Shown: piece after piece, positions 1 through 32,685 of the stretch | Numbering within the stretch: the stretch's first letter is position 1 | How the letters are laid out: each line of letters starts with the position of its first letter | Program-made: the position numbers and the translations under genes | Notes under the pieces: generated by a model | Databases searched by the model: none | What the model was told of the DNA's origin: nothing | What the model saw: the letters and a program-made list of their open reading frames with translations, nothing else | Source: an uncultured Gammaproteobacteria bacterium | GTDB taxonomy: Bacteria; Patescibacteriota; Patescibacteriia; Patescibacteriales; XYC2-FULL-47-12 | Reading direction: 5' to 3' | DNA length: 32,685 nucleotides | Assembly (NCBI GenBank): GCA_964413295.1 | Contig: CAYPRN010000003.1 | Location: forward strand, 1-32,685

Positions 1-159
1 AATTAATTTATTAACATTCTTAATTAAAATAAAAAAAATTAAAGGTCGAACTCTTTATTATTACAAAAACAAAAATTTATATTTAATTTATTTTTAGGTT
101 GTTATACAAAATTAGTAATGCTTAGGCCTAATTATTAATTTAGTATACAAAAAAAACTT

Positions 160-801
160 ATGAAAAAATTTATTAAATCAAGTACAATACTACAAGTAGT
201 AGTAGCTACTTTTGTTACTATCCTTGCTACGGCCGGTATTGTAGCCGCAACCACAACTATCAGTACCAATATTTCTACTGCTGGAACATTAACCGTGGAT
301 ACCACTTCAACATTAACTGGCGCGGTAACTACTGGTGGCGCATTAACTACAGGCACCACACTAACAGTAGGCAGTGCCGCAACAGTAACTACTAATTTAA
401 CTGTGGATACTAATACTCTTTATGTAAACGCAACCTCTGATAGAGTTGGTATTGGTTCAACCACGCCATTTGCTACTCTTTCTGTTGATACTAATGCAGG
501 TGATAAGGCATTTATCATCGGTTCATCTACTGCTACTTATTTAGAACTTAACGAAATTGGAGACTTTATTGTAGATACTGATACATTATTTGTTGATAAT
601 TCTACAGATAGAGTTGGTATTTCTACCTCTACTCCATACGGTGATTTAGGTATTGGCAATGGAACAGCTAGTAGCACAATTTCAGCTGGCAGGCTTTGTA
701 TAGAAGCAGCGCAAGAAGATGGAACGGTCATTTACCTTTATTTAGGTGTTGGCCAAGCCAATGGCGCTCCATGGGCAACCTCTACTACAAGTTGCTTCTA
801 A
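160..801 (+). CDS. membrane-anchored Thr/Gly-rich repeat protein, function unknown
   Basis: 213-aa ORF with an N-terminal hydrophobic helix (VVVATFVTILATAGIVAATT). The motif TL(Y/F)V(N/D)xxxDRVGI(G/S)..TP(F/Y) occurs twice. Antisense ORFs 135..359 and 537..731 look like shadows of it. Confidence 0.5.
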   Translation: MKKFIKSSTILQVVVATFVTILATAGIVAATTTISTNISTAGTLTVDTTSTLTGAVTTGGALTTGTTLTVGSAATVTTNLTVDTNTLYVNATSDRVGIGSTTPFATLSVDTNAGDKAFIIGSSTATYLELNEIGDFIVDTDTLFVDNSTDRVGISTSTPYGDLGIGNGTASSTISAGRLCIEAAQEDGTVIYLYLGVGQANGAPWATSTTSCF

Positions 802-848
802 AAATAATGTAATAAGGTCAGTTTTAACCTAATTAAAAAAACAATATT

Positions 849-1997
849 ATGAAAAAAAAAATATACATTATAATATTGAGCTTATTACTTATTGCTCCAA
901 TTATTCCCGCGCAAGCTGTTAATGACGCTAGTTTTTCTGAAGATACTACTATTGCTCTTACAATAGACGGGACAAGTGAAAATTTTACTCTTTTATCAGG
1001 CGCTAAAGTAGATCAATTAGATGTACAAACTAGCTCAGTAGATTTCACTTTATCAGCAGGTGGTGTTTTTACCTTTAGATCAGCTGGCAGAAAAGGCATG
1101 GCTATTAGTCCAACAGTCTATGAAGGAACTTTTAATTGTGGGTCAAGCTATTCGGAATATATACTTACTGTCTTGCCAAGTAACTTTACTTCAGGCACAA
1201 AAATAACAATCACCCCAAGTGCAGCTACTTGTAGTGGCGGTTCAGCAGCAGCAGGAGCATCTACTCCAAGTGGAGGAGGAGGTAGTAGCAATAGTACAAC
1301 AAAGAAAACTACTACTACTGAAACCGCGACAACAGAAACAACCACAGCTAAAACAACCACTACAACAAAAACTGTAGGAGAGCCGGCTAAAGATTCAGTA
1401 GGAAATGTTACTTTACAACAAATGACTTCTGACGCTGAAGTAACAGCTTCCGGTGATGTTAATCAGGTTATTGCTAAAATGGGAATAGCTAGAGATACAG
1501 TCGCTGAAGCTAAGTACAATGAAACCTTACTTCCTAAAATATTGCCAACATCAGGCATAACTGCTGAAGTGCGCAATGTAGTTAATAATTTTGTTACCTA
1601 CGGCACACCGGCAACTAAAGTTTTAGGAGCTAGTGAAAGAGCAGGGGTAGTTAATAGTTTTCGAGCCGCCTTTGGTAAAGTTCCTAGTAATACAGCCGAG
1701 TGGAATGATGTAGTAAAAATCGCTAATGGACGTTGGCCGACCGAACGCAGCACAACCGCTGAAAACCGCGCTAAAGCAAGTTTTAGAGCTATTTATCTGC
1801 GCGCGCCAAACATGGACGCCCCAAATGATAATGCCGCAGTAACAGTCATGGCCTATGGCTTGCGCCCGGCAAACAGAAATCTTGATTCAGAACGAGCAGG
1901 TATTAAAATCTACACTGATATTTACGGACGCACTCCTGTGTCAGCGACTGCTTGGGACGCGGTCAGGGCGATAGCATATTCTGGAGCAACAAGATAA
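849..1997 (+). CDS. secreted protein with signal peptide and Thr-rich linker, function unknown
   Basis: 382-aa ORF. Signal-peptide-like N-terminus (MKKKIYIIILSLLLIAPIIPAQA), a Gly/Ser/Thr low-complexity linker (SGGGGSSNSTTKKTTTTETATTETTTAKTTTTTK), then a non-repetitive C-terminal domain. Confidence 0.55.
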   Translation: MKKKIYIIILSLLLIAPIIPAQAVNDASFSEDTTIALTIDGTSENFTLLSGAKVDQLDVQTSSVDFTLSAGGVFTFRSAGRKGMAISPTVYEGTFNCGSSYSEYILTVLPSNFTSGTKITITPSAATCSGGSAAAGASTPSGGGGSSNSTTKKTTTTETATTETTTAKTTTTTKTVGEPAKDSVGNVTLQQMTSDAEVTASGDVNQVIAKMGIARDTVAEAKYNETLLPKILPTSGITAEVRNVVNNFVTYGTPATKVLGASERAGVVNSFRAAFGKVPSNTAEWNDVVKIANGRWPTERSTTAENRAKASFRAIYLRAPNMDAPNDNAAVTVMAYGLRPANRNLDSERAGIKIYTDIYGRTPVSATAWDAVRAIAYSGATR

Positions 1998-2024
1998 TTT
2001 GACGACAATATAATCAAATAAAAA

Positions 2025-2052
2025 ACTGACGTTTAACAGCGTCAGTTTTTTA
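2025..2052 (+). terminator. intrinsic terminator after ORF 849..1997
   Basis: CTGACG-TTTAACA-GCGTCAG stem-loop followed by a T6 run. Confidence 0.6.
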
Positions 2053-2068
2053 TTTTTAATTATTTTTA

Positions 2069-2101
2069 CTTGCCCGACAAGCAATTTGCTTGTCGGGCAA
2101 G
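2069..2101. repeat. 33-nt palindrome, copy 1 (orphan copy between convergent genes)
   Basis: CTTGCCCGACAAGCAATTTGCTTGTCGGGCAAG. Same family as 29935..29967 and 30863..30895. The shared AAAAATAA tail lies on the low-coordinate side. Confidence 0.8.
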
Positions 2102-2113
2102 ATTAATTCTAAA

Positions 2114-2584
2114 TTATTTCAAAATCTCTTTTAAAACCTTCCCTACTATATTACCGTCAGCTTTTCCTTTTAACTGCCCCATGGTCATGCCCATTGCTTT
2201 GCCAAAATCGGCTTGAGTAAAACTATTATCAGATACAACTTTTTGCACCACCTCTTTGACCTGTTCTTCTGACATTTGTTTAGGAAGATAAGATTCTATA
2301 ATTTCTAATTCTTCTTTTTCTATTTGCGCTAATTCTTCCCTATTACCCTGTTCAAAGGCCTCAATCGCCTCTCTGCGCTTCTTAGCCATGCTTTTTAATA
2401 TATCTATTAATTTATTATTATCAATTTCATTTTGGCCCTTGTCCGCCGTAGCTTTAGCGAAGGAGGATGATTTCTCAAATACTAAAATTTCTGCTTTAAT
2501 TAAAGATAAAGTACGCTTTTTTATTTTATCTCTTTCTTTAAAAGCCACGGTAAAATCATCTAATATTTGCTGTTTAGTAGCCAT
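2114..2584 (-). CDS. yqeY: GatB/YqeY domain protein
   Basis: 156 aa. Typical YqeY layout: an N-terminal (A/S)xKxxD..(R/K)...L(R/S).(I/L)K block, then the EELEIIESYLPKQMSEEQV and LKGKADGNIVGKVLKEIL motifs. Confidence 0.85.
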   Translation of the reverse strand: MATKQQILDDFTVAFKERDKIKKRTLSLIKAEILVFEKSSSFAKATADKGQNEIDNNKLIDILKSMAKKRREAIEAFEQGNREELAQIEKEELEIIESYLPKQMSEEQVKEVVQKVVSDNSFTQADFGKAMGMTMGQLKGKADGNIVGKVLKEILK

Positions 2585-2652
2585 ATGTTTACAAATTATT
2601 TAATTTAGTCTATACTATATAAGAATTTATATATTAGTTAAGAATTAAACTT

Positions 2653-2889
2653 ATGTCTAAAGTATGCCAAATAACTGGAAAAAAAGCAAAGACCGGTAAT
2701 TCCCGCAGTCACTCTAATATTGCTTCCAAAAGAAAATTTCATATTAACTTGCAAACTAAACGCCTATTAGACCCAACCACTGGCAAAATGATAAAAGTAA
2801 CTCTTTCTGCAAAAGCCTTACGCACACTGAAAAAATGGGATAAAGAAGGAAAGAAATATGATTTAGCAAAGTTAATTGCGGAGAAATAA
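2653..2889 (+). CDS. rpmB: 50S ribosomal protein L28
   Basis: 78 aa. MSKVCQITGKKAKTGNSRSHSNIASKRKFHINLQ is the canonical L28 N-terminus. Confidence 0.9.
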   Translation: MSKVCQITGKKAKTGNSRSHSNIASKRKFHINLQTKRLLDPTTGKMIKVTLSAKALRTLKKWDKEGKKYDLAKLIAEK

Positions 2890-2922
2890 TCATCAGATAA
2901 AATCAAATCGAGGAGAAAGAAA

Positions 2923-3333
2923 ATGAAAACAAAAGTATTGTTCTTTACAGTAGACCGTTATATTGATTGTCATTACGGTAGTAGTAATTACTTTGGTTAT
3001 GGAATATATATAGAAAATTCAAATTTTTTAATTTTTTTTAATAAAACTAATGGAAAAATTAGTATTAATACTAATACTGAGTTAATTAATGCTACAAAGA
3101 AACTATTTAGTAAGCCTGAAATTATTCGTAAAACTCCTGAAATTGAAGAAAAAGTAACGACAAAAACTGTTGGTATTCAAGAGCTAGAAGAAAGTGATCC
3201 TCTATTTAGCCTAATTCAAGAATTAAAAGAATTAATTGAAAAAGAAAAAAGTATTGAAGAAAAATTAATAAACTATTTCCCAAAAGATGAAAAGAAGATT
3301 GAAGTCCCAAAAGACGAAGAGAGAGAGGGTTGA
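2923..3333 (+). CDS. hypothetical protein with Glu/Lys-rich C-terminus
   Basis: 136-aa ORF preceded by a strong SD (GAGGAGAAAGAAAATG), unlike most housekeeping genes here. I recognise no family. Confidence 0.4.
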   Translation: MKTKVLFFTVDRYIDCHYGSSNYFGYGIYIENSNFLIFFNKTNGKISINTNTELINATKKLFSKPEIIRKTPEIEEKVTTKTVGIQELEESDPLFSLIQELKELIEKEKSIEEKLINYFPKDEKKIEVPKDEEREG

Positions 3334-3343
3334 ATAATGAATC

Positions 3344-3380
3344 AAAAAAGTCGACTCACAACGAGTCGACTTTTTCTTTT
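3344..3380. terminator. bidirectional intrinsic terminator
   Basis: A6-GTCGACTC-ACAAC-GAGTCGAC-T5CT4. It can end both ORF 2923..3333 (+) and the rpmG/tRNA-Trp transcript (-). Confidence 0.6.
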
Positions 3381-3381
3381 G

Positions 3382-3452
3382 CACGGGATGAGGGAATCGA
3401 ACCCCCGCTAGAGGTTTTGGAAACCCCTGTACTACCATTATACGAATCCCGC
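3382..3452 (-). tRNA. trnW: tRNA-Trp (anticodon CCA)
   Basis: The reverse complement reads GCGGGAT TC GTATAATGGTAGTAC A GGGGT TTCCAAA ACCTC .. GGGGGTTCGATTCCCTC ATCCCGT G. It forms a cloverleaf with a 7-nt anticodon loop UUCCAAA and a GGTTCGATTCC T-arm. CCA is not encoded. The track ORF 3265..3474 overlapping it is spurious. Confidence 0.85.
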
Positions 3453-3492
3453 TATATAACAAAATATAGCACATTAGCGCTATACTCTGAAT

Positions 3493-3648
3493 CTACTTAG
3501 TTTCCTTATGCGAAACGTGCTTTTTGCAGAATTTACAGAATTTTTTAATTTCTAAGCGTTCTTTTAGAGTTTTTTTATTCTTATGAGAATTATAGTTAAT
3601 ACGTTTGCATTCTGTACATTCTAATTTAATCATGTTATCTTGAGACAT
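3493..3648 (-). CDS. rpmG: 50S ribosomal protein L33 (below the ORF-track size cut-off)
   Basis: Hand translation gives [51 protein letters not shown] (51 aa). It has the CxxC...CxxC zinc ribbon and the L33 signature. Confidence 0.85.
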
Positions 3649-3680
3649 AGAATTATGGTTTTAATAATTAATACTTGGTT

Positions 3681-3709
3681 AATTTACTATAACTAGTAGA
3701 AAAAGTCAA
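3681..3709 (-). promoter_or_regulatory. sigma70-like promoter for rpmG/tRNA-Trp
   Basis: Minus strand reads TTGACT-17 nt-TAAATT, about 30 nt upstream of the rpmG ATG. Confidence 0.45.
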
Positions 3710-3733
3710 ATATTCTTTTAATAAATGAAATTG

Positions 3734-3892
3734 GTTGTGTAGAAAATAGAAATTAGTAATGGAAATTGGAAAATAGAAAGAGAATAGTTGCGCTAATTTC
3801 CAATTTCTATTTTCCCTGCCTGCCGGCCCGCTTCGCCAGAGCTATAGCGAGGCGAGCAGGCAGGTATTACGAATTTCTAATTTCTAAGCAAC
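3734..3892. repeat. long AT-rich palindromic element (GAAATTGGAAAATAGAAAG family), filled copy
   Basis: The arms are about 90% identical to the element at 24674..24783. This copy carries a nested GC-rich insertion. Confidence 0.65.
3815..3864. repeat. GC-rich ~50-nt palindromic mini-element nested in the AT-rich palindrome
   Basis: CCTGCCTGCCGGCCCGCTTCGCCAGAGCTATAGCGAGGCGAGCAGGCAGG. It is absent from the otherwise collinear copy at 24674..24783. A related copy lies inside recO (22726..22778). Confidence 0.7.
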
Positions 3893-3897
3893 TATTT

Positions 3898-5058
3898 TTA
3901 CTTCGTATCTTTAATAGACAACGCTGGTCTTAGGCCGATTAAAATCACTACAGCAACTACTAAAAAAATATATTGCAAAGGCAGGAACTTCAGCAAAATT
4001 GTCGCTGATAATGTTCCAAAAAGCCAAGCAACCGGCCGGATATCGCGGAACAAATCAATTAGGTCCATATCTTTTTTATTAACTATTTTGAAAAAATGAA
4101 CATCCTGCATGGCTTCCACTAAAGAAGCTCCTACTCTAGTTATAAACAAAATGGATGTCCAAACTAAAAAACTAGTTGATTGAATAAAAAATATTGATCC
4201 AGTAGAAATCATCATAATAATCAATCCTATAACCATTATTTCTTTTTCTCCTAAATAGCGATCAGCTAAATTTCCGGCTGGCAGTTGAAAAATTACAAAC
4301 GGTAAAAGCATAATAGTAAACATTACGCCTAACTGTGACCATTCAAAACCAATGTATTCATGCAAATAAAGAGGTGTATATAACACCATAATACAATAAA
4401 AAAATCGTAGCACAAAAGATACTTTAAAGATTTTAGCTAAATTTTTATTATGTTTAAAAACTTTTAACAACTGATGCAATGGCCTATTTTTATAACAAGT
4501 GTTATCTTTCAAATTTTTTCTTTCCATCAATAAAATGAAAACTGTTGGCAACAACACTATTCCCGAAACAAAGTATATTAACCAATAAGAGTTAGTGCCA
4601 ATAATATAACCCATAGTGATTGGCGCGATTACCCATGCAGTATTCATAATAGTCAAAAAAGTCGTCCTAATTCTTCCGGTATGCGCGGTATCTGATATAT
4701 TTTCTAAAAAAACATCTATATTAATCGCTATTAAATTCCAACTCAAAAAGTGCAAAATAAAAAATAATAATACAATCCATTTATTTAATGCGTATCCCAA
4801 AGCAAAAGCGCTGATAATTAAAGTGAATAGCAAAAAAATAGTTACTAAATAATTGCTGTGTCTTTTAATAAATCGGGGAAAAAAGAAAATAGCCACTAAA
4901 GTAATAAAAGTAGCTAAGGCAATATAGATACTTATTATGCTAATATCCATAAACTGCCCCAAAAAAGAAGACTGGATATAACTAGGTAAAGCTCCGGCAA
5001 AAGCCCAGAGAAAACCAAAAGCATAAATTAGTAAAAAAGTTAATCTATTTCTGATCAT
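3898..5058 (-). CDS. MFS-type transporter
   Basis: About 12 predicted hydrophobic helices in the 6+6 organisation typical of MFS. I moved the start to MIRNRLTF (5058) because the upstream 10 codons are encoded by the hairpin repeat. Confidence 0.7.
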   Translation of the reverse strand: MIRNRLTFLLIYAFGFLWAFAGALPSYIQSSFLGQFMDISIISIYIALATFITLVAIFFFPRFIKRHSNYLVTIFLLFTLIISAFALGYALNKWIVLLFFILHFLSWNLIAINIDVFLENISDTAHTGRIRTTFLTIMNTAWVIAPITMGYIIGTNSYWLIYFVSGIVLLPTVFILLMERKNLKDNTCYKNRPLHQLLKVFKHNKNLAKIFKVSFVLRFFYCIMVLYTPLYLHEYIGFEWSQLGVMFTIMLLPFVIFQLPAGNLADRYLGEKEIMVIGLIIMMISTGSIFFIQSTSFLVWTSILFITRVGASLVEAMQDVHFFKIVNKKDMDLIDLFRDIRPVAWLFGTLSATILLKFLPLQYIFLVVAVVILIGLRPALSIKDTK

Positions 5059-5067
5059 AATGTTATT

Positions 5068-5146
5068 CCCCACAAATCTACAAATCAACTACAAATAATA
5101 CAAATAGCTATTCGTGATATTTGTAGCTGATTTGTAGATTCGTGGG
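5068..5146. repeat. intercistronic word-hairpin (CAAATCTA family)
   Basis: CCCACAAATCTACAAATCAACTACAAATA ... TATTTGTAGCTGATTTGTAGATTCGTGGG. Near-perfect inverted repeat about 10 nt upstream of the MFS start. Confidence 0.65.
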
Positions 5147-5291
5147 ATAATTAAATTTGTTTATATGCTATTACTTTTATAACAATGTTTGAATAAACTT
5201 TAACAGCAACCAACATGAATTCTTTATTTTAAATTGACTGAAGGTTATAATTATTATTATACTATAAAATTACTACAAACTAAAGATTTTT

Positions 5292-6047
5292 ATGTCAATT
5301 CTATTTTATATTTTTATCAGCGTCTTTATTGTTTCTTTAATATCATTTGTCGGCGCGATTTGTTTAGCATTAAATATAGAAAAACTTAAAAAAATAATTT
5401 TCTTTTTTGTGAGTTTTTCCGCCGGTTCACTTTTGGGTGGAGCATTTTTACATTTATTGCCAGAAATAGTAAAGGAAAATGATGGATTATCTCTAAAAAT
5501 ATCACTGTTAATTATTATTGGCATTTTAATATTTTTCATTTTAGAAAAATTTATCTGTTGGCGTCATTGCCATGTTCCAACCTCTGAAGACCACCCTCAT
5601 CACTTGGCGATTATGAATTTAGTCGGCGATGGCTTTCATAATACTATTGATGGCATGATAATAGCCGCTAGCTATTTTATCAGTATAGAAATTGGCGTTG
5701 CAACTACTATTGCCGTAGCTTTACATGAAATTCCGCAAGAAATCGGGGATTTTAGCGTACTTATCCACGCTGGGCTTTCACGCGTTAAGGCTTTATTATT
5801 TAATTTTTTATCTGCTTTAATGGCAGTAGTGGGCGCAATTATGGCAATTGTGTTTTATAATTATATTGAAAATTTTATTCAAATTATTATCCCACTTACT
5901 ATTGGCGGATTTATTTATATTGCGACTGCTGATTTGATTCCAGAATTAAAAAAAGAAAGTTCATTTTTATCTTCTTTAAAACAGTTGGTGGGATTAATTT
6001 TAGGTATTGGAGTGATGTTAGGGTTGTTGTTGATGGAAATTCACTAA
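5292..6047 (+). CDS. ZIP family metal (Zn/Fe) transporter
   Basis: 251 aa, multi-pass. His-rich loop (HCHVPTSEDHPHH) and the ZIP signature HEIPQEIGDF. Confidence 0.85.
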   Translation: MSILFYIFISVFIVSLISFVGAICLALNIEKLKKIIFFFVSFSAGSLLGGAFLHLLPEIVKENDGLSLKISLLIIIGILIFFILEKFICWRHCHVPTSEDHPHHLAIMNLVGDGFHNTIDGMIIAASYFISIEIGVATTIAVALHEIPQEIGDFSVLIHAGLSRVKALLFNFLSALMAVVGAIMAIVFYNYIENFIQIIIPLTIGGFIYIATADLIPELKKESSFLSSLKQLVGLILGIGVMLGLLLMEIH

Positions 6048-6080
6048 TGTTCACAAATTTAAAACAAATTAACACAAAAT

Positions 6081-6111
6081 AAAAAACTCGACTTTTTTAG
6101 CCGAGTTTTTT
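6081..6111. terminator. bidirectional terminator between convergent genes
   Basis: AAAAAACTCG-ACTTTTTTAGC-CGAGTTTTTT. Confidence 0.55.
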
Positions 6112-6128
6112 ATTTTATTTTATTTTAA

Positions 6129-7682
6129 TTATTCATCTATATCTTCTTTATTAATAGATACACTAGCATCACTGGAACTTACTGGTTCTTCCAATGGCAT
6201 TGGAACTGGTTCAGGTAAAATTCTAACATCATTATTTTGTTTATCAGCTTCATCTAATAATTCTTTAACAATCGGAATGACAATATTTTCTTGCCAGAAA
6301 TAAGTTCCCTCTGGTTTTTCTAAGATTGGGAAAATAAAGGCTGGCACTAATAATTCTATATTTTCACGCTTATCTTCATTAAATTGCCAGATTTTTACAT
6401 ATGACAGAGTTGGTGTACCAATTTTTAATTCTTTTGTTTTAGTTGACGCAAAATATCTATTACTATAACGCCCGCCTTGTTCAGCAAATTTTAAAATTCT
6501 AGCTACATCAGTTTCTGTTTCATAATTAGAACTTTCATAATTTTGAGTCATGTAATTCATATTAGTAACTCTTTTTAAACGGACATCAACACTAATATTC
6601 ATCCCGGCTACTTGTCCGCCTTCTTCATAAACCTTTTTATCGCTAATAATTAAAGGATAAACCACGCTAACTATATCTGGAACATACATTTCCACACCAG
6701 GACGAGCGTTAAGCAACCAATCCTTACGCACTTTCGGATCGCCATAATTGCTCATATCAATATTTTTTTCTTTAAGGAAATTATCTGCTATTTTAAGAAG
6801 TTCATTATCAGCTGGAATATCAGATTCTTTTAAGCGTTGAGCTTCATAGCATTTTTGATCTTGACAGACAGGACGATGGTTTTGCCAATAAATGTAATTT
6901 TCATTAATTGATATCATACCTTCTAACGGATTAATATGCACTGAATAGCCAAAATCCTTATCTTCAGCTAAGCTAATACTTTGTAATGTTAAATTAGAAA
7001 ATTTATTTAAATTAACATCACCAAAATCAAAACTTTTTAAACCTTGTGCTAAAGTAGTGCCAACATTTTGATCTTTTATTCTTTTTAACACTGCCATTTT
7101 TTCTTCATCAATGGATAACTCATCGCCTTCATAAATAAATTTGTAATTAAAGCTATATGGATTTGGCATCATCATCTTTCCATCAGCAACTGCAGATTCA
7201 GACATCGCCATACCACCTCCGCCTCCGCCAGATTGTAATCTTGGCGTTCCACCTCCGCCACCAACACCCACAGCCTCAGGCTGTCCAAGTTGACTATCAT
7301 TAGCATTGATTAAACTGCCAAAAGCCATATCTCCGACTTTTGTAATATTGGGTACGAAAGCTATTTTATGATTATTAACACCAATATTTTGCCAAACTGC
7401 AACTGCTAAAATTATAACTGCAATTCCAACTCCGGCATAAGCAAATTTTTTCATAGTAAACATACTTTTAAAATCATAAGTAAAATTATTTTGCGTATTT
7501 TGCGAACTTTTATTATGTAATAATTCTGTCCGCAATTTTCTCGCAAATTTTTTATCAAACTTAGTATCTGGCCGTGATACTAAAAGTTGATTGATTATTT
7601 TAATTAGTTCTGATTCATGTTCGCGAAAACTTTCATCAATAGCGTATAAATCTTGTAAAATTTGTTTAATTTGTTTATTCAT
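6129..7682 (-). CDS. single-pass membrane protein, putative anti-sigma factor partner
   Basis: 517 aa, immediately downstream of the ECF sigma gene on the same strand. Cytoplasmic helical N-terminus, one TM helix (FAYAGVGIAVIILAVAVW), Gly runs, then a large extracytoplasmic domain. The functional call rests on context only. Confidence 0.4.
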   Translation of the reverse strand: MNKQIKQILQDLYAIDESFREHESELIKIINQLLVSRPDTKFDKKFARKLRTELLHNKSSQNTQNNFTYDFKSMFTMKKFAYAGVGIAVIILAVAVWQNIGVNNHKIAFVPNITKVGDMAFGSLINANDSQLGQPEAVGVGGGGGTPRLQSGGGGGGMAMSESAVADGKMMMPNPYSFNYKFIYEGDELSIDEEKMAVLKRIKDQNVGTTLAQGLKSFDFGDVNLNKFSNLTLQSISLAEDKDFGYSVHINPLEGMISINENYIYWQNHRPVCQDQKCYEAQRLKESDIPADNELLKIADNFLKEKNIDMSNYGDPKVRKDWLLNARPGVEMYVPDIVSVVYPLIISDKKVYEEGGQVAGMNISVDVRLKRVTNMNYMTQNYESSNYETETDVARILKFAEQGGRYSNRYFASTKTKELKIGTPTLSYVKIWQFNEDKRENIELLVPAFIFPILEKPEGTYFWQENIVIPIVKELLDEADKQNNDVRILPEPVPMPLEEPVSSSDASVSINKEDIDE

Positions 7683-7800
7683 ATTCTTATTCCTACCAAT
7701 TACTAATCTTTACTAATATACCAATAATACTTTGTAAGGCAATTTTTAATATTAATATTTTATTATATACCTAGATGGGTATTAGTATATTGGTAAGGGG

Positions 7801-8358
7801 TTAGACTCTTGTTAATAAAAACAAAATAAGCATAGTAAGTGACATTTCAGTACGTAGCTGTTTCATCGTCCGGCTAAAAACCATTTTACAACTAGTTTCG
7901 CTTTTCCCTACTGCCTCGGCAATTTCCGCATAACTCATATCCTGCCAAACGCGCATGATAATAATATCGCGCTGTTCACTGGTTAATTTCTGCAAATATT
8001 TTTTAACTTCACTCAACTTATTTTTAACATCTAAATCTTGCTCTATATCGCTATCATCTGATAAATCCCAAGCATCATCTATATTAGCATCACTCTTTTT
8101 AGTACGATAATAATCAATTACAGTATTGCGAGCAATACGGTAAAGCCAAGAGGAAAAAGTTCCCTTATTATCAAATTGAGCAATTTTTTCCAGCACTTTA
8201 GTGAATACTAAACTCACGAGATCTTCAGCCGTCTCTTTATGATGAGTCTTAAAATAGACAAAATCGTAAATTTTCTTTATATATCTATCATAGAGCTTGC
8301 CAAATTGCTCCATATCTCCCTGCTGGCAGGCTATTACGATATCTTTTTCATTATACAT
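7801..8358 (-). CDS. ECF-type RNA polymerase sigma factor (sigma-70 family)
   Basis: Region 2 (DLVSLVFTKVLEKIAQFD...FSSWLYRIARNTVIDYYR) and region 4 HTH (MSYAEIAEAVGKSETSCKMVFSRTMKQL). Confidence 0.85.
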   Translation of the reverse strand: MYNEKDIVIACQQGDMEQFGKLYDRYIKKIYDFVYFKTHHKETAEDLVSLVFTKVLEKIAQFDNKGTFSSWLYRIARNTVIDYYRTKKSDANIDDAWDLSDDSDIEQDLDVKNKLSEVKKYLQKLTSEQRDIIIMRVWQDMSYAEIAEAVGKSETSCKMVFSRTMKQLRTEMSLTMLILFLLTRV

Positions 8359-8450
8359 GTATATATTATAACCTATTCACTATGTATAACGAAATAAAAG
8401 AAAAAAGGTAACAAAAAACTCGCTAGATAAGCGAGAATTTTATTTTTATG

Positions 8451-8783
8451 CTATTTGGTAAACTTCTCCAATAAAATAGCGACTACACCGAACTTTTTCT
8501 CATCGGCGGGGGTATAAAAAGAGTGATAAACAGCAACTGCGTCGTTAATTGATGTTTTGTCGGGAATAACATTTTCTACGCCTTCATTTTGCAACATTTC
8601 AGCAAATGTTTTATATATCTTCGTACCGACAACTTTAAATGACACACCCTGTGGCGCGAGTAATAATATATCCCATATTTTGATTTGTGCAAATTTACCC
8701 TTATTCAATCTGCCTTCAACTGTTTTTTCTCCAGAAAGCAACAAAGAATGATATGGTTCTTGCACATTAAAATTAATTTGCAT
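8451..8783 (-). CDS. ASCH domain protein
   Basis: Begins INFNVQEPYHSLLLSGEKTVEGRL, a typical ASCH/PUA-like N-terminus. Start set at MQINF (8783). Confidence 0.65.
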   Translation of the reverse strand: MQINFNVQEPYHSLLLSGEKTVEGRLNKGKFAQIKIWDILLLAPQGVSFKVVGTKIYKTFAEMLQNEGVENVIPDKTSINDAVAVYHSFYTPADEKKFGVVAILLEKFTK

Positions 8784-8832
8784 ATATTTATATAATAACA
8801 AAAAACTCGCCTTTAAGCGATTTTATCCTATT

Positions 8833-8917
8833 TGGTGGGTCGGGTAGGATTCGAACCTACGAAGGCGTAGCCAGCAGATTTACAGTCTGCTCTCGTTGAC
8901 CGCTTGAGTACCGACCC
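8833..8917 (-). tRNA. trnY: tRNA-Tyr (anticodon GTA), long variable arm, CCA encoded
   Basis: The reverse complement reads GGGTCGGTACTCAAGCGGTCAACGAGAGCAGACTGTAAATCTGCTGGCTACGCCTTCGTAGGTTCGAATCCTACCCGACCCACCA. Confidence 0.9.
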
Positions 8918-8926
8918 TAATTTAAT

Positions 8927-8983
8927 CGAAAGCCCCACCCAAGGCGGGCAAGGCAGCAGATTTACTTGTCCGCTTTGGGTGGA
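8927..8983. repeat. direct repeat L flanking the GIY-YIG gene (contains tRNA-Tyr anticodon-arm fragment)
   Basis: CGAAAGCCCCACCCAAGGCGGGCAAGGCAGCAGATTTACTTGTCCGCTTTGGGTGGA is about 90% identical to 9297..9351. Confidence 0.75.
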
Positions 8984-9027
8984 CAGTCTGCTTAGTTATC
9001 CGTCCGCTTTGGGTAGAACCGTTTTTT

Positions 9028-9288
9028 TTATTTTAATTTATTCATTGTGTTTTTAAGTAAAAATTTTAATCTATCTCTACCTTTTCCTGATTTTAAAAAT
9101 TTTTCTTCATTTAGGGCATCAGTCTGATCGTTAAAAATTTCATAATAAACTAATTTCCACGGAATGCCATGAGATGTGAATTTATTATAACCACAATTAT
9201 GCTCTTGTAATCTACTTTGTAAATTACTAGAATATCCAATATACTTTTTATTTAATTTTTTACTAAAAATTATATATACGTAATGCAT
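9028..9288 (-). CDS. GIY-YIG nuclease family protein (stand-alone URI domain)
   Basis: 86 aa. YVYIIFSKKLNKKYIGYSSNLQSRLQEHN contains the GIY..YIG..R..H/N motifs. Confidence 0.8.
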   Translation of the reverse strand: MHYVYIIFSKKLNKKYIGYSSNLQSRLQEHNCGYNKFTSHGIPWKLVYYEIFNDQTDALNEEKFLKSGKGRDRLKFLLKNTMNKLK

Positions 9289-9296
9289 AAATAAAG

Positions 9297-9351
9297 CGAA
9301 GCCCCGCCCAAGGCGGGCAGGCAGCAGATTTACTTGTCCACTTTAGGTAGA
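9297..9351. repeat. direct repeat R flanking the GIY-YIG gene
   Basis: GCGAAGCCCCGCCCAAGGCGGGCAGGCAGCAGATTTACTTGTCCACTTTAGGTAGA. It is followed at 9352..9390 by a tRNA-Tyr 5' fragment that carries an inserted mini-hairpin. Confidence 0.75.
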
Positions 9352-9525
9352 GCCACTTGAGTACTTGTCCGCCTTGGGCGGACCGACCCCATGCCTTTGC
9401 AAAGCAAAGGAAATAATAAATTCTAAATATCAAACAACAAATAAATTATAAATTATAAAATTTAAAAACACTTTAGAATTTATAATTTCTTTGGAATTTA
9501 CTATTTACTATTTGTGATTTACGCC

Positions 9526-10398
9526 CTAAAGCACGTCCATCTGTTTCTTCATCTCAGGCAATCTCTGATTTTCTGGATTAATTGTCTTCATTATTTTATA
9601 AGCATCTAAAGCGTCTGCCTTATCCTTAATTAGTATACTTAAATTAAACATTGCGTCAAGGTACTTAGGATTTTTAGGTTCAATTTTTAGCGCTTGCTTA
9701 ATTGCTTTCATTGCTTCTTTATTGTCACCTGAAGATTGATAGATTTCTGCTAAATTTAAATAATTTTTTCCATTTTCATTATTTAACTGAATAGAACGTA
9801 AATAATATTCTTTAGATTTCTTTAAATTCCCCTTATCTTTAGTAATATCCGCCAAATTACCATAAACTTCAGCGTCTTCTTCGGTAAGTTTTAGAACATG
9901 TTCTAAAGTTGATTTTGCTTCTTCAGTTTTATCTATTTCTAAATATAATAATCCCAACTTCTTGAAAGCTTCAATATTTTTACTATCTAAACTTATTATT
10001 TTAATATAGCATTTTTCTGCTTCTTCATAAGCTTCTTTACGTTTGAATTCTTCAGCGGATGAAAAAAAATCATCAAGTTCATCTACACTTCCTTGTTTAA
10101 TATCAGAAGTGCGCGCATAATGTTCCTTTAAATTAATTAATTTATCATACGCTTGTTTAATATAACTACTAATCCAGTTAGTAACTGGTTTTATAAAACG
10201 TTGGATTGACACCCGCCCACGATTTAAATTTCGTTTTAGTCGATTATGAATAATCTGCTGTTTAACACGTTTTTCTTTTTCTTGAGGAATAGACTCAACA
10301 TCCAAGCTTACTACTGCTGGAAATTTTTTACTTACTATATAAATAATAACTCCGCCGGAAATTAATATTAAAATAAGAGGAATAATATTGTATAACAT
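9526..10398 (-). CDS. TPR repeat protein with N-terminal membrane anchor
   Basis: 290 aa. N-terminal TM helix, then several 34-aa TPR-like units (AEKCYIKIISLDSKNIEAFKKLGLLYLE, etc.). Confidence 0.7.
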   Translation of the reverse strand: MLYNIIPLILILISGGVIIYIVSKKFPAVVSLDVESIPQEKEKRVKQQIIHNRLKRNLNRGRVSIQRFIKPVTNWISSYIKQAYDKLINLKEHYARTSDIKQGSVDELDDFFSSAEEFKRKEAYEEAEKCYIKIISLDSKNIEAFKKLGLLYLEIDKTEEAKSTLEHVLKLTEEDAEVYGNLADITKDKGNLKKSKEYYLRSIQLNNENGKNYLNLAEIYQSSGDNKEAMKAIKQALKIEPKNPKYLDAMFNLSILIKDKADALDAYKIMKTINPENQRLPEMKKQMDVL

Positions 10399-10401
10399 AA
10401 A

Positions 10402-10467
10402 TTAGTTACTTAGTTAATTAGTTACTTAGTTGATAAATAAAAACTAAGTAACTAATTAACTGATTAA
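10402..10467. repeat. intercistronic word-hairpin (TTAGTTA family)
   Basis: TTAGTTACTTAGTTAATTAGTTACTTAGTT-loop-AACTAAGTAACTAATTAACTGATTAA. A small GC hairpin CCCCTGCC..GGCGGGG follows at 10468..10489. Confidence 0.65.
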
Positions 10468-10507
10468 CCCCTGCCTTTTACAGGCGGGGTAAACTAGCTA
10501 ACTATTA

Positions 10508-11377
10508 TTAGGCTTTTCCTGCCGAACCAAACAATTTAATCTTTTCTTCTACTGCTTTCTGCACTGCATCAATACTAGGAGCTAATATTTTGCGCGGATC
10601 TATTTCTGTTTTTTTATTCTTTAAAGTCTTACGAAGCGCAACTATAAACTCTTTACGCAAACGGGTATCAATATTTATAATCCTAATGCCTTGCTTGATA
10701 GCTTTTTTAATTTCTTTATTAGGAATGCCAGACGCGCCATGCATAACTAAAGGTACTTTAATTTTTTTATGAATAGCTTTAAGTCGCTTAAGTTCAATAT
10801 GTTCATCGCCGACAAACATGCCGTGCATATTACCTACTGATATAGCTAGGGTATCAATTTTTGCACCTCTGACAAACTCAACTACTTTATTAGGATCAGT
10901 CATATAGTCGTCAGATTTTATTTCTTTATTTTTTCTTTTTAACAAACCTTCTTTGCCTAGAATAGTTCCTAATTCTCCCTGCGCCCAAACTTTATTTTTA
11001 TGAGCATAGGTAGCTGCTTCTTTAGTTAAAGACATATTTTCATCATAGGGAAGTTCTGACCCATCAAGATGAATAGAAGAAAATCCGGCCTTAATACATT
11101 CCATTACGCTTAAAAAACTTTTGCCATGATCAAGATGTAAAGCAATTGGTACATTAATTGAATCATTCTTGGCAATCGTTTGCACAATATGAGTAATCGG
11201 CTTTAAACCTGCATATTTAATAGTACTTTCTGAAACTTGAATAATAACCGGCGCTTTTTGCGCTATGGCCGCCCTAACTATCGCTAAAGTTATTTCTAAA
11301 TTTTGAGTATTAAAGGCGCCAATGGCATAACGCTCTTTTTGCGCTTTAATTAAAAGATCTTTAATGTGAACTAACAT
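10508..11377 (-). CDS. fba: class II fructose-bisphosphate aldolase
   Basis: 289 aa. YAIGAFNTQNLE, HLDHG, MHGASG and further class II FBA/tagatose-BP aldolase motifs. Confidence 0.9.
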   Translation of the reverse strand: MLVHIKDLLIKAQKERYAIGAFNTQNLEITLAIVRAAIAQKAPVIIQVSESTIKYAGLKPITHIVQTIAKNDSINVPIALHLDHGKSFLSVMECIKAGFSSIHLDGSELPYDENMSLTKEAATYAHKNKVWAQGELGTILGKEGLLKRKNKEIKSDDYMTDPNKVVEFVRGAKIDTLAISVGNMHGMFVGDEHIELKRLKAIHKKIKVPLVMHGASGIPNKEIKKAIKQGIRIINIDTRLRKEFIVALRKTLKNKKTEIDPRKILAPSIDAVQKAVEEKIKLFGSAGKA

Positions 11378-11389
11378 AAATTTAAATTA

Positions 11390-12160
11390 CTAATTTTTAA
11401 TTATATTAATAAACTCACCTATTTTTAAGCTGGCGCCACCAATTAAAAATCCATCAATATTATCTAAGTCGCTAAAACCTTTTACATTTTCAGCATTAAC
11501 ACTACCGCCATAAATTACTCTGATTTGATTTTTCACTATATCAATGCCAAATAAATCAACTAAAACTGCATGGATAATCTCGTGCATATTTTCCGCATCT
11601 GCCGGCTCAATAACTTGCCCAGTGCCGATGGCCCAAATAGGTTCGTAAGCTACAACCAGTTGCTGTTCAGCTAAAAGACTAATACCACCGAGCGCTTGTT
11701 GCAATTGATCTGTAATTACATAATCGCGTTTATCTTCTTCTTTATCTTGCAATGTTTCGCCAATGCAAATAATCGGCGTTAAATTTTTTATCGCCAACAC
11801 TGCTTTAATTTTCTGATGAATCATCTGATAATTTTCCAACAAGTATTGACGGCGCTCGCTATGACCAATAATTACATATTCACAGCCAACTTCTGTCAAC
11901 ATACTAGCAGAAACTTCACCAGTGTAACTTCCCTTTTCTTCCCAAAAAACATTTTGCGCGCCCAATTTAATAGCGCTATCTTTTATAATTTCGCTTACAT
12001 CTTTTAGTACAATTTCCGAGGAACAAATTACAATTTCCCTGCCCGCCAAGTCGGAGGGTTTATCTTCACTTTTTATATTACTAACATATTGTCTAGCCAA
12101 TTCCAAACTCTTCTTAATCCCTAACTTCATTTTCCAATTGGCGATGATAATTTTGTTCAT
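11390..12160 (-). CDS. tpiA: triosephosphate isomerase
   Basis: 256 aa. ANWKM, IIGHSERR, AYEPIWAIGTG and YGGS motifs. Confidence 0.92.
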   Translation of the reverse strand: MNKIIIANWKMKLGIKKSLELARQYVSNIKSEDKPSDLAGREIVICSSEIVLKDVSEIIKDSAIKLGAQNVFWEEKGSYTGEVSASMLTEVGCEYVIIGHSERRQYLLENYQMIHQKIKAVLAIKNLTPIICIGETLQDKEEDKRDYVITDQLQQALGGISLLAEQQLVVAYEPIWAIGTGQVIEPADAENMHEIIHAVLVDLFGIDIVKNQIRVIYGGSVNAENVKGFSDLDNIDGFLIGGASLKIGEFINIIKN

Positions 12161-12223
12161 AAATTTATAATAAAAAAATTAAATTGTTAAATATACTGCG
12201 TTAGGCGACAGTTATGCTTATTT

Positions 12224-12898
12224 TTATTTTATAAATTTTATTTCAATTTTGGAATCAATGCAATCTTTGCTCGGAGGAGCAAGATCCAAACCATCCCTGT
12301 CTTTATCAAAAGCAAAACTACAATCTATACCTATATCTAATGTAGCTATTTTTTGTTGGGTTGGGCTATAAAGCACACTCCTTGACCCATAACTAAAAGG
12401 CGGGGAACACTGTGCTTTATTTAAATTTTCACTATTATCTATAATACTTACTGCATAGGTATAATCATTTATTTTTTTCTTTTCTCCTAAATTACATCTT
12501 AATCCATATCTATCTTTTAAAAATTGTTCTAAATCATTATCGTTTTTTATATTATCAATAATATTAATTTTTAAACCAGTCCCTTCTTCTTTCTTAATGC
12601 CAGCCAAAGTTTCTTTAACTTTTCTACATGATTTATCTGGATCTTTAACATAATAAGAAGATGCTCCGATATATAAAAAATTGTCATCTGCAAAAACTTT
12701 TAAAGGAATCACGTCATTTATTTCGCTAGTATGGCATCTATTTGCAGAATAATTTGCGTCTACATATTTAGGATAATTAATTTCAATGCCTAACTCTTCA
12801 TTGCGATAAATCTGCCAGTTATTAGCAGATTGTGTTTGCCACCACCAAAAACCTCCGCCAATAATAATTGCAAAAATTAAAATAATTATTCTTTTCAT
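12224..12898 (-). CDS. hypothetical exported protein
   Basis: 224 aa with an N-terminal anchor/signal (MKRIIILIFAIIIGGGFWWW) and several Cys residues. I recognise no family. Confidence 0.5.
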   Translation of the reverse strand: MKRIIILIFAIIIGGGFWWWQTQSANNWQIYRNEELGIEINYPKYVDANYSANRCHTSEINDVIPLKVFADDNFLYIGASSYYVKDPDKSCRKVKETLAGIKKEEGTGLKINIIDNIKNDNDLEQFLKDRYGLRCNLGEKKKINDYTYAVSIIDNSENLNKAQCSPPFSYGSRSVLYSPTQQKIATLDIGIDCSFAFDKDRDGLDLAPPSKDCIDSKIEIKFIK

Positions 12899-12900
12899 TT

Positions 12901-12931
12901 GTATATTCGTAAAAAATTCGTAATTCGTAGG
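12901..12931. repeat. 31-nt element shared with 31432..31462
   Basis: GTATATTCGTAAAAAATTCGTAATTCGTAGG versus GTATATTCGTAAAAGATTCGTAATTAGTAGG, 29/31 identical. It sits directly upstream of the ORF 12224..12898 start codon. Confidence 0.7.
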
Positions 12932-12936
12932 TATTA

Positions 12937-13422
12937 TTAAAATATTTTAAATATCCCCAAACTTCCTAATGTTATAATTACTCCCGATATTATAACCCCT
13001 GCACTAATAAATAGCAAAGCGCGCCAGGGCTTAATGCCAAATAGAAAAGATGCTATACTTCCAGTCCAGGCTCCAGTAACTGGCAAAGGAATAGCGACAA
13101 AAATCATTAAAGCTATTTCGCCCCATTTTTCATACTTTTTAGCAAACTTTCTCTCTGCCCTAGTAAAAAACCAGTCGAAAATCTTGTCAATAAAATTAGC
13201 CCGATTACTCATAAATGAATAGACTTTATTAAGACTATATACAATAATAAGAGTGGCAATAATATCGCCAATACTAGACCAAAAAATTGCTTGCCAAACA
13301 GACATTTTATAAATTCCTAGAGCAACTGGTATAGATACCCTATTTTCCGCGATCGGAATCATAGTCATTAATAAGATGGCTATTTGCGGAGGAATATCTT
13401 TAAATAATTCTATATAATTCAT
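12937..13422 (-). CDS. small multi-drug export-like membrane protein (COG2426-like)
   Basis: 161 aa, four helices. Motifs IPIAENRVSIPVALG and PLPVTGAWTGSIASFLFGI resemble that family. Confidence 0.55.
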   Translation of the reverse strand: MNYIELFKDIPPQIAILLMTMIPIAENRVSIPVALGIYKMSVWQAIFWSSIGDIIATLIIVYSLNKVYSFMSNRANFIDKIFDWFFTRAERKFAKKYEKWGEIALMIFVAIPLPVTGAWTGSIASFLFGIKPWRALLFISAGVIISGVIITLGSLGIFKIF

Positions 13423-13462
13423 GTTTAGTTGATTAGTTACTTAGTTAATCAGTTGCTTAGTT
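13423..13462. repeat. left arm of inverted repeat enclosing the four-helix-bundle gene
   Basis: GTTTAGTTGATTAGTTACTTAGTTAATCAGTTGCTTAGTT (TTAGTTA word family). It partners 13818..13860. Confidence 0.6.
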
Positions 13463-13817
13463 TTTTATTGTTTACTGATTTTTTGTTTTTTAAAAACTTA
13501 ATATAACCGTTTATACCTTTTATTAATTCAATATATTTTTCTACAGTAAAATTTTTTTGATATGCTCTTTCAATTCCACTTTTTGTTTCTTCTGCTTCAC
13601 CTCTAGCTATATATAAATGATTTATTTTTGTACCAAATGAATATTTGCCATAACTTTCTGCAATATTATTTGGCACCGAAGAAGATGATCTTTTTAATTG
13701 ATCAATACTTCTATATTTTTCTTCTTTTGGAAATTTTTCATCGCAAACTCTATAAACAAAAACTTCTAATCTAACAGCCATTTTATAAATCTTTAAATTT
13801 TCTAAACCTGTAGCCAT
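13449..13817 (-). CDS. four-helix-bundle protein (23S rRNA intervening-sequence protein family)
   Basis: 122 aa. Family hallmarks: LKIYKMAVRLEVFVYRV...FPKEEKYRSIDQLKRSSSSVPNNIAESYG...ARGEAEE. Confidence 0.8.
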   Translation of the reverse strand: MATGLENLKIYKMAVRLEVFVYRVCDEKFPKEEKYRSIDQLKRSSSSVPNNIAESYGKYSFGTKINHLYIARGEAEETKSGIERAYQKNFTVEKYIELIKGINGYIKFLKNKKSVNNKKLSN

Positions 13818-13860
13818 AACTGTGTAACTAATTAACTGTGTAACTATGTAACTAAACTAA
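13818..13860. repeat. right arm of inverted repeat enclosing the four-helix-bundle gene
   Basis: AACTGTGTAACTAATTAACTGTGTAACTATGTAACTAAACTAA, an imperfect complement of 13423..13462. Confidence 0.6.
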
Positions 13861-14816
13861 GGCCAAAGATAATTTTCAAATACCCAGCTAACTAATTCAT
13901 CTGTTTCTGTAAAACGCAAATCTACTCCACTACTGTCTAATACTACGGAAATTATTTCATGTTCATCTTGTTTGAATTGACCAGTAAAACAAAAACCGGC
14001 CACGCCTAAATACCCTGTCTTCCCACCTATAACTTCATAACCATTTTTTTGTTTTAATAACTGATCAGTGCTTTCAACTAATCGCTGTTTTCCTTGCTTT
14101 GTTTTTAAAATATATTTTTGTTGAGAAACAATTTTTTGAATTATTTCATTAGCTAATGTTTGTTCTAATAAACTAGCGACCTCTCGCGCGGTTGAAATAT
14201 TATCTGAACTTAAACCAATCGGATCAACAAAGTATGTATTCTTTAATTCCAGTTCTTCAGCTTTAATATTCATTTTTTTAACAAACTCCTGCTCGCTCAA
14301 CCCCAACGCATGTACCAAGGCAATTGTAGCTGTATTGGCTGATCCAACTAAACTGGTATTTAATAAAGTTTTTATCGTAACGCGATCACCGTCAAATAAA
14401 AAAATGCGTCCACCTTCCCGGCGATCATCTTCAGTTATCATATATTCCCGATTAAAATCAGGCGCTTGATCTAAAACCACTAAAGCAGTCATTAACTTTG
14501 TAATACTAGCAATAGATGATTGTGTATCAGAATTTTTTTCATACAATATTTTTTTACCTTCTTTATCAATAATAATTACAGATTGAGCGCTTACTTCTGG
14601 AACCTGCGCAACGTCTTGCTTAAGACGCAAAGTTAATTCACGGTCGTCACTCTTTGGTAAGGCCACGTTTTCTTGCGCGCCTTCAGCGACTTCCATTACA
14701 CCCATTACTTGCGCTTGAGTTTCATCAACATTAAAATTATCCTGTACTAAAACAAAAGGGTTTATTTGTAAAAAAAATAAGGTTGTAATTGTTATGATGG
14801 TGGTTATTATAATCAT
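13857..14816 (-). CDS. D-alanyl-D-alanine carboxypeptidase (serine peptidase S11 family)
   Basis: 319 aa. SxxK (SITK), SxN-like (SAN) and KTG (GKTGYL) motifs in the correct order. Confidence 0.8.
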   Translation of the reverse strand: MIIITTIITITTLFFLQINPFVLVQDNFNVDETQAQVMGVMEVAEGAQENVALPKSDDRELTLRLKQDVAQVPEVSAQSVIIIDKEGKKILYEKNSDTQSSIASITKLMTALVVLDQAPDFNREYMITEDDRREGGRIFLFDGDRVTIKTLLNTSLVGSANTATIALVHALGLSEQEFVKKMNIKAEELELKNTYFVDPIGLSSDNISTAREVASLLEQTLANEIIQKIVSQQKYILKTKQGKQRLVESTDQLLKQKNGYEVIGGKTGYLGVAGFCFTGQFKQDEHEIISVVLDSSGVDLRFTETDELVSWVFENYLWP

Positions 14817-14838
14817 TTTATTTTGTCATTTCTTTTTT

Positions 14839-14976
14839 TGTCATTGCGAGGCCGTAGGCCGTGGCAATCCCGTGAGGATTAAATAATGGTATTAACAAAG
14901 TATCTTATTAACACTCACGGGATTGCTTCGCTTCGTCCAGCCCCTCGCGAGGAGCTGGACTTCGCTCGCAATGACA
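14839..14976. repeat. GTCATTGCGAG...CTCGCAATGAC palindromic repeat with nested hairpin
   Basis: TGTCATTGCGAGGCCGTAGGCCGTGGCAATCCCGTGAGG ... CTCACGGGATTGCTTCGCTTCG[GTCCAGCCCCTCGCGAGGAGCTGGAC]TTCGCTCGCAATGACA. A related copy is at 19067..19151. Confidence 0.75.
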
Positions 14977-14977
14977 A

Positions 14978-15523
14978 TTAAGCTTCTCCTTTTAAAAACT
15001 TATTTATATCTTCATTGCTATGCAACTTATCATAGTCTGGCAAGTCTTTTACACTATTCATACCAAGATGCCTTAAAAAATCTAAAGTGACTGAATAATA
15101 ATTTTCCCGTTTTTTTCCATCCCGTTTCTCCGTAACCAAGCCACGCAACATTAAATTACGCATAATTAATGAACAATTAATTCCGCGAATTCTTTCTAAT
15201 TCCAATTTAGAGATCGGCCCACGATAAGCAATAATTGTCAAAGTTTCAATTGACGGCTTAGTCAACTCTCCAGTCATTTCATCTTTAATAAATTTCTGTA
15301 CTAACTCGGTTGAATCGCTATGGGTTGCTATTTGGACATGATCATCAGTTTGTAAAATTTGAATGCCTCTCTTTTGCTTTTTATAATCATCACTTAATTC
15401 TTGAACAGCCTTTTTAATATTCTGCATTTTAACTCCACTGCTAATGGTGGTAGCTATTCTTTTAAAAGCAAGTGGCTTGCCGGCAATAAACAAGAGAGAT
15501 TCTATTTGTTGTTTTAACTCCAT
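14978..15523 (-). CDS. scpB: segregation and condensation protein B
   Basis: 181 aa. IESLLFIAGKPL, TIIAYRGPISKLELERIRG and LMLRGLV motifs. Confidence 0.85.
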   Translation of the reverse strand: MELKQQIESLLFIAGKPLAFKRIATTISSGVKMQNIKKAVQELSDDYKKQKRGIQILQTDDHVQIATHSDSTELVQKFIKDEMTGELTKPSIETLTIIAYRGPISKLELERIRGINCSLIMRNLMLRGLVTEKRDGKKRENYYSVTLDFLRHLGMNSVKDLPDYDKLHSNEDINKFLKGEA

Positions 15524-15729
15524 AGTTCAAAATTTTTTGTACGGATTAAATAAATTTGCGAACCATTGATACGAATGCTTTGTGCTGATTTAATTATACA
15601 TGCAACTATCCGAATGCCACGAATCCCGAGTGCTCGGGATTATTCGCTTTGCCAGCTGGCGAATTGCAGATTTTTATCCACACCGTAGCTTTAGCGAAGG
15701 TGGAAGCATCACATTAAAATAGATTAGCA

Positions 15730-16431
15730 TCACATTCTACTAATTTGAATATCTCCAAATAAAATTTTCTGCTGGGCCGATATTGATTTTTGCTTCATTA
15801 ATTCTAATAAGGCAATAAAATTTATAATCACGTTAATTCTGTCGCCTTTTTTTTCCAACAACGAATTAAAACTGACTTGTTTTAACTTTTTTAAAGCTTC
15901 TTTGATTAAAGCAATTTTTTCATCAATGCTGATTGATTTTATAATTGTATCTTCTTCTAAAACTTCTGGCGGTTTTACCATATTAACAACTTCTTGAAAG
16001 ATTGAATGCAAAATTCCCTTACTTACATTAGGTGGCGGATAAAATACTCCTTTTTCAGAAGCAGCTAATTTAAGCATATCACGCCCATGCATAAAATTTC
16101 TTTTTTCTAATATTTTTTCAACAACCCTAGAAGCTTCTAAAAAATCTTTATAAATCTTCAGCTGATTGGCAAAATCCTGAATTTCTTCTTCATCCTCATC
16201 TTTAATTAAATATGGCAACAAAGTCTTTGACTTAATAAGCAAAAGACGGGCCGCTATTACTAAAAAGTTAGCCACCTCTTCAGGATCTATATTTTTATTA
16301 TTTTCTATGTATTGAATATACTGGTCCGCAATTTTTGCTAAACTAACCTCGGTAATGTCCAATTTTTCCTCTTCAATCATAGCCAAAAGCAAATCTAACG
16401 GACCCTCGAATTTTTCGGTATGTATGTTCAT
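15730..16431 (-). CDS. scpA: segregation and condensation protein A
   Basis: FEGPLDLLLAMIEEEKLDITEVSLAKIADQY is the ScpA N-terminus. Start moved to MNIHTEKF (16431) because the upstream 8 codons lie in the repeat arm. Confidence 0.85.
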   Translation of the reverse strand: MNIHTEKFEGPLDLLLAMIEEEKLDITEVSLAKIADQYIQYIENNKNIDPEEVANFLVIAARLLLIKSKTLLPYLIKDEDEEEIQDFANQLKIYKDFLEASRVVEKILEKRNFMHGRDMLKLAASEKGVFYPPPNVSKGILHSIFQEVVNMVKPPEVLEEDTIIKSISIDEKIALIKEALKKLKQVSFNSLLEKKGDRINVIINFIALLELMKQKSISAQQKILFGDIQISRM

Positions 16432-16471
16432 AAAAACAAGAAAACAAAAAAGCAAAAAAACAAGAAAACAA
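16432..16471. repeat. left arm of inverted repeat enclosing the second four-helix-bundle gene
   Basis: AAAAACAAGAAAACAAAAAAGCAAAAAAACAAGAAAACAA, complementary to words in 16864..16928. Confidence 0.6.
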
Positions 16472-16482
16472 TGTGTAATTTT

Positions 16483-16845
16483 TTATTTTCTCGCAACTTT
16501 ATCTAAATTATCAATCTCTTTCCAAAGCATAGCGCATAATTCTTCAGCCATCTCCAATCCTATAAGATAATTTTCTTTACTTAAATATTCTTCTATAAAA
16601 GAAAAATATAATAAATATTTTGATTCTTTCAAGGAACCGAAGGAAATCTCTAAAAAATTTAAACGTACTAATGGTTTTTTTCTAGCATAACCTTCAATAT
16701 AATTTAAAACGACTGATATAGATGCTCTGCGAATTTGTGAAACAACTCCATACAGCTCACTTTTTGGAAAATCTTTAGTAACTTTATAAACAAAATGTGC
16801 ATATTTGTCCATCTTTTCAACTAAACTTTTTTGATAACTATTCAT
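16483..16845 (-). CDS. four-helix-bundle protein (23S rRNA intervening-sequence protein family)
   Basis: From MNSYQKSLVEKMDKYAHFVYKVTKDFPKSELYGVVSQIRRASISVVLNYIEGYARK... (120 aa). The 41-codon N-terminal extension in the track is a translated repeat arm. Confidence 0.8.
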   Translation of the reverse strand: MNSYQKSLVEKMDKYAHFVYKVTKDFPKSELYGVVSQIRRASISVVLNYIEGYARKKPLVRLNFLEISFGSLKESKYLLYFSFIEEYLSKENYLIGLEMAEELCAMLWKEIDNLDKVARK

Positions 16846-16858
16846 AACAAGATTATTA

Positions 16859-17428
16859 TTACTTTTTCTTTGTTTTTTTGCTTTTTTGTTGTCTTGTTTT
16901 TTTATTGTCTTGTTTTTTTGCTTTTTTGACACTCTTCTTCGCCACACTAAAACTCCCCTCACTAGCATTTTCTAAATTCAAGAAATCTTTCACTTTCATT
17001 TCTATAGAATGATTTACACCACCAGAACTAAACACAGCTTTTTTGGTCTTTGCTAGAGCTTTATCTATAATCACTGGCAATTTATACAAATTACCAAAGG
17101 CGCTGACAGTTCCATTTTTTATTTTCAAAGCATCCTGCATAACTTTTTCCCCAGGAATTTTCACTACTTTTACATCTTTTTGTTTCAATTTGCTAACATT
17201 TTTTTTCACTTTTTCTAAGTCTAGATTCTTATTAGCCGGCAAAAGCACTAAAAAATAGTCTTTATCTGCTTTCACTACTAAAGACTTGGCAATCTCTTCT
17301 AATTTTTTCCCCATGGTCATAGCCACGTCATAGGCAGTATAGACTGTTTTATGCTCTATAATATCATATGGCACACCCGCTTTTTCTAAATATTTAATAA
17401 CTTTTTTTGGTAACTTTTTTTTAGACAT
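16859..17428 (-). CDS. YbaK/prolyl-tRNA-synthetase-associated (aminoacyl-tRNA deacylase) domain protein
   Basis: From MSKKKLPKKVIKYLEKAGVPYDIIEHKTVYTAYDVA...KSLVVKADKDYFLVLLPANKNLDLEKV...SGG. YbaK/EbsC-like layout. Start moved to 17428. Confidence 0.7.
   Translation of the reverse strand: MSKKKLPKKVIKYLEKAGVPYDIIEHKTVYTAYDVAMTMGKKLEEIAKSLVVKADKDYFLVLLPANKNLDLEKVKKNVSKLKQKDVKVVKIPGEKVMQDALKIKNGTVSAFGNLYKLPVIIDKALAKTKKAVFSSGGVNHSIEMKVKDFLNLENASEGSFSVAKKSVKKAKKQDNKKTRQQKSKKTKKK
16864..16928. repeat. right arm of inverted repeat, overlapping the 3' end of the ybaK-like CDS
   Basis: TTTTTCTTTGTTTTTTTGCTTTTTTGTTGTCTTGTTTTTTTATTGTCTTGTTTTTTTGCTTTTTTG. On the coding strand it encodes the Lys-rich tail KKAKKQDNKKTRQQKSKKTKKK. 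Confidence 0.6.
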
Positions 17429-17438
17429 ATATTTTATC

Positions 17439-17512
17439 GCGCAACACATAACATAAGAGCACATAACGCTAAATAATGGCATGTTATGCGTTACACGTTA
17501 TGCGTTATGTGT
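17439..17512. repeat. intercistronic word-hairpin (CATAACGC family)
   Basis: GCGCAACACATAACATAAGAGCACATAACGC-loop-GCATGTTATGCGTTACACGTTATGCGTTATGTGT. Same family as 20324..20400. Both lie about 10 nt upstream of a start codon. Confidence 0.65.
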
Positions 17513-17644
17513 ATATGTATTATACCCTAATTACCTATCTTAAGCAAAACCATTGACTTATTTTTAAAGTCATAATAACATTAGAGCTAATCCCGAGAGT
17601 TCGGGACTGTTTTTTAAAATTCCACAATCAATGGAGGATTGATT

Positions 17645-17848
17645 ATGAAGAAATTACTGATTATCACATTGTTAGTCTTAATATGCTTAATTATCATTCC
17701 AGAGATATTGAACACGGATGAGGCTAAAATTTCATCTAATCATAAAGATGAAAATTCGCCAAAAACTCCAAAGAAAAACGAATTTCCTTTGGCTACCATA
17801 CCAGTAGTACCAGAAATACCTAGACTAGATGGAAAAGAAAAATATTGA
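17645..17848 (+). CDS. small membrane-anchored/secreted protein
   Basis: 67 aa starting at ATG 17645, preceded by GGAGG at 7-nt spacing. N-terminal hydrophobic helix, then a polar Pro/Lys-rich tail. Confidence 0.45.
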   Translation: MKKLLIITLLVLICLIIIPEILNTDEAKISSNHKDENSPKTPKKNEFPLATIPVVPEIPRLDGKEKY

Positions 17849-17873
17849 CTTGTGGAAAAAATTTAGTTAAAAT
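17845..17873 (+). promoter_or_regulatory. near-consensus sigma70-like promoter
   Basis: TTGACT-17 nt-TAAAAT. It overlaps the stop codon of the preceding small gene. Confidence 0.55.
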
Positions 17874-18044
17874 AAAGACAGATAGTTCCTTACAACTAGT
17901 ATATTTACGCTACAAAAATTATGCTTCATTCTGCTTGAGAAAGGAGAATAGGAAGTTAAAGTATTTTTTCACAAGCATAAAGCGTAAACATGCTGGTATA
18001 TTCGACGACACATTCGATATTTGTGAAAGCACAGGAGAAAAATC

Positions 18045-18095
18045 ATGCCCACACATGGACCCCCCTCCGACAGTTTTTCAGTGATCGATTCCTAG
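18045..18095 (+). CDS. micro-ORF 1 (16 aa, MPTHGPPSDSFSVIDS), speculative
   Basis: AGGAGAAAAATCATG is a perfect SD plus spacer plus ATG. Confidence 0.25.
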   Translation: MPTHGPPSDSFSVIDS

Positions 18096-18394
18096 GCCGA
18101 ATGGCGGTGTGAACAATCATGCAACTAAATCTAAATGCTGTAAGTGGGGTTGCCCTAAGAGATGTTGCGGTATTGTAACACAATTCCATAACACCGAGGG
18201 AACCCTAACTAAAAACATATTTTTCGAGAATAGAAATTAATAGGAAAAGATTAGTCGGAAAAAACAGGTCAGACCCTAAAACTACAAGGGTGCCTGAAAA
18301 AATTAAAATTCCGCTGTCTTAAATTCTGCTAATTTCTGTTCACCTTGGTTATAACCCTCCGGAGATATTTCCCCTAAGAATAAGGAGAAAAATC

Positions 18395-18445
18395 ATGATA
18401 CGTGGTTCCCCTTTTACGAGCTTTTCGCTCTCTACGCTACGGTGA
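18395..18445 (+). CDS. micro-ORF 2 (16 aa, MIRGSPFTSFSLSTLR), speculative
   Basis: Same 14-nt SD/start module. The peptide aligns with micro-ORF 1 over xGxPxxSFS. Confidence 0.25.
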   Translation: MIRGSPFTSFSLSTLR

Positions 18446-18794
18446 TGATACTGTACTGATACTGTATAATTTTTCAACGGGATTTATGATCTTTTCGTAA
18501 AATCTAAATTCTGTTCACGAAAAATTCTAACATCGAGGTTAAAAATGCAACTGAAATATCCCAATTCCATGGTCATCTCTGCTTAAAACACTACATAGCA
18601 AGATGACCGGCAAAGATTATAGACATGCCTACGAATTCGCTGAATGCCAAAAAGGAGTAATTTCATACTACGAACAGGAAGATACGTAAAGGGAGATGGT
18701 TGAGAGGGGTGGTGACACTCCCTTAAACGCGAATAAAATTTCGCCCAGAAAATCGTGGCCAGAAAACCTCAAGATGAAAACTGGGAGAAAAATC

Positions 18795-18971
18795 ATGAAT
18801 CGAAAGTTCACTGATCGGACCGCTCGCGGAAGCCCGTCTTTGGCTTCCGCCGTCGTCCTCCAAAAAGAAAACGGTTCAACAACCGAAAACACTTCCACGT
18901 CCGGTGTCGTCGCCATTACTATAGATGGGATGACCGGTTTCGGGATCGACAAGAGAACCACCTACGTCTAA
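18795..18971 (+). CDS. small ORF 3 (58 aa from MNRKFTDRTARGSP...), speculative
   Basis: Same 14-nt SD/start module. It is the in-frame 3' part of track ORF 18696..18971. About 50% GC, and an antisense ORF of similar length is also open. Confidence 0.3.
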   Translation: MNRKFTDRTARGSPSLASAVVLQKENGSTTENTSTSGVVAITIDGMTGFGIDKRTTYV

Positions 18972-19014
18972 AAAAGATCAGACGAGGTCTAATCCCGTCA
19001 AGGAAGTACCACAA

Positions 19015-19053
19015 GGGGGCAACTTGCTAAAACTGCAAGCTCTGCCCCTTTTT
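19015..19053 (+). terminator. strong intrinsic terminator
   Basis: GGGGCAACTTGC-TAAAACT-GCAAGCTCTGCCCC followed by T5. Confidence 0.7.
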
Positions 19054-19066
19054 AATTTTCTACCTA

Positions 19067-19151
19067 CTGTCATTGCGAGCCGTAGGCGAAGCAATCCCGT
19101 GAGAAATATTGAAATATTCACGAGATCGTGTCGCTTCGCTCGCGATGACAG
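19067..19151. repeat. GTCATTGCGAG...CGCGATGAC palindromic repeat
   Basis: CTGTCATTGCGAGCCGTAGGCGAAGCAATCCCGTGAG...CACGAGATCGTGTCGCTTCGCTCGCGATGACAG. Confidence 0.75.
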
Positions 19152-19227
19152 TGAACCACAAAAGAACGCTTTACAACGTTCTTTTTTTATTTATTATTTT
19201 ATTATTCTAGAAAAAATCCATTCCTTT

Positions 19228-19326
19228 TGTCATTCCGGGCGTAGTGAAGCGAAGACCCGGAATCCAGAAAATATATATAAAAAAACAAATTTTTATTTCT
19301 GGATTCCCGCTTTCGCGGGAATGACA
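19228..19326. repeat. GTCATTCCGGG...CGGGAATGAC palindromic repeat
   Basis: TGTCATTCCGGGCGTAGTGAAGCGAAGACCCGGAATCCAGAAA...TTTCTGGATTCCCGCTTTCGCGGGAATGACA. Track ORFs 19024..19350 and 19202..19411 are translations of these repeats. Confidence 0.75.
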
Positions 19327-19379
19327 ATAAAGCATAGAACAGTAGTGTAAAACAAAAAAATTTAGAAATGACAGTTAAT

Positions 19380-20315
19380 TTAAAACCTAACCGGCATTGG
19401 CTGTTTTTCATTATTATCTAAAGCTTTCTTTTCTATACATTGATACCCAGCATCATGCTCCCAGTTGCTGGCAAAATAATCTTTGCTTTCATAAGGATCA
19501 TTATCGTTAATATTAGATCGCTGAAAATCAGTGCAAAGTTCATATTTTTTCGTATCTAATATTTTAAACTCAAATATCTTCTTAGTTATTGGATTTCTTA
19601 AATCATCTTCAGCAATGTAATCTACTGCTTCTTTGACTGCTTCTAATGATTCTGGTAATTTATTCTCTTCAGTATAATATTGCTGGACAGCGTTTTCAAT
19701 AATGCTTAAGCGATTAACAACTTCATTATCAAAACGCTTTGCTCTGGCTTCCAATGGCGACTCTACAAATAAAATTCCGCCGATAAAAATTAATGCCGAT
19801 AAAATAATTACTGCGAATAAATAAATTTTATTAACTTTATTTTTTTCTCCTTCAATTTTTTCTCGCTTAATATCATGCAAATAATAATAAAAAATAGCTC
19901 CGGCAATAATTAGCACTGTCAATGCTTTTAAAATAAATTTTAAAGTCAATTCTCCATTTAAAAAATTAAAAATCGTGCCGATTGCCCATCCACCCATGGT
20001 TAAGGCAGTCACTAAAATTATCAAATAAGTCAGCCATTTTCTGATCGCTGAATCTTTGTCTAAAACGCCTGTAAATAAATTTTTATTTATCTGCCAGGCG
20101 GTCGTCAGATAAACCGGGGCCGAAACAATCATCGCGGCAATGGCATAGCGCAATAAATTAACATCATAGCGCATACTGTAATTTTCTACGATATCGGCGA
20201 TATTTTTATTAATAACCTGAAAGACAACCACGCCGGCAAAAATAGCGAAAAATGCTAACGACACTAGTGATAGCAAATATAAAAATGTAAACTTGGCTGT
20301 ATTGTTGTTTGACAT
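19380..20315 (-). CDS. multi-pass membrane protein with soluble C-terminal domain, function unknown
   Basis: 311 aa from MSNNNTAKF. About five hydrophobic helices, then a Cys-containing C-terminal domain. Possibly DUF5671-like, but that is my recollection only. Confidence 0.55.
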   Translation of the reverse strand: MSNNNTAKFTFLYLLSLVSLAFFAIFAGVVVFQVINKNIADIVENYSMRYDVNLLRYAIAAMIVSAPVYLTTAWQINKNLFTGVLDKDSAIRKWLTYLIILVTALTMGGWAIGTIFNFLNGELTLKFILKALTVLIIAGAIFYYYLHDIKREKIEGEKNKVNKIYLFAVIILSALIFIGGILFVESPLEARAKRFDNEVVNRLSIIENAVQQYYTEENKLPESLEAVKEAVDYIAEDDLRNPITKKIFEFKILDTKKYELCTDFQRSNINDNDPYESKDYFASNWEHDAGYQCIEKKALDNNEKQPMPVRF

Positions 20316-20323
20316 ATATTTAT

Positions 20324-20400
20324 AATCGCATAACACATAACTTAAAACGCATAACGCTAAATTATAACACGTTACGCGTTATGCGTTGTGCGTTTATGCG
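20324..20400. repeat. intercistronic word-hairpin (CATAACGC family)
   Basis: AATCGCATAACACATAACTTAAAACGCATAACGC-loop-ACGTTACGCGTTATGCGTTGTGCGTTTATGCG. Confidence 0.65.
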
Positions 20401-20471
20401 TATTTGTATTATAGCATTAACTGTTATAACAAAAAAGGGCTTAATTATAAACCCTTTTCACTATTTACTAT

Positions 20472-22250
20472 TTACTTATCACTTACTTTCAAATGCAATT
20501 CTTTCAACTGTTTATCTGTTATTTCCGAAGGCGCATCTAACATCATATCCCGTCCATCGCCAGTTTTAGGATAAGCGATTACTTCTCTAATGTTTGGCTC
20601 GCCAGCAAATATCATAATTAAGCGATCAAGACCAAGAGCAATTCCACCATGTGGTGGCGCTCCATAAGAAAAAGCGTTAAGCATGTGACCAAATCTTTTT
20701 TTCCTATCTTCTTCAGAAATTCCTAAAATTTTAAATATTTGATTTTGTAATTCTTGCTCATGGATTCTAATACTGCCACCACCTATTTCGTAGCCGTTTA
20801 AAATTAAATCATATGCGTCCGCCACTGCTTTAAGCGGTTCTTTTTCTAACATATTTAATGAATCTTTGTGCGGTCGAGTAAAAGGATGGTGCATAGCGGC
20901 AATATCTTTTGAATAGCCGGCTTCTTCTCCTTCCTTATTACTTTTAAACATTGGGAAATCAATTATCCAGGCATAAGCAAATTTATTTTCATCAATTAAA
21001 TTTAACTTATTAGCTGTTTCTAAACGAATCTGACCTAAAACTTCACAAGCTATTTCCCATTTATTAGCACCAAAAAATACAATATCGCCATCTTTCGCGC
21101 TTGTTTCATCTACAATTTTCTGTGCTAAATCTTCACCAATAAATTTAATAATTGGTGAGTTTAATTTTCCTTCTTTCAAAGTGAGATAAGCTAACCCTTT
21201 AGCTTTTCTGCTTTTAGCAATTTCAATTAATTCATCAATTTCTTTTCTAGAAAACTTTGCTCCTCCGTCAACTTTAAGTGCATGAACTACACCCTTATTT
21301 TTAACTGCGTCAGTAAATACAGAAAAACCACAATCTTTAACTAATTCAGTTATTGGCTTTATTTCCATTTCAAATCGCAAGTCTGGCTTATCACTGCCGT
21401 ATTTATCCATTGCCTCTTGATAAGTTAAACGAGGAAACGGCTTAGTTAGTAATTTTTTCTTGGGCGCAAACTTTTGAGTTAAATCCAACATTAATTTTTC
21501 CATTATATTTAAAACATCATTTTGTTCAACAAAAGACATTTCTACATCAAGTTGAGTAAATTCTAATTGACGATCGCCACGCAAATCTTCATCACGAAAA
21601 CACTTAGCAATTTGAAAATACTTATCAAGACCAGCTACCATAAGTAATTGCTTTAACTGTTGTGGACTTTGTGGTAAAACATAAAATTTTCCAGAGTGTA
21701 AGCGAGACGGCACAATAAATTCACGCGCTCCTTCTGGCGTACCTTTTATTAATTCTGGTGTTTCTACTTCAACAAATTCATCTTTGTCCATAAAGTCTCT
21801 GATTGCTTTTATTATTTTATGTCGCAAAGTTAAATTGCTCTGCATTCTAGCGCGCCGCAAATCTAAGTAGCGATATTTCATTCTAATATCTTCATTCACT
21901 TCATTTCCCTTCTCTTCGCTGATTTCAAATGGAGGTGTTTTTGATTCGCTTAAAATTTCCAGCTCATTTACTTCTATTTCAATTTCACCTGTAGCTAACT
22001 TTTTATTAACCATTTCTTTCGGCCGTTCTGCTACTGCGCCAGTAACTTTTACTACCCATTCACTGCGTAATTTATCAGCTTCTTTGATTTTATTAGGATC
22101 AAAAGTTAATTGGGTAATACCATAACGATCGCGCAGATCAATAAAAATTAATCCGCCATGATCACGGCGGCGATGCACCCAGCCACAAAGAGTAACTTTT
22201 TCTCCTGATTGTTTAGCGGTTAATTCACCGCAAGTATTTGTTCTTAGCAT
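20472..22250 (-). CDS. aspS: aspartyl-tRNA synthetase
   Basis: 592 aa from MLRTNTCGELT. Class II motifs (FRDEDLRGDRQLEFTQLDVEMSF, GGGSIRIH, GLDRLIM). Start moved to 22250 because the upstream 15 codons overlap the leader terminator. Confidence 0.95.
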   Translation of the reverse strand: MLRTNTCGELTAKQSGEKVTLCGWVHRRRDHGGLIFIDLRDRYGITQLTFDPNKIKEADKLRSEWVVKVTGAVAERPKEMVNKKLATGEIEIEVNELEILSESKTPPFEISEEKGNEVNEDIRMKYRYLDLRRARMQSNLTLRHKIIKAIRDFMDKDEFVEVETPELIKGTPEGAREFIVPSRLHSGKFYVLPQSPQQLKQLLMVAGLDKYFQIAKCFRDEDLRGDRQLEFTQLDVEMSFVEQNDVLNIMEKLMLDLTQKFAPKKKLLTKPFPRLTYQEAMDKYGSDKPDLRFEMEIKPITELVKDCGFSVFTDAVKNKGVVHALKVDGGAKFSRKEIDELIEIAKSRKAKGLAYLTLKEGKLNSPIIKFIGEDLAQKIVDETSAKDGDIVFFGANKWEIACEVLGQIRLETANKLNLIDENKFAYAWIIDFPMFKSNKEGEEAGYSKDIAAMHHPFTRPHKDSLNMLEKEPLKAVADAYDLILNGYEIGGGSIRIHEQELQNQIFKILGISEEDRKKRFGHMLNAFSYGAPPHGGIALGLDRLIMIFAGEPNIREVIAYPKTGDGRDMMLDAPSEITDKQLKELHLKVSDK

Positions 22251-22271
22251 ATATTTTAATAATAAAAAATT

Positions 22272-22323
22272 AAAAAACTCATCTCTAAATACCACAAAAT
22301 TGTGATAATTAGGGACGAGTTTT
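22272..22323 (-). terminator. T-box leader terminator
   Basis: The RNA reads AAACUCGUCCCUAAU...AUUUAGAGAUGAGUUU followed by U6. The 5' arm directly follows the T-box sequence. Confidence 0.6.
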
Positions 22324-22500
22324 CACCCGTGGTGCCACCCACATTTCCCCGCTACTTGCGAGTGGCAGGGCTTCTTTACAGCTATAACGGGCTTACCCGT
22401 CAGGGTCTACTTGCCTCGCCGAAGCTTTAGCGGAGGCGAGATCGCCTCATAACTTCAACTAAACTTTCTTCCTACACCTTCTTCAGTGTTGACTGAAGTT
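22272..22500 (-). promoter_or_regulatory. T-box riboswitch leader of aspS
   Basis: The minus strand contains AAAUGUGGGUGGCACCACGGGUGAAAACUCGUCCC (plus 22326..22342 = CCCGTGGTGCCACCCAC). This matches the conserved T-box GGGUGGnACCrCG and is followed by a terminator. Confidence 0.65.
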
Positions 22501-22570
22501 ATTATTCTGTTAAATAACAGAAGAATGGCTTTAATTAAATTGTAATTATATAATAAACAAAATATCAAAA

Positions 22571-23260
22571 TTAGTCAAATATATACTGCTTATATTGTTT
22601 AACAACCTGCTCAAATTCTTTAACCAATTCAGTTATAAAATCTGCTTGCACAATATCTTCAAATCTATTTTCTAAAGCAAACTTCATAATATTAATTACA
22701 TTTTTTGATGCTAAAATATTTCCCACCTTGCCTACCGGCTCGCCTCGCTGAAGCTCCTGCGAAGCGGGCAGACAGGCCTTAAAATTATCTAAATCTGGCT
22801 GATAACCGAGCATAGAAATTAACTTTAAAATAAAAGCGGATTGTATTGTTTGTAAACGACATTCCAATATATTATCACCACAATTATTTAATACTTCTAA
22901 AAATCTATGCAACATTAAAAAAATCTGCTCATCTTTTTCTCTGCCTTTAATAACCTGATCTACCGCCTGCGCAACTTCTCCAGATATAATGCATTTTTCA
23001 TAATCATTTTTTATGTTTATAAAAACATTTTCACTGACTGCACTGCCTAAATAATCATACTGTTTGCCTTTGATAATCATAATTTCGCATAAATTTAAAG
23101 GTTCAATATGACCAGCAAGTTTGGAAGAAATTTTTTGCGTACCGCGAGCAACTAAATCCAGTTTACCAAAATCCTGTGTATAAACAAAAACGCGGGAATT
23201 ACTTTCATTAAAAGCCTCCCGCTTTAAAATAATAGCTTTTGTTTTTTGGGTTACTTCCAT
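22571..23260 (-). CDS. recO: DNA repair protein RecO
   Basis: 229 aa. N-terminal OB-fold signature (KTKAIILKREAFNESNSRVFVYTQDFGKLDLVARG). Carries an in-frame GC-rich repeat insertion. Confidence 0.85.
   Translation of the reverse strand: MEVTQKTKAIILKREAFNESNSRVFVYTQDFGKLDLVARGTQKISSKLAGHIEPLNLCEIMIIKGKQYDYLGSAVSENVFINIKNDYEKCIISGEVAQAVDQVIKGREKDEQIFLMLHRFLEVLNNCGDNILECRLQTIQSAFILKLISMLGYQPDLDNFKACLPASQELQRGEPVGKVGNILASKNVINIMKFALENRFEDIVQADFITELVKEFEQVVKQYKQYIFD
22726..22778. repeat. GC-rich palindromic mini-element inside the recO reading frame
   Basis: CCTTGCCTACCGGCTCGCCTCGCTGAAGCTCCTGCGAAGCGGGCAGACAGGCC aligns with the reverse complement of 3815..3864. It encodes ACLPASQELQRGEPVGK. Confidence 0.65.
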
Positions 23261-23376
23261 AAGATATAAAGAAACTAAAAAACTTGCGCTTCGCTCGAAA
23301 CTAATTGAAATTATTAGTTTCTTAATTTCATGGCGAAGCGTAGCGAGCTATAAAGTTTCCGTTAGTTTCCTAATTT

Positions 23377-23757
23377 CTAATTTTTATCAAGATATCCTTG
23401 AAGTATGCTCACGGCTGCAATTTCATCTCTACTCGCCTTTGTTTTTTTATCACCAATTAATGAATCAGCATACTTAGAAGATAATCTTTCATCTTCAAAA
23501 ATAATTTCCATATCAGGCAGTTTATCTTTCAACTCGACCACAAATTTCTTAAAATTATCAGGTAATTCATATTCTTGATTAACAACTGAATATGGCTTGC
23601 CTATTACTACGGCATCCACATCTTCACTTTTAACAATCTCGGCAATATCTTCAATCTTTTCTACCGTACCAAAAATAACAGCAATTTTTGTTTCACTGTC
23701 GCCAATAGATAAACCAATACGTTTGGTGCCGTAGTCAACACCTAGATATTTCTTCAT
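23377..23757 (-). CDS. ruvX: Holliday junction resolvase-like protein RuvX/YqgF
   Basis: 126 aa. The N-terminus is MKKYLGVDYGTKRIGLSIGD. Confidence 0.85.
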   Translation of the reverse strand: MKKYLGVDYGTKRIGLSIGDSETKIAVIFGTVEKIEDIAEIVKSEDVDAVVIGKPYSVVNQEYELPDNFKKFVVELKDKLPDMEIIFEDERLSSKYADSLIGDKKTKASRDEIAAVSILQGYLDKN

Positions 23758-23840
23758 TTAGTTAATCAGTTACTTAGTTAATCAGTTACTTAGTTAATTG
23801 CACAGATAAAACCGTGTAACTAATTAACTGATTAACTAAT
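23758..23840. repeat. intercistronic word-hairpin (TTAGTTA family)
   Basis: TTAGTTAATCAGTTACTTAGTTAATCAGTTACTTAGTTAATTG-loop-GTGTAACTAATTAACTGATTAACTAATTAAC. Confidence 0.65.
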
Positions 23841-24616
23841 TAACTTTCTGTAATAACCACATGTCCATCATCTGTCACCGCCACAGTGTGTTCAAAATGA
23901 GCCGCTAAACTTTTATCTTTGGTTATAAAACTAAAGTCATTTTTTCCAGTAGTCACCTGCCAATCCCCTTTGGTTACCATCGGTTCAATCGCAATCACCA
24001 AACCTGACTCTAATTTAATGTCAGATAAATCCTCTTCCTCTACATCATAGTTCGGCACTTGTGGCTCTTCGTGAACCGCATAACCAACACCATGCCCTAC
24101 CAATTCGCGCACTACATTAAATCCATTTGCTTCAGCGTTAATTTGAATAGCGCGGGCAATATCATACAAAGTATTCCCCGGCTTTACTTTTTTAATTGCT
24201 AACTCTAAACACTGTTCAGTTGTTTTAATAAGCTTAGCTGTGTCAGCTTCAACATCTCCCACCGGAACAGTAATAGCAGTGTCTGTAAAAAGATTTTTAT
24301 ATTTCATCCCAATATCTAAACTAATAATATCTCCTTGTTCTAAAAATCTACCAGGCTTTGCCGGAGCATGCACAATCTCTTCATTAATTGATGTACATAA
24401 AGCAGTCGGAAATGGCTGGGAATTTTTTGACTGTCTATAACCTTTAAAAGCAGGGACTCCCCCTGCTTTTTTTATTAATTCAATTGCTTTTTGCTCAAGC
24501 TCTGCTGTGTTAATTCCTGGCTTAACTAAATTACCTAGCTGTTGTAAAATCTCAGCCAAAATTTTTCCTCCTTCTCGTAAAATTTTTATTTCTTCTAGTG
24601 TTTTTAGTTTAATCAT
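23840..24616 (-). CDS. map: methionine aminopeptidase, type I
   Basis: 258 aa with the metal ligand context (DIISLDIG, HGVG, IEP, FEHT). Confidence 0.9.
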   Translation of the reverse strand: MIKLKTLEEIKILREGGKILAEILQQLGNLVKPGINTAELEQKAIELIKKAGGVPAFKGYRQSKNSQPFPTALCTSINEEIVHAPAKPGRFLEQGDIISLDIGMKYKNLFTDTAITVPVGDVEADTAKLIKTTEQCLELAIKKVKPGNTLYDIARAIQINAEANGFNVVRELVGHGVGYAVHEEPQVPNYDVEEEDLSDIKLESGLVIAIEPMVTKGDWQVTTGKNDFSFITKDKSLAAHFEHTVAVTDDGHVVITES

Positions 24617-24673
24617 ATGTTCAAGCTACTTTTTACGTATTTACGATTTTGTCAAACTATTAATTAGAAAATA

Positions 24674-24783
24674 GTTGTTTAGAAATTTGAAATTAGTAAT
24701 AGAAATTGGAAAATAGAAAGTCGGAAGTTTTTTCTAATTTCCAATTTTTATTTTCTATTACTATTTTCTAATTTCTAAACAAC
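24674..24783. repeat. long AT-rich palindromic element (GAAATTGGAAAATAGAAAG family), empty copy
   Basis: GTTGTTTAGAAATTTGAAATTAGTAATAGAAATTGGAAAATAGAAAG-loop-CTAATTTCCAATTTTTATTTTCTATTACTATTTTCTAATTTCTAAACAAC. Collinear with 3734..3892 minus the GC insert. Confidence 0.7.
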
Positions 24784-24839
24784 GAATTTCTATTATGATT
24801 AACGAGTTACAAGCCATTTAAAAACGTACAGTTATATTT

Positions 24840-25442
24840 CTACAAATGCTTCATAATATCCTCTGCCACCTTATCAATAGACTGTTCGCCATTAATAGTA
24901 ACGCACATTTCTTTATAATATTCCTTTAGTATTTTAGTTTGTTCATTGTAAATTCTTAGACGCTCTCTAATTGCGTCTTCTTGGTCATCTTCTCTTTGCG
25001 CTAAGCGGGAAATAATTTCCGGAGCCGGCCGAGGTTCAGTATATAAATTATAAATTTTATTATCAACCGGATCATAACGACGGTTAACTAAACGTTTAAC
25101 AGATTCTTCATCTGAAATTTTAATTTCAAATACATTAGTAACATCAACTGTTTGGCTTAAAGATTTGGATTGTTCTACTGTCCGAGGAAAACCGTCTAAA
25201 ATATATCCGTTTTCACAATCTGTCTGAGCAATGCGTTGATACATCAATTTAAAAACTAAATTATCAGAAACCAACCCCCCTTTAACCGTTGCCTGTTTTA
25301 TTTTTTCATCTACTTTAGCGACTTGACGGAATAAATCTCCAGTGGAAATATGCGGGATATTTAATTTTTCAGACAAAATTTTTGCCTGCGTTCCTTTGCC
25401 TGATCCTTGCGGACCAAATATAATAATAACTTTTTTATTCAT
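24840..25442 (-). CDS. adk: adenylate kinase
   Basis: 200 aa. P-loop GPQGSGKGTQ, then ISTGDLFR and GFPRT. Confidence 0.9.
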   Translation of the reverse strand: MNKKVIIIFGPQGSGKGTQAKILSEKLNIPHISTGDLFRQVAKVDEKIKQATVKGGLVSDNLVFKLMYQRIAQTDCENGYILDGFPRTVEQSKSLSQTVDVTNVFEIKISDEESVKRLVNRRYDPVDNKIYNLYTEPRPAPEIISRLAQREDDQEDAIRERLRIYNEQTKILKEYYKEMCVTINGEQSIDKVAEDIMKHL

Positions 25443-25469
25443 TGTTTTTAAACTTCTTTAATATTTATA

Positions 25470-25877
25470 TTAAGTGGCTAAATTTATTCTAGGCGGAGGT
25501 GTTGGAGCTTTTGACATTGTATTACTAGCAGGCGTATTTGTCAATGAACCAATTGTTTGAAATGGCCTAAGTGGCTTTACTGCGCGACTCTTATCTAACG
25601 CCCGCAAATATTTTGGCACAACTGGTTTTTTTTCTTTAATGTCATCGCCTCCGCTAACAGCTTTGATAATTTGTTTTCTTTTGCTGATTTGACTACCACT
25701 TACGCCAGCTTGTTTTAATTTTTCTGTTAAACCTCGTTCTGTAATTCCTCCTTTTGCCATATCAGCAACAGCTTCTTTAGCTTTTGTGCCTTGTAGTGTT
25801 TCGCCTTCAATTTTTACTTTACCAAATTCACTAGATGATACATTTTCAATGTCTCCTTGATAAATTTTATTTGCCAT
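25470..25877 (-). CDS. hypothetical protein with Pro-rich C-terminus
   Basis: 135-aa ORF preceded by GAGGA at 8-nt spacing. I recognise no family. Confidence 0.4.
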   Translation of the reverse strand: MANKIYQGDIENVSSSEFGKVKIEGETLQGTKAKEAVADMAKGGITERGLTEKLKQAGVSGSQISKRKQIIKAVSGGDDIKEKKPVVPKYLRALDKSRAVKPLRPFQTIGSLTNTPASNTMSKAPTPPPRINLAT

Positions 25878-25881
25878 ATGT

Positions 25882-26832
25882 TTATCCTCTATAAATTAAA
25901 AATGCGATATAAAATATGTATAAAGCGACAAATGTTCCGCCTTGCCAGCGCTGTAAGATCTGTTTTTTGCCGATAAACATAGATATAATCAATAGTACCG
26001 TAACGGCTATTACTATAAAAATATCTGCGTTTAAAGCCGGGGAAAATTCAATCGGACTGATAGTTGAACTGACGCCTAAGACTAAAAAAATATTAAAAAT
26101 ATTAGAGCCGACAACATTGCCGACAGCAATATCCACTTTTCTTTTATAAGTGGCGGCGACCGAAGCGGCCAATTCCGGTAAAGAAGTGCCGATGGCGATA
26201 ATGGTCAATCCGATAAACGCCTCGCTTAAACCAAACAGGCGGGCAATAGCCATGCCACCGTCAACTATGAATTGTGATCCTAGCGCCAAGCCAACCAAAC
26301 CGCCGATTATCATTAAAGAAGACTGGAACATACCGCGACTTTTCACTTCCAGATTCTGCTTTTCCGATTTCATGATGCTAAATACATAATACATAAAAAT
26401 TATAAAAAAACTTAAGAGAGCTAAACCCTCGCTACGGGATAAAAAATTAAAGTTGTAGCCGTCAATAAATTTATCATTGGCCAAAATGCCAATCATTAGC
26501 ACTGCCAGCAAGCTGAAAGGAATCTCTTTACGAATGGTATTTCTATGGACTGTTAGCGGATAAATCATGGCCGATATGCCTAAAATCAATAAAATATTGG
26601 CGATATTGCTACCTAAAATATTGCCGATAGTTATACCGGCGCTACCCTGGATGCTGGCAGTAACATTAACGAATAACTCTGGCGCCGAAGTACCCATTGA
26701 AACAATAGTCAAACCAATAAAAAGTGGCGACAAACCGAAACGTTTGGCGACTGCTGAAGCGCCCTCCACTAAATAATCGGCTCCCTTTATTAATATTATA
26801 AAGCCGACAATAAATAAAAAATAAATCCACAT
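25882..26832 (-). CDS. Ca2+/cation antiporter (CaCA, YrbG-like), paralogue 1
   Basis: 316 aa. Two alpha-repeat signatures (GTSAPELFV and GTSLPELAAS, each followed by GNV/ILGSNI). Confidence 0.85.
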   Translation of the reverse strand: MWIYFLFIVGFIILIKGADYLVEGASAVAKRFGLSPLFIGLTIVSMGTSAPELFVNVTASIQGSAGITIGNILGSNIANILLILGISAMIYPLTVHRNTIRKEIPFSLLAVLMIGILANDKFIDGYNFNFLSRSEGLALLSFFIIFMYYVFSIMKSEKQNLEVKSRGMFQSSLMIIGGLVGLALGSQFIVDGGMAIARLFGLSEAFIGLTIIAIGTSLPELAASVAATYKRKVDIAVGNVVGSNIFNIFLVLGVSSTISPIEFSPALNADIFIVIAVTVLLIISMFIGKKQILQRWQGGTFVALYIFYIAFLIYRG

Positions 26833-26842
26833 AAAAACTAAA

Positions 26843-27790
26843 TTATCTGTAAATTAAAAAACCGATATATAAAATATATAAAATTATAAAAACATACCCT
26901 TCCCATCTTTCCAATATTCTTTTTTTGTTGGTGTAAAGGGCGACGAGTAATAATATTGTTGCCACGCCGGCCACCAAAATATCAAAATTTAAATTAGCGG
27001 AAAATTCAACCGGCCGAATTAAAGCGCTGACTCCCAATATCCAAAATATCCTAAAAATATTGGAGCCGACCACATTCCCGACAGCAATATCGGTTTTTCC
27101 TTTATAAGTGGCTACACCAGAAGCCGCCAATTCCGGCAAAGAAGTGCCGATGGCGATAACTGTCAGCCCTATGACAGATTCTTTGATTTTTAAAAATTGG
27201 GCTAGCTGGACCGCTCCGTCCACAATCCATTTTCCTCCTAAAATTAATAAAGCGCATCCGCCTAAAATCATCAATGCTGATTTTAAACGTTTATGCCCTT
27301 TAGCAGGTGTCCTCCGCCCTTTTATATGCATGGCGCCAGCGACCGAATATAAAAAAATAATAAAGAAAAAAATTAAAATTAAACCATCGCCCCGGCTTAA
27401 AATATTAAACGGCTCATGAGTGATGAATTTATCATTGACCAAAACCGCTAAAACAACAACCGCTAATAAGCTTAACGGAATTTGACGACTGACTGTCGCC
27501 ACATTGACCGTCAACGGGGTTATTAAAGCGGCTGTCCCTAAAATAAGCAAAATATTGGCAATATTGCTGCCTAAAATAGTGCCAACGACTATGCCGGAGC
27601 GCCCCTCAATACTGGCTATTAAATTAACAAATAATTCCGGCGCTGAAGTGCCAAAAGCAACAATAGTCAAACCGATAAAAAACGATGTCCAGCCAAGCTG
27701 TTTAGCTATAGAAGATGCTCCCTCCACTAAATAATCAGCCCCCTTAATCAATACTACAAAACCGAGGATAAATAAAATATATATCAGCAT
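26843..27790 (-). CDS. Ca2+/cation antiporter (CaCA, YrbG-like), paralogue 2
   Basis: 315 aa, collinear with the neighbouring paralogue (same GTSAPELFVN / GTSLPELAAS motifs). Confidence 0.85.
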   Translation of the reverse strand: MLIYILFILGFVVLIKGADYLVEGASSIAKQLGWTSFFIGLTIVAFGTSAPELFVNLIASIEGRSGIVVGTILGSNIANILLILGTAALITPLTVNVATVSRQIPLSLLAVVVLAVLVNDKFITHEPFNILSRGDGLILIFFFIIFLYSVAGAMHIKGRRTPAKGHKRLKSALMILGGCALLILGGKWIVDGAVQLAQFLKIKESVIGLTVIAIGTSLPELAASGVATYKGKTDIAVGNVVGSNIFRIFWILGVSALIRPVEFSANLNFDILVAGVATILLLVALYTNKKRILERWEGYVFIILYILYIGFLIYR

Positions 27791-28018
27791 AACTATAATT
27801 GATAGATTATATGTTTATCATAGCATATTCAAGCTATATTTGAAAATTTTTGTAAAAAAATAAAACCCAGTGGATGGGCTATTTTTTACTACTTGCCTTG
27901 CCGTAGTTTTAGTGTAGGCAGGTCACGGTTTTACGGCGTATCCAAGTTCGTAGATAGAAGACTACTTATGTGCTACGTTTTATTTTCGTGGTATTTAATT
28001 TACGCTGTGGACAAGCTA

Positions 28019-28046
28019 TTGATATTTTTAACAAATTTGCTATACT
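28019..28046 (+). promoter_or_regulatory. sigma70-like promoter
   Basis: TTGATA-16 nt-TATACT. Confidence 0.4.
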
Positions 28047-28052
28047 ATAAGT

Positions 28053-28101
28053 GTATTTGGGGAAAGGCGCCGACCGTTAGGACGGTGGCTTTTTTCTTTT
28101 T
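28053..28101 (+). ncRNA. candidate ~45-nt small RNA (promoter directly followed by terminator)
   Basis: GUGUAUUUGGGGAAAGGC-GCCGACCGU-UAGG-ACGGUGGC-UUUUUUCUUUUU. Convergent with the DUF3800 gene and ends about 12 nt from its stop codon. Confidence 0.3.
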
Positions 28102-28112
28102 AATAACTAATA

Positions 28113-28915
28113 TTAGCTATTTTTATACTCTAAAGGCAATCTTTGTTTTAAATCTTTATTAACAAAAATATTAAATTTTTTATTACGAAACCCTTCAGTA
28201 AAATTTTTAACTCCTAAATTTTCTTTAATAAATTTAACTAATTCCTTCTTATTTTTATCTCCCTTATTAATAATGTTAGTTGCCATTTTTAAATCATAAT
28301 TAATTGCCCCAATAAAAAGATCAACAACCTGCAATAAATCATTTCCTCTTGAATCAAATCGGCATACTCCGATCATAACTAAGCGTCTAGCATTTCTATT
28401 AATTGTATTTTTTACTCCAACCTCATAATAAACATTTTTTGGAGTTGTTACGTGGTCAGCTAATAATATTAAAATCTCATTAGGACTTAAGGCTGATTCA
28501 GCTAAACGAATTGAAATTTCTTCATAAGCTGTCCACGGATTACCATTAAATTCTCTTTGAAAATAATTACCATGTTTGTCTACTGTATAAGAATAAAACC
28601 ATATACTTTTAGTATCCAAAAAAGCATCAATAGCAAATTTAGCAAAATCAATATTACGCCTAGATAATTTATTAAATTTCATTTCATCATGAAAATTTCT
28701 CTTATTTCTCTCATAAACTAATTTGCTATACAAATAATATGGTTTTGGCTACATTTAATTAAATCTACCGTGAAAAATGGAGCAGTTTTTGGATCTAAAC
28801 TCCCACTTTCATCAAAAAAACAAAACTTAGTCCAAATTTTATTATATTCTTTCAATTTCAGCTCTCCTGTTGAATCTACATTATCATGATCTTTATTTTT
28901 TCTTTTAAAAAACAT
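28113..28915 (-). pseudogene. DUF3800 family protein, split by a frameshift at an A4 run
   Basis: Track ORFs 28718..28915 (FFDESGS motif) and 28113..28733 (HDEMKF, LLQVVDLFIGAI motifs) are the N- and C-terminal parts of one DUF3800-type protein. The frames overlap at 28734..28748 around CCAAAACC. Confidence 0.65.
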
Positions 28916-28981
28916 ATTTTTAATATTTTTAATTTATTTCTCTAATCTTTAGTCTAACTCTCAAAAATACTAAAGTCAAAT

Positions 28982-29016
28982 AAAAAAGCCGTAATTTGTA
29001 AATTAAAATCACGGCT
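28982..29016 (-). terminator. intrinsic terminator after ORF 29049..29315
   Basis: The RNA reads AGCCGUGAUUUUAAUUUACAAAUUACGGCU followed by U6. Confidence 0.55.
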
Positions 29017-29048
29017 TGGATATTTTAACAAAACTATCTTGTTTTATT

Positions 29049-29315
29049 TCACCAAAAAATAACTAAAATATCCCCACCAAATTCTGGTTTCACCTCACTA
29101 TCAGAACAAAAGAATCTGTTTTTTATTTCTTCGGCCACTTCTTCTGATTTCACAACTCCTGTAATAATGACTGATCCGTTTTTATAATTTTTTACCGGAG
29201 TTCTACATCCAAATTCATTAAAAGCCACTTCTACTTCCATAATATAATCGCAACTCGCCACTTGCCCGTTGTCAGGATTTCTTACTTCAACTGTTACTTT
29301 TGTTTTTTTGCTCAT
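29049..29315 (-). CDS. small protein, island paralogue C (88 aa), function unknown
   Basis: Strong SD (AAAGGAGAAAGAACATG). Its N-terminus KVTVEVRNP resembles EVSVEFVERP of ORF 30456..30830. Its C-terminus LVIFW resembles CVFWP of ORF 29643..29903. Confidence 0.55.
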   Translation of the reverse strand: MSKKTKVTVEVRNPDNGQVASCDYIMEVEVAFNEFGCRTPVKNYKNGSVIITGVVKSEEVAEEIKNRFFCSDSEVKPEFGGDILVIFW

Positions 29316-29375
29316 GTTCTTTCTCCTTTACCCCGTGCCTTTCTTAAAAGGCTGGGTTGACTTAAATTAAAGAAC

Positions 29376-29411
29376 AAAAAAAACTGGCTCCCGCCGTTAA
29401 GCGGAAGCCAG
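29376..29411 (-). terminator. attenuator terminator (regions 3:4)
   Basis: The RNA reads CUGGCUUCCGC-UUAACG-GCGGGAGCCAG (11 bp) followed by U8, between the leader peptide and ORF 29049..29315. Confidence 0.65.
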
Positions 29412-29437
29412 TCTTGTTTCCCTAATGATGTTTTACT

Positions 29438-29539
29438 TTATTTTTGTGGCAAAACACCACCAAAACCTACACTTCCGCTTTTGCGGAAACCATAAAACCC
29501 AAAAAAGTTAAATGTAGATTTTGCTAGTGTCTTATTCAT
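29438..29539 (-). CDS. candidate leader peptide, 33 aa, Phe-rich (MNKTLAKSTFNFFGFYGFRKSGSVGFGGVLPQK)
   Basis: Hand-translated ORF starting about 4-11 nt after the -10 box, so possibly leaderless. Five Phe and one Tyr within codons 10-18. It overlaps the region 1:2 hairpin. Confidence 0.4.
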   Translation of the reverse strand: MNKTLAKSTFNFFGFYGFRKSGSVGFGGVLPQK

Positions 29540-29542
29540 ACC

Positions 29543-29591
29543 TGTGGATATATTAACATATATTTTTAAAAAGCGCAAGAGGTTATCCACA
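29543..29591 (-). promoter_or_regulatory. promoter bracketed by an inverted repeat of DnaA-box-like 8-mers
   Basis: Minus strand reads TTGCGC-17 nt-TAATAT (29578..29550). TGTGGATA (29543..29550) and TATCCACA (29584..29591) flank it. Confidence 0.5.
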
Positions 29592-29636
29592 AAAAAGAAA
29601 ATAGCCGTTTTTTCAATAGAAAATAACGGCTATTTT
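29591..29636 (-). terminator. intrinsic terminator after ORF 29643..29903
   Basis: The RNA reads AAAUAGCCGUU-loop-AACGGCUAUUU followed by UCUUUUUU. Confidence 0.6.
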
Positions 29637-29642
29637 AATAAA

Positions 29643-29903
29643 CTAAAGTACATGATTAAATCTTTTTGGCCAAAACACACAATCTGCTATTTCCACTTCT
29701 TCAGGATCAAGACCTAACGCTATAATAGCGCCATTAATCGCTTTCTTTTTTGCTATTTCTTCATCTTCATCAACGGCGCTACCGCTACATGACTCTTTTT
29801 TGCCTTCAGGACTAACAACCACACCAACTCTCCATTGTTCTCCATCAGGTCTAATATTACCATCTGTAATTCTCACTACTGTTTTCTCTTCAATAGCGCT
29901 CAT
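29643..29903 (-). CDS. small protein, island paralogue B (86 aa), function unknown
   Basis: Start set at MSAIEEK (29903), which has GGAGGTG at 5-nt spacing. The longer track version would translate the 33-nt palindrome. Shares the SGxx..A.K.AI.GA motif with ORF 30456..30830. Confidence 0.6.
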   Translation of the reverse strand: MSAIEEKTVVRITDGNIRPDGEQWRVGVVVSPEGKKESCSGSAVDEDEEIAKKKAINGAIIALGLDPEEVEIADCVFWPKRFNHVL

Positions 29904-29934
29904 AATTTCACCTCCGTTTGTTTGATTATTTTTT

Positions 29935-29967
29935 CTTGTCCGATAAGCAAATTGCTTATCGGACAAG
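29935..29967. repeat. 33-nt palindrome, copy 2 (31 nt upstream of the paralogue B start)
   Basis: CTTGTCCGATAAGCAAATTGCTTATCGGACAAG, with perfect 15-bp arms. Confidence 0.85.
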
Positions 29968-30032
29968 CTGACCTACTATCCTTGAAGTACCATTAATTCC
30001 TGTACCGCGCCAGTCAATTTTTTTCCCGTCTT

Positions 30033-30218
30033 TCACATGCACAAAATCAGGCCATTCAAAATTTGATCCGCCTTTTTTGATTCAACTAAAAACTTTATTC
30101 CCGGCGCGTTCAGCCCTTGCGCATATTCTTCAGCAGTAGATAAATTAGGAAATGTAGCCTGTAAAAAAGCCTCACTTGACTTTGAAGTAACTCTATAAAC
30201 AGCTGTAGGATGTCCCAT
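30033..30218 (-). CDS. small hypothetical protein (61 aa)
   Basis: Strong SD (AAAGGAGAAGAAAAATG). Third gene of the three-gene operon. Confidence 0.45.
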   Translation of the reverse strand: MGHPTAVYRVTSKSSEAFLQATFPNLSTAEEYAQGLNAPGIKFLVESKKADQILNGLILCM

Positions 30219-30232
30219 TTTTCTTCTCCTTT

Positions 30233-30454
30233 CTAAGAAGAAATAATAGTGAAAGGATCAATATTTCTTACAATGGCAGGTATTATTCTTTTCTGCAAGT
30301 CCTTAAGGTGAAATTGTAGTGATTCTCTTTTCCCTGAAGCAATTTTTTTTTGCGACAGCTTTTCTTCTATCGCTGTCGCCTGATCGCAACAACGTAGATA
30401 CTTGTCATACAAAACATCTGAACCGTTTAATCCTGATTCTTTATTTGCGCTCAT
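30233..30454 (-). CDS. small helical hypothetical protein (73 aa)
   Basis: Strong SD (AAGGAGAAATAAAATG). Its start lies 1 nt after the stop of the upstream ORF, which suggests translational coupling. Confidence 0.5.
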   Translation of the reverse strand: MSANKESGLNGSDVLYDKYLRCCDQATAIEEKLSQKKIASGKRESLQFHLKDLQKRIIPAIVRNIDPFTIISS

Positions 30455-30455
30455 T

Positions 30456-30830
30456 TTATTTCTCCTTCTTGCCCCGTCCTTTCGTGAGAGGCGAGGTTTT
30501 GGTTAGCTTTTTACAAATTTTATCAATGCCGCCATTTAAACGCTTACTTCCATGCCCATTCTTTGAGAAAGAAAACTTAATGTCACAAAAGTCTTTTTTA
30601 CCTATCAAACTTAATGCCCCTGCGATCGCATCCTTTAATGCCTGCTGAACATCTTTTCCTTCTCCACTCCACCGCACCTTAAAACTCCTTTTTTCAGAAA
30701 TTAATTTAACGCAAATATTCACATTGACAGTTTGACTGCCTCTTTTTACACTTCCGTTTCTACTGATAACCTTTTCAAAAAAAGGCCTTTCTACAAACTC
30801 TACACTTACTTCATTTTTCTCATCTGACAT
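30456..30830 (-). CDS. small protein, island paralogue A (124 aa) with basic C-terminal tail
   Basis: Strong SD (GAGGGAGGACGAACATCATG). Contains WSGEGKDVQQALKDAIAGALSLIG and the tail KKLTKTSPLTKGRGKKEK. Confidence 0.6.
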   Translation of the reverse strand: MSDEKNEVSVEFVERPFFEKVISRNGSVKRGSQTVNVNICVKLISEKRSFKVRWSGEGKDVQQALKDAIAGALSLIGKKDFCDIKFSFSKNGHGSKRLNGGIDKICKKLTKTSPLTKGRGKKEK

Positions 30831-30862
30831 GATGTTCGTCCTCCCTCTGTTTTGTTATTTTT

Positions 30863-30895
30863 CTTGTTCGATAAGCAATTTGCTTGTCGGACAAG
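30863..30895. repeat. 33-nt palindrome, copy 3 (32 nt upstream of the paralogue A start)
   Basis: CTTGTTCGATAAGCAATTTGCTTGTCGGACAAG. Confidence 0.85.
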
Positions 30896-30896
30896 T

Positions 30897-30925
30897 ATAT
30901 TATTTTGTTAATGTACAACTGTCAT
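30897..30925 (-). promoter_or_regulatory. sigma70-like promoter of the three-gene small-protein operon
   Basis: Minus strand reads ATGACA-17 nt-TAATAT. The -10 box ends 1 nt before the palindrome, so transcription should start inside it. Confidence 0.4.
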
Positions 30926-30984
30926 TTTATTTTTATCTTTTTGTCCTTTTTGTATTAAAAGGTAAAATTAATTAAAGATCAATT

Positions 30985-31010
30985 TAAAAAAGCCATCTCT
31001 TGGATGGCTC
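30985..31010 (-). terminator. intrinsic terminator after the mini-peptide pair
   Basis: The RNA reads AGCCAUC-CAAGA-GAUGGCU followed by U6. The plus-strand side is also T-rich. Confidence 0.6.
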
Positions 31011-31035
31011 TTTATTTTTTATTTTATTTAAACTT

Positions 31036-31128
31036 TTATGTATTTAGCCATCCAAAATAATCCTTAGTAAGTACTAAGGCAATAAGCATTAAGATGACTA
31101 AAATATTATTTTTTATAATTAAATTCAT
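31036..31128 (-). CDS. candidate hydrophobic mini-peptide (30 aa, MNLIIKNNILVILMLIALVLTKDYFGWLNT)
   Basis: Hand-translated. One TM-length hydrophobic stretch, no SD. Lies 7 nt after the upstream mini-ORF. Confidence 0.3.
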   Translation of the reverse strand: MNLIIKNNILVILMLIALVLTKDYFGWLNT

Positions 31129-31135
31129 ATTTTTA

Positions 31136-31255
31136 TTATTCTTCATCACCGTCATCCTTTGTCATAAAAAACTTAGCGATTATCACGCAAAAAGCCGTTA
31201 TTAGAGTGGCTATTAAAACGATTGGCTTATTAACGGTTTTAGCTAATTTCTTCAT
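31136..31255 (-). CDS. candidate hydrophobic mini-peptide (39 aa, MKKLAKTVNKPIVLIATLITAFCVIIAKFFMTKDDGDEE)
   Basis: Hand-translated. One TM helix with basic N- and acidic C-termini. An alternative in-frame ATG lies at 31264. Confidence 0.35.
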   Translation of the reverse strand: MKKLAKTVNKPIVLIATLITAFCVIIAKFFMTKDDGDEE

Positions 31256-31332
31256 AAAAATCATTGAAAGTTTATCCTAAATTCAAATTAATATTAAGCA
31301 ATAATATAATAGCTTTAAACTTAAATCCTTAT

Positions 31333-31462
31333 CCTACTAATTACGAATCACTTACTAATATACGAGTACTACTTAAACGGTTTATAAAAATATAAACTAT
31401 TAGTTTGCTAAAGTAGGTTAATAGAATATTGGTATATTCGTAAAAGATTCGTAATTAGTAGG
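31333..31462. repeat. long word-hairpin (TTCGTAAT/TACTAAT family)
   Basis: CCTACTAATTACGAATCACTTACTAATATACGAGTACTACTT ... AAGTAGGTTAATAGAATATTGGTATATTCGTAAAAGATTCGTAATTAGTAGG. Confidence 0.6.
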
Positions 31463-31583
31463 GAAACAAAGTCTGTTTATATAATATGCTTTATATATAT
31501 CAGAATGAATTTAAAAAAACTTTATGTGAGTTTGTGTATAGGTTATTATATAATATTTTTATTCATTTAACAAGGTTAAATAT

Positions 31584-32201
31584 TTATTCATCTAATAGCG
31601 CTTGTTTTTTCTCCCAATCTTTTTCATAAACCACTTCATCATAAGGCATAATATAATCATGTTGTTCTGTTTCATCAAACCAAATTTCTATTTCTTTCTT
31701 AGCTTCTTCCACTGTGCCAGAAGCATGAATTAAATTACGAATACTGCGGTCATCAGAATCACTCATGTGATATGAATCTAAAGCAAAGTCACCGCGGATA
31801 GTTCCGGGCTCGGCTGAAAGCGGATCAGTGGAGCCGACTAATTTACGCGCTACTTCTACGGCGTGCGCTCCCTGTAGAACAATAGCTATTACTGGTCCAG
31901 CCGAAAAATATTTTACTAAATTCTGCTGAACATGTTGACCGATTTCTAAAGGAGTTTTATCAACTTTAATTCCCTTTTTGGCATATCCTTTTAATGCTTT
32001 TTTTCCTACATCCTCCAGCCAGGCAGTATTATTAGGGTCATAATGCTTATTAACTAAATTTTTATCAGCCCAAACCATTTTCATGGCTTTAATTTTTAGG
32101 CCAATGCGTTCAAAACGGTTAATAATTTCGCCGATTAAACCGCGTTGTACTCCATCGCCTTTAACTAAGACAAGGGTCTGTTCTTCTTTAAAATGTGTCA
32201 T
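31584..32201 (-). CDS. ndk: nucleoside diphosphate kinase (extended form)
   Basis: 205 aa. EQTLVLVKGDGVQRGLIGEIINRFERIGLKI, GTIRGDF and NLIHASG (active-site His). Carries insertions relative to ~140-aa NDKs. Confidence 0.85.
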   Translation of the reverse strand: MTHFKEEQTLVLVKGDGVQRGLIGEIINRFERIGLKIKAMKMVWADKNLVNKHYDPNNTAWLEDVGKKALKGYAKKGIKVDKTPLEIGQHVQQNLVKYFSAGPVIAIVLQGAHAVEVARKLVGSTDPLSAEPGTIRGDFALDSYHMSDSDDRSIRNLIHASGTVEEAKKEIEIWFDETEQHDYIMPYDEVVYEKDWEKKQALLDE

Positions 32202-32204
32202 ATT

Positions 32205-32286
32205 GTTTAGTTGCTTAGTTGCTTAGTTGCTTAGTTATTTTAATCACACAAACTATGTAACTGATTAACTAAGTAACTGATTAACT
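32205..32286. repeat. intercistronic word-hairpin (TTAGTTG/TTAGTTA family)
   Basis: GTTTAGTTGCTTAGTTGCTTAGTTGCTTAGTTA-loop-AACTATGTAACTGATTAACTAAGTAACTGATTAACT. Confidence 0.65.
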
Positions 32287-32660
32287 CATCTTAAATATTT
32301 TTTAATTTTTTCACTCACTTGCATAGGTGTAAAATCTGATTTTACTAAATAATCAACCGCGCCTAATTTATTACTGCGCTCTTTATCTTCATCTTGGCTT
32401 AAGTTTGTCAACATAATAACTGGGATATTTTTAGTTGATTCCTCGCTTTTTAATTGTTCTAACACGGCAAATCCATCCATTTTCGGCATCATAATATCAA
32501 GCAAAACAATGTCTGGCTTTTCTTTTTTTACTAATTCTACACCATCCTCTCCGTTTTTAGCCCCTGCGACATCATAGCCATCATTTTGTAAGCTAGTCTG
32601 ATACATTTTTAAAATTGAGCTATCATCTTCTACAATAACAACTTTTCCTTTTTTAGACAT
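32286..32660 (-). CDS. stand-alone response regulator receiver domain (CheY-like)
   Basis: 124 aa. Acidic pocket (VEDD), phospho-acceptor context (VLLDIMMPKMDG), LTN and K (YLVKS). Confidence 0.85.
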   Translation of the reverse strand: MSKKGKVVIVEDDSSILKMYQTSLQNDGYDVAGAKNGEDGVELVKKEKPDIVLLDIMMPKMDGFAVLEQLKSEESTKNIPVIMLTNLSQDEDKERSNKLGAVDYLVKSDFTPMQVSEKIKKYLR

Positions 32661-32685
32661 ATTTAATAGATAGTGAATAACTGAA

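Follow-up and report, generated by a model that had tools for sequence, protein, structure and literature searches.

What occupies the spacer between the Peptidase_S11 and Sm_multidrug_ex genes in the 32,685-nt window (the whole stretch of DNA analyzed here)? It holds a minus-strand gene of 122 aa with an ATG start (13449..13817; gene 1), and both gaps around this gene are filled exactly by inverted arms. The 5' arm (13818..13860, minus strand) reads TTAGTTAC / ATAGTTAC / ACAGTTAA and onward, and the 3' arm (13423..13462, minus strand) reads AACTAAGC / AACTGATT / AACTAAGT and onward. Each arm consists of about five degenerate tandem octamers (TTAGTTAN / NTAACTAA), arranged as an imperfect array with a period of 8 and a super-period of 16 nt. 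Upstream, the 5' arm overlaps the TAG with which Peptidase_S11 stops, and it terminates beside the ATG of gene 1; the end of the 3' arm adjoins the ATG of the downstream Sm_multidrug_ex gene. An earlier reading made from the sequence alone (the sequence-only reading) had described such a gene in the loop of an intercistronic hairpin, with its last codons, KLSN-stop, encoded by the arm. Gene and arms are as it described, and the codons L-S-N-stop do lie within the 3' arm; the preceding K falls just outside.

The product of gene 1 matches the PF05635 family (23S_rRNA_IVP) at 86.5 bits (cutoff 33.8; E 1.7e-24) and TIGR02436 ("four helix bundle protein") at 76.3 bits (cutoff 24; E 1.9e-21). Its AF2 model (monomer, pLDDT 89) places helices at residues 9-28, 31-57, 61-85, and 90-121, a predicted four-helix bundle like those of Xcc0516 (2GSC) and BT_0352 (2RLD). 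Foldseek matched the model to these two structures (TM 0.74 and 0.71, respectively) and also to the Avd structures 4DWL (TM 0.64) and 8UB7, and the sequence itself matches 2gsc_A with an E of 9e-7. The conserved family motif, GxxRxxxSxxxNxxE (PMC3936711), is represented in gene 1 by R43, S47, N51, and E54. In our alignment (A1), R43, N51, and E54 are invariant and S47 is nearly so, with the first G of the motif replaced by Q in the clade of gene 1. The dN/dS of gene 1 is 0.05-0.24, indicating purifying selection. From this value, together with the modeled fold near 2GSC, 2RLD, and Avd, we take the protein to be functional. It belongs to a very large family, the PF05635/TIGR02436 four-helix-bundle proteins (at least 3032 clusters from one subfamily search), for which assembly into a homopentameric ring is a characteristic trait.

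How well do the two arms pair? By inverted-repeat search they are 78% complementary, with 40 nt in each arm (13423-13462 and 13818-13857) and 355 nt between them. The arm-arm duplex is calculated at -28.7 kcal/mol, compared with -7.3±2.4 kcal/mol for mononucleotide shuffles (0/2000 as low as observed) and -12.7±2.9 kcal/mol for dinucleotide shuffles (1/2000). Shuffling only the order of the octamers gave -21.9±3.3 kcal/mol, and 62/2000 shuffles were as low as observed; thus, most of the signal comes from arms made of mutually complementary word families, and the exact register adds little beyond word content. When the whole 471-nt cassette (cassette 1) is folded, the long-range stem closes the ORF in both the MFE and the centroid structure (z = -3.55). 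That a long hairpin holds the ORF at 13449-13817 in its loop is confirmed.

A second member of the family lies on the minus strand at 16483..16845 (120 aa from an ATG at 16845; 26% identical to gene 1), scoring 86.2 bits to PF05635 (E 2.1e-24) and 83.3 bits to TIGR02436. The sequence-only reading had asked whether other members might lack flanking inverted repeats; this one has them. Its 5' arm (16865..16936, minus strand) contains about eight tandem octamers of the CAAAAAAG / CAAGACAA type, and its 3' arm (16428..16471, minus strand; TTGTTTTC / TTGTTTTT / TTGCTTTT and onward) runs into the start of scpA. The repeats are 82% complementary over 44 nt, with a 37-nt core at 92%. Their duplex reaches -37.9 kcal/mol against -24.5±3.4 kcal/mol when shuffled (0/1000 as low), and the fold has a z of -4.41. 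The 5' arm lies within the final codons of tRNA_edit, the upstream gene, and gives it a Lys-rich tail. The arm words of cassette 2 are unrelated to those of cassette 1; the layout is identical.

The arm family of cassette 1 also occurs as gene-less, or solo, hairpins at three minus-strand loci in the window. The first, at the fba|TPR-gene junction (10402..10468), has 27-nt arms that are 93% complementary around a 10-nt loop (-27 kcal/mol, z = -6.9). The second, at the map|ruvX junction (23758..23845), extends from stop codon to start codon, with 29-nt arms that are 93% complementary and a loop of 20 nt (-33.6 kcal/mol, z = -6.8). The third, at the response-regulator|ndk junction (32203..32286), pairs more weakly (-18.2 kcal/mol, z = -1.8). 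The word TTAGTTANNNAGTTA, with at most one mismatch, is found 23 times in the window against 0.85 expected; 21 of these 23 occurrences fall in cassette 1 and the three solo hairpins, whose arms align in register, inner ends included. The kinship among the four loci proposed from the sequence alone is thereby borne out.

In total, the window contains about 11 tandem-arm hairpins in 32.7 kb, drawn from several word families. The hairpin at 24665..24792 (no strand assigned) has 62-nt arms of tandem heptamers TTAGAAA / TTTCTAA and a z of -11.9. Another at 20322..20401 (no strand assigned), built of tandem heptamers ATAACGC / CGTTATG (z = -3.6), illustrates the general hairpin type of the host genome. 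For most tandem-arm hairpins in the loci examined, no PF05635 gene with arms of that word family lies nearby, so the notion that every hairpin derives from a PF05635 cassette was rejected. By k-mer sharing of short-loop hairpins at the same versus other loci, solo hairpins with cassette words were found only in some genomes (the window, L008, and L030). Across the window, Rfam returned only two tRNAs at the gathering threshold, and no rRNA, and nothing convincing at 17400-19420 at E <= 1. Assignment of the ORF at 28113-28733 as a DUF3800 protein was not confirmed. The same contig is also present in ERZ27248922, JGI 3300005645, ERZ27248954, and SRR8437279.

Flanking arms across the family

Is packaging between inverted arms a property of the family at large? 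We scored inverted repeats (IR) ungapped on 170/150-nt flanks and set the threshold at 14 or above. RNA duplexfold of 80-nt flanks was abandoned as a metric because it discriminated poorly—shifted controls averaged about -28 kcal/mol—and missed any arm whose distance from the ORF exceeded 80 nt. The threshold was reached by 66% of 74 PF05635 ORFs but by only 5% of 123 control ORFs from outside the family (95-165 aa; p = 4e-19), leaving about one-third of family members below it. Across 62 loci from the genome collection, the median IR score was 15.25 versus 8.2 for shifted controls, and at 41 of them no shifted control matched the observed score. Long-range pairing was stronger than any local hairpin of either flank for 63/74 PF05635 ORFs. 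Four Bacteroidota loci at four different sites scored 15.5-29 against control maxima of 10.5-13.5. Taken beyond the genome for which the sequence-only reading had proposed it, a survey of four-helix-bundle genes recovers the arms well outside the window, and IR packaging between protein genes is found in at least Patescibacteria, Elusimicrobia, and Bacteroidota.

Words differ among loci, with each of 10 further paralogues having arm words of its own, yet the two arms of each locus are always mutually complementary. The arms are short arrays of degenerate tandem repeats, 7-9 nt in length and mostly 8. The cassette fits seamlessly into the spacer between two co-oriented host genes: median spacings over 39 cassettes are 6 nt from the upstream stop to the 5' arm, -4 nt from the cargo stop to the 3' arm, and 9 nt from the 3' arm to the downstream ATG, and 59 of 68 cassettes are co-oriented with the ORFs on both sides. 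Variant layouts include direct instead of inverted arrays (L013, L032) and fusion ORFs of about 320 aa (L019, L021, L024, L033). A scan for promoter and terminator consensus sequences gave matches at chance level, none of them at cassette borders. The literature that we searched does not describe inverted tandem repeats on either side of PF05635 genes outside rRNA.

Other genes share this kind of setting. The IR screen also recovered IR-flanked IS200/RAYT-like Y1 transposases in the same data, and GxxExxY and GIY-YIG genes likewise lie in hairpin loops, with one arm family per cargo family (ACGAAT words at three GxxExxY genes and GTCATTGCGAG at two GIY-YIG genes). For PF05635, the occurrence of hairpin packaging in several bacterial phyla suggests a self-contained genetic cassette that comes and goes.

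Inheritance, loss, and decay of the cassettes

Do the arms belong to the cassette, to the insertion site, or to the genome? The more alike two proteins are, the more 6-mers their arms tend to share (rho 0.47; 0/300 permutations as high). The correlation extends to pairs at different insertion sites (rho 0.44), and eight pairs of divergent paralogues within one genome have almost no arm 6-mers in common. Since the arms follow the protein clade, and those of paralogues in the same genome are unrelated, they belong to the cassette and not to the site or genome. On these comparisons, arms and ORF are shown to behave as one evolutionary unit.

We then asked what orthologous junctions hold in related genomes. 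Synteny around S11|Sm_multidrug_ex is kept in relatives. Two related lineages (L085 and L087) have no PF05635 gene at this junction and carry other hairpins instead, unrelated in sequence to the arms of cassette 1; their tRNA_edit|ScpA junctions are without a PF05635 gene as well. The closest relative (L083/L084) has the same arms at S11|Sm_multidrug_ex, enclosing a 173-nt remnant that retains both ends of the ORF. The gene 1 protein is sister to a copy located at pheS|pheT, and it is at this other junction that its closest protein relatives are found. At pheS|pheT, one locus (L119) holds a remnant and another (L090) a lone 5' arm, and these junctions carry assorted hairpins and assorted cargo. 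An hmmsearch of an unbiased sample of 65 metagenomic pheS|pheT junctions found no intact PF05635 gene, which indicates sporadic occupancy and contradicts the idea that this junction is usually occupied. The hairpin at fba|TPR differs wholly between the window and L083 despite 90% identical S11 proteins.

The unrelated hairpins at the same junction in relatives imply that such hairpins also exist independently of the gene, and the remnants in L083, L119, and L090 imply that gene-less hairpins can arise by cassette decay. By this comparison of genomes, cassettes are seen to be gained at new junctions and lost again on short time scales, and to decay through internal deletion toward solo hairpins like the three in the window. 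The sequence-only reading had envisaged an IVS-like, possibly mobile cassette transplanted between protein genes, with pre-existing intercistronic hairpins as its landing sites. Its architecture and its gain and loss are upheld; the landing sites are not favored.

An IVS-type cassette and its alternatives

How do the cassettes compare with known systems? The closest anatomical parallels are the ORF-bearing 23S rRNA intervening sequences (IVSs) of Coxiella, Leptospira, and others, in which a PF05635 protein is likewise encoded in the loop and terminal inverted repeats form a long stem. The IVS of Coxiella burnetii has a 28-bp terminal stem and three tandem heptamers before its S23p ORF, RNase III cuts it at the first repeat, and the ORF can decay, as in one strain with a 176-bp deletion (PMC4990558). 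Short tandem repeats stand directly 5' of the ORF, as in the cassettes, and both systems lack a promoter of their own, are sporadically distributed, and show ORF decay; like the IVSs, the cassettes are probably carried in a host transcript. They differ in the host transcript, which is the spacer of a protein-coding operon for the cassettes and helix 25/45 of 23S rRNA for the IVSs, and in the arms, which in the cassettes are longer (about 40 nt) and composed wholly of tandem octamers. Like an IVS, cassette 1 is bordered by complementary stretches that fold into an extended stem and leave everything between them looped out; it does not sit at the tip of 23S helix 9, 25, or 45, its neighbors being Peptidase_S11 and Sm_multidrug_ex in a window free of rRNA. 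PF05635 ORFs are also found in rRNA insertions of CPR bacteria.

We consider it reasonably probable that the feature is an IVS-type hairpin gene cassette between protein genes: a PF05635 gene with its own arms, processed from a transcript, gained and lost, and decaying. Because no promoter or terminator of its own is recognizable, the cassette is probably transcribed within the host operon. The arms of that transcript would form a stem of about 40 bp with the cargo gene looped out, and the stop codon upstream and the start codon downstream would meet at the foot of a single helix. Judging from the ORF-bearing rRNA IVSs, whose excision by RNase III has been shown experimentally, the long stem would be a likely RNase III substrate, and cleavage would free the cargo mRNA and split the flanking cistrons apart. 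Co-transcription, stem formation in vivo, RNase III cleavage, and the mechanism of mobility are the parts of this model that we infer. Long stem-loops between cistrons also serve as RNase III processing sites in the polycistronic early mRNA of phage T7; unlike the cassettes, these have no gene in the loop and no tandem repeats. Cyanobacterial STRR heptamer arrays, which are intergenic 7-nt tandem repeats often found as inverted pairs, resemble the arms in both respects, and we know of no link between them and PF05635.

Could the arms act as DNA rather than RNA? Arm mismatches include 32 G:U and 35 A:C pairs, and the hairpin is strand-symmetric anyway; with no G:U excess, nothing points specifically to RNA-level selection, and the symmetry could be held at the DNA level. 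In a REPIN/RAYT- or MITE-like element, the arms would be terminal inverted repeats recognized as DNA (duplex, hairpin, or cruciform), PF05635 would be the copying factor or a cofactor, and RNA pairing would be a by-product. REPIN/RAYT systems comprise a REP-associated tyrosine transposase gene bracketed by inverted REP hairpins, which are also dispersed gene-less between genes, and gene 1 similarly stands between inverted copies of a hairpin type that is scattered through the genome in solo form. The covariation of arm words with protein clade across sites and genomes, the fast turnover of hairpin families at orthologous junctions (fba|TPR, window versus L083), the Y1 transposases recovered by the same screen, and the purifying selection on the protein would all fit such an element. 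Like TIR transposons and MITEs, moreover, the cassettes have inverted ends around an internal gene and deleted derivatives that keep the ends (the L083 and L119 remnants and the solo hairpins). However, the cargo of REPIN/RAYT is an IS200/IS605-type HUH/Y1 transposase, whereas gene 1 encodes a four-helix bundle that matches PF05635 only. This family has no known catalytic activity or nuclease or recombinase motif, and its structural relatives (2GSC, Avd) are scaffolds. The arms are tandem arrays of variable repeat number and not defined transposon ends, several unrelated cassettes occur per genome, and most tandem-arm hairpins have no PF05635 gene with matching words nearby. We found no transposase, recombinase, or target-site duplication; where the arms meet the stop and start codons, no duplicated flank can be seen. 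We therefore regard a DNA-level element as rather unlikely.

The landing-site proposal inverts the relationship between hairpin and gene. Tandem-arm hairpins would be a host feature at most junctions, concerned with mRNA processing, stability, or insulation, and selfish genes would be passengers that insert or recombine into their loops. A hairpin is indeed present at S11|Sm_multidrug_ex in all four lineages examined, with or without a gene; the abundance of hairpins of several word families in the window, the varied hairpins and cargo at pheS|pheT, and the GxxExxY and GIY-YIG genes in hairpin loops are what this view would lead one to expect. The solo hairpins and cassette 1 align as far as their inner ends, which makes homologous exchange between filled and empty hairpins feasible, and a cassette could recombine into a solo hairpin whose arms belong to its own family. 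Against the proposal, arm sequence tracks the cargo clade across sites and not the site or genome, each cargo family has a separate arm family, the hairpins at the orthologous junctions of L085 and L087 are unrelated to the cassette arms, and the remnants display the filled-to-empty direction directly. We hold it to be improbable.

The cargo also calls to mind diversity-generating retroelements (DGRs), whose accessory protein Avd works within an RNA-protein complex. PF05635 is related to Avd (PMC10053308), and the two have homologous four-helix-bundle folds. That gene 1 is Avd and the repeats part of a DGR is very improbable and, for this window, effectively refuted. Apart from the fold, its support consists of weak matches of gene 2 to bAvd PF22296 (26.7 bits, cutoff 40) and NF033474 (25.2 bits, cutoff 80), both below the curated cutoffs, but no ORF in the window resembles a reverse transcriptase, the repeats form 8-nt tandem arrays in place of a template/variable (TR/VR) pair, and PADLOC returned no match. 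Our search of viral contigs found no relatives. Chance complementarity of two AT-rich, low-complexity segments, a doubt raised in the sequence-only reading itself, draws on the 62/2000 octamer-order shuffles and has virtually no probability left: it is refuted by the dinucleotide shuffles, the excess of the word family, the flanking repeats in 66% versus 5% of ORFs, and arms that stay mutually complementary while words vary by locus.

The IVS-type cassette thus remains our preferred reading. What is new is the setting, a known IVS-type hairpin anatomy located between protein genes and not in rRNA: PF05635 genes are packaged between inverted tandem-repeat arms in the same way among ordinary protein genes, as one unit of gain and loss. 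Such packaging explains the PF05635 genes reported inside pheST, nusG-rplK, ribosomal-protein, and cas operons (PMC3936711), and it suggests that cassette relics make up many of the long hairpins between cistrons in CPR genomes. With it, the origin and purpose of rRNA IVSs, a puzzle since 1990, become a matter of testable biochemistry. It also matters for annotation, as an arm can append a tail to a host protein (e.g., tRNA_edit in the window). By homology to Avd, the PF05635 protein may bind nucleic acid, perhaps its own arms.

A broader and speculative idea, to which we give fairly little credence, is that PF05635 and its octamer arms represent an unrecognized class of mobile "stem-loop cassettes" that can colonize any tolerated hairpin position in a highly transcribed RNA, the rRNA IVSs being the special case noticed first. 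If so, the protein, Avd-like and probably pentameric, would bind the tandem 8-nt units of its arms, roughly five in number, in RNA or DNA form. The co-evolution of arm words with the protein would be accounted for in this way, and arm binding would drive the copying or upkeep of cassettes and of the gene-less copies derived from them. Parallel systems would then be seen in the GxxExxY and GIY-YIG mini-genes, each type with arms of its own, and a large share of the hairpins between Patescibacteria cistrons would be left over from elements of this kind.

Anatomy and generality of the PF05635 cassettes

How is a PF05635 gene set between protein genes? The window is AT-rich (GC 33%), and its gene content and protein homologues indicate Patescibacteria/CPR, with the closest relatives labelled Falkowbacteria. 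On its minus strand lies a 122-aa cargo gene (13449–13817; PF05635 23S_rRNA_IVP, E 1.7e-24; TIGR02436, "four helix bundle protein") between two 40-nt arms—read on the coding strand, a 5′ arm at 13818–13857 and a 3′ arm at 13423–13462—which are 78% complementary and separated by 355 nt. Each arm of this cassette 1 is an imperfect period-8 tandem array; the upstream one is made of TTAGTTAN-type words and the downstream one of their reverse complements. The 5′ arm overlaps the stop codon (TAG) of Peptidase_S11, the upstream gene, and its end adjoins the cargo ATG; the 3′ arm holds the cargo's final codons (L-S-N-stop), and its end adjoins the ATG of the downstream Sm_multidrug_ex. Four independent assemblies carry identical sequence. 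The AlphaFold model of the protein (26-sequence alignment; pLDDT 89) has four helices; its top structural matches are Xcc0516 (2GSC, TM 0.74) and BT_0352 (2RLD), with Avd, a DGR protein (4DWL, 8UB7), a more remote match. Its dN/dS is 0.047 vs. the copy at L025 (L-numbers denote comparison loci from other genomes or metagenomes) and 0.11–0.24 vs. others, with dS saturated; the protein is under purifying selection. At the start of helix 4 (residues ~88–89) it has 8 residues fewer than close aligned homologues (QK--------NF vs. consensus KKGFISKEIADF); the model stays confident.

The sequence-only reading had placed this gene in a hairpin loop between protein genes, and folding bears this out: over 471 nt, the arm–arm stem encloses the ORF in the MFE and centroid structures alike (z = −3.55). 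The duplex reaches −28.7 kcal/mol vs. −12.7 ± 2.9 in dinucleotide-preserving shuffles (1 of 2,000 as low), better than the AT-rich chance pairing that the same reading had named as its test. With the order of octamer units shuffled, the value is −21.9 ± 3.3, and the observed one is attained in 62 of 2,000; thus, the main pairing signal comes from complementary word families in the two arms. The word TTAGTTANNNAGTTA (≤1 mismatch) occurs 23 times vs. 0.85 expected, and 21 of these fall in cassette 1 and three short-loop hairpins (10402–10468, 23758–23845, and 32203–32286) said to share its arm family. All four sets of arms are alignable in register, inner ends included. One solo hairpin pairs weakly (z = −1.8), the other two strongly (z about −6.9 and −6.8).

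A second PF05635 gene (16483–16845), only 26% identical to the first, also has flanking inverted repeats, as the earlier reading expected of other family members. Its 5′ arm (minus strand, 16865–16936) and 3′ arm (16428–16471) consist of tandem octamers of CAAAAAAG/CAAGACAA type, an inverted pair different from that of cassette 1 (44 nt at 82% complementarity, with a 37-nt core at 92%). The arms pair at −37.9 vs. −24.5 ± 3.4 kcal/mol (0 of 1,000 shuffles as low), and the fold has z = −4.41. The upstream tRNA_edit (YbaK-like) ORF contains this 5′ arm, which encodes the ORF's Lys-rich C-terminal tail, KKAKKQDNKKTRQQKSKKTKKK (16859–16936), and has apparently lengthened the host protein. The tRNA_edit orthologues in L085 and L087 are 7–20 residues shorter.

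How general is this arrangement? A pattern scan with one genome per species yielded 78 PF05635 loci, nearly all showing by eye a tandem-word array upstream and reverse-complement words downstream; the words vary by locus (TTAGTT, TAAGTT, TTAGGG, GAAGATTA, AGAGAATT, CAGGAAT, and a 16-mer), with a repeat period of mostly 8, at times 7 or 9. An ungapped inverted-repeat (IR) score served as the flank measure: its median is 15.25 vs. 8.2 for shifted controls, and at 41 of 62 loci the observed score lies above every control. Scores of at least 14 were reached by 66% of 74 PF05635 ORFs vs. 5% of 123 other ORFs of 95–165 aa from the same loci, our gene-based control (P = 4e-19), and for 63 of the 74, long-range pairing across the gene is stronger than the best local hairpin on either side. 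The flanks of these loci yielded ten more, divergent paralogues, every one with an arm pair of its own. The pattern recurs at one locus each in Elusimicrobia, Paludibacter, and Chitinophagaceae, and another four Bacteroidota loci, each at a different junction, score 15.5–29 vs. control maxima of 10.5–13.5. Chance complementarity of the cassette 1 arms is excluded, the shuffle tests, the word counts, and the comparison of the family with control ORFs all being contrary to it.

The arms fill the spacers: over 39 cassettes, the medians are 6 nt from upstream stop to 5′ arm, 20 nt from 5′ arm to cargo ATG, −4 nt from cargo stop to 3′ arm, and 9 nt from 3′ arm to downstream ATG. Co-orientation with the ORFs on both sides is found in 59 of 68 cassettes. 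Other layouts also occur: arrays in the same orientation (direct, not inverted) on both sides of the gene in L013 and L032, and PF05635 matches within ~320-aa ORFs, with GGTAATT-type arrays on both sides, in L019, L021, L024, and L033. IR-flanked IS200/RAYT-like Y1 transposase ORFs, seen by eye (L131 1424–2005; L023 1395–1997), are an informal positive control of the flank-IR screen.

Which junctions are occupied? Fifteen PF05635 loci lie at pheS–pheT and about 15 at nusG–rplK; smaller groups precede a ribokinase-like and a PrgI-like gene, and ~35 sites are singletons, including rplE–rpsN and sites ahead of rplT, rplN, rpsK, recA, dnaG, trpS, and ksgA. PF05635 genes wedged among cas genes (e.g., cmr3–cmr2) have been reported and left unexplained (PMC3936711). 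In an unbiased metagenome sample of 65 pheS–pheT junctions (L089–L168), 31 spacers are tight (≤25 nt), 17 measure 26–130 nt (several containing tandem-arm hairpins), and 17 are longer. An intact PF05635 gene was found in 0 of the 65; L119 is a remnant with the arms and the gene's 3′ end, and the 5′ arm is the sole remainder in L090. This spacer is an insertion hot spot. L089 and L091 hold unrelated ORFs of about 140 aa, and the conserved pheS end, ...CAGTTTTAA, looks like xAGTTxxx arm words.

Arms and gene as one unit, and its turnover

Do the arms belong to the site, the genome, or the gene? Across 57 cassettes, the more identical two proteins are, the more 6-mers their arms share (Spearman 0.47; 0 of 300 permutations as high), and rho is still 0.44 between different insertion sites with unrelated downstream genes, where arm Jaccard rises from 0.018 (<30% identity) to 0.20 (≥75%). 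In eight genomes with two divergent paralogues each, the arm pairs have almost no common 6-mers. One subfamily of second copies (L017#2, L011#2, and L030#2; 67–74% identical) has AAGAATAAAAAG-type arms at three junctions in three genomes, whose other PF05635 subfamily has TTAG-type arms. Thus, the arms belong to the cassette rather than to site or genome. This co-variation and the solo hairpin copies also agree with upkeep of the cassette at the DNA level, in the manner of REPIN/RAYT, but a four-helix bundle offers no enzymatic basis for it; arm mismatches (G:U 32 vs. A:C 35) are even-handed, and no sequence feature separates RNA-level from DNA-level arm maintenance.

Gene order (aspS-DUF5671-tRNA_edit-scpA-scpB-S11-Sm_multidrug_ex-tim-fba-TPR) is kept in three related lineages. 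At the S11–Sm_multidrug_ex junction, the closest relative (L083/L084; S11 90% identical) has the same arms as cassette 1 around a loop of ~100 nt; this is an internal deletion, because the first 18 and last ~20 PF05635 codons are retained. The same junction holds an unrelated GC-rich hairpin in L085 (S11 62% identical) and a hairpin with tandem arms ACTAATC/GATTAGT in L087 (58%), and the tRNA_edit–scpA junction has no PF05635 gene in either. The cassette 1 protein is sister to the L025 copy at pheS–pheT (83% identical) and nests within the pheS–pheT clade, which argues for relocation to a new junction. Junction hairpins are ubiquitous, in keeping with the earlier proposal that cassettes use pre-existing intercistronic hairpins as landing sites, but arm–cargo co-variation and the direction of decay contradict it: orthologous junctions do record gain and loss (L085 and L087 vs. 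the window), whereas the expected filling of an empty hairpin gives way to decay in L083/L084 and L119. The data demonstrate the anatomy of the cassette, its generality across the family, the unity of arms and gene, and its turnover.

Other cargo families, hairpins, and neighboring features

GxxExxY/PDDEXK_3 mini-genes lie between inverted tandem-repeat arms with ..ACGAAT.. words at three loci (L006 4905–5390, TIGR04256, E 5e-29; L055 1401–1793 and L121 2427–2822, by sequence resemblance only); they form a second cargo family, with a separate family of arms. At L095 2090–2383 (pheS–pheT; PF01541, E 2e-14) and L028 2139–2432 (by sequence resemblance only), 97-aa GIY-YIG genes are enclosed by inverted repeats that are GC-rich and belong to the GTCATTGCGAG family. 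In the window, a gene-less hairpin of that family lies at 19068–19150; a related family, GTCATTCC..GGAATGAC, supplies the gene-less hairpin at 19228–19330 and also occupies two L085 junctions.

About 11 long intercistronic hairpins, the two cassettes and the three solo hairpins included, occur in 32.7 kb, with arms of tandem 7–9-nt repeats from several unrelated word families. Further such tandem-repeat hairpins lie at 3723–3903, 5069–5146, 9411–9520, 20322–20401, and 24665–24792, and a gene-less one at 31316–31479 has words of the GxxExxY-arm kind (..ACGAAT..). Relatives' orthologous junctions carry hairpins of quite different sequence (e.g., TTAGTTAC words at fba–TPR in the window vs. CAATTTTCAAT in L083, despite S11 90% identity).

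Between DUF5671 and tRNA_edit, an ORF-poor 1.5 kb (17500–19060; no Rfam match) reaches a GC of 0.52 vs. 0.33 overall. The orthologous L087/L088 gap has a 55-nt block 94.5% identical (about 18744–18797) and two longer blocks at 65–70%, with S11 proteins only 58% identical; the region is a candidate conserved large non-coding RNA. A near-perfect palindrome of 33 nt, CTTGTCCGATAAGCAAATTGCTTATCGGACAAG, is present twice (29935–29967 and 30863–30895), on either side of three small ORFs without Pfam match (30033–30830). Just past the TPR gene in L085 (9407–10970), a 79-nt inverted repeat encloses a large serine recombinase gene (Resolvase/Recombinase/Zn_ribbon_recom), an insertion absent from the window.

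Proposed working and relation to rRNA IVSs

How might a cassette work? We favor action at the RNA level, in which the cassette would be transcribed by read-through from the host operon; co-orientation, zero-length spacers, and promoter and terminator signals at chance (none above chance in the cassette scan) suggest this reliance. Within the transcript, the arms would form a stem with the cargo gene in its loop, so that a single helix would have the host stop and start codons at its base. Following the rRNA IVS precedent, the ~40-bp stem is a putative RNase III substrate. In the Coxiella IVS, a terminal stem of 28 bp loops out a gene of the same family; this ORF, which is decay-prone, is directly preceded by three tandem heptamers, the first being the RNase III cut site (PMC4990558). 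In CPR bacteria, too, rRNA insertions contain PF05635 ORFs (bioRxiv 10.1101/2024.02.27.582315). The missing Shine-Dalgarno motif before the cargo gene is uninformative, since such motifs are scarce genome-wide (40 of 412 ORFs). The cassette appears IVS-like in function and architecture but lacks the defining rRNA-helix location, and because of this, and of processing proposed by analogy, we do not file it as an IVS member. A DGR/Avd role is excluded for the window, which has no RT-like ORF and in which Avd models fall below their cutoffs.

In a full-text literature search, we found no description of inverted tandem repeats flanking non-rRNA PF05635 genes or of arm–protein co-variation, which is no proof of novelty. 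It is conceivable, if rather unlikely, that the octamer arms are bound by the Avd-like protein encoded between them and that the cassettes make up a general class of mobile element resident in stem-loops, with rRNA IVSs as a special case.

Follow-up and report, generated by a model that had tools for sequence, protein, structure and literature searches.

This locus raises the question of how to read a ~1.2-kb "orphan" stretch for which the original prediction had offered three identities: a large modular structured RNA, a polycistronic micropeptide locus, or decaying tandem paralogues of a 58-aa gene. Coordinates given here are those of the window, meaning the whole 32,685-nt stretch of DNA that was analyzed, and features lie on its plus strand unless stated otherwise. 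The 1.2-kb unit was found to be the 3' three-quarters of a ~1.5-kb accessory cassette (17553-19053) of Falkowbacteria (CPR). The cassette is an unannotated, new element, and its description as a single giant RNA is not supported. It contains two small-protein genes, one of 67 aa and one of 58 aa (ORF3) at the far end, separated by a long leader in which short reading frames are interleaved with conserved hairpins. We give an about even chance to the reading that, judged from sequence, the cassette is a lineage-variable small-protein operon whose uORF-bearing, structured leader most likely works by translational attenuation.

The variable slot and the extent of the cassette

The cassette occupies a slot between a tRNA_edit (YbaK-like) gene and a DUF5671 gene, on the strand opposite to all of its housekeeping neighbors, and the content of this slot is variable across Falkowbacteria. 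All genes within 10 kb on either side are housekeeping (ScpA/B, aldolase, TIM, AspRS, RecO, RuvX, Adk, Map and Na/Ca exchangers), and the slot adjoins the aspS operon (asnS-like in some lineages). A homologous unit is present in the same slot of the lineage L091 (nhmmer E 2e-28, 1.5e-22 and 5.6e-16), whose DUF5671 is 71% identical, and L107 carries a looser version at 47% identity. The closest relative, L001, is without the whole unit, and the cassette is therefore dispensable. Among relatives the slot ranges from 0 to 2,070 nt in length, and three strains with flanks that are 99% identical carry three different slot alleles. Other lineages have small secreted Thr/Ser-rich ORFs there (132 aa in L002, 362 aa in L124 and 99 aa in L129), and further ones have clear Asn-rich micro-ORFs (MKNNNNNNNSA and MVKNQNQNQNK). 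An assembly artefact is excluded because identical copies of the sequence were found in contigs from at least six samples.

Such variability, including the empty slot of the closest relative, is what would be seen if the region were non-functional hot-spot DNA, with duplicated gene-start remnants and horizontally acquired GC-rich fragments gathered in a recombination-prone intergenic slot; its foreign-looking composition and the lineage-specific first repeat module fit this as well. We nevertheless regard it as a most unlikely explanation. Between the window and L091, 62-69% of the synonymous positions in the flanking genes differ, and these positions are saturated (pS 0.65-0.69), yet blocks of the cassette remain alignable at up to 95% identity, so the alignable non-coding blocks must be under constraint. 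In addition, at least two lineages retain promoter, frames, Shine-Dalgarno sequences (SDs), hairpins and terminator as a set, and three retain the architecture.

Nothing that would mark a mobile element was found (phage or plasmid similarity, transposase or integrase genes, or terminal repeats): blastn against phage and plasmid collections gave no match, nor did PHROGs. A single 17-mer of the conserved leader matched an unrelated high-GC phage contig in IMG/VR; this was judged a chance match, and a phage origin was rejected. A RiPP precursor cluster and a defence or mobile context were also considered and set aside, the neighbors being housekeeping genes; no genes for RiPP-modifying enzymes, proteases or transporters lie within 10 kb of the cassette on either side, and no export or immunity genes are nearby.

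The left boundary had been placed at 17845, at the promoter-like site TTGACT-17-TAAAAT (17845-17873). This placement did not hold. The site matches the consensus at chance density, being one of 15 promoter-like matches where 10.2 are expected; it overlaps the stop codon of the 67-aa gene, and it has no counterpart in L091, whose gene reads through that position. The unit probably does not begin here. The conserved promoter, a sigma-70-like TTGACT-17-TAACAT (17553-17581), lies 300 nt upstream, back to back with the tRNA_edit upstream region. In L091 it reads TTGACA-17-TAATAT within a block that is 80-85% identical, and in L001 its -35 box survives while the remainder is deleted. Because this promoter also drives the 67-aa gene, the feature is ~1.5 kb long and is not gene-free. 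Directly after the promoter, a hairpin with a U-run (17591-17616) forms a terminator-like site in the 5' UTR of the 67-aa gene; it belongs to the window lineage only, with no counterpart in L091.

The 67-aa gene itself (17645-17848) is called in public assemblies. Its product carries the conserved motif FPLATIPVVP and a hydrophobic N-terminus which, read by eye, may be a signal peptide or a transmembrane segment. Homologues of 98 aa in L091 (48% identity, E 8e-20) and 92 aa in L107 (33%, E ~1e-6) were found, and neither Pfam nor PHROGs gave a match. The gene has a pN/pS of 0.42 and a host-like GC3 of 0.27. At the other end, the predicted strong terminator (19015-19053) was recovered as a hairpin at 19015-19048 followed by a T-run to 19053. 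The hairpin and U-run are found in the window, L091, L090/L116 and L107; the arms differ between lineages (ACUUGC/GCAAG versus ACUCAU/AUGAGU) and the tail UUUUUAAUUUU is common to them.

The repeated initiation site and its short frames

The 14-mer GGAGAAAAATCATG was found, as predicted, in three exact copies starting at 18034, 18384 and 18784. With up to two mismatches allowed it has five matches in the window, where 0.41 are expected and none of 100 shuffles reaches five. Copies 1 and 2 have 15 nt in common, as do copies 2 and 3. Gapped local alignment of the three units finds only this 14/15-mer, and a tandem DNA repeat of 350-400 nt units was rejected. The 8-mers and 9-mers common to units 1 and 2 are in modest excess over dinucleotide shuffles (P ~0.01), and the other recurring words reported for the region were all confirmed (ATGCAACTRAAT at 18119 and 18545, AAATCTAAAT, TTCTGTTCAC and CAATTCCAT). 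The frames opened by the three copies read, as described, 16, 16 and 58 aa.

The first copy with ORF1 (MPTHGPPSDSFSVIDS, 16 aa) spans 18034-18095 and is a duplication specific to the window lineage. The 5' third that includes it (17850-18217) is absent or unalignable in L091, whose ORF2 module matches the ORF1 region weakly (nhmmer E 0.001). A 19-aa micro-ORF in the same third, MQLNLNAVSGVALRDVAVL (18119-18178), opens with the word ATGCAACTAAAT, is preceded by GAACAATCATG and is paralogous to the opening of the 13-codon uORF described below; it is not conserved in L091. The second copy with ORF2 (MIRGSPFTSFSLSTLR) spans 18384-18445, initiation being by an SD (GGAG), 7 nt and ATG. Its frame is kept in L091 (GGAGAAAAATTATG followed by MTTRGSPSFSFSLSSLTR), where the peptide has 18 rather than 16 aa. 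The stops are at equivalent positions in the peptide alignment, the indels are of 3 nt, and the codon changes CCT/CCC, TCT/TCA and CTA/CTC are synonymous. Serine makes up 4 of the 16 residues in the window and 6 of the 18 in L091, written in mixed codons without a run.

Their sequences suggest that ORF1 and ORF2 are paralogous to the N-terminal part of ORF3 and share its strong initiation region, which would account for the repetition of the 14-mer. Strong SDs are rare among the housekeeping genes of this genome, and gene callers pass over ORF1-3 on long contigs. The idea of decaying tandem paralogues of the 58-aa gene thus captures the probable history of these frames and errs on their decay, since ORF2 is conserved.

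A core R-[GA]-[SG]-P is kept in five ORFs of three lineages. ORF2 and ORF3 carry RGSP, ORF1 carries HGPP, and the 81-aa ORF of L107 reads I-R-A-G-P. The codons differ (CGT GGT TCC CCT; CGC GGA AGC CCG; AGG GCC GGT CCG). The motif M-x(0-12)-R[GA][SG]P occurs in 0.15% of 34,095 ATG ORFs in the loci compared, and among Falkowbacteria-like loci only in these cassettes, including the RAGP of L107. Of the original readings, the polycistronic micropeptide locus therefore comes closest: the ORF2 and ORF3 frames and the (H/R)G(S/P)P core are conserved, with RAGP in a distant lineage.

G-P-P, as in ORF1, is a poly-proline motif that needs EF-P. The resemblance of the core to known stalling sequences invites the reading that these frames encode RAPP-like nascent-chain arrest peptides, of the type of SecM RAGP, in which a stall at Pro in the A site would open downstream structure. 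The L107 sequence is the SecM core itself, and the cores RAPP, RGPP and RAGP are arrest-supporting sequences of which proteomes are depleted (PMC12992588); described examples are SecM (RAGP), ApdA/ApdP (RAPP) and ApcA (RAPG) (PMC12992588, PMC10951233). The cassette is like these in its four-residue core of Arg, small residues and Pro, and in having small ORFs upstream of other frames. We consider the reading very unlikely all the same. In the RAPP-like cases described, the motif lies close to the C-terminal end of a small protein and depends on an N-terminally adjacent exit-tunnel segment (PMC12992588), whereas the cores here are N-terminal, at residues 3-6 (ORF2), 11-14 (ORF3) and 4-7 (L107), and ORF3 runs on for 44 codons beyond its motif. 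Of the arrest cores RAPP, RGPP, RAGP and RAPG, the window has none, with RGSP and HGPP in their place and RAGP only in L107; RGSP is absent from PMC12992588 and is no described arrest core. Furthermore, the peptides are without a signal or transmembrane segment, and no Sec/YidC-type or other protein-localization gene lies downstream.

ORF1-3 are hydrophilic and Ser/Thr-rich with no hydrophobic stretch, and a type I toxin was rejected. Protein searches with the 91/58-aa ORF and the 67-aa ORF against 5.8 billion clusters and 1.84 billion representatives returned self matches only; the cluster members and the contigs encoding them are all of the same strain, at 100% identity. Several other origins for the non-coding part were tried and rejected. 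No single stop-codon reassignment opens a long frame, so an alternative genetic code does not apply. A pseudogene of the larger proteins found in the same slot elsewhere is not indicated, as the non-coding part gave no tblastn match to the accessory proteins that other lineages have there. Nor is the region a degraded protein gene: L091 has an identical short-frame layout, there is no Pfam match, and a longer intact ORF, which the original prediction had named as evidence of a plain gene degraded here, was looked for and found in no homologue.

The structured leader and its proposed translational attenuation

Upstream of ORF3 lie ORF2 and a 13-codon uORF, both conserved in L091 and the uORF also in L107. 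The uORF (MQLKYPNSMVISA, with its SD CGAGGT at 18534-18586) has identical SD and length in L091 (MQMRSDSSVVSAV) and L107 (MRKCTLEGSTLIS), with a peptide that is poorly conserved; its L090 counterpart is ATCGAGGT...ATGCAACTGAAAT. Its final codons form the 5' arm of a predicted hairpin (18571-18608, GGUCAUCU / AGAUGACC). This hairpin over the uORF 3' end has a folding z of -2.1 in the window and -2.4 in L107, where the arms are others (GGUUCAAC / GUUGAACU); in L091 they are GGUCA / UGACC. A pairing of the uORF SD (GAGGUU) with AACCUC of the ORF3 leader is predicted in the window and was rejected as a candidate, a single L091 substitution breaking one pair.

Further upstream, a rod-like hairpin domain (18219-18345) forms a ~115-nt hairpin with an outer helix GAAUAGAAAUUA (18228-18239) / UAAUUUCUGUUC (18330-18341) and the invariant CCUGAAAAAAUU inside. 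Its fold has a z of -3.79 in the window (0 of 200 shuffles as stable), and L091 folds alike (z = -2.10) with the outer 9 bp kept. Six pairs are changed on both sides in the whole tested structure, four of them inside the rod, against 3.0 ± 1.2 in shuffles (11/500); the rod helix thus beats shuffles modestly, and the covariation and codon tests are low-powered, drawing on two full homologues and one loose one. A second hairpin (AACGGGAUUUA / UAAAUUCUGUU, with the conserved loop UGAUCUUUUCG; 18476-18515) keeps 11 of 11 pairs in L091: no pair is disrupted there, and four carry a change in one partner alone (GU<->AU/GC); its AACGGG..TATGAT is also aligned in L107. A long-range helix between 18219-18239 and 18505-18525 was rejected: 19 of 21 positions pair in the window, and the outer half is not kept in L091. 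Folding further predicts that the ORF2 SD pairs with an upstream UUUCCCC, so that it would be sequestered in both the window and L091, and CCCAG in the ORF3 leader could pair with the CUGGG that overlaps the ORF3 SD, a helix present in the consensus fold.

The predicted hairpins would thus either pair with the SDs of ORF2 and ORF3 or take in the uORF 3' end, and from this engagement we conclude that ribosome-dependent (translational) attenuation is the most likely mode of action. Ribosomes translating or pausing on the short frames may remodel the leader and so set the amount of ORF3 or the stability of the RNA. We infer that the short frames are translated and coupled to ORF3.

Leader-peptide attenuators include the ermC/cat-type and the trp/his/thr-type leaders. 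In having short ORFs with initiation sites in the leader of a downstream gene (ORF2 and the uORF), the cassette agrees with this type. Like the known cases it has very short ORFs with strong SDs in a long leader, a uORF 3' end within a hairpin, paired downstream SDs and an intrinsic terminator at the end, and its uORF is more conserved in length and position than in peptide. Unlike them, it is without a known regulated enzyme or resistance gene, the sole downstream frame being a 58-aa orphan, and it has several uORFs, among them two N-terminal paralogues of the main ORF that share its initiation region. It also has no single-codon run, although Ser makes up 25-33% of ORF2, and no conserved switch (terminator/antiterminator or SD/anti-SD) was demonstrated among the two or three sequences compared.

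The short frames might instead be genes in their own right, for small proteins or micropeptides and free of regulatory coupling; a secreted 67-aa protein and RGSP peptides might, for instance, act together. The conserved non-coding blocks would then be ordinary promoters, UTRs and stabilizing hairpins. The coding evidence is the same for this reading as for an attenuator, each frame has its own strong SD, and the slot elsewhere holds the small secreted ORFs mentioned above. We judge it unlikely, because the uORF keeps its length, SD and 3'-end hairpin and not its peptide, a pattern typical of regulatory uORFs, because a hydrophilic 16-aa peptide has no obvious autonomous role, and because modifying, export and immunity genes are not nearby.

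To our knowledge, post-transcriptional regulation and small proteins are almost uncharted in CPR/Patescibacteria, whose genomes are small and poorly understood. Read as an attenuated operon or otherwise, the locus is a concrete, conserved and testable case in this group: a strong initiation site is repeated in it where housekeeping genes are mostly without an SD, its micro-ORFs form a family marked by a conserved N-terminal Arg-small-small-Pro, and it has a leader of 54 nt that is near-invariant as well as several hairpins that are conserved. Should the short frames act as ribosome sensors, both leader-peptide and arrest-peptide regulation would extend to CPR and to N-terminal motifs; otherwise the locus is still a clear case of an accessory hot spot that varies between strains and holds tiny secreted proteins, something of possible relevance to an epibiotic way of life. 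A broader proposal, and very much a long shot, is that in CPR bacteria the DUF5671/tRNA_edit slot hosts stand-alone leader units that sense ribosomes and form a class not described before. Their short ORFs, of which the R-[GA]-[SG]-P and Asn-rich frames would be examples, might act through the nascent peptide or codon supply, gating either a small protein encoded downstream or transcription that reads through, in antisense, into the convergent aminoacyl-tRNA-synthetase operon, and the repeated 14-mer would be the shared entry site of a translational-sensor family.

ORF3 and the GC-rich 3' part

The 3' part of the cassette had been described as GC-rich, and its G+C is indeed 0.46-0.50 over 18600-19050 against 0.33 for the whole window. 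The mutually antisense ORF pair reported there is present (18696-18971 on the plus and 18668-18961 on the minus strand). The stretch 18605-18736, like 17850-18217, has no counterpart in L091. It is followed by the 54-nt leader of ORF3 (18744-18797), which includes the third 14-mer and is near-invariant: across 55 columns it is 94.5% identical in L091. Owing to a 1-nt insertion in the L091 spacer, this block is not read in the ORF3 frame.

ORF3 (MNRKFTDRTARGSPS...DGMTGFGIDKRTTYV; 18795-18971) encodes a 58-aa Ser/Thr-rich protein. L091 keeps this frame open over 53 aa, at 46-50% identity; the length of each of the four indels is a multiple of 3, and RGSPS is kept there through GGA/GGT, AGC/AGT and TCT/AGC. 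Its pN/pS of 0.50 is the lowest of the six frames, a value of 0.5 being found also in a stop-containing frame of a non-coding block. GC3 is 0.60-0.64, maintained in two lineages, versus 0.18-0.30 in host genes; such a value is unusual in an ordinary resident gene and suggests that constraints also act at the nucleotide level.

Known RNA families were sought with Rfam (4,227 families), among them RNase P, tmRNA, SRP, 6S, group I/II introns, riboswitches and GOLLD/ROOL/OLE/HEARO/raiA. Counting covariance-model matches at or above the family gathering score, only two tRNAs were found in the whole window; at E<=10, 17400-19450 yields sub-threshold chance matches alone, and the homologous units of L091 and L107 gave nothing consistent at E<=5-10. 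ARAGORN finds no tmRNA. The absence of known-RNA signatures noted originally is thus borne out in three lineages, and the "orphan" label stands in that no known family matches.

Parts of the cassette do carry conserved RNA structure, and one could take the whole for a large modular structured non-coding RNA in which the ORFs and SD-like 14-mers are incidental or serve as RNA motifs (ribosome- or protein-binding sites). Elevated G+C in an AT-rich genome, segments with strongly negative folding z-scores, hairpins with pair-preserving changes, the high GC3 of ORF3 in two lineages and the near-invariant 54-nt block are all compatible with this. It is nonetheless quite unlikely. The 5' third has no counterpart in L091, nor has 18605-18736, and the hairpins that had been singled out are not maintained: GCGGAAGCC-N7-GGCTTCCGC is present at 18826-18850 in the window, and neither it nor the one at 18901-18937 is kept in L091, where the codons beneath them change synonymously and the encoded RGSPS is kept. 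The ORF3 indels in multiples of 3, the different codons of the paralogue motif and the lack of an Rfam match in three lineages likewise speak against one large RNA.

Structured ncRNAs have been sought in long GC-rich intergenic regions of AT-rich genomes, as in the GC-IGR/DIMPL approach (PMC6429828, PMC8723152). The cassette is just what such screens pick out, being a long intergenic region of elevated G+C with locally stable conserved hairpins, and differs from the ncRNAs in matching 0 of 4,227 Rfam families, in having its GC-rich part conserved along frames, and in being a mosaic rather than a single fold. The locus also shows that where an AT-rich genome has a long gap rich in G+C, this need not mean one large RNA. 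The combination of a putative terminator-ended transcript, conserved structure and a short conserved coding frame also recalls dual-function RNAs.

SgrS/SgrT, RNAIII/hld and SR1/SR1P are such RNAs with small ORFs. Unlike these, the cassette is much longer and has several frames, and no base-pairing target or seed was identified in it. Between ORF3 and the terminator, a 3'-UTR motif, AAUCCCGUCAAGGA (18991-19004), aligns with AAUUCCCGUCACGGA in L091. Its UCCCG can pair with CGGGA inside ORF3, and the columns of this helix (218-222 / 277-281) are invariant in the window and L091.

The unit and its relatives in the gap between tRNA_edit and DUF5671

The window derives from a Candidatus Falkowbacteria-like genome (Patescibacteria/CPR), whose AspRS shares 90% identity with the one in the Falkowbacteria MAG L001. 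The unit (17553-19053, plus strand) occupies a 1.95-kb gap between the genes for a YbaK-like tRNA_edit protein (16859-17428) and a DUF5671 protein (19380-20315). Both neighbors, as well as the genes for ScpB, ScpA, a 23S-rRNA-IVP protein, AspRS, RecO, and RuvX further out, are housekeeping genes on the minus strand. The order AspRS-DUF5671-gap-tRNA_edit-ScpA was found to be conserved among Falkowbacteria-like contigs, with the gap itself ranging from 0 to 2,070 nt across related loci. In L001, the closest relative, it measures just 390 nt; the window is longer by ~1.56 kb (about 17569-19128), and at the L001 junction the -35 box is still in place, together with one half of a palindromic element. 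A homologous unit is present at the same place in contig L091 (DUF5671 71% identical; nhmmer E-values 2e-28, 1.5e-22, and 5.6e-16), which has five identical copies in other samples, and a looser form of the same architecture is found in the more distant L107 (47% identical). The homologue set amounts to two and a half, and statistics drawn from it are weak. Between the window and L091, the flanking genes have reached saturation at synonymous sites (pS 0.65-0.69), so gap sequence still alignable between the two is under selection. An assembly artefact can be dismissed, since at least six samples yielded contigs with identical copies of the region.

Neither Rfam, Pfam, PHROGs, nor the protein databases returned a match to the unit. 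In the Rfam search, no family matched at its gathering score or at an E-value cut-off of 10, ARAGORN found nothing, and no similarity to phage or plasmid DNA was detected for the unit. The 91/58-aa and 67-aa ORFs matched only themselves among 5.8 billion protein clusters, and when 1.84 billion representatives were scanned exhaustively with HMMER, the 91-aa ORF again found only itself. None of the single stop-codon reassignments opens a long frame.

Conserved frames and leader structures

The original prediction included a 14-mer, GGAGAAAAATCATG, and its three exact copies at 18034, 18384, and 18784 were confirmed, as were the translations of the frames behind them (ORF1, ORF2, and ORF3, of 16, 16, and 58 aa). 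With two mismatches allowed, the window holds five matches to the 14-mer against 0.41 expected, and no shuffle reaches five. The predicted hairpins and terminator are likewise present in the sequence, and the 3' part is indeed G+C-rich (0.46-0.50 over 18600-19050 versus 0.33 for the window). The promoter proposed at 17845-17873, on the other hand, did not hold up: it belongs to a set of 15 promoter-like sites (10 expected), it runs over the stop codon of a 67-aa gene that public gene calls recognize, and it falls within a stretch that is not conserved in L091. The conserved promoter is instead at 17553-17581 on the plus strand (TTGACT-17-TAACAT in the window, TTGACA-17-TAATAT in L091). Between it and the SD of the 67-aa gene lies a terminator-like hairpin with a U-run (17591-17616, plus strand) that is absent from L091 and could be a 5'-UTR attenuator or stabilizer. 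The 67-aa product has a hydrophobic N-terminus and shares the motif (F/M)P(L/Y)ATIP(V/I)VP with its homologues, which are 98 aa long and 48% identical in L091, and 92 aa long and 33% identical in L107.

Downstream of the 67-aa gene, conservation is discontinuous. The stretch from 17850 to 18217, which includes the first 14-mer copy, ORF1, and a 19-aa MQL frame, is not conserved in L091, and neither is 18605-18736. Module 1, the first 14-mer copy with its ORF1 region, is therefore a duplication in the window lineage of an element running from the initiation region and RGSP frame to the MQL frame. This duplication accounts for the recurring words in shuffled order pointed out previously; these are real, with 8-9-mers common to units 1 and 2 exceeding shuffles at P about 0.01, and gapped local alignment of the units detected no similarity past the 14/15-mer.

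The conserved blocks include both RNA structures and short frames, the latter being passed over by gene callers on long contigs. A rod-like hairpin domain at 18219-18345 keeps its outer helix and has fold z-scores of -3.79 in the window and -2.10 in L091. Six pairs are changed on both sides in the whole tested structure, four of them within the rod, versus 3.0 +/- 1.2 in shuffles. The hairpin at 18476-18515 keeps all 11 of its pairs despite four one-sided transitions; its loop is conserved, and its AACGGG..TATGAT core can be aligned in L107 as well. ORF2 reads MIRGSPFTSFSLSTLR in the window and MTTRGSPSFSFSLSSLTR in L091, where the initiation region is GGAGAAAAATTATG. Between the two versions, the stop is equivalent in the peptide alignment, indels are of 3 nt, and synonymous changes are found; in both, an upstream UUUCC stretch is the predicted pairing partner of the SD. 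Behind the SD CGAGGT lies a uORF (18545-18586, plus strand) whose length of 13 codons is common to the window, L091, and L107. Its peptide is poorly conserved, and in all three lineages the final codons provide one arm (5') of a hairpin, with differing arm sequences. The 54-nt leader at 18744-18797 is 94.5% identical between the window and L091, and a 1-nt insertion in the L091 spacer rules out coding by this block in frame with ORF3. A 3'-UTR motif is also conserved, and the intrinsic terminator hairpin is kept with arm sequences that differ between lineages.

ORF3 encodes 58 aa in the window and 53 in L091 (46-50% identity), and all four indels between the two versions are multiples of three. 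Its RGSPS sequence is retained despite codon changes (GGA/GGT, AGC/AGT, and TCT/AGC). The pN/pS ratio of 0.50 is the lowest among the six frames, although a stop-containing frame of a non-coding block also comes near 0.55. The GC3 of ORF3 is 0.60-0.64 in both lineages, far above the 0.18-0.30 of host genes, so that besides coding, constraints at the nucleotide level or an unusual origin are likely. The (H/R)G(S/P)P peptide core proposed for the short frames was upheld across paralogues and lineages, and the main ORF of the L107 unit begins MFIRAGPF. The core is encoded variously as CAT GGA CCC CCC, CGT GGT TCC CCT, CGC GGA AGC CCG, CGC GGT AGT CCG, and AGG GCC GGT CCG. The pattern M-x(0-12)-R[GA][SG]P was matched by 0.15% of ATG ORFs in about 1.4 Mb of compared loci and, among the Falkowbacteria-like loci compared, is confined to these cassettes. 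These observations favor the peptide, or the act of translating it, as the target of selection rather than an RNA motif.

A possible attenuation operon

We read 17553-19053 as a single accessory operon, whose first product would be a small secreted or membrane protein and whose last would be a small Ser/Thr-rich one. The long leader between them would carry translated short frames along with hairpins that occlude SDs or overlap the 3' end of the uORF, and the repeated 14-mer would be a common, strongly selected initiation region of paralogous frames. Since this is the layout of ribosome-dependent attenuation, the unit most likely works in that way, with translation of the short frames, their coupling to ORF3, and the functions of the proteins all inferred. 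What makes the 14-mer conspicuous is that an SD is missing from most of the window's housekeeping genes. A run of small accessory orphan ORFs on the minus strand (29049-30454; 88, about 86, 61, and 73 aa) also has SDs resembling the 14-mer, each of the AGGAGAA or GGAGG type, in a window where most housekeeping genes have no recognizable one.

The IRAGP sequence of L107 makes it attractive to view the RGSP/RAGP frames as RAPP-like arrest peptides. However, such peptides are defined by an accepted core motif and its position near the C-terminus (PMC12992588), and the idea fails on both counts, so we consider this identification improbable. The element is of a familiar kind, namely a small-ORF operon with a structured leader bearing uORFs. 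Two points are unusual: the uORFs are paralogous to the N-terminus of the main ORF and share its initiation region, and the slot in which the unit sits is hyper-variable.

Other occupants of the slot and nearby repeats

Loci L001, L090, and L116 are 99% identical across AspRS and DUF5671, yet have three different slot alleles. L001 is without a unit, L090 has a ATCGAGGT..ATGCAACTGAAAT micro-ORF followed by a terminator, and L116 has a different SD-led 20-aa micro-ORF whose 3' end is part of a hairpin, with the L090 terminator after it. Either the slot is a hot spot of replacement at the strain level, or the alleles are assembly joins induced by repeats. Other lineages hold different mini-units on the opposite strand. 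In L093/L122 and L120, whose genomes carry an AsnRS-like gene flanked by AspRS and DUF5671, the micro-ORFs are Asn-rich, have strong SDs, run opposite to the neighboring genes, and precede hairpins and an intrinsic terminator (MKNNNNNNNSA at gap position ~196-231 in L093, equivalent to L122; MVKNQNQNQNK at ~232-267 in L120). Judged from sequence, they look like orphan amino-acid-sensing leader peptides without a downstream gene. The L117 slot has an HGPG micro-ORF, and that of L094 a hairpin RNA of roughly 90 nt. Together, the opposite-strand mini-units and the three alleles at 99%-identical flanks could point, as the most novel though an improbable reading, to small leader-like units at the DUF5671/tRNA_edit slot being a general class that is so far unexplored.

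Longer ORFs also occur there: one of 362 aa in L124/L126 (gap position 312-1400), which in L124 counts among the opposite-strand units, and one of 132 aa in L002 (764-1162), where an additional micro-ORF follows GGAGAAAAAATCATG. Both are Thr/Ala/Ser-rich, with N-termini that by eye are hydrophobic and signal-peptide-like, and have 56-61% G+C in AT-rich genomes (60% in L124; GC3 0.62, for the L002 ORF only). Neither matched Pfam or PHROGs.

Two paralogous 23S-rRNA-intervening-sequence protein genes (four-helix-bundle, bAvd-like) are located at 13449-13817 and 16483-16845 on the minus strand, at most 3 kb apart; their surroundings showed neither a reverse transcriptase nor DGR repeats. An element of ~110 nt with GTTATGCGTTA-type repeats at 17415-17524, upstream of tRNA_edit, has a second copy at 20302-20413 upstream of DUF5671 (80% identity), and its conservation in L091 is 85%. 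A promoter or operator module common to the two genes is the probable explanation. Palindromic repeat elements, reading CTGTCATTGCGAGC ... GCTCGCGATGACAG and GTCATTCCGGGC ... CGCGGGAATGAC, are found at 19066-19152 and 14839-14976, with a second type at ~19230-19330. Metagenome contigs from the window's strain repeatedly break off within these palindromic elements, at 19095, 19063, and 19002.

Follow-up and report, generated by a model that had tools for sequence, protein, structure and literature searches.

Several described systems resemble parts of the small-gene cluster reported here. The closest in fold are the dsRBD and the uS5 N-domain, with which cluster proteins A and B share three predicted strands, a G-x-G and then a helix starting A-x-K-x-A-I (the β3-α2 junction), and the RNase H-like core (β1-β2-β3-α1-β4), whose order recurs in B. 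HicB N-domains reportedly have this same fold type, an RNase H-like β-β-β-α-β core. REP elements of Proteobacteria are the nearest counterpart of a 33-nt palindrome in the cluster, −1 frameshifting of the dnaX/IS911 type that of a heptamer in gene E, and DUF3800 (PF12686)/PDC-M04 that of a neighbouring gene.

We analysed the cluster within a window of 32,685 nucleotides, by which we mean the whole stretch of DNA. The host genome is the chromosome of an uncultivated Candidatus Falkowbacteria member (CPR/Patescibacteria). The five small ORFs of the original prediction (A, B, C and two ORFs of 73 and 61 aa, here D and E) were all recovered by ORF calling where they had been placed, all on the minus strand (Table 1), and direct reading confirmed their strong Shine-Dalgarno (SD) sites, with GGAGG/AAGGAG 5-9 nt 5′ of the ATG in each. 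As had also been stated, the cluster lies between ndk and two Na_Ca_ex genes and adjoins a DUF3800-like gene; the neighbours further comprise aspS, recO, ruvX, map, adk, FBA, TIM and ScpAB. Overall, this is an ordinary cluster of orphan genes with some curious side features.

Table 1. Features of the cluster and its neighbour, with positions counted from the first letter of the window.
Feature	Position	Strand	Description
Promoter-like site ATGACA-17-TAATAT	30897-30925	−	5′ of A; consensus scan, 9/12 matches
Palindrome copy 1, 33 nt	30863-30895		CTTGTCCGACAAGCAAATTGCTTATCGAACAAG on minus strand; between promoter and SD of A
ORF A	30456-30830	−	124 aa, pI 10, net charge +14 (+13.6 computed), orphan protein
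In-frame insertion, 30 nt	30468-30497	−	Hairpin-forming; adds TSPLTKGRGK to the C-terminus of A, just 5′ of the SD of D
ORF D	30233-30454	−	73 aa; helical by prediction; TAAAATG junction couples its translation to that of A
ORF E, short form	30033-30218	−	61 aa
Heptamer A_AAA_AAG	30072-30078	−	tcA_AAA_AAG, zero frame of E; E lacks 1 nt at this point compared with the sister strains
−1-frame continuation of E	29956-30071	−	GGSNFEWPDFVHVKDGKKIDWRGTGINGTSRIVGQLVR, then stop; ends inside palindrome copy 2
Palindrome copy 2, 33 nt	29935-29967		Perfect; inserted between E and B
ORF B	29643-29903	−	86 aa, acidic, pI 4.7, charge −6.4, orphan protein
Terminator-like hairpin and T-run after B	29598-29636	−	Inverted repeat, 16-nt arms, 94% complementary
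Small transcription unit	29372-29578	−	Promoter, structured ~170-nt RNA, 33-codon ORF and terminator
Promoter of RNA unit	29550-29578	−	TTGCGC-17-TAATAT with TGn
33-codon ORF	29438-29539	−	Phe/Gly-rich, without SD, inside the ~170-nt RNA
Terminator of RNA unit	29380-29415	−	Strong; terminator scan
Hairpin-forming insertion, ~30 nt	29332-29361	−	Between terminator and SD of C; fold −12.2 kcal/mol
ORF C	29049-29315	−	88 aa, acidic, orphan protein
Terminator-like hairpin after C	28986-29017	−	Terminator scan
DUF3800-like gene	28113-28915	−	Frameshift giving a 65-aa N-terminal piece with DESG motif and a 206-aa piece

Orthologues were found at loci L001 and L021, and for A also at L013, with length and order conserved. 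Comparison with related genomes, those of two or three sister strains of Ca. Falkowbacteria, revealed the same synteny and the same borders with the housekeeping flanks, and the divergence among the strains was mosaic. Relative to the sister strains, dN/dS was 0.19 for A, 0.21 for D, 0.41/0.22 for E, 0.28 for B and 0.57 for C, the highest of the five; for comparison, the adjacent CaCA genes showed 0.09-0.11. D is 96% identical to L001 at the nucleotide level, and its dS is only 0.11. The conserved order in the sister strains, together with dN/dS of 0.19-0.57, identifies all five ORFs as genuine protein-coding genes under purifying selection. Among 5.8 billion proteins, A, B and C each had exactly one homologue, in the sister MAG (72% identity for A); a full HMMER search with B over 1.84 billion representatives returned B itself only, and D fell in a 90% cluster with a Falkowbacteria MAG protein. 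Pfam, NCBIfam, PHROGs, PADLOC, the PDB and viral contigs gave no significant match for the cluster proteins. In these sequence comparisons the five genes are lineage-specific orphans, kept in order and between the same flanks in the sister strains and undetectable elsewhere. The earlier description of an accessory module of unknown role stands in part and gains a very narrow lineage; its paralogy and its phage, plasmid, defence or anti-defence origin found no support.

The tight coupling noted earlier between A and the 73-aa ORF was evident in their TAAAATG junction. In L001 and L021, E′ overlaps B′ (ATGA), and the consensus scans revealed neither a terminator nor a promoter match in the E-B interval. 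Since A and D are coupled, E′ and B′ overlap and the first terminator comes after B, A-D-E-B form one operon, which is followed by a separate unit for a structured RNA or 33-codon leader, with its own terminator, and then by C. According to the original prediction, a promoter and a terminator belong to each transcription unit; terminators indeed follow B, the RNA unit and C, but nothing of the kind separates E from B, and for C the consensus scan, whose consensus may not apply to CPR bacteria, detected no separate promoter. Judged by its consensus match, the promoter-like site 5′ of A is likely the promoter of the operon; its −10 hexamer is not conserved in L001. About 28 nt lie between the terminator T-run and the ATG of C′ in L001 and L021. 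Going by the promoter scans, transcription of C may depend on read-through at the terminator of the small RNA upstream.

The RNA unit between B and C is ~96% identical in nucleotides to L001 and L021. Its ~170-nt RNA folds with a minimum free energy of −80.1 kcal/mol, compared with −49.7 ± 4.3 kcal/mol for shuffles (z −7.1), and Rfam, at gathering and E-value thresholds, contained no family for this unit or the rest of the cluster. A Phe-type leader-peptide attenuator acting over C was suggested by the FNFFGFYGF stretch of the small ORF and by the repeated segments TTCCGC/GCGGAAG/CTTCCGC/GCGGGAG, and alternative pairings do exist in the folding. However, folds constrained to imitate stalled ribosomes leave the terminator completely formed, the match to the Rfam Phe_leader model reached 18 bits where the gathering score is 55, and no covariation was found; attenuator control of C by a Phe-rich leader is not supported. 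A pair of DnaA boxes around the small-RNA promoter was likewise dismissed, as the window contains 9 such boxes where 9.4 would be expected by chance.

The 33-nt palindrome is present in two copies in the window, compared with 0 expected. Copy 1 (RNA hairpin of −12.7 kcal/mol) is present in L013, and no palindrome precedes A in L001 or L021. These two loci, with their overlapping E and B, also lack copy 2 (−24.1 kcal/mol, z −6.9). The element was found in ~10 distinct contexts, only on Falkowbacteria contigs from a few metagenome samples, and a copy 5′ of adk in L009 and L021 is missing in the window, which constitutes a presence/absence polymorphism. An operator specific to A and B was rejected because the same element stands at unrelated sites elsewhere, namely after stop codons, between convergent genes and 5′ of adk. 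By its distribution, the palindrome belongs to a small dispersed REP-like repeat whose presence differs from strain to strain. Similar to REP elements, it is a near-perfect palindrome at intergenic or gene-end sites, differs in presence between strains and forms a stable RNA/DNA hairpin. In contrast, it is known at only ~10 sites, whereas REPs number in the hundreds; some of its copies lie within ORF 3′ ends or in frame inside an ORF (L015, L018), and its host is a CPR bacterium. A shorter core of the palindrome was also matched in other phyla, on one Rhodococcus and one Clostridia contig, by different, longer or terminator-like hairpins that share the core only, and we judged these matches to be unrelated. 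Pfam revealed no Y1_Tnp (RAYT) match among the scanned window ORFs of at least 90 aa (a few, e.g. 16859-17482, were left out), and a full-text literature search returned no report of REPs in Patescibacteria.

Two further hairpin-forming insertions were observed. The insertion in A corresponds to a gap in the L001 alignment and resembles a hairpin 5′ of A′ in L001 (644-677), and the one preceding C is an alignment gap in L001 and L021. We discounted a repeat family of such hairpin-plus-SD mini-insertions, as neither the window nor 24 loci contained any more copies. If the hairpin repeats have a role, it would be limited to mRNA stability or decoupling.

In the sister strains, E is a single frame of ~96 aa. 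The short form found here recurs unchanged in seven other contigs, whose assemblies come from several different samples. The −1 frame is open for 38 further codons past the heptamer, to 29956, so that E would have 61 or ~87 aa; the −1-frame product aligns colinearly with E as read in frame in L021 and L001, with a dN/dS of 0.22 in the −1 frame, and the palindrome replaced the last ~15 codons. As in −1 frameshifting of the dnaX/IS911 type, the A_AAA_AAG heptamer occupies the zero frame where the frames diverge, and a −1 slip would restore the conserved, colinear C-terminal half. In contrast to those systems, the heptamer has no SD-like stimulator upstream and no convincing hairpin nearby, only weak ones of −3 to −6 kcal/mol within 60 nt downstream, and the frameshift is not conserved, as L001 and L021 encode E in one frame. 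A simple, recent loss of 1 nt accounts for the data just as well as programmed frameshifting does, and E would be either a freshly broken gene or one rescued by −1 frameshifting.

The AF2 models of A (pLDDT 45, order β-β-β-β-α-β-α) and B (pLDDT 58, predicted β-β-β-α-β) had low confidence because their alignments contained only two sequences each. Foldseek with the A model (TM ~0.2, E>0.4) was meaningless at pLDDT 45. With the B model it returned the RNase HI core and dsRBDs (E 0.03-0.12, TM ~0.41), matches that may be meaningless at pLDDT 58, and a PDB profile search aligned 50 residues of B with the uS5m N-domain at a below-threshold E of 0.87. Every structural or profile match for A and B was sub-threshold, and Pfam gave no match at E≤1, including dsRBD (PF00035). 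For A and B, the dsRBD-like impression formed earlier is echoed only by the sub-threshold uS5m and Foldseek matches of B. Both models (pLDDT 45/58) show β-β-β-α(-β) without the α1 helix of the dsRBD, the dsRBD matches lie at E>0.1 and B is strongly acidic. The top PDB Foldseek match of B is the RNase HI core (E 0.03, TM 0.41, from a model of pLDDT 58), but the catalytic DEDD residues are not evident, and unlike HicB, B has no HicA partner, DNA-binding domain or family HMM match.

By analogy with these folds, the very basic A and the acidic B may share a β-β-β-helix(-β) core with a G-x-G...A-x-K-x-A-I-x-G-A helix cap, reminiscent of the dsRBD, the uS5 N-domain and the RNase H core. If so, A would most plausibly be a small protein that binds nucleic acid (RNA), and the operon would supply D, E and B as its small partner proteins, with B perhaps serving as acidic counterpart or as modulator. 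Taken jointly with the read-through of C and the minor role of the hairpins, this picture is doubtful. B itself is less likely to bind nucleic acid, given the DEDEE run that we also observed at its helix cap.

Other explanations of the cluster were weighed against this evidence. It is hardly credible that some or all of the ORFs are chance ORFs in AT-rich intergenic DNA: this would fit the lack of homologues beyond the lineage, the low AF2 confidence, the frameshift in E and the high dN/dS of C, but length, frame and SD are kept in the sister strains at dS 0.1-0.8 with dN/dS<0.6, indels are multiples of three (e.g. the 30-nt insertion in A), and start and stop codons are closely coupled. The original prediction saw in A, B and C three paralogues of a locally expanded small β-β-β-GxG-helix family, which we consider improbable. 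Its N-terminal strings are present, although two were swapped (KVTVEVRNP belongs to C and KTVVRITDGN to B), and the terminal hydrophobic-FW motif ascribed to B and C fails because the FW of B is not C-terminal. BLASTP revealed nothing for A-B or A-C at E≤100 and for B-C a sole three-residue match, VFW/IFW (E=1.2). In Smith-Waterman comparison with 5000 shuffles, A-C (p=0.87) and B-C (p=0.27) were at shuffle level, the orthologues behaved similarly (0.2-0.87), and hhalign gave P~0.17-0.18 for both pairs. The SGxx pattern of A and B is real as a segment (A 54-78, B 41-65), but only a 24-residue SGxG...AxKxAIxGA motif is common to them; the similarity is borderline (hhalign P=0.003, probability 10%; Smith-Waterman shuffle p 0.005-0.057, about 0.06 at most, over six orthologue pairs) and loses significance after correction for the ten pairs compared. 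The predicted secondary-structure elements of A and B are colinear and both weak models (pLDDT 45 and 58) contain β-β-β-α-β, an order that is also plausible for C when judged by eye only, but it is very common among small proteins. On their sequences, A, B and C are not three demonstrable paralogues.

An accessory cassette of phage or plasmid origin, with an anti-defence, defence or regulatory role, was originally suggested; that such a cassette inserted beside a DUF3800 defence-candidate gene appears unlikely. The genes are small orphans that evolve faster than their neighbours, the mosaic strain divergence suggests recombination, PHROG matches occur below threshold (E 0.016), and the best BFVD matches of the weak B model are uncharacterised actinophage proteins of 72-74 aa (E 0.007-0.009, TM 0.56-0.69). 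The DUF3800-like gene matches the PADLOC candidate PDC-M04A (2.2e-16) and phrog_3732 (2.5e-13). However, unlike PDC-M04, this neighbour is frameshifted, with its pieces in different frames and more degraded in L001 and L021, and no PADLOC model is matched by any of the five small proteins. In every strain the neighbour is a pseudogene, and it forms a separate transcription unit that has a promoter-like site of its own and is divided from C by a terminator. Moreover, PHROG and PADLOC gave no match at E≤0.01 for any of the five proteins, IMG/VR viral contigs and the 50,697 phage genomes of INPHARED contained no relatives, GC is normal (0.35 in the cluster, 0.29-0.39 elsewhere on the contig), the borders are identical in three strains and carry no integrase, att repeats or tRNA. 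Flanking direct repeats (D2, D7) were considered as att sites and judged to be chance, being AT-rich, 78-94% identical and in one case within a coding region. The cluster is chromosomal and not a recognisable phage or defence cassette. A toxin-antitoxin-like pair, such as a basic toxin A with an acidic HicB-like antitoxin B or the coupled D, would account for small, coupled genes of opposite charge and for the RNase HI β-β-β-α-β core, the fold type of HicB N-domains, among the best PDB matches of the B model. This is very improbable, as Pfam and NCBIfam at E≤1 and PADLOC gave no toxin-antitoxin family match, the cluster lacks a HicA-like ORF, B has no DNA-binding domain, no HicB structure is among its top 50 Foldseek matches, two genes separate A from B, and the operon has four genes rather than a pair.

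On balance, the cluster is probably best explained as lineage-restricted, genuine and non-paralogous genes, comprising the operon A-D-E-B, a structured-RNA unit and C. That these parts form an undescribed small-protein/RNA system peculiar to these episymbiotic CPR bacteria, for example a new RNA-binding regulator or an addiction/defence-type module, with expression shaped by a CPR-specific mobile REP-like hairpin and −1 frameshifting of E, would be quite improbable. CPR/Patescibacteria genomes are full of lineage-specific hypothetical genes, and as one more example the cluster changes little alone. It is, however, a well-delimited test case, with five small, clearly expressed-looking orphans under purifying selection and three strain variants to compare. 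It also offers a small RNA that is both structured and conserved, a mobile palindrome of 33 nt whose insertions are polymorphic, and E as a gene freshly broken or else rescued by −1 frameshifting. If true, a REP-like mobile palindrome or a programmed frameshift in E would be among the rare documented cases in CPR bacteria.

The five small ORFs (A to E) were all found where the original prediction had placed them, on the minus strand, and direct reading of the sequence confirmed their strong Shine-Dalgarno (SD) sites, with GGAGG or AAGGAG located 5-9 nt before each ATG. The stop codon of A was coupled to the start codon of D within TAAAATG. The contig derives from the chromosome of a CPR bacterium with low GC, and the neighbouring genes were aspS, recO, ruvX, map, adk, two Na_Ca_ex genes (CaCA), ndk, a response regulator gene, FBA, TIM and ScpA/B. 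A protein near-identical to D and the sole homologues of A, B and C all came from Candidatus Falkowbacteria MAGs. Directly upstream of the cluster, we observed two overlapping hydrophobic ORFs (42 and 39 aa), each with one predicted TM-like segment, which were ~95% conserved in the sister strains L001 and L013; in the sister strains, 39 nt are inserted into the second ORF. Two genes located among housekeeping genes matched the 23S rRNA-intervening-sequence protein family PF05635, and one of them was also bAvd-like. Additionally, GC was locally elevated in a ~1.9-kb stretch (0.42 at 18-19 kb), in which no more than three ORFs reached 90 aa; all three were short, and two overlapped each other on opposite strands. 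An Rfam search of this stretch gave nothing at E<0.1.

Features of the small-protein cluster and its surroundings (window positions unless a related contig is named)
Feature	Position	Strand	Remarks
ORF A	30830..30456	minus	124 aa
ORF D	30454..30233	minus	73 aa
ORF E	30218..30033	minus	61 aa
ORF B	29903..29643	minus	86 aa
ORF C	29315..29049	minus	88 aa
Promoter-like site			ATGACA-17-TAATAT; before A
Heptamer in E	30078..30072	minus	A_AAA_AAG
-1 frame of E	30071-29956	minus
End of A-D-E-B operon	29636..29598		hairpin and T-run
Small unit	29372-29578	minus	unannotated, highly conserved; missed by the original prediction
Small-unit terminator	29415..29380		strong
DUF3800-like gene	28113-28915	minus	frameshift-split; matches phrog_3732 and PADLOC PDC-M04A
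Palindrome	30863-30895		between promoter and SD of A
Palindrome	29935-29967		between E and B
Palindrome, related contigs	L009 235-265; L012 6307-6337; L013 347-377		also in L014, L015, L017, L018, L020, L024
~30-nt hairpin-forming insertions	30468-30497; 29332-29361		directly before SD sequences
Similar sequence	L001 644-677		upstream of A'
~150-nt insertion	L001 440-600		upstream of A'
Hydrophobic ORFs	31036-31264	minus	42 and 39 aa
PF05635 genes	13449-13817; 16483-16968	minus
Stretch with raised GC	17482-19380		~1.9 kb

In the sister strain L001 (GCA_043811275.1), the order A'-D'-E'-B'-small unit-C'-DUF3800 remnants-CaCA-CaCA (primes denoting orthologues) and the flanks were as in the window, while L021 and L013, which came from a common sample, represented one further strain variant. 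The pairwise dN/dS values against L001 were 0.19 for A, 0.21 for D, 0.41 for E (N-terminal part), 0.28 for B and 0.57 for C; these values identify the ORFs as coding and under constraint, and it is extremely improbable that they are non-genes. The cluster ORFs evolve faster than the housekeeping genes, with values of 0.09-0.11 for the CaCA genes. The divergence between the window and L001/L021 across 27700-31300 was strongly mosaic. In particular, the nucleotide identity between strains was ~96-97% in D and in the segment of the B 3' end and small RNA and ~80% in A, E and C, and the CaCA genes showed a dS of 0.5-0.7. L021 was identical to L001 from B onward and differed in its E allele. This mosaic divergence and the mixture of alleles in L021 suggested frequent recombination among co-occurring strains.

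The cluster had originally been read as an accessory module, for example a regulatory, anti-defence or defence cassette derived from a phage or plasmid. Relatives of the cluster were found neither in IMG/VR viral contigs nor in 50,697 phage genomes, its borders lacked an integrase, a tRNA and any convincing att repeat, and its GC (0.35) was equal to that of the remainder of the contig. The cluster is thus lineage-specific with no sign of a recently acquired mobile cassette, and a phage-derived, defence or anti-defence origin is unlikely. The adjacent DUF3800-like gene carried an additional frameshift and a 3' deletion in L001 and L021; together with its frameshift in the window, this damage marks it as a decaying defence-candidate gene.

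Between A, D, E and B, we found no match to a terminator or a promoter, and the stop codon of E' overlapped the start codon of B' (ATGA) in L001 and L021; A-D-E-B therefore constitutes a single operon. The proposal that each unit has its own promoter and terminator held for the promoter-like site at A and the terminator after B, but not for C, which had no promoter match of its own. The small unit between B and C possessed a promoter of the form TTGCGC-17-TAATAT with a TGn extension (extended -10), and its ~170 nt folded at -80.1 kcal/mol versus -49.7 +/- 4.3 kcal/mol for shuffles over 230 nt (z -7.1). It contained a 33-codon Phe/Gly-rich ORF without an SD sequence, was ~96% identical in the sister strains and matched no Rfam family. 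A Phe-type attenuator was considered for this unit and was unsupported. The distance from its terminator to the start of C was 65 nt in the window and ~28 nt in the sister strains; as C lacked a promoter match, it is probably expressed by read-through of this terminator.

The sequence CTTGTCCGAYAAGCAAWTTGCTTATCGRACAAG was present in two copies in the window versus none expected. It belongs to a dispersed element, a 33-nt near-perfect palindrome (CTTGTCCGAYAAGCAAWTTGCTTRTCGGACAAG) usually adjoined by AAA, for which about 10 distinct, unrelated positions were found; the contigs carrying it were all Falkowbacteria-like, low in GC and from a few samples, and its presence or absence differed between strains. 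Neither window copy had a counterpart at its orthologous position in L001 or L021, where A' was preceded by a different hairpin and E' ran into B'. A copy upstream of adk in related contigs had an empty counterpart in the window. Of the other copies, some lay between convergent genes adjacent to rpoC, some immediately followed a stop codon and some fell within the 3' end of an ORF. A search of viral contigs found none. In its behaviour, the palindrome resembles a small dispersed repeat of REP-like type that is polymorphic for insertion, and not an operator coupling A and B. Its RNA hairpins (-24 and -13 kcal/mol) could affect mRNA stability. A full-text literature search revealed no report of REPs in Patescibacteria. 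We also observed ~30-nt hairpin-forming insertions, one of which extends A in frame by 10 C-terminal residues (TSPLTKGRGK); upstream of A' in L001 lay a similar sequence (CTCACGA..GGGGCAAGAAGGAG), and the available loci yielded no additional copies. In L001, A' is also preceded by an insertion of ~150 nt that is absent from the window; it contains internal inverted repeats (GAAGTCCCGACGTTTCGGGACGAAG ... TCGTCCCGAGGCGTCGGGAC) and looks MITE-like.

E comprised 61 aa in the window and ~96 aa in the sister strains. Compared with L021 and L001, it lacked one nucleotide exactly at tcA_AAA_AAG, and seven further contigs, assembled from several different samples, had this identical sequence. A_AAA_AAG is the classical dnaX/IS911 slippery sequence. 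A -1 slip gives ...SKKGGSNFEWPDFVHVKDGKK..., colinear with the in-frame L021 sequence ...AERGGLNFEWPDFVHVKDGKK..., and restores the conserved C-terminal half (predicted junction peptide, ...FLVESKKGGSNFEWPDF...); the part in the -1 frame showed a dN/dS of 0.22. No stimulatory elements were found around the heptamer, and the final ~15 codons of E have given way to the palindrome. E is a candidate for either programmed -1 frameshifting or a recent inactivating deletion.

A, B and C had been proposed as three paralogues. BLASTP at E<=100 gave no match for A-B or A-C and only VFW/IFW for B-C. Local alignment against 5000 shuffles gave p=0.87 for A-C, p=0.27 for B-C and p=0.007 for A-B; with the sister-strain orthologues, p was 0.005-0.057 for A-B and 0.2-0.87 for the other pairs. 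Profile-profile comparison found nothing for B-C or A-C and aligned WSGEGKDVQQALKDAIAGALSLIG of A with GSAVDEDEEIAKKKAINGAIIALG of B, the segment noticed originally (P 0.003, probability 10%). In sequence, C is therefore unrelated, the A-B similarity is a borderline motif resemblance that is lost after multiple-comparison correction, and a true three-member family is quite unlikely. The N-terminal strings given for B and C had been interchanged (KVTVEVRNP belongs to C and KTVVRITDGN to B), and the terminal FW motif was confirmed in C but is not terminal in B.

None of the five proteins had a match better than E~0.02 in Pfam, NCBIfam, PHROG or PADLOC. Among 5.8 billion proteins, A, B and C had exactly one homologue each (72, 77 and 68% identity), all in one sister MAG, and a full HMMER profile search of 1.84 billion cluster representatives with B returned B alone. 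PDB sequence searches gave noise at E>0.1 throughout; the sole suggestive match was B with the dsRBD-like N-domain of mitoribosomal uS5 (E 0.87). From two-sequence alignments, AlphaFold2 predicted a b-b-b-b-a-b-a topology for A (pLDDT 45) and b-b-b-a-b for B (pLDDT 58). Foldseek matches of the A model were rejected as meaningless. For the B model, no match reached E<=0.001; in the PDB, the RNase HI core and some dsRBDs ranked best (E 0.03-0.12, TM~0.41), and the best viral matches were uncharacterised actinophage proteins of 72-74 aa (E 0.007-0.009). A was very basic (pI 10, charge +14), and B and C were acidic (pI 4.7 and 4.9).

The most likely functional reading, itself weak and tentative, is that A, with a possible dsRBD/uS5-like b-b-b-helix core, would bind nucleic acid and that D, E and B may act as its partners; a toxin-antitoxin-like module is very improbable. 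Taken together, the locus comprises an operon of small soluble proteins that is under constraint and confined to one lineage, together with C and a unit with a structured RNA. The ORFs are real; as a cluster of orphan genes in a CPR genome they are ordinary, apart from a few curious features at its side.

Follow-up and report, generated by a model that had tools for sequence, protein, structure and literature searches.

A conserved aromatic-codon leader in Patescibacteria, probably a new family of ribosome-mediated transcription attenuators

Does a short leader in front of a small gene in a reduced genome allow the ribosome to control transcription? To our knowledge, leader-peptide attenuation is known almost only upstream of genes for amino-acid biosynthesis or aminoacyl-tRNA synthetases, and in free-living phyla. 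The reduced genomes of Patescibacteria encode hardly any known regulators and are missing most pathways of amino-acid biosynthesis; the Patescibacteria considered here are obligately host- or community-dependent and, as far as we know, cannot make phenylalanine. The question was raised by a sequence-only reading of a 32,685-nucleotide stretch of Patescibacteria DNA (the window), which proposed a classical attenuator with a Phe-rich leader ORF and three alternative pairings. Our comparative analysis supports this proposal, as the Phe run and the 2:3 and 3:4 pairings are conserved together in five species and one paralogue. The leader RNA of about 165 bases, conserved in tiny-genome CPR/Patescibacteria, combines a Phe/aromatic-rich short ORF, alternative hairpins and a terminator, and is probably the first known family of ribosome-mediated attenuators for this lineage and for a gene context of this kind. 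All coordinates are positions in the whole window; the leader, its promoter and the 88-aa gene that follows all lie on the minus strand, where re-reading placed every element as first described.

Distribution and alternative pairings of the leader RNA

The same leader was recovered with nhmmer in four other Patescibacteria species (L003, L097, L098 and L100; E 1e-34 to 1e-37), and L098 carries a diverged second copy, referred to here as the paralogue, giving six copies in total. Adk and Ndk of the host genomes are 49% and 44% identical to those of the window and the 88-aa family proteins 35-42% identical, while the ORF part of the leader retains about 69% nucleotide identity. Family membership was taken from an exhaustive HMMER search followed by a profile search (word-based protein searches gave two clusters each for the 88-aa and 87-aa proteins), and the leader is present in every locus that encodes a member of the 88-aa family (5 of 5 known clusters). 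In the two closest species the leaders agree at 96% identity and the flanking genes at about 80%, which is weak evidence because other islands of 95-99% identity exist and only six substitutions are involved. Viral scans yielded no further leader copies, a mixed-pattern search of JGI metagenomes returned only two already known species, and a genome scan with the neighbouring Na/Ca exchanger gave only distant phyla among the matches listed. An nhmmer match in L010 lies inside the nrdD coding region and was discarded as chance.

The RNA elements of the leader are as follows.

29483..29489, minus strand: region 1 (UUUCCGC), 5' arm of hairpin 1:2; from sequence, energy and consensus structure
29472..29478, minus strand: region 2 (GCGGAAG), partner of region 1 or region 3; from complementarity, invariant in four of five species
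29399..29407, minus strand: region 3 (CUUCCGCUU), 5' arm and loop of the terminator; complementary to region 2, CUUCCGC invariant in 6/6 copies
29376..29415, minus strand: intrinsic terminator (3:4), 16 bp, -26 kcal/mol, with U8; stem 29415-29380, U8 to 29376, three compensatory pairs across species
29513..29534, minus strand: 5' strand of the long-range helix (putative anti-antiterminator), codons 3-9; RNAalifold consensus, four compensatory pairs
29450..29471, minus strand: 3' strand of the long-range helix; consensus structure, the same bases forming the 5' arm of P3 in the predicted antiterminator state
29424..29436, minus strand: 3' arm of P3, inner helix of the predicted composite antiterminator; pairs with 29449-29461

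Both the hairpin 1:2 and the U8-tailed terminator of the original proposal hold up in sequence and in energy, the latter now computed for all three helices. Hairpin 1:2 (GTTTCCGC-AAAA-GCGGAAGT, 29490-29471) is worth -9.0 kcal/mol, the 2:3 duplex -16.7 kcal/mol and the terminator -26 kcal/mol. The reported 9-nt complementarity between regions 2 and 3 was likewise found (AAGCGGAAG with CUUCCGCUU, nine Watson-Crick pairs and one G-U), and 13 out of 5000 dinucleotide-shuffled leaders contained a match of this length (P=0.0026). In the first copy of L098 region 2 is register-shifted (GGCGGAAAG) and still pairs with region 3, and the L098 paralogue reads GCGGGAG. All copies keep the 1:2, 2:3 and 3:4 pairings, which exclude one another and lead up to an intrinsic terminator, and the whole leader transcript folds far more stably than its shuffles (z = -6.8).

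The set of three pairings stands, and it is incomplete in two respects. A long-range helix of 21 bp, missed by the sequence-only reading, pairs ORF codons 3-9 with codons 24-30 and encloses the aromatic codons together with hairpin 1:2; on the consensus model it would act as an additional anti-antiterminator. The antiterminator, moreover, is predicted to be a composite helix in which 2:3 is joined by the inner helix P3. Across species, 95% of the positions in the long helix, 1:2 and the terminator are paired against 41-55% in slid controls, with seven doubly changed pairs against 2.9±1.2 in shuffles, a number reached by 0 of 500; in P3 the paired share of cells is 88%, compared with 41-51% for slid controls. 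Covariation is seen in the outer stem of the terminator, and regions 2 and 3 are essentially invariant in the six copies, as expected for segments with two partners. The antiterminator shows no covariation because its bases never vary.

The reading frame and its aromatic codons

Two features define the coding side of the leader.

29438..29539, minus strand: leader ORF, 33 codons plus stop; ATG at 29539, stop at 29440-29438, open in five species and the paralogue
29486..29512, minus strand: putative regulatory codon run, codons 10-18 (F N F F G F Y G F); from translation, with the aromatic run at the same place in all copies

Re-reading and translation bear out the proposed 33-codon ORF from the ATG at 29539, which in the window encodes MNKTLAKSTFNFFGFYGFRKSGSVGFGGVLPQK. 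The ORF keeps a length of 32-34 codons from the same ATG in the five species (39 codons in the paralogue), and its frame relative to region 2 is identical in 6/6 copies. Indels within it amount to one of 3 nt and one compensated -1/+1 pair (L098), uncompensated 1-2-nt indels being confined to the 5' UTR and the region after the stop. The other two frames carry two to three stops each in nearly every sequence, and a single stop in one frame of L097, L098 and L100. The probability that random substitutions would leave the ORF open in all lineages is a modest P≈0.07. As the three codon positions vary equally (15/15/15) and pN/pS lies at 0.6-1.3 between distant pairs, the case for coding comes down to frame maintenance and the aromatic run. 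We set dN/dS aside as a coding test, since synonymous sites are constrained by RNA structure.

The Phe run noted at the outset is present, and comparison refines it to an aromatic run: some species intersperse Tyr and Trp among the dominant Phe, and the paralogue has an almost all-Phe run (FFFSFF). Every species has 5-8 F/Y/W within codons 10-19, with TTT/TTC and TAT/TAC switches, and all five have 4-6 Phe plus 1-3 Tyr/Trp within 9-10 codons. This run sits just 5' of region 1 in 6/6 copies, in an unpaired interior loop of the long helix. Homologous loci that keep the hairpins and have lost the ORF or the Phe run were looked for, and none was seen. The mixing of Tyr and Trp codons with Phe is a feature that speaks against an attenuator.

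Could this be an ordinary hairpin region and terminator of an AT-rich genome, with an ORF that has U-rich codons by accident? Spurious short ORFs occur in large numbers and a Phe run on its own is no rarity, with at least five Phe in nine codons found in 4 of 235 short ORFs in this AT-rich window, and the identity islands shared elsewhere by the two closest species would also fit an accident. Chance is nevertheless highly improbable given the conservation of the leader between organisms with Adk and Ndk identities of only 44-49%, the covariation, the 2:3 complementarity (P=0.003) and the same architecture in the paralogue. It is the combination of features and its conservation, and not the Phe run by itself, that exceeds chance.

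The leader ORF has no Shine-Dalgarno sequence, as is the case for 27 of the 35 genes in the window. We dropped the argument that the ORF would for this reason be untranslated, given that a GGAG-type motif precedes just 8 of the 35 genes and that three genes look leaderless. The gap from -10 to ATG is 8-10 nt at the leader against 6 nt in the three clearest leaderless candidates, and the transcript probably has 2-4 nt ahead of the AUG rather than starting exactly on it. The stop codon lies about 30 nt (about 10 codons) beyond region 2, so that a terminating ribosome would leave region 2 uncovered, unlike in trpL.

An alternative view of the ORF is that the basic, aromatic, Gly-rich peptide of 32-39 aa is itself the functional product of a monocistronic mRNA, the downstream gene being separate or expressed by leak-through. 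Conservation of the ORF in six copies, its annotation by gene callers in L098 (34 aa), the maintenance of aromatic character rather than strict Phe identity and the strong terminator directly after the ORF would all suit such a small-protein gene. However, pN/pS is about 1, the conserved peptide residues outside the aromatic run all coincide with paired RNA (the long helix and regions 1 and 2), and the leader peptides matched no Pfam family. This alternative also leaves unexplained the conserved complementarity between region 2 and the 5' arm of the terminator (P=0.003) and the antiterminator, and in the window no promoter was seen between the terminator and the next gene. We therefore judge a small-protein gene alone to be quite improbable; a dual function, as attenuator and small protein, is possible.

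Promoter and downstream operon

The elements that flank the leader are listed below.

29578-29573, minus strand: -35-like hexamer TTGCGC; from sequence, CTTGC invariant in five species, weak consensus match
29550..29558, minus strand: extended -10 TGtTAATAT; hexamer TAATAT at 29555-29550, TGwTAA kept in five species
29583..29591, minus strand: left arm of an inverted repeat (TGTGGATAA); 9/9 to the DnaA-box consensus TTATCCACA (+ strand), TGTGGAyAA in all five species
29543..29551, minus strand: right arm of the inverted repeat (ATATCCACA); 8/9 to the DnaA box, TATCCACA invariant in five species
29598..29636, minus strand: intrinsic terminator of the upstream 87-aa gene; inverted repeat I22, then a T run
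29049..29326, minus strand: 88-aa gene with GGAG Shine-Dalgarno; SD at 29326-29323, ORF at 29049-29315, leader upstream in all five clusters

The promoter proposed earlier, TTGCGC and TAATAT separated by 17 nt, was located as described, with a TG-n before TAATAT that makes it an extended -10. A consensus scan left it unflagged (3/6 and 4/6 matches), and it is its conservation in five species, not that scan, that makes it credible. The left arm of the inverted repeat lies immediately upstream of the -35, and the right arm shares bases with the -10 and with the start site predicted at about A29543; the repeat is a candidate operator. The terminator of the 87-aa gene would shield the leader promoter from upstream transcription.

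The small downstream gene of the original proposal is present, and comparison of loci recasts the regulated unit as an operon in which the 88-aa family gene is the constant member, with 0-2 other genes between it and the leader depending on the locus. From this arrangement the 88-aa gene appears to be the conserved target of regulation. In the window, a consensus scan found no promoter-like site in the interval from the terminator to the GGAG, in agreement with the first reading, with the proviso that the phylum's own promoter rules may differ. The interval from terminator to Shine-Dalgarno is 31 nt in L003, and the spacers are 90-285 nt in L097, L098 and L100.

What might the 88-aa protein do? 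Its family has no Pfam or PDB sequence match, and the downstream proteins have no detectable link to phenylalanine. Modelling with AlphaFold2 was useless with two sequences (pLDDT 42) and good with five, giving a beta-alpha-beta-beta-alpha-beta topology at pLDDT 87. The best Foldseek matches to this model are SbtB, GlnK and ACT domains (TM about 0.6, E about 4e-3, none reaching E≤0.001), suggesting that the fold weakly resembles the PII/SbtB and ACT ligand-binding domains.

A model for the switch and its relation to known leaders

To describe the switch energetically, we folded the transcript at different lengths and with a ribosome modelled as a masked 28-nt footprint whose A-site codon was varied. 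For a transcript ending just before region 4, the antiterminator of 2:3 and P3 is the minimum free energy (MFE) structure in 4/5 species, and in the window it comes to within 1 kcal/mol of that structure. At full length the MFE structure contains the terminator in 4/5 species; in L003 and the paralogue it is a 1:4/2:3 cruciform without terminator. Under footprint masking the antiterminator forms with the A-site at codons of about 3-17 and not at 17/18-28 in 6/6 copies, and some footprint models give 2:3 again for the last ORF codons. The aromatic run lies at the 3' end of this permissive zone, so that a ribosome halted there would be expected to hide region 1 and leave region 2 exposed.

These models bear on a further alternative, a riboregulator that acts independently of the ribosome, in which a protein, small ligand or RNA binds the 5' third or the U-rich loop, or a terminated sRNA of about 165 nt acts in trans, the ORF being incidental. 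Masking of nt ~5-60 by any agent gives the antiterminator in the models, the ORF lacks a Shine-Dalgarno, and the RNA structure is strongly supported (z = -6.8, covariation) where the peptide shows no codon periodicity and a pN/pS of about 1; terminated attenuator RNAs can, besides, act in trans (rnTrpL, PMC6614838). Against this, a riboregulator of this sort leaves unaccounted for the open frame of all six copies, with 1-2-nt indels only outside the ORF, and the retention of aromatic codons in the unpaired loop through TTT/TTC, TAT/TAC and TGG changes and a 3-nt indel. The leader also has no Rfam match and no multi-helix junction typical of ligand aptamers, and we consider this alternative unlikely.

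The best explanation, and in our view a reasonably likely one, is a ribosome-mediated (leader-peptide) transcription attenuator. Counting against it are the missing Shine-Dalgarno and an AUG that is probably not exactly at the 5' end, the even variation of the codon positions, the modest P≈0.07, the distance of the stop codon from region 2, the Tyr and Trp codons among the Phe codons, downstream proteins with no detectable link to phenylalanine, the cruciform folds of L003 and the paralogue, and the antiterminator's invariant bases. Transcription would begin at the conserved promoter, leaving the AUG 2-4 nt inside the RNA. As long as the leader is free of ribosomes, its first ~95 nt would fold into the long helix around the unpaired aromatic codons and 1:2; region 2 would in this way be sequestered, the 3:4 terminator would form and transcription would stop at the U tract. 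Were a ribosome to slow or stall on the Phe/Tyr/Trp codons, it would instead cover region 1 together with the 5' strand of the long helix. This would leave region 2 free to pair with region 3 and the released 3' strand with the sequence downstream (P3), forming the composite antiterminator and letting polymerase read through into the operon, with the 88-aa predicted PII/ACT-like protein as its constant member. An unimpeded ribosome would cover region 2, and 1:2 would re-form behind it, leading to termination. Candidate signals are the supply of Phe or aromatic aminoacyl-tRNA, or the general translation rate. What the sequences show is the elements themselves, their conservation and covariation, a preserved reading frame and a switch that is feasible in energy; the start of transcription, translation of the ORF, the signal (such as Phe-tRNA charging) and the role of the regulated protein are inferred.

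A broader scenario, which we put forward only tentatively and with some doubt, is that host-dependent Patescibacteria without Phe synthesis read the supply of aromatic aminoacyl-tRNA through a near-leaderless Phe/aromatic attenuator family and so switch on a small PII/ACT-like signalling protein, the promoter being gated also by a DnaA-box-type operator and two or more paralogues in a single genome each controlling a different small gene. If true, the ribosome would let even reduced genomes keep track of their amino-acid supply, a conserved family of proteins predicted to fold like PII or ACT domains would be linked to a signal from physiology (aromatic amino-acid or translation stress), and a starvation-sensing circuit of a kind not described in the Patescibacteria radiation would be at hand. 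The additional covarying anti-antiterminator helix and the start without Shine-Dalgarno would likewise widen the known architecture of leader-peptide attenuators. Being a compact, sequence-defined element of ~165 nt, the leader can be tested in vitro or heterologously though its hosts are uncultivated.

Leaders of this kind can control non-biosynthetic genes, as that of pheST does. The enterobacterial pheA and pheST leaders (pheL and pheM; RF01859; PMC3082878 for pheL) likewise have a short promoter-proximal ORF with densely spaced Phe codons just upstream of region 1, and alternative 1:2/2:3/3:4 pairings with an intrinsic terminator before the structural gene. In contrast to pheL and pheM, the ORF here has 32-39 codons rather than 14-15 and runs about 10 codons beyond region 2, Tyr/Trp codons are interspersed, there is no Shine-Dalgarno, and an extra covarying long-range helix surrounds the codon run. 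Its target also differs, being a predicted PII/ACT-like small protein in a lineage without Phe biosynthesis. Homology with RF01859 in sequence or structure is not apparent, the scores being 18-30 bits against a gathering score of 55 and partly on the wrong strand: Phe_leader scores 18.1 bits on the leader strand in the window, and in L097, L098 and L100 there is no leader-strand match, the only match (30 bits) being on the opposite strand. No other Rfam family matched the leader at gathering or relaxed thresholds; a ctRNA_p42d match (27 bits) was rejected as terminator resemblance only. TRAP-, PyrR-, ANTAR- and T-box-type systems were set aside on inspection, since the sequence shows none of the repeats or loops that characterise them.

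The ilvL and ivbL leader peptides, at 32 aa, are similar in length to the product of the leader ORF. In Proteobacteria and Actinobacteria, leader-peptide attenuators of trp, his, leu, thr and ilv use the position of the ribosome on regulatory codons to select antiterminator or terminator (e.g. PMC1262725, PMC2965389). The general logic proposed here is the same, including superattenuation without translation; the present leader differs in its occurrence in Patescibacteria/CPR, its regulated genes, its near-leaderless start and its predicted composite antiterminator of 2:3 and P3. Leaderless polycysteine short ORFs of mycobacteria are described in a preprint as Cys-responsive attenuators of operonic expression (bioRxiv 10.1101/834739). 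They share with our leader a short ORF without Shine-Dalgarno at or near the 5' end, enriched in one codon class and forming the first cistron; by the same account they sit on truly leaderless mRNAs, whereas here there is a strong terminator, an explicit antiterminator and an AUG probably 2-4 nt in.

In Sinorhizobium, the terminated trpL leader RNA (rnTrpL) and the leader peptide (peTrpL) may have functions of their own (PMC6614838, PMC7298713). The likeness, which does not extend to homology, lies in the possible own functions of the terminated RNA and the peptide, and is relevant to the sRNA and small-protein alternatives. Finally, attenuation of the E. coli his operon depends on DnaA, with boxes proposed to act in the leader RNA (PMC10989985), whereas the DnaA-box-like motifs here form an inverted repeat around the promoter and would act as DNA sites, and the link is at present only a lead.

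Conservation of the leader upstream of the 88-aa gene

The sequence-only reading had placed a promoter, a short ORF, a hairpin and a terminator ahead of the gene for an 88-aa protein. Every one of these elements was located on the minus strand.

Leader elements in the window (read from the sequence unless marked; energies in kcal/mol)
29636-29598, minus: terminator of the upstream 87-aa gene
29578-29573, minus: -35-like TTGCGC, with a 17-nt spacer to the extended -10
29558-29550, minus: extended -10, TGtTAATAT
ATG at 29539, stop at 29440-29438, minus: leader ORF, MNKTLAKSTFNFFGFYGFRKSGSVGFGGVLPQK
29534-29513 with 29471-29450, minus: long-range helix, 21 bp (RNAalifold)
29490-29471, minus: hairpin 1:2, GTTTCCGC-AAAA-GCGGAAGT, -9.0
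29415-29380, minus: terminator 3:4, 16 bp, then U8, -26.0
60 nt past the terminator/U8, minus: 88-aa ORF, GGAG before its ATG

The leader promoter is a weak match to consensus and draws its support from conservation. As claimed, no promoter-like sites were seen in the window between the terminator and the Shine-Dalgarno (SD) sequence of the 88-aa gene. Energies were computed for all three alternative helices, the 2:3 duplex having -16.7 kcal/mol. The 9-nt complementarity proposed for 2:3 was also confirmed; 0.26% of dinucleotide shuffles yield Watson-Crick matches of 9 nt or more between leader and terminator 5' half. The leader transcript has a folding z of -6.8.

Initial searches with the 88-aa and 87-aa proteins each gave one further 90% cluster, from the sister species (L001-L005). 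The leader of that species (locus L003) is ~96% identical to that of the window, whereas flanking genes reach ~80% and other spacers 50-60%; the two leaders differ by only six substitutions, and the same two species share other 95-99% islands. Scanning viral and metagenome collections for leader patterns brought up no new copies. An exhaustive HMMER search with the 88-aa protein as query retrieved three remote relatives (35-42% identical), and nhmmer with the leader, run on their contigs, located it in each (L097, L098 and L100). These lineages are distant, the L097 organism sharing only 49% identity with the window in Adk and 44% in Ndk. Synteny is kept across the homologous neighbourhood (response regulator, ndk, small genes, adk, map, ruvX, recO, aspS). 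Searching with a profile built from the five leaders revealed a second, strongly diverged copy in L098, with ORF MNTHSQNFAFNHLTKNFGAGVNFFFSFFCLRGSAIFCDG, region 2 as GCGGGAG, and terminator AACUUCCGC...GCGGAAGUU followed by a U tract; the 78-aa gene after it is a different, unrelated one and has a strong SD (GGAGGG).

Leader copies and their aromatic runs (codons 10-19)
Window: FNFFGFYGF
L003: SNFFGFYGF
L097, 3495-3712 (nhmmer E 7e-34): FFFSFYFSGF
L098, 800-1018 (nhmmer E 1e-37): FWFGFYFYGF
L100, 2959-3175 (nhmmer E 2e-34): KFYSFWFYSF
L098 paralogue, ~1970-2150 (27.9 bits, E 1e-6): NFFFSFF

The leader lies upstream of the 88-aa family in 5/5 known clusters, adjacent to the gene in the window and L003 and with one or two small genes between them in L097, L098 and L100. 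Co-conservation was borne out, with the aromatic run and the 2:3 and 3:4 pairings kept in five species and the paralogue. On this comparative sequence evidence, we conclude that the leader is a real, conserved cis-regulatory element.

An inverted repeat, TGTGGAyAA ... (A/T)TATCCACA, brackets the leader promoter (window 29583-29591 and 29543-29551). It is kept in all five species, is missing from the L098 paralogue, and agrees with the DnaA-box consensus at 9/9 and 8/9 positions (9/9 in L097). DnaA-box-like sites occur window-wide at chance level (9 versus 9.4 expected), the paired, conserved placement being the distinctive part; the repeat may be an operator for DnaA or another regulator. Between the terminator and the 88-aa SD, the window carries a 29-nt insertion relative to L003 (29333-29361) containing a small hairpin, GCCTTT-TAAG-AAAGGC.

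Alternative structures and ribosome position

The RNAalifold consensus of the five sequences combines the long-range helix, hairpin 1:2 and the terminator, and 95% of its alignment cells pair, against 41-55% in slid controls. Two-sided changes occur in 7 pairs, compared with 2.9±1.2 in shuffles, and 0/500 shuffles reach that count. With only five sequences, this covariation is suggestive support for the three helices, not proof. Apart from one register shift (L098), regions 2 and 3 hardly vary, and in the outer stem of the terminator G-C pairs are exchanged for A-U between species, a pattern that fits segments obliged to pair with two partners.

For a transcript ending just before region 4, four species have 2:3 nested around the inner helix P3 in their minimum free energy fold (MFE). 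With the same 3' end, the window gives this structure -39.5 versus -40.5 for the MFE, so that it lies within 1 kcal/mol of it. The full-length MFE includes the terminator in 4/5 species. When a ribosome was modelled as a 28-nt masked footprint and slid along the ORF codons, the antiterminator formed with the A site at codons ~3-17 and was absent at ~17/18-28 in all copies. The aromatic run fills the final permissive A-site positions.

Based on these models, a ribosome-free leader would form the long helix and 1:2, and the terminator would follow. A ribosome delayed at the aromatic codons would mask region 1 and the 5' strand of the long helix, favouring 2:3 with P3 and hence read-through. An unimpeded ribosome would cover region 2, and 1:2 would re-form behind it, leading to termination. 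Two findings count against this mechanism: the peptide does run on past region 2, as first claimed, with its stop codon ~30 nt beyond, and the terminator is missing from the equilibrium full-length fold of two copies (L003 and the L098 paralogue). On balance, sequence and modelling incline us, with moderate confidence, towards a ribosome-mediated attenuator reading Phe/aromatic codons.

The regulatory logic would be common to the pheA, pheST, trp and his leaders, from which the Patescibacteria leader differs in ORF length, extra helix, SD-less start, phylum and target; it also falls outside Rfam Phe_leader. The nearest precedent for the SD-less start is the leaderless poly-Cys regulatory ORFs of mycobacteria (10.1101/834739). 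Within the literature that our full-text search covered, neither Patescibacteria nor the candidate phyla radiation had a described attenuator, an absence limited to that collection. Both the lineage and the gene context of such an attenuator are unexpected.

Possible translation of the leader ORF

The ATG position is common to the five species (TATG invariant), opening a frame of 32-34 codons; the L098 paralogue ORF has 39, its frame relative to region 2 unchanged. Length changes within the ORF are limited to a single 3-nt indel and, in L098, a -1/+1 pair that compensates, and 1-2-nt indels are confined to the 2-4-nt 5' UTR (predicted start) and the region after the stop. Nearly all sequences have 2-3 stops in each alternative frame, the exception being one frame with a single stop in L097, L098 and L100. 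The chance that random substitutions on the inferred tree keep all lineages open is P≈0.07. No selection on the peptide sequence was visible in codon-position counts (variable columns 15/15/15) or pN/pS (0.6-1.3 for distant pairs), and the residues that are conserved beyond the aromatic run all fall in paired RNA segments. A frame kept without peptide selection is what a leader ORF predicts, suggesting that translation itself and its position matter.

Phe prevails in the run, some species intersperse Tyr and Trp, and TTT/TTC and TAT/TAC switches occur among copies. Since the run occupies an unpaired interior loop of the long helix, base pairing does not explain its conservation. Phe runs of comparable density occur in 4/235 short ORFs of the AT-rich window.

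The missing SD was dropped as an argument against translation of the ORF, as 27/35 window genes lack a GGAG-type SD and three look leaderless. Of the eight genes with such an SD (8/35), five are small genes from the 29049-30830 cluster. Each of the genes starting at 5088, 8358 and 12160 (minus strand) has its start codon exactly 6 nt downstream of a good -10 hexamer and is thus a candidate for a leaderless mRNA. Tandem AACTAAG / CTAAGCAAC repeats (32203-32234, 32251-32282; also upstream of starts 10398, 13422, 23757 and 32201) directly precede several SD-less start codons and may serve as another kind of 5'-UTR or translation-initiation element.

The downstream protein and its neighbourhood

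The 88-aa protein (29049-29315) has no Pfam or PDB sequence match. Among ~15 billion proteins, its family is known from only five clusters at 90% identity (homologues P0005-P0007), with an invariant GCR motif. AlphaFold with five sequences gave a confident beta-alpha-beta-beta-alpha-beta model (pLDDT 87), whose best PDB structure matches are PII-like SbtB/GlnK and ACT domains (TM ~0.6, E ~4e-3, none below 1e-3). To read the protein as a small ligand-binding regulator would be reasonable on this model, but only as a guess.

The housekeeping genes of the window (aspS, recO, map, adk, tpiA, fba, scpAB, ndk) and its nearest relatives, Candidatus Falkowbacteria MAGs, place the leader on the chromosome of a Patescibacteria (CPR) bacterium. 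It sits in a cluster of small, function-unknown genes flanked by ndk and a response-regulator gene on one side and two Na/Ca-exchanger genes on the other.

Several further features were seen here. A 33-nt palindrome (CTTGTCCGATAAGCAA-A-TTGCTTATCGGACAAG) has two copies, 94% alike (29935-29967, perfect, apparently deleted in L003; 30863-30895, two mismatches), each 30-45 nt upstream of a small-gene operon start (87-aa gene; 124/73/61-aa genes); possible roles are those of an operator or a hairpin in the 5' UTR. Two stretches (30222-30461, the 73-aa gene, and 28400-28705) match the sister species at 91-99% nucleotide identity in surroundings of ~80%, which points either to a mosaic pattern of conservation or to a recent exchange inside the cluster. 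Adjacent same-strand ORFs of 65 and 206 aa (28113-28915, 16-nt overlap), neither with a Pfam match, resemble a single gene that has been split; a comparably split pair (56 aa and 104 aa) is present in the sister species. Across ~1.9 kb at 17483-19379, neither strand carries an ORF above ~100 aa, and Rfam gives no match at gathering threshold. In two distant species tRNA-Pro(GGG) lies directly downstream of the 88-aa-family gene (L097 4394-4465; L100 4400-4471), and a partial tRNA lies at the L098 end; the variable small-gene island may adjoin a tRNA gene.
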